The notes under the pieces: model-generated
The model's database searches: none
What the model was told of the DNA's origin: nothing
Seen by the model: only the letters and a program-made list of their open reading frames with translations
In this document: piece by piece, positions 1-11,569 of the stretch
How positions within the stretch are numbered: position 1 is the first letter of the stretch
Layout of the letters: each line of letters begins with the position of its first letter
Translations under genes and position numbers: made by a program
Source: a virus
Taxonomy: Duplodnaviria; Heunggongvirae; Uroviricota; Caudoviricetes
Strand: one strand, 5' to 3'
Length of the DNA: 11,569 nt
Virus record (IMG/VR): IMGVR_UViG_3300044728_000133

Positions 1-102
1 CGAGTAGCCAAGGGCGTGTGCCCGTGCTGTAATCGTTCCTTCTCCGATCTGAAGAAGCACATGCAGACCAAGCATCCCGACTACGAAGGGCAGCCACAAT
101 GA
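1..102 (+). CDS. 3' end of a C2H2-type zinc-finger phage protein (partial, runs off the window)
   Basis: Frame 1 reads RVAKGVCPCCNRSFSDLKKHMQTKHPDYEGQPQ*, a CxxC-x8-H-x4-H pattern. Its TGA overlaps the next ATG (ATGA 99-102). Not in the ORF track. Confidence 0.7.
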   Translation, partial: RVAKGVCPCCNRSFSDLKKHMQTKHPDYEGQPQ

Positions 103-221
103 GCCAGGTAGGAAAGCCCAAGGAGCGCATCATCATCAAGCCCGACCGGGAGCCTGTTCCCGTGAAGAACCCGGAGCCCACGCCGACGCCCGTCGAGGAG
201 CCCGTGGAGCAGCCGGCGTGA
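99..221 (+). CDS. 40-aa Pro/Glu-rich small peptide
   Basis: MSQVGKPKERIIIKPDREPVPVKNPEPTPTPVEEPVEQPA*. Coupled at both ends by 4-nt overlaps (ATGA 99-102, GTGA 218-221). Too short for the ORF track. Confidence 0.7.
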   Translation: MSQVGKPKERIIIKPDREPVPVKNPEPTPTPVEEPVEQPA

Positions 222-1123
222 GTAAGAAGCAGCCCCTGGATCCGCTCACCGCTGAGGTGATCAAGAAGCTTCAGGACGGCACGTACGTCATCCAGAAGGT
301 CGATCGTCAGACCGGTCTCGGGTACGACAAGCTCACGATTGAGGCGTCGGATGCATCGACCCTGTGGAAGCCAGCGCCGGTCTCTACGGCTCTAGGGCCG
401 AGATCATCGACCGGTGTTCAGGGGGCAGCTGGGAGCGTAGGCGTTCCCGGCGCTACTGGCGTTCACGTACAAACCGGCGCGACCGGGCCGATCTCTGCTG
501 TCCCCTATCCGACTTCGTCTCGGGCGACTTCTCACGGGTCATTGCGCGCTGCTTCGCATCCGATTCCGCCGCCGCTGAGTGGAACGGAGCCGATTATCGG
601 CTTCAGGGACTTCATGGTGGCGGACTCTGTCACGGGATTCGTCCTCATGTCCCGGAACAAGACGCTCTGGCGTCAGCGCGAGCGCTCGATGGCGTACTGC
701 AACGGCAACATCTACGCGCCGCATGACGCGCCTTACTGGGACTGCGAGTGTGGCATCTACGCATTCTCGACGCCCACCCACCAAGACCTGAAGGCGACAG
801 ACGTGGCCTGGGCGGAGATCGCCATGTGGGGAGAGGTGCTGGTGTGCGACCACGGATACCGCGCGCAGTACGCCTACCCGCTCTCGATCTTCTTGAAGGA
901 CACAAAGACGCTGGGGATCAAGCGCGTGCGCGACGAACTCGAGGCAGGCTACGGCGTGCCCGTGTTCCTGGTCGCAGAACGCGACGGCAAGACCGCCGCC
1001 GATGTCATGGGCGAGATGATCACGAGGGATCTGAACAAGCGGGAAGAGACCATCGCGAAGAAGCTGCAGATGCCCATCACCGACGACGAGCTTCGCCGCA
1101 TGTGGGATGGACCCGTTGACTGA
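218..1123 (+). CDS. Hypothetical protein with a conserved-looking C-terminal Cys/His domain (GFR...C...H.AP..C.CGIYA...V/I..WG.V...G.RA) and a low-complexity N-terminus
   Basis: 301-aa ORF with GTG coupled to the upstream stop. Motif IIGFRDF...AYC...HDAPYWDCECGIYA...AEIAMWGEVL...HGYRAQYA...YGVPV, which I recognise from uncharacterised actinobacterial/phage proteins. Confidence 0.75.
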   Translation: MSKKQPLDPLTAEVIKKLQDGTYVIQKVDRQTGLGYDKLTIEASDASTLWKPAPVSTALGPRSSTGVQGAAGSVGVPGATGVHVQTGATGPISAVPYPTSSRATSHGSLRAASHPIPPPLSGTEPIIGFRDFMVADSVTGFVLMSRNKTLWRQRERSMAYCNGNIYAPHDAPYWDCECGIYAFSTPTHQDLKATDVAWAEIAMWGEVLVCDHGYRAQYAYPLSIFLKDTKTLGIKRVRDELEAGYGVPVFLVAERDGKTAADVMGEMITRDLNKREETIAKKLQMPITDDELRRMWDGPVD

Positions 1124-1571
1124 TAGGGAAGCTCAAGAGATCACTCGCATGGTCGAGTCGACCTGGCGCGTCGACTTCGGTCCTGAGGGCCGGAAGATGT
1201 GGAAGAGGATGTTGTACGACCACGATCCCGTGATTGCCACTGACGCCGTCGCGCAGCTCTCCCAGCGTCAGCGTGAGCGGCCGACCGTCGCCGATCTGCG
1301 GGGGATGATCCAGAAGATCGTCCGTGACCGCATGCCTCCCGGTCTGCCCGAGCCCAAGGGCAAGGCCGCTCCCGAGTGGGCGTGGGTGTGGAGCTGGTGC
1401 AGGTTCTTCCGACAACCGCGCTTCTTGATTCCATTCCCTCAACAGGAGCCGCACGTGGACTCTTCTGAGACGATCGCGATAGCGAAGTACGAGGAGCTGC
1501 TCGCAGAATGGACAGAGGCCGGGAAACCGAAGCGCTCGCACGTGATTCCCACGGTCGTCCTTCGGACGTGA
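1116..1571 (+). CDS. Replicative helicase loader/inhibitor-like protein (SPP1 G39P N-terminal-like)
   Basis: MTDREAQEITRMVESTW...W..ML.D.D...A..AV..L.....RPTVADLR..I resembles the G39P-type pattern. The start is TTG 1116 (overlapping the upstream stop) or ATG 1107. Confidence 0.55.
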   Translation: MTDREAQEITRMVESTWRVDFGPEGRKMWKRMLYDHDPVIATDAVAQLSQRQRERPTVADLRGMIQKIVRDRMPPGLPEPKGKAAPEWAWVWSWCRFFRQPRFLIPFPQQEPHVDSSETIAIAKYEELLAEWTEAGKPKRSHVIPTVVLRT

Positions 1572-2083
1572 GCCTGCTGCGCGACTACCGCGGCCTCGCC
1601 ATCGCAATCTCACGTGAGTACCGATTCCCAGGCTCCGACAGACAGGATGTCGAGCAGGAGGCGATGATAGGACTCTGGCTTGCCGTCCGTGATTACCGCC
1701 CCGAGCTCGGCTTCTTCGCTCCCTTCGCCCGCCTCTGTGTTCGCCGACGTCTGGACTCCTGCTTGAAGTTGGCGCAACGGAAGAAACATCAACCACTGAA
1801 TCAAGCGGAGGAGACAGATCTTCGCTCGCGTGCTGTTCTCATGCACTCCTTCGACCCCGCAGAGATCCTTGAGCAGAAGGAGCATGCCCTTGAGCTCATG
1901 CGTCGAGTGAGGGAAGATCTGACTCCGCTCGAGCGCAGCTGCTGGATCGGGATTGCCAACGGCAAGACATACCGAGAGATCCACGAAGAGGTAGGGGGAA
2001 GCAAAACCTCGAACGGTCATAAGACGAGGTATCGCCGAATAGACAACGCCATGCAGCGGGCACATCAGAAACTCGCCGCCTAA
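1568..2083 (+). CDS. sigH: Sigma-70 family RNA polymerase sigma factor, SigH/Spo0H (Bacillus sigma-H)-like
   Basis: GSDRQDVEQEAMIGLWLAVRDY, FAPFARLCVRRRLDSCLKLAQRKKHQPLN, DPAEIL, LTPLERS, GKTYREI and RIDNAMQRAHQKL align with B. subtilis SigH as I recall it (GADREDIVQEGMIGLYKAIRDF, FKAFAELCITRQIITAIKTATRQKHIPLN, LSDLERK, GRSYQEI, SIDNALQRVKRKL). The likely start is GTG 1568 (GTGA overlap), giving 171 aa. Confidence 0.9.
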   Translation: MSLLRDYRGLAIAISREYRFPGSDRQDVEQEAMIGLWLAVRDYRPELGFFAPFARLCVRRRLDSCLKLAQRKKHQPLNQAEETDLRSRAVLMHSFDPAEILEQKEHALELMRRVREDLTPLERSCWIGIANGKTYREIHEEVGGSKTSNGHKTRYRRIDNAMQRAHQKLAA

Positions 2084-2096
2084 CCGGGGAGGTTGG

Positions 2097-2384
2097 ATGG
2101 AGGACTACGGCCTTACGCCGAGGCCACCTCAGTGGACGCTCGATGCCGGTCTACCTGAGCCGCATGATGATGAATCGTTTCTCGCATACGTCACACGCTT
2201 GGGCTATTCGGGTGGGGAGCTGCTTGCCGACCTAGACGAGCGCACCATGTCTCTGGCCAACGTTCGTCTGGCCACGAAGTTGCAACGGTCGATGCCTGTG
2301 GAGTTCGACAAGCACGTCGACAGGTTGGTCGACAAGCATGGCACTCGGCAAGTCAGGTTCCGCCGTCCTGTGCCCATGGCATAG
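2097..2384 (+). CDS. Hypothetical protein (95 aa)
   Basis: Good SD (GGGGAGG) before the ATG. It fills the gap between the sigma and RHH genes. No recognisable motif. Confidence 0.7.
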   Translation: MEDYGLTPRPPQWTLDAGLPEPHDDESFLAYVTRLGYSGGELLADLDERTMSLANVRLATKLQRSMPVEFDKHVDRLVDKHGTRQVRFRRPVPMA

Positions 2385-2413
2385 TTACTACCGCCCAGCG
2401 ACCAGGAGGTGAA

Positions 2414-2743
2414 GTGAAAACTGTTCTCAACGAGGTTGTCAGGGACGACCTGCGTGAGCAGCTCGACCGAGAGGCCAGCAACTGGGACATCACCCTGAAC
2501 GACGTCGCTGGAAGGATCCTCGCTGAGCACTACGGCATCAAGTGGCAGGACACAGGCGCGCGCTACTCCGAACTGAAGACGCGTCTGAAGATCCGGGTGC
2601 CGGACACACTGCACCGAAAGATCCGCCATGAGTACGCCCGCGACCAACGCAAGACCATCCGCGGGATCGTGCTCTCGATCCTGGCCGAACACTACGGCTT
2701 GGAGCCCATATCCGCCTACCGACGAGCAAGGAGCGTGACGTGA
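2414..2743 (+). CDS. Tandem (single-chain) ribbon-helix-helix DNA-binding protein
   Basis: Strong SD AGGAGGTG before the GTG. Two internal repeats, KTVLNEVVRDDLREQLDREA...LNDVAGRILAEHYGI and TRLKIRVPDTLHRKIRHEY...IRGIVLSILAEHYGL, each with a strand-helix-helix pattern of Arc/CopG/MetJ type. Confidence 0.7.
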   Translation: MKTVLNEVVRDDLREQLDREASNWDITLNDVAGRILAEHYGIKWQDTGARYSELKTRLKIRVPDTLHRKIRHEYARDQRKTIRGIVLSILAEHYGLEPISAYRRARSVT

Positions 2744-3042
2744 GCGAAACGGCAACAGCCCCACAGACCGGGACCACACCCACACCGCAGGCTCCCCCCG
2801 AGCCCGATTCTCCGGAAACGGAGAAAAGCTCAGAGCGCGAGTACCACCTCTTCAAGGTAGTCCAGCCGGACGTCTTCCAGCGGGTGAGCACTGTGGTCGC
2901 CACAAGCCCCGCTAACGCCCTCAAGACGTTGGGCGAGAAGGTGCTTCTGGAGACAGAGCACGTGGCCTGTACGGGCCGTTCGTGGTTCGCTCCAGGCAAG
3001 CCAAAGATCAAGACGAACACCACCATCTCGTTCGGCGAGTGA
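2740..3042 (+). CDS. Hypothetical protein (100 aa)
   Basis: GTGA overlaps at both ends. Pro/Thr-rich N-terminus followed by a small globular-looking domain. Confidence 0.7.
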   Translation: MSETATAPQTGTTPTPQAPPEPDSPETEKSSEREYHLFKVVQPDVFQRVSTVVATSPANALKTLGEKVLLETEHVACTGRSWFAPGKPKIKTNTTISFGE

Positions 3043-3581
3043 GCGAGGCGGTACAACAAAGCGATGGGCGCTCTGCGCTCGAGGTGGCCGGCGCGACAAC
3101 CACGCCTACCTCTCTTGAGCTTCCCGCGAGCGGGAAGCTGAGTTGGGAAGCCTACGAGCAGCTCGGCGTGTTCTTAGGCGCCCTCACCAGGGCTCTTCCG
3201 TTCTGGATAGGGGACTTTCTGCTCTACGGGGAGGAGGTTTTTGGAGAGGAGTACGCGCAAGTTGAAGCGTCTCTACAGCTTCGCCCTCAAACGCTGGCGA
3301 ACTATCGATCCGTTGCATTCCATGTGCCGCCCTCAAGAAGGAAGAAAGGGCTCTCGTATGGGGTGCATGAAGCGGTTGCCTATCTACCACCCCGCGAACG
3401 AGACGAGATGCTCTCTCTGGCGTTGAAGCAGGGCTGGAAACGTGAAGACGTGCGCTACGCCATGCAGCGCAAGCGTGAGATCGAGGCGCAGACAGGTGAA
3501 CGGATCGGGCCACAGGACGTCTTGGCGCTGCCTCCTCCTCCCAAGAACCATTGCCCCCACTGCGGAGGCATCCTCCCATGA
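3039..3581 (+). CDS. LmbU-family-like transcriptional regulator
   Basis: LELP...LSWEAYEQLG...FWIGDFLLYG...QTLANYRSVA...SRRKKGLSYGVHEAVAYLPPRERDEML..A...GW matches the LmbU family pattern as I recall it (LSFEDW..AG...WCLGDWLVYG...QTLRNYAWVARRF..SRRR..LSFQHHAEVASLP..EQD.WL). The likely start is GTG 3039. A C-terminal CPHC is present. Confidence 0.75.
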   Translation: MSEAVQQSDGRSALEVAGATTTPTSLELPASGKLSWEAYEQLGVFLGALTRALPFWIGDFLLYGEEVFGEEYAQVEASLQLRPQTLANYRSVAFHVPPSRRKKGLSYGVHEAVAYLPPRERDEMLSLALKQGWKREDVRYAMQRKREIEAQTGERIGPQDVLALPPPPKNHCPHCGGILP

Positions 3582-3832
3582 AGACCTGGATCACGAGCCC
3601 CCGGCCAGCTCTCGGCGGTAAGAAGAAGGAGATCATGCTCTTCATCGACCAGTACTGGATCGACAACTGGACGTCGCCGTCGATGAGCGCAATCGCGGAA
3701 CACGTGGGTCTCGCCTCCAAGGCGACCGTCAACATGCACCTCAATGACCTGGTCAGACTCGGCTACCTCGAGCGCAAGCAGGTCGACGGCAAGGAGGTGG
3801 GTCCTCGTGTCCTCTACCGCCGAGCCCCCTGA
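3578..3832 (+). CDS. Stand-alone LexA-type winged-helix DNA-binding domain (no peptidase domain)
   Basis: KKEIMLFIDQYWIDNWTSPSMSAIAEHVGLASKATVNMHLNDLVRLGYLER resembles the LexA N-terminus (Q.DIL.FI......[32 protein letters not shown].R). The likely start is ATG 3578 (ATGA overlap), giving 84 aa. Confidence 0.8.
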   Translation: MKTWITSPRPALGGKKKEIMLFIDQYWIDNWTSPSMSAIAEHVGLASKATVNMHLNDLVRLGYLERKQVDGKEVGPRVLYRRAP

Positions 3833-4265
3833 ACAGAGCACCGCTCTCGTCCTTCCCGCCTCTGGCGTCCTCGTCGACCTCACCAGTGAGAAGGAGGTGG
3901 CGATCGCTTGTCGTGACATTAAGCCCGTGATGGCTGAGTTCCGGCGCGTCGATCGAATCCTGCGGGAGGCCATGAGGGAGCACAAGCGGCTTCATGGGAC
4001 AGGCACGTTCTACATCGAGGGCGTGGGCAAGATCGAGGTGCGCGGCGACAAGGAGACTGAGTACGACGCCAAGACCGTGGAGGCCGAGCTCAAGGCAGTC
4101 GGATGCCCCGAGAACATCATCCGTGAGATCGTCGTTCAGACAGTCGATTGGAAGGTCGACGCCGTCCGGGCGAAGCAGGCAGCGGCAGCCAACGACGACT
4201 ACGCGCGCGCGATCGAGAACGGAAAGGTCGTGAGGGAGAAGCTCCCCACGGTGACCGTCACGTGA
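3807..4265 (+). CDS. Hypothetical phage protein (152 aa; helical N-half, mixed alpha/beta C-half; possibly recombination or nucleic-acid associated)
   Basis: Perfect SD AAGGAGGTG (3791-3799) before GTG 3807, embedded in the end of the LexA-like gene. The function is a guess. Confidence 0.7.
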   Translation: MSSTAEPPEQSTALVLPASGVLVDLTSEKEVAIACRDIKPVMAEFRRVDRILREAMREHKRLHGTGTFYIEGVGKIEVRGDKETEYDAKTVEAELKAVGCPENIIREIVVQTVDWKVDAVRAKQAAAANDDYARAIENGKVVREKLPTVTVT

Positions 4266-4267
4266 TC

Positions 4268-4308
4268 ACGGCGGTAACCGGCGGTACGTCTGCTTACCGC
4301 CGTAAACT
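4268..4308. promoter_or_regulatory. Intergenic inverted repeat / putative operator overlapping a possible -10 element
   Basis: ACGGCGGTAA (4268-4277) and TTACCGCCGT (4294-4303) form a perfect 10-bp IR with a third CGGCGGTA (4279-4286) inside. TAAACT (TANNNT) lies at 4303-4308. Confidence 0.55.
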
Positions 4309-4326
4309 TCCGGGTAGTGATCAGCT

Positions 4327-4638
4327 ATGGAGCGAACGGCTTACGATAACGCTCGGTGGCGGGAGCTTCCACGCTCTCGCTGCCTCATCGATGTCCTCTT
4401 CGGGGACGTAGCCGGAGCATGCTCAGGTCTGATTCATCGGCATCACGTCAACCCTGACGATCCATGGTCTCGAACGTTCGAGTGCTGCGCAGGACACCAT
4501 CCCAAGATCCACGCCGCGCTGCGCGTACTGACCGAGAACGCCGATCGTGAGTGGCGCCGCTGCACCCACGCGCACCCGTATCCAGAGGGCCGCGCGGAGT
4601 GTGAAAGAAAGCTCAACGGCCTTCAGGCTGCTGCTTGA
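4327..4638 (+). CDS. Small HNH-like zinc-binding protein
   Basis: AYDNARWREL...C...C...IHRHHVNP...ECCAGHHPKIHA follows the HNH beta-beta-alpha layout but is degenerate. An extended-SD-like GTGATC precedes the ATG. Confidence 0.55.
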   Translation: MERTAYDNARWRELPRSRCLIDVLFGDVAGACSGLIHRHHVNPDDPWSRTFECCAGHHPKIHAALRVLTENADREWRRCTHAHPYPEGRAECERKLNGLQAAA

Positions 4639-4674
4639 CGATCCCGCCCTGAGGCGTACTAGTATTCGCCCATG
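4635..4674 (+). promoter_or_regulatory. Host sigma70-type promoter driving a leaderless transcript
   Basis: TTGACG (4635-4640), 19-bp spacer, TAGTAT (4660-4665), 6 nt, then ATG 4672 with no SD. Confidence 0.6.
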
Positions 4675-4908
4675 GAGTTTTCACCCGCGGCGTCCGAGTT
4701 GACCAACACAATGCCCGGCACAGTCATAGCCGCACTCACTCTGGCCGTTGCCAGTGGGCTCGTGCTTTTCGCTGTCTCCTACGTGCTCACCTCCGCCATG
4801 GTCGCGAAAGCCGTCGCTGCCCAAAGCGGCGAGGACTTGTCAGCCAACAAGGAGAAGGTGACATCTCACGTGCAACCACAGGAGCAATCGCTATCTCGAT
4901 TACCTTGA
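4672..4908 (+). CDS. Small membrane protein (78 aa, one long hydrophobic segment)
   Basis: Hydrophobic stretch TVIAALTLAVASGLVLFAVSYVLTSAMVAKAVAA. Leaderless promoter upstream and TTGA overlap downstream. Confidence 0.65.
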   Translation: MEFSPAASELTNTMPGTVIAALTLAVASGLVLFAVSYVLTSAMVAKAVAAQSGEDLSANKEKVTSHVQPQEQSLSRLP

Positions 4909-5537
4909 TCTTCGCCGCCTCTGGTGCGGCACAGAATCGCCCGGCTACGGTTGGGAACGAAAGATCCGACAAGCAGTCGACTCTCCGTTCTGCCACTGAC
5001 ACAACCGCAGCTGGGCGATGCCCTTCTGGAAGCATCCCCGCTGGTGTCGGCTGTATCGACGCCAAGCCGGTGTTCATCGAGGCGTGCCCCACCGCTCGCA
5101 AAGGACTTCGTTTCTATACATCGCGCCTGAACTACTGGCGCGGCAAGATGGGGGCAGGTCGATCCCCGGCGTTGCTAGCACAAAGGGTAAGACGCACCTG
5201 CCCCCGCTACCTCGCCAAGCTCATGCGCTCGAAGGCGCACGCGGCGCGGCTCGAGTACCGCCGCTGGCGCAAAGCATGGGAGCATGAATACGCCTGGTGG
5301 CTGTGGCTGCCGGAGAAGTTCCAGCGCGTCGGTCGCTGCGAGACGGGAGGTACGTCGGGCGCAAGCGCGGCCGGTAACTGGCGCTGGGACTCGGGCACCT
5401 ACGTCTCTGCGTTCGGGATCATCAGAGCTGCCTTCCCGACTTGGAACGGGCGCAACACGCCGCGTGAGCAGTACGAGGTCGCAGCCTCGATTCAGCGTCG
5501 CTACGGATGGGGCGCGTGGGGATGTGGCGGGGCGTGA
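4905..5537 (+). CDS. Resuscitation-promoting-factor (Rpf)-like / lysozyme-fold transglycosylase, probably secreted (true start may be ATC 4863)
   Basis: C-terminal FQRVGRCETGG...NWRWDSGTYVSAFG...TPREQYEVAASIQRRYGWGAWGC matches the Rpf motifs (WD.LAQCESGGNW..NTGNG.YG..Q...SREQQI.VA.R....QGWGAWP.C), including the catalytic Glu. An Arg-rich helical region precedes it. Confidence 0.8.
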   Translation: MIFAASGAAQNRPATVGNERSDKQSTLRSATDTTAAGRCPSGSIPAGVGCIDAKPVFIEACPTARKGLRFYTSRLNYWRGKMGAGRSPALLAQRVRRTCPRYLAKLMRSKAHAARLEYRRWRKAWEHEYAWWLWLPEKFQRVGRCETGGTSGASAAGNWRWDSGTYVSAFGIIRAAFPTWNGRNTPREQYEVAASIQRRYGWGAWGCGGA

Positions 5538-5695
5538 AGGCGCTCTGGAAAAGGAAAGACTGCGGTTGCGTGAACGCCCGCCTTCCGCGTGCGGGCAAGG
5601 TCAGAATCCACTGCGACCGTCATCGCGGCAAGCCCCCCAAAAAGGGTGGCGGCGGACTCGCTCACTTCGAGGATGGGATGGTGCGCCGTGGATAG
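5534..5695 (+). CDS. Small basic Cys/His protein (53 aa)
   Basis: MKALWKRKDCGCV...HCDRH...; the GTGA overlap with the Rpf stop defines the start. Confidence 0.55.
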   Translation: MKALWKRKDCGCVNARLPRAGKVRIHCDRHRGKPPKKGGGGLAHFEDGMVRRG

Positions 5696-5918
5696 AGAAA
5701 CCTCTTTCGTGTCTTCGATTCTTCTCGGTTCTTCGTGTAAGTCGTGCGGGAGCATCGAGCGCCCAGACACTCAATGCTCGTGGTGCGGTGGCTACGGCAT
5801 GGTCACGAACGGCGGTGGTGATCCTGACGACTGCCCGCAGTGCGGTTGCTCTGGCAGACAATGGCCTGCCGTCTGCCCCGGCTGTTCCAAGTGGCGTTCG
5901 ATGGAAGGGTGGCTATGA
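5688..5918 (+). CDS. Four-CxxC zinc-binding protein (DnaJ central-domain-like repeats)
   Basis: CKSC, CSWCGGYG, CPQCGCSG and CPGC within 76 aa from GTG 5688. The stop overlaps the next ATG. Confidence 0.65.
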   Translation: MDRETSFVSSILLGSSCKSCGSIERPDTQCSWCGGYGMVTNGGGDPDDCPQCGCSGRQWPAVCPGCSKWRSMEGWL

Positions 5919-6337
5919 ACGCCTCGAAACCACATTCAATTCCGTTCCAGGTCGAAGCGATCCGGCAAGTGCTGCTCTGGGGTGCGCCTGCACAGGAACG
6001 GGACGCAGCCCTGGACGCGCTCAATGGACTTGTAGAGCAGTTCGATGCCTACGAGCGCGTGGTGGAGCAGGCAAGGATCATTCGTCAGTTGGAAGAGACG
6101 GGGACGTGGCCCGACTTCCAGCCGCTCGCAGATGCTCTGGACGCGCTGAACGTCTCTAGTCCAGCAATCAGCCCGGATGTGTCGGAGCTGCGAGCGGATA
6201 GCCCCTCGGCTCAGGGCGTCCGCCGTGCAGGGCGAGCCGGACCGCTGCCGGGGCCATCCGCTTCGGTTACGTCAGCCCTGCCCAGCTCCGAGACTTCCGA
6301 CTCCGCTCCAGCTTCGAGCCCGCAGGAAGGCGCGTGA
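5915..6337 (+). CDS. Hypothetical protein (140 aa; helical N-half, Ser/Pro-rich disordered tail)
   Basis: ATGA overlap at 5915-5918 and GTGA overlap at 6334-6337. Confidence 0.7.
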   Translation: MNASKPHSIPFQVEAIRQVLLWGAPAQERDAALDALNGLVEQFDAYERVVEQARIIRQLEETGTWPDFQPLADALDALNVSSPAISPDVSELRADSPSAQGVRRAGRAGPLPGPSASVTSALPSSETSDSAPASSPQEGA

Positions 6338-6591
6338 AGCGGTTGCACATCCTTCCCGATGACGTTCGTGTGGTGCGCTACACGGAGCTAAAGGCGATCT
6401 ACGAGCGCGAGGGATCTCTGCGTCTAACTGCGCGGGTCATCGGTTCGGACGCCGCCACCGTTCAGCGGCATCTTCGGGAGGCGGGCGTGGACACCGGGAG
6501 CCATGCGATCACCAGACTCAAGGAGCGCGTCCGCGAGTTGGAAGATCGGCTTGCCACTGCAACCTCGAACCAAGATACGAAGCCGCAGTGA
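6334..6591 (+). CDS. Helix-turn-helix DNA-binding protein with short C-terminal coiled coil
   Basis: LKAIYEREGSLRLTARVIGSDAATVQRHLREAGV fits an HTH pattern, followed by RLKERVRELEDRLA. Confidence 0.7.
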   Translation: MKRLHILPDDVRVVRYTELKAIYEREGSLRLTARVIGSDAATVQRHLREAGVDTGSHAITRLKERVRELEDRLATATSNQDTKPQ

Positions 6592-7013
6592 CCCAGCCCG
6601 ACTGGAAGCACGAACCACGGGTCCGTGACCCCGATCTTCTCAAGGAGATTCACAAGGAGTGGAAAGAGTGCGCGCTGTGTGGTTCGATCGGATGGGACGA
6701 AAGAAGGATCTGGATCGGCCTCTCGCTTCACCACATCAACAAGCATCCTCGAGACGATGTGCGCGGCAACCTCGTGATGCTCTGCGGGCACGGAACGATC
6801 GGCTGCCATGAGTTGATCGAGTCTCATTCATCCGAGCACCGTGGCATCCTCGGTATCTACGTGGTGAACAATCGCCCCGATGTCATCGAGTACCTCGACT
6901 GGCGCCTGGGAGGTCTCGAGGCGGCACAAGAGTGGCTCCAGCGGACGTTGCGGGTACCCTCCGGGCAGATGCCTCCATTCATGGAGTCGTCTGGGCAGAG
7001 GGGGGCTCCTTGA
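6588..7013 (+). CDS. HNH endonuclease
   Basis: CALCG...LSLHHINKHPRDDVRGNLVMLCGHGTIGCHELIE: CxxC, H-H, N and C...CH of the phage HNH family. Confidence 0.8.
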   Translation: MTQPDWKHEPRVRDPDLLKEIHKEWKECALCGSIGWDERRIWIGLSLHHINKHPRDDVRGNLVMLCGHGTIGCHELIESHSSEHRGILGIYVVNNRPDVIEYLDWRLGGLEAAQEWLQRTLRVPSGQMPPFMESSGQRGAP

Positions 7014-7342
7014 CGGAGCCTCTCTCATTGAATGAGCCTCTTCCGAAGAAGATGTCCGAGATCGACGAGGACTTCCGCAAATACGGCCTCAACCTGCCCA
7101 CCGTGGGTGGGTGCATGCACTGCCCGAAGTTCGAACCCAGAGGAACAGCGCTCGAGGTGAAGGAGGCTTGCGAGCAGCACCGCCGAGAGCATCACCCCGA
7201 GCTCGTCGGCAAGAAGCGCTATCGCCGGCCGCACGCCTCCCCCGGTGTTCTGTCCTTCCGTCAGTTCCTTACCGAGGACGAGGGCAACGAGATCGATGCG
7301 GTCAGAGCGAAGCGCATGAAGCTTCTCGGCATCGATCCCTGA
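7010..7342 (+). CDS. Hypothetical protein with CxxC...HxxxH (C2H2-like) motif (110 aa)
   Basis: TTG 7010 with SD AGAGGGGG and a TTGA overlap. Motifs CMHC...EQHRREHHP. Last gene of the + arm. Confidence 0.7.
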   Translation: MTEPLSLNEPLPKKMSEIDEDFRKYGLNLPTVGGCMHCPKFEPRGTALEVKEACEQHRREHHPELVGKKRYRRPHASPGVLSFRQFLTEDEGNEIDAVRAKRMKLLGIDP

Positions 7343-7378
7343 AAAGCCAAGAGCCCCGTTTCCGGGGCTCTTGCGCTT
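7343..7378. terminator. Intrinsic terminator between the convergent arms (probably bidirectional, best for the - strand)
   Basis: Perfect 11-bp stem CAAGAGCCCCG (7348-7358) / CGGGGCTCTTG (7363-7373). On the - strand the loop is a GAAA tetraloop and the stem is followed by GCTTTT. Confidence 0.85.
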
Positions 7379-7436
7379 GGAGCTGGGAAGTACAGGGGAA
7401 GGAAGCACTGAGTCTACTCTTCTGCCCCCGGTTTGC

Positions 7437-7841
7437 CTAGATCCCTTCGTCGGCCGTAAGCATCGCAGCCACCGTGGGTTGCTTGGGTGCTTTCGGCGGA
7501 GGCGTATCTCCTGGCGCCAGCCCAAGCTCCTTGATGCTGTTGAAGATGCTTCCGACCATTGCTGCCACGATCACGACAAAGGCTGCACCTGCGATCACGC
7601 CCATGTCGAGACCGTCAATCACAACGTCCGCCTGACCGGCGAAGTAGCTCGCCGCGTACAGGACGAGATAGCCGCCGATCTTGAACACCACGTCCTTTCG
7701 AACAAAGTCCGCGATGTAGGCGAGCCTGAACGTTCGCGACTTCAGCGCGGCGATCACGCCGAGCAAGAAGTCGACAGCGATCAGGACGATGAGAACGTCT
7801 ACCTTCCCATCATTCCAGAACGCCTGGAAAAACTGCTCCAT
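7437..7841 (-). CDS. Holin (phage holin 4 / TcdE-like, about 3 TM helices)
   Basis: VLIVLIAVDFLLGVIAALKSRTFR...FVRKDVVFKIGGYLVLY... fits the D.I.G...A.K...K pattern. Three hydrophobic segments, SD AAGGGGG, and position at the end of the lysis operon. Confidence 0.8.
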   Translation of the reverse strand: MEQFFQAFWNDGKVDVLIVLIAVDFLLGVIAALKSRTFRLAYIADFVRKDVVFKIGGYLVLYAASYFAGQADVVIDGLDMGVIAGAAFVVIVAAMVGSIFNSIKELGLAPGDTPPPKAPKQPTVAAMLTADEGI

Positions 7842-7907
7842 CTGACCCCCTTAGCTAAGTACCGGAAGTATCCGATACTCGTCGGTCGGCAGTCAGCTCA
7901 CTGCGCC

Positions 7908-8147
7908 CTAAACCTCGATGTCGAACTCGTCCAGAACCTCGTCGCCGCCCTTGACCACAACGTGCGTCCCGCCCGTGTACTCCAGCGGATAGGTCAGAGC
8001 TGCGTAGCCCTGGTTGTTATCGAGATTCGTGCCTGAGATATCGGACGCATCTGCGAGATTCGATGTCTGAATCTGGACCGGGCCCTCGTAGTCGCCCGTC
8101 TCCCAGAACACAACCACTGCTTGACGATCCTTGTAGATACCACCCAT
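7908..8147 (-). CDS. Small acidic beta-rich hypothetical protein (79 aa) in the lysis operon
   Basis: SD GAGGAG before the ATG. Alternating hydrophobic pattern; no TM segment or signal peptide. Confidence 0.7.
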   Translation of the reverse strand: MGGIYKDRQAVVVFWETGDYEGPVQIQTSNLADASDISGTNLDNNQGYAALTYPLEYTGGTHVVVKGGDEVLDEFDIEV

Positions 8148-8208
8148 TTCTTACTCCTCTGTTTGCTTACAAAAAGCCTAGCCGCAGCATGTGTGCATCC
8201 GAAGACGA

Positions 8209-8577
8209 TCAGAGGAAGCGTCCGGTCGCCGGATCGCGCTCGCGCCCGTCGGCGATGATGTGGCAGCCGCGGCACAACTCGCGGTAGTCGGTGAGGTCAC
8301 GCTGGTACTCGCCGCTGATGTTGGCCCAATCCGTTCGGCCGACCTTGCCGCATTCGTCGCAGACGCCCGTTTTCGGCTTCTCCCTTCGGAGCCAGTTGTG
8401 CTTCGCCATATAACTGGCGTCTTCGCCTTTCCATAAAGGATGAGCAGGTCCAAATCTGAGTCGGGCGTTGTGTCCGTTGATGAAACGCAACGGCTGTCCT
8501 TTGACGTGACCCATGTAGCTCTTGGTCTTCGTCGCGAGTTTGGTTTCCTCGCCGCACCCACACTCGCAGAGGCTCAT
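8209..8577 (-). CDS. HNH homing-type endonuclease
   Basis: N-terminal LCECGCG...RFINGHN, then WKG..ASY.AKH.W.RR..PK...CDECG...DWANISGEYQRD..DYRELCRGCH, typical of free-standing phage HNHs. ATGA overlap with the endolysin stop. Confidence 0.85.
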   Translation of the reverse strand: MSLCECGCGEETKLATKTKSYMGHVKGQPLRFINGHNARLRFGPAHPLWKGEDASYMAKHNWLRREKPKTGVCDECGKVGRTDWANISGEYQRDLTDYRELCRGCHIIADGRERDPATGRFL

Positions 8578-9320
8578 AGGGATAGATATTCCTTCAACTG
8601 AGTGCCCACCGTGGCTGAGCCGTAACTGTAGTCAGGCCCGTTGCCGTGAGCCCCGTACAGAAGGTCGTGGCCGATCAGGTTCCGTGCGTTGACCCCGAGA
8701 TGGACGTGCGACTTGGAGCCCTGGTAGTAGATACGTCCGACCGCCTCACCCTTTCTGAACTGGCGTCCAACTGAAGGGGCGACAATGAGGTGTCCGTACC
8801 AGTAGTCGATCTTGCTCTTGCCTGCGCCGTAGAAAGCGTCCCCAGGGTTTGAGCTGGACGCCTCGCGCACGATCATGTCCTCGACGGCCAGCACAGTGCG
8901 CCCACCAATCCAGCCGTCGTCGTACGCCGGGTAGTAGGGAATGCCGTCCGTGTTGTGCGTGAGCTGGTGATTGAGCACGCTCGCCCCGCCGTAGTAGAGC
9001 GGCCCGAGATCGGGCACCGGGTTCGGCTTCGGAATGACCGGCACCGACCAGGCCAGATACTGAGCCTTGCGGTAGGCGTCGAGGTACTCCCAGAGCACGT
9101 CCCAGGTAGCCGCCCCGATGTCACCCGAGTTCGGGATTCCCTCGCGGGGCTGGATCACTTTGTGAAGTGCCTCGTACAGCGCCGGCCCGAACTGCGGAGT
9201 GAAGCCAGTGGCAGGCTTCGGTAATAGGTTCGTCTCGTAGCGGTGCACCGCGAACTTCGCTATCTCCACGTCCTTGCCGACCGTGACCGAGTGGTACATG
9301 GGGCGCTTCAAGCGTGCCAT
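8574..9320 (-). CDS. Endolysin: N-terminal peptidoglycan-binding-like domain plus C-terminal M23-like metallopeptidase
   Basis: The N-terminus GKDVEIAK...FGPALYEALHKVIQPREGIPNSGDIGAATWDVL resembles PG_binding_1. The C-terminus RTVLAVEDMIV...YWYGHL...VGRQFRKGEAVGRI...SHVHLGV resembles M23 (Y.HL, G..V.KG..IG, HxH). Confidence 0.75.
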   Translation of the reverse strand: MARLKRPMYHSVTVGKDVEIAKFAVHRYETNLLPKPATGFTPQFGPALYEALHKVIQPREGIPNSGDIGAATWDVLWEYLDAYRKAQYLAWSVPVIPKPNPVPDLGPLYYGGASVLNHQLTHNTDGIPYYPAYDDGWIGGRTVLAVEDMIVREASSSNPGDAFYGAGKSKIDYWYGHLIVAPSVGRQFRKGEAVGRIYYQGSKSHVHLGVNARNLIGHDLLYGAHGNGPDYSYGSATVGTQLKEYLSL

Positions 9321-9991
9321 CAGCGAAGCGCATCCCCGGCAGACCAGTGGCTCACGTTGCGATACCCGGAAAGGTCACCGTAGTCCGCCAGCCTGTCGTA
9401 CTCAACCATCGGTTGTGTCTCAGCCCAGCCGAGAACACGGGTTGCAAAATCGTTTGTATTGGCAGGAGTGGCGTTGGGGGATTCGGAGATGAAGCACTCG
9501 GTCACGCATGCCCAGCCCGCGTCCACGAGCGGCTTAGCCTTCTCTGGAAACGCCCTGCCGTCGTTGTGAACGAAGGGTGCGAAGTTGGTCACCACGCCCT
9601 TGAAGACGTCGAGGTCTTCCAGTTCATGGATGAGATCGGGCCAGTTCTGCTCCTGCGGGTTGGGGACAACATTGCTTTCGGCGTCTAGCTTCTCCGGCGG
9701 AATCTCTCCTTCTCCCAAGAACCCTGCCGCCCCTGATTCCACGAGCGCCTTGCGTGCCTCAGCCGGCGTGAAGTCCATGTCGTTACCAGCCTGTCCTGAG
9801 CGCGTGAACCAGATCGTGTAGATGAGACCCGCGGCATCGCAAGCAGCCTTCATCGCTGCGCTGCGCTGGGCGTTGCCCCACTGATTCCACTCCATTGTGA
9901 TCCAGCGGTAACCCTTGGCTTTGGCCTTCTGCGCGATCTGGGCTGGGGTAAAGGTGGCGTTACTCAGTTCCTCGTTTACCCAGAGCCCGGG
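9320..9991 (-). CDS. TIM-barrel glycoside-hydrolase-like (putative muramidase/glycan-active) ORF, probably translated as the -1 frameshift extension of 9976-10305
   Basis: The ORF track starts at ATG 9895, but the frame is open and protein-like upstream (PGLWVNEELSNATFTPAQIAQKAKAKGYRWITMEW...) with no ATG/GTG/TTG and no good SD. Alternating helix/strand units (AAMKAACDAAGLIYTIWF, ALVESGAAGFLGEGE, AGWACVTECF) suggest a (beta/alpha)8 fold. Confidence 0.6.
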   Translation of the reverse strand, partial: PGLWVNEELSNATFTPAQIAQKAKAKGYRWITMEWNQWGNAQRSAAMKAACDAAGLIYTIWFTRSGQAGNDMDFTPAEARKALVESGAAGFLGEGEIPPEKLDAESNVVPNPQEQNWPDLIHELEDLDVFKGVVTNFAPFVHNDGRAFPEKAKPLVDAGWACVTECFISESPNATPANTNDFATRVLGWAETQPMVEYDRLADYGDLSGYRNVSHWSAGDALR

Positions 9992-9997
9992 AAAGGG
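9943..9997 (-). promoter_or_regulatory. Putative programmed -1 ribosomal frameshift signal (slippery heptamer C CCU UUC plus 3' hairpin)
   Basis: XXXYYYZ heptamer CCCTTTC at 9997-9991, in the correct phase of the upstream ORF (GAC CCT TTC). After a 7-nt spacer, CTGGGTAAA (9983-9975) pairs with TTTACCCCAG (9952-9943). Confidence 0.65.
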
Positions 9998-10305
9998 TCC
10001 GTGGTCTGCTGCGCCTCCAGCAGCTTCAAGCGTTGGTCGAAGGAAACGTGGGCCACACCGTTGTTCTCTCGGAAGCTGTCGAGATCACCCTTGACCTCAT
10101 CGAGATACCTCGCGTCCGCAAGCACCACGTCACGTAGACCCGTTCCATCGTGGTCGGGAGACTCGCCTCCGACCCAGCGTTTCCACTCGGGCAGCTTCGA
10201 AGTGATCGGCGGCAGGCTGACCTTCGCCCGCGCCTCGTTAACGGCCTTGATGAGCGCCGCCATGTCTGCACCCTTTGGTGGCTGGGTGGGTTTCGCGCTA
10301 GCCAT
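9976..10305 (-). CDS. Hypothetical 109-aa protein with C-terminal coiled coil (short product of the frameshift gene)
   Basis: Strong SD TAAGGAGGAAGG before ATG 10305. Heptad-like segment LADARYLDEVKGDLDSF...FDQRLKLLEAQ; ends ...TTDPFPGSG*. Confidence 0.8.
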   Translation of the reverse strand: MASAKPTQPPKGADMAALIKAVNEARAKVSLPPITSKLPEWKRWVGGESPDHDGTGLRDVVLADARYLDEVKGDLDSFRENNGVAHVSFDQRLKLLEAQQTTDPFPGSG

Positions 10306-10314
10306 CCTTCCTCC

Positions 10315-10674
10315 TTATCCAGTCCAGACCTTGATGAGGTTAGCGACGCCGACGAAGGCGACGACGACGAGTCCTCCGCCCAGCCGCGATTGCCAGGCCG
10401 CGAGCCTGTCGACCTCGGACTGAGTCGCATACGTTGAGTCCTTCCGCTCCATCTGGCGGATCAGGTCGTTGTGCTTTGAGGCCAACTCCTGCGCCGAGTC
10501 CAGGGCTGTCTTGACAGCCAGCGCGTCGGCCGTCCGTTGTGTCTGGAGCAACTCCTTCAGCGAAGCGAACTCGGAGGTGAAGTGACGATCGAGCGCGGCA
10601 ATGCGCTCCGTGATGACGGTGATATCGGGCGCGCTAGTACGGCCCGCGCCTGGTCCTGTCTCCTCCCCGGGCAT
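10315..10674 (-). CDS. Coiled-coil protein with a C-terminal transmembrane anchor (lysis-cassette membrane protein)
   Basis: Long amphipathic helices followed by LGGGLVVVAFVGVANLIKVW. Located first in the lysis operon. Confidence 0.7.
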   Translation of the reverse strand: MPGEETGPGAGRTSAPDITVITERIAALDRHFTSEFASLKELLQTQRTADALAVKTALDSAQELASKHNDLIRQMERKDSTYATQSEVDRLAAWQSRLGGGLVVVAFVGVANLIKVWTG

Positions 10675-10708
10675 GAGCGCAGTCTAGGTAGTGCAGACGA
10701 CGACCTAG
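10675..10708 (-). promoter_or_regulatory. Putative leaderless promoter for the lysis operon with an overlapping inverted repeat
   Basis: On the - strand, TAGACT (10686-10681) is followed by 6 nt and ATG 10674, with no SD. IR CTAGGT (10684-10689) / ACCTAG (10703-10708). No consensus -35. Confidence 0.55.
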
Positions 10709-11352
10709 GGGACATTGGTCGGCTGCCCCGGGATCCAGCGATACATCTGTGGCCGGTGGCGAAGCTCGCGTGGGATGCCGCCGCCAAAGTCGTTCCAGGA
10801 GATCTCGGTGCCGGTCGTGCCTAGGAAGCCGTACAGGTTGGTGCGGTAGGTGTTCTCATTCGCGCTGACTTTCAGTGTCCAGTTTGCACCGTTGTCCGTT
10901 GAGACGTAGCAGTTGATGGCAGTCCCGACGAGTTGCATGAGGACGAGGTGGTTGGTGCTGGGCAGTGATGTGAGCGCGCTCGCGAGGTTCGTGAACGACC
11001 CTGCTCCCGGGTTGTAACGCCGGATCGTCCACCCGTCGGGGCCGACGCCGTTGTGCATGAGCACCTCGTAACCCATGAAGTCAGGACCGGCCACGCACAG
11101 GCCGAGCCGCCACCCCGAACCTATCGGGGGCCCCGGGAATCCGATCTTGCCCCAGCACTCCATGTCGCCGTCGAAGCTCTCCGTCGACCAGTAGGCGATG
11201 TTCGCCTGGGTCGGGAACGACTTGCCCCAGAACTGGTTGCCCTGGATCTTCATCGTCTGGCCGACGTCTGTCTTCCAGGGCGGCAGAACCGGGTCCTCGT
11301 TGGGACGGTTGAAGTTGTCGAGGACGGCGGTCGTGTAGCGGATGTCTGCCAT
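10705..11352 (-). CDS. Concanavalin-A-like lectin/glucanase-fold virion (tail-associated) protein
   Basis: All-beta, Gly/Trp/Asn-rich sequence (LDNFNRPNE...W...GYEVLM...WTIRRY...LVGTAINCYVS...WTLKVS..ENTY...SWNDFGGG) characteristic of phage ConA/LamG-like domains. Confidence 0.6.
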   Translation of the reverse strand: MADIRYTTAVLDNFNRPNEDPVLPPWKTDVGQTMKIQGNQFWGKSFPTQANIAYWSTESFDGDMECWGKIGFPGPPIGSGWRLGLCVAGPDFMGYEVLMHNGVGPDGWTIRRYNPGAGSFTNLASALTSLPSTNHLVLMQLVGTAINCYVSTDNGANWTLKVSANENTYRTNLYGFLGTTGTEISWNDFGGGIPRELRHRPQMYRWIPGQPTNVP

Positions 11353-11569
11353 CTACTGGCTGAACCCGTGGGCGATCACGTCCACGAGCCGGTCGGTCGC
11401 ATCCGTCCCGGTGCACTGAGCGCGGGCCGAGATGCGAGACCCAGCCGGGATGTCGACCGGCAGCGGCCCGTAGTGATCGGGCGAGAAGTTGTTGTAGAGA
11501 CCGGAGTTGAACAGCCGGATGTCGTTCAGGAATACGACCTCGGAACCCGCTCCGCCCACTGCCAAGTCG
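11353..11569 (-). CDS. 3' end of a beta-rich virion/tail-associated protein (partial, starts beyond the window)
   Basis: The frame is open to the window edge: DLAVGGAGSEVVFLNDI...GPLPVDIPAGSRISARAQCTGTDATDRLVDVIAHGFSQ*. The stop abuts the next ATG. Confidence 0.65.
   Translation of the reverse strand, partial: DLAVGGAGSEVVFLNDIRLFNSGLYNNFSPDHYGPLPVDIPAGSRISARAQCTGTDATDRLVDVIAHGFSQ

Follow-up and report, generated by a model that had tools for sequence, protein, structure and literature searches.

On the minus strand of the window (the whole stretch of 11,569 nucleotides analysed here), a 109-aa gene is followed by a 191-aa open reading frame that lies in the -1 frame relative to it. The question raised by this locus is whether these are two separate genes, or whether ribosomes join them into one longer protein by a programmed -1 frameshift, as the initial annotation had claimed. 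The sequence statements behind that claim (ORFs, phase of the heptamer, GGAGG, stem, and a -1 frame devoid of starts) were all re-read and confirmed, and the features are listed in Table 1. The 109-aa gene starts at ATG 10305, and its 3′ end reads GAC CCT TTC CCG GGC TCT GGG TAA. The -1 frame translates as PFPGLWVNEELSNATFTPAQIAQKAKAKGYRWIT-MEWN, running into the 191-aa ORF, and contains no ATG, GTG or TTG from its previous stop (about 10087) to ATG 9895. Fusion at the heptamer predicts a protein of 105 + 223 = 328 aa, with the expected junction peptide ...TTDPFPGLWVNEELSNATFTPAQIAQK.

This locus is that of an uncultured soil phage, and dozens of relatives share it. We consider it very probable that it represents a conserved programmed -1 ribosomal frameshift at C_CCU_UUY. 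Most ribosomes would pass the heptamer and terminate at the TAA four codons on, which yields the short product. A fraction would slip back by one base, with tRNA-Pro leaving CCU for CCC and tRNA-Phe leaving UUC for UUU, and would synthesize the long product, in which a coiled-coil N-terminal module and a PFPG linker precede a complete TIM-barrel enzyme domain. Heptamers of the type XXX(A/T)3N occur just 12 times in the window, both strands counted, and the chance of finding one in phase within a zone of about 100 nt that is open in both frames is roughly 0.02 for the window alone; comparison with 34 further loci renders coincidence untenable.

Table 1. Features of the proposed frameshift locus and its neighbours (window coordinates).
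Feature	Position	Strand	Remark
119-aa gene upstream: coiled coil and single C-terminal transmembrane segment, holin-like candidate	10315..10674	-	translation …GGGLVVVAFVGVANLIKVWTG
Shine-Dalgarno (SD) AAGGAGG of the 109-aa gene	10310..10316	-	read directly; overlaps TAA of the preceding 119-aa gene
0-frame ORF, short product of 109 aa	9976..10305	-	ends ...TTDPFPGSG, then stop
SD-like internal GGAGG (Leu-Glu codons CTG GAG G), candidate upstream stimulator	10014..10018	-	16 nt 5′ of the heptamer
Slippery heptamer CCCTTTC, phase C_CCU_UUC	9991..9997	-	in phase with the 109-aa frame; P-site CCU to CCC, A-site UUC to UUU
-1-frame coding segment, 223 aa plus stop: short PG linker, then complete (beta/alpha)8 TIM-barrel domain	9320..9991	-	
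0-frame stop TAA	9976..9978	-	12 nt 3′ of the heptamer; overlaps -1-frame codons GTA AAC
Local hairpin CUGGGUAAA / UUUACCCCAG	9943..9983	-	arms 9983-9975 and 9952-9943; not conserved
ORF-finder start ATG of the 191-aa ORF (9320-9895), an internal Met in strand beta2	9893..9895	-	
248-aa neighbour gene, M23-peptidase-like (SHVHLG)	8574..9320	-	its ATG overlaps TGA of the barrel gene

Conservation of the proposed slip site and its flanks

Homologues of the junction were collected from metagenomic and IMG/VR contigs, giving 35 distinct junctions with a GC content of 38-68% and with downstream proteins that are 36-86% identical. An in-phase C_CCT_TT(C/T) is found near the end of the upstream gene of about 100 aa in 34 of the 35, most often as C_CCU_UUU (22/35), and the barrel ORF lies in the -1 frame in all 35. 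A stop in the 0-frame follows 6, 12 or 15 nt 3′ of the heptamer at every locus, and the -1 frame is open from the heptamer onward throughout. The proline codon of the slip site is CCT in 33/33 genes, compared with 17% of all proline codons in the same genes; at nine conserved proline columns of the barrel all four codons are used, with a CCT share of 3-30%. The base before CCT is C in 32/33 (background 35%), after seven different codons. Hence, the heptamer is kept beyond the needs of the amino acid sequence, and the frameshift claim gains support from homologues that retain an in-phase XXXYYYZ and from a codon choice that coding alone does not explain.

Two different junction architectures were observed, both of which preserve the frame relation. 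In the second type, the stretch from the 0-frame stop to the barrel encodes G(I/V/L)G-x-G(I/L/V)W in the -1 frame. The glycine codons of this linker differ at the third position, which argues for its translation in the -1 frame at a place without any possible initiation. Purifying selection is clear on both halves of the locus. These observations bear on the objection that one gene was split, either by a single-base error in the assembly or by a frameshift mutation of recent date, leaving a pseudogene fragment downstream. Distant relatives that are single in-frame ORFs would be in line with such an artefact or decay, and so would the distant locus L049, an exception with the barrel in the +1 frame, whose odd C5 run and +1 arrangement could themselves stem from misassembly. 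However, 35 distinct junctions, which come from different samples and assemblers and range down to 36% identity, all share the -1 arrangement, with selection acting on both halves and the frame relation kept across both architectures. An assembly error, mentioned in the initial annotation as a possible refutation, is excluded by the identical frame arrangement in more than 30 independent assemblies, and we regard artefact or decay as a whole as having next to no probability.

Other types of recoding at the same place may be considered as well, namely transcriptional slippage by RNA polymerase, or ribosomal slippage on the U_UUY tetramer alone; both together appear highly improbable. The runs at this site comprise just three C and three or four T, and known transcriptional slippage tracts are far longer. 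The tetramer is favoured by the second exception, L041, which lacks the GGAG described below and retains only the U_UUU part of the heptamer (A_CCT_TTT), as well as by data from E. coli, where the tetramers U_UU.C and U_UU.U are shift-prone on their own (PMC4066793). However, the first CCC is strictly conserved in 34/35 loci, which indicates that re-pairing in the P-site matters. Slippage on the complete heptamer is also consistent with the finding that H_HH.U_UU.Y heptamers, C_CC.U_UU.Y included, are among the most efficient -1 sites in E. coli (PMC4066793).

With respect to stimulatory elements, 33 of the 35 loci carry a GGAG, GGAGG or GAGG at 11-16 nt 5′ of the heptamer; elsewhere in the upstream genes, GGAG is found in 5.7% of 12-nt windows. 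GAG and CTG/TTG codons are commoner at this site than in the background, and part of the conservation of the GGAG is at the protein level, since it coincides with conserved Leu-Glu codons. The initial annotation had judged the GGAGG of the window to be somewhat far upstream, yet it is the one conserved flanking element. It is a candidate stimulator, which might act by pairing with 16S rRNA in the manner of dnaX.

The downstream hairpin, which had been described as a further part of the signal, is present in the window and is neither conserved nor covarying. Across 16 sequences, 74.6% of cells are paired compared with 73.5% in shuffles, and RNAalifold, with energies of -6.7 and -2.6 kcal/mol for the two junction types, returned no conserved structure and no covariation. 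Per-locus MFE z-scores from -2.3 to +1.9 are unremarkable, with a z of -0.79 for the hairpin of the window. A downstream hairpin or pseudoknot is not obligatory at bacterial or phage -1 sites. As no conserved downstream stimulatory structure was found, the frameshift rate could be low. Stimulation would probably be provided by the intrinsically slippery heptamer together with the SD-like GGAG(G) 11-16 nt upstream, and not by a conserved RNA structure downstream. A downstream GAGGA (Asn-Glu-Glu codons) was considered as a positional stimulator and dismissed, given that its distance differs between the two junction types.

Start codons and fold of the barrel domain

A model of the barrel (AF2, 96 sequences) shows eight beta/alpha units with a pLDDT of 94.5 and a pTM of 0.90, and with GLWVNE as beta1. 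The initial annotation had proposed to check whether the 32-aa extension upstream of ATG 9895 completes a TIM barrel; it accounts for beta1, alpha1 and the larger part of beta2 in the modelled (beta/alpha)8 barrel. ATG 9895 itself corresponds to model residue 33, within the strand spanning residues 28-34, where homologues carry L, Y or M. As this Met is located inside beta2, a product started at ATG 9895 would lack beta1 and alpha1 as well as most of beta2.

The alternative to be weighed here is that of two separate genes without any frameshift, with the barrel being made by termination-reinitiation at the GTAA overlap (GUA 9979, CUC, CUG 9967) or from ATG 9895. In 15 of 33 homologues a GTG or TTG is indeed present at -3 to +18 nt of the conserved Trp codon, with a stop-start overlap (GTGA or TTGA) like that of ordinary coupled genes, and gene callers annotate such starts. 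Some independent initiation may therefore occur in this group, i.e. in about half of the loci, where a GTG or TTG lies at or beside the N-terminus of the barrel. However, the other 18 of the 33 loci (the window and 17 others) have no ATG, GTG or TTG in this range, and the equivalent codons GTA, ATA, CTC, GTC and GCG are not known initiators. Five loci are devoid of any ATG, GTG or TTG in the first 45 codons, and in four (L005, L024, L029 and L043) the previous stop of the -1 frame abuts the heptamer, so that the frame opens exactly there. Independent initiation at the Met of MEWN, named in the initial annotation as a possible refutation, is contradicted by the many homologues without a start of their own and by a residue that is not conserved as Met.

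Moreover, separate starts leave unexplained the invariant CCT and its preceding C, the constant -1 frame relation, and the signature of -1-frame coding in the GxGxGxW linker, which is situated 5′ of any possible start. We thus consider two separately initiated genes very unlikely. Since the barrel lacks a start codon of its own, a slip at the heptamer would be the only route to a complete, foldable barrel in this phage. Many database entries of barrel homologues begin inside the barrel.

More than 120 homologues of the barrel were found. No in-frame fusion is present among the 122 close homologues, all of which are at most 227 aa long in a search that admitted lengths up to 394 aa; this absence of close fusions fits a putative need for both products. 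Natural in-frame fusions had been suggested as a further check, and one distant case, P0176, was found: homologues of both halves are joined in frame via the same ...ITDLEATMPPFP... junction (hhalign match with 85.7% probability, E 5.5e-6). The in-frame relative L048 may show a polarity like that of dnaX, with the slip giving the short form.

The description of the barrel as glycoside-hydrolase-like holds in part: its nearest folds are GH18-type and cell-wall-hydrolase barrels, yet it matches no family profile. The closest folds are GH18-type chitinases, ENGases, Cwp19 and SleL, in a flat list with Z 13-15, and other near folds are TIM domains within multi-domain cell-wall hydrolases. A viral PG_binding_1 + TIM cluster resembles the barrel with a TM of 0.71, and Foldseek against the PDB returned generic TIM barrels only (TM about 0.55). 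Searches with either half against Pfam, PHROGs and NCBIfam gave no match, and a profile search of PDB sequences with the barrel gave nothing meaningful. The GH18 motif DxxDxDxE was not found on beta4, which has E-G-E-I-P instead. Membership in GH18 was rejected on these grounds, the likeness of fold being real and generic. Going by these structural neighbours, the barrel enzyme is probably a cell-wall glycan hydrolase.

The coiled-coil module and the gene neighbourhood

The 109-aa protein has a long helix (residues 57-100) preceded by a small helical head; in the monomer model (AF2, pLDDT 73), helices span residues 15-28, 37-46 and 57-100. Its homologues, about 95-122 aa in length, begin at an equivalent M(A/P)SAKP and keep the C-terminal motif R-x-T-A-L-E-x(3-6)-P-F-P-G. 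A look-up in the ESM Atlas gave sub-threshold leads only. Oligomerisation via the coiled coil, as assumed in the initial annotation, is supported by modelling: a parallel trimeric coiled coil reaches an ipSAE of 0.93, with 0.00 for the best control. At least 97% of contacts are common to the runs of the trimer, with a partner pLDDT of at least 91. In calibration, 20 of 30 known homo-pairs and 1 of 23 single chains attained the mark for ipSAE; this was done with two copies and other alignments, and so applies to the trimer only roughly.

Being common to both products, the N-terminal module would form a parallel trimeric coiled coil in which short and long chains co-assemble, and the frameshift rate would set the number of enzyme domains per trimer. 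As a joint reading, to which we assign even chances, a whole clade of uncultured soil and sediment phages would carry a dedicated cassette where the domains of a trimeric coiled-coil protein meet. It would consist of GGAG and C_CCU_UUY, with a spacer between them and a stop close behind, and would dose the TIM-barrel wall-hydrolase domains per trimer. The cassette would be kept and the N-terminal module swapped among at least three sequence types, with the polarity perhaps reversed in one in-frame relative, where the slip would lead to the short form. If true, a frameshift would here, for the first time, set the stoichiometry of a lytic or wall-degrading phage enzyme.

The assignment of the locus to a lysis module is favoured by a conserved M23-like neighbour, and a role associated with the virion is possible too. 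The 248-aa gene matches PF01551 (Pfam) weakly, with an E of 0.007 that is below the cut-off, and likewise a 'lytic endopeptidase' in the PDB (E 0.063); at least 12 homologous loci have an M23-like gene directly 3′ of the barrel. Involvement in lysis is plausible. The barrel enzyme would probably act together with the M23-like peptidase encoded next to it, be it during lysis or, possibly, from the virion. The 119-aa protein encoded upstream has a homologue at the same position in L016, and no family match in Pfam, PHROGs or NCBIfam. In three AT-rich relatives (L045-L047), the gene pair ends a PolIII/RecA/RuvC replication-recombination operon and has no M23 neighbour. Relatives of the locus were found neither in cultured phages (megablast of the region, tblastn of the barrel) nor in GTDB species genomes, the latter leaving no prophage or host clue.

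Comparison with known recoding systems

To our knowledge, conserved programmed frameshifts in tailed phages outside the tail chaperones are rarely documented. A programmed -1 frameshift in the tail assembly chaperone G/GT was reportedly described for lambda and other tailed phages by Xu, Hendrix and Duda in 2004, a study cited in PMC10885494. The lambda-type system resembles the present locus in several respects. There, as proposed here, a -1 slip on X_XXY_YYZ takes place a few codons before the stop of a gene of about 100-140 aa, and a short and a C-terminally extended protein have their N-terminal module in common; in both, the downstream ORF has no start. Both systems retain the arrangement at the same position in phages that have diverged widely, and strong downstream RNA structure is absent from both. 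However, the part that would be added here is a full TIM-barrel enzyme domain, the heptamer is C_CCU_UUY instead of G_GGA_AAG, and the locus has no sequence similarity to any cultured phage. It is also not situated between the major tail and tape-measure genes; the M23-like gene is its neighbour, and no long tape-measure ORF follows. For these reasons of position, identity as a tail chaperone was rejected.

Hetero-oligomeric endolysins are known from enterococcal Lys170 and clostridial CTP1L/CD27L, made from one gene via an internal start, and also from PlyC. They combine full-length enzyme with extra non-catalytic modules, such that there are fewer catalytic domains than subunits, and the same is proposed here. 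In endolysins of the Lys170 type, the extra module is a C-terminal wall-binding domain that derives from an internal start, whereas here it would be an N-terminal coiled coil produced by normal termination, with the catalytic domain added by frameshifting; membership of the present protein among the endolysins is putative. Extension of the C-terminus by -1 frameshifting is also known from T7 gene 10A/10B and from Ig-like domains on capsid and tail proteins. There, as proposed here, a shift near the end of the gene extends a minority of the chains in an oligomeric phage protein. However, those extensions are short or non-catalytic decorations on major structural proteins, in contrast to an enzyme-like extension of twice the size of the base protein in the present case.

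At the tau/gamma site of E. coli dnaX, the heptamer A_AAA_AAG is flanked by an SD-like stimulator, which lies 10 nt upstream, and by a hairpin on the downstream side (PMC5009743). Like the proposed phage site (GGAG, 11-16 nt), it is a -1 site of the bacterial type with an internal SD-like element at a fixed short distance upstream, and its two products enter one oligomeric complex in a set ratio, as is proposed here. In dnaX, however, the slip truncates the protein instead of extending it; the heptamers differ, and a conserved hairpin is lacking here.

No published frameshift of this kind was found in the literature. On frameshifted endolysins, the yield of the search was limited to a genome announcement whose GeneMark predictions near lysis genes are unverified (PMC9671017), along with a citation of work on a lactococcal lysin (Shearman et al., 1994). 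The locus would apparently represent a new use of frameshifting, by which some subunits of a coiled-coil oligomer receive a complete catalytic domain, and a simple genetic means of fixing the enzyme dose per complex. It would also introduce an uncharacterised TIM-barrel family of more than 120 members, predicted to be likely cell-wall acting. For annotation, it matters that gene callers turn the locus into two entries, a small 'hypothetical' gene and an ORF truncated at its N-terminus. As a putative compact natural -1 site without downstream structure, in hosts of 38-68% GC, it may be useful for studies of SD-stimulated slippage on C_CCU_UUY in bacteria.

The heptamer C_CCU_UUU of the 22 phage loci is the same as that of the NS1′ frameshift in West Nile and Japanese encephalitis virus (bioRxiv 10.1101/2024.10.16.618579), a site that differs from the present one in that it is used by the eukaryotic ribosome, needs a downstream pseudoknot, and belongs to an unrelated gene.

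Reading-frame junction and its conservation

The minus strand was read from 9250 to 10400 and translated in both frames, and the sequence statements of the initial annotation, which had proposed a -1 frameshift between a 109-aa coiled-coil ORF and a downstream glycoside-hydrolase-like domain, all proved correct. In the window the -1 frame reads PFPGLWVNEELSNATFTPAQIAQKAKAKGYRWIT and continues into the 191-aa ORF; from its preceding stop as far as ATG 9895 it contains no ATG, GTG or TTG. Only 12 heptamers of the form XXX(A/T)3N occur in the window, both strands counted; the odds of an in-phase heptamer within a short zone having both frames open are about 0.02.

Features of the junction, neighbouring genes and a natural fusion
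Feature	Position	Strand	Remarks
M23-peptidase-like gene (248 aa)	8574-9320	-	SHVHLG motif; ATG overlaps the TGA of the barrel gene (ATGA); profile matches all below threshold
191-aa ORF	9320-9895	-	entered directly by the -1 frame
109-aa ORF	9976-10305	-	preceded by strong AAGGAGG; 3' end GAC CCT TTC CCG GGC TCT GGG TAA
Heptamer CCCTTTC	9997-9991	-	in phase as C_CCU_UUC
GGAGG	10018-10014	-	16 nt 5' of the heptamer
119-aa protein	10315-10674	-	N-terminal coiled coil, single C-terminal transmembrane segment; TAA inside the SD of the next gene
P0176, in-frame fusion of the coiled-coil module with a distant barrel relative	L048:1135-1989

Homologous DNA was taken from Logan, IMG/VR and JGI contigs, and 35 distinct junctions were analysed by script, in loci of 38-68% GC whose downstream protein is 36-86% identical to that of the window. 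The barrel ORF lies in the -1 frame relative to an upstream gene of about 95-122 aa in all loci. Conservation of the heptamer, named initially as a check, was found: CCCTTT[CT] stands in phase at 34/35 junctions (the exception, L041, has ACCTTTT), at 6, 12 or 15 nt from the 0-frame stop. Two architectures occur. In type A, that of the window, the 0 frame ends in PFPGSG and the stop overlaps the codon after a conserved Trp. In type B the 0 frame ends in PFPG, its TAG lying 14 nt 5' of the Trp codon, and the -1 frame reads PFSG(I/V/L)G-x-G(I/L/V)W; the Gly codons of this linker differ at the third position (GGT, GGC, GGA, GGG), which is a signature of -1-frame translation.

Independent initiation of the barrel protein would be an alternative. 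Used as a query, the -1-frame translation that starts at the heptamer matched 122 metagenomic proteins, the longest of at most 227 aa; many have 200-218 aa, cover 96-98% of the query and begin with MNEE, VNEE, LNEE or MW(V/L)NEE, at the position of ...GLW-V-NEE in the window. Hence the 32 residues preceding ATG 9895 are a conserved part of the protein. Some of these relatives carry GTG or TTG where the window has GTA. A canonical start is missing from -3 to +18 nt around the Trp codon in 18/33 loci, and the type B linker is translated with no possible initiation codon upstream of it in the -1 frame. The previous stop of this frame is immediately next to the heptamer's CCC in L005, L024, L029 and L043 and one codon 5' of it in L004 and L037; the first 45 codons contain no canonical start in L023, L029, L041, L043 and L044. 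We assign independent initiation a small share of the probability.

Codon choice and candidate stimulators

Codon usage indicates that a conserved Pro-Phe pair does not by itself account for the heptamer. Of all Pro codons in these genes 17% are CCT, and the slip-site Pro codon is CCT in 33/33; in the barrel, each of the nine conserved Pro columns shows the full set of four codons, CCT occurring in 1-9 sequences out of about 30. The third base of the codon preceding the slip-site CCT is C in 32/33 (background 35%), contributed by GAC, GTC, CCC, ACC, AGC, GCC and CGC. Both biases lie far beyond chance, even if only about eight lineages are independent. Among all heptamers measured in E. coli by Sharma et al. 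(PMC4066793), H_HH.U_UU.Y, including C_CC.U_UU.C and C_CC.U_UU.U, ranks among the most efficient. The NS1' site of West Nile virus likewise is C_CCU_UUU (bioRxiv 10.1101/2024.10.16.618579), the same heptamer as in 22 of the 35 phage loci.

With the barrel in the -1 frame throughout, the heptamer in 34/35 junctions and the invariant CCT, we consider the initially proposed programmed -1 frameshift at the heptamer highly probable, with support about as strong as comparison alone can provide. Another recoding event joining the frames and an artefact each retain a small share.

The downstream hairpin pointed out originally did not hold up as a conserved element. It is present in the window, where its energy is unremarkable (z -0.79), and shows no covariation among 16 type-A sequences (74.6% of cells paired vs 73.5% in shuffles). 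RNAalifold displays no conserved structure for type A or type B junctions, and per-locus energy z-scores scatter about zero. Upstream, GGAG, GGAGG or GAGG is found 11-16 nt 5' of the heptamer in 33/35 loci, where the motif R-x-T-A-L-E has its conserved Leu-Glu codons. At this element Leu is encoded by CTG or TTG in about 32/35 loci vs 38% of Leu codons overall, and Glu by GAG in nearly all loci vs 65% overall; these per-site counts were taken by eye from printed upstream sequences, the script tally covering the SD-like core and background codon usage. The locus singled out as lacking the element, L041, is also the one with the imperfect heptamer. The SD of dnaX sits 10 nt ahead of its slippery site, and a spacing of roughly 10-14 nt is functional; the upstream GGAG is therefore a plausible candidate stimulator.

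Protein modules on either side of the junction

AlphaFold2, with 96 homologues in the alignment, models the -1-frame product as a confident (beta/alpha)8 barrel (pLDDT 94.5, pTM 0.90) with beta1 at GLWVNE, alpha1 at residues 16-25 and beta2 at residues 28-34. ATG 9895 corresponds to residue 33, and a product started there would be without beta1, alpha1 and most of beta2; the residues ahead of it thus belong to the fold, a point the initial annotation had raised. Foldseek against PDB returned generic barrels only. An exhaustive VIA search is led by GH18-type chitinases, ENGases, hevamine, Cwp19 and SleL in a fairly flat list (Z 13-15). AFDB clusters (TM 0.64-0.69) contain TIM domains of proteins also bearing PG-binding, amidase, M23 or C39-like domains, and an ESM Atlas match is a viral PG_binding_1 and TIM cluster (TM 0.71). 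Invariant acidic residues (E-G-E-I-P) mark the end of beta4, and beta6 ends in a nearly invariant Glu. These fold neighbours and acidic residues suggest that the barrel is likely a cell-wall glycan hydrolase; the designation "glycoside-hydrolase-like" is borne out at the level of fold, but sequence-profile searches with the barrel gave no match.

The upstream protein is modelled as helical, with one 44-residue helix ending at the PFPG junction, and three copies as a parallel, in-register trimeric coiled coil (ipSAE 0.93; best of three controls 0.00), with at least 97% of contacts common to the runs and partner pLDDT of at least 91. In calibration the ipSAE mark was reached by 20/30 known homo-pairs and 1/23 single chains, with two copies and other alignments, and so holds only roughly for the three-copy model. 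In its N-terminal two-thirds the family divides into at least three sequence types that look unrelated to one another, whereas neither the last ~25 residues nor the junction vary; this suggests swapping of modules upstream of a fixed junction. Dissimilar types are seen in L007-L010, L013, L017, L026, L033 and L034 on the one hand and the window, L001 and L014 on the other.

A profile search over 1.8 billion representatives yielded more distant barrel relatives. Some have their own Met just 5' of beta1, and in eight, encoded as single ORFs of 243-433 aa, the barrel is preceded by an N-terminal part. Among the latter, P0176 represents the natural in-frame fusion that was sought: it retains the junction ...EKRITDLEATMPPFPTATNGRGLFVAWG, and its N-terminus aligns with the upstream-protein profile (85.7% probability, E 5.5e-6), hence the two halves occur as a single polypeptide in a relative. 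The P0176 DNA still has CTGGAG and C_CCT_TTC in phase, and a -1 slip would terminate after four codons (PFPYGD, stop). This single contig may represent a reversed polarity, in which the slip yields the short form, as in dnaX. In another distant relative, P0145 (L049:500-1331), the upstream ORF ends ...VAPFPG (GCC CCC TTT CCC GGT TAA) and the barrel lies in the +1 frame, beginning TTG CCC CCT TTC; the C5 run may contain a 1-nt error, or the arrangement may differ in this locus.

Frameshifting to -1 is a mechanism of known kind; no description of this use was found in the literature searched. What appears new is the addition of a whole, predicted catalytic barrel to a modelled trimeric coiled-coil stalk, the apparent conservation of the frameshift over a broad uncultured clade, and a putative site that has GGAG upstream but lacks a downstream structure.

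Gene context and possible role

The window is phage-like, with a sigma factor, an HNH endonuclease and a collagen-like fibre gene. The M23-like gene directly follows the barrel gene in at least 12 loci, and a homologue of the 119-aa protein, a candidate holin-like or membrane-anchor partner, precedes the pair in L016 too. This arrangement would fit a lysis cassette. Glycosidase and M23 peptidase can also be virion-borne, as in phi29 gp13-type tail enzymes. In three AT-rich relatives (L045, L046, L047) the pair ends a PolIII/RecA/RuvC operon and has no M23 neighbour. We regard lysis as the probable role, by a modest preponderance, virion-associated wall degradation as a distinctly less probable one, and other roles as less probable still.

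The AT-rich contigs are 75-92 kb long; the operon with the pair at its 3' end encodes DNA polymerase III alpha, RecA, a VWA protein and RuvC or an endonuclease VII resolvase, and is followed by convergent genes including an IMPDH-like gene and UDG. In the window, 8209-8577 (-) encodes a 122-aa Cys-rich protein (CxCGC...CxxC...CRGCH) of HNH/zinc-finger-like appearance that matches phrog_25114 (E 5e-8; function unassigned there). A 215-aa protein at 10705-11352 (-) has a weak BNR/Asp-box match, and its homologues precede the pair in L020 and L021.
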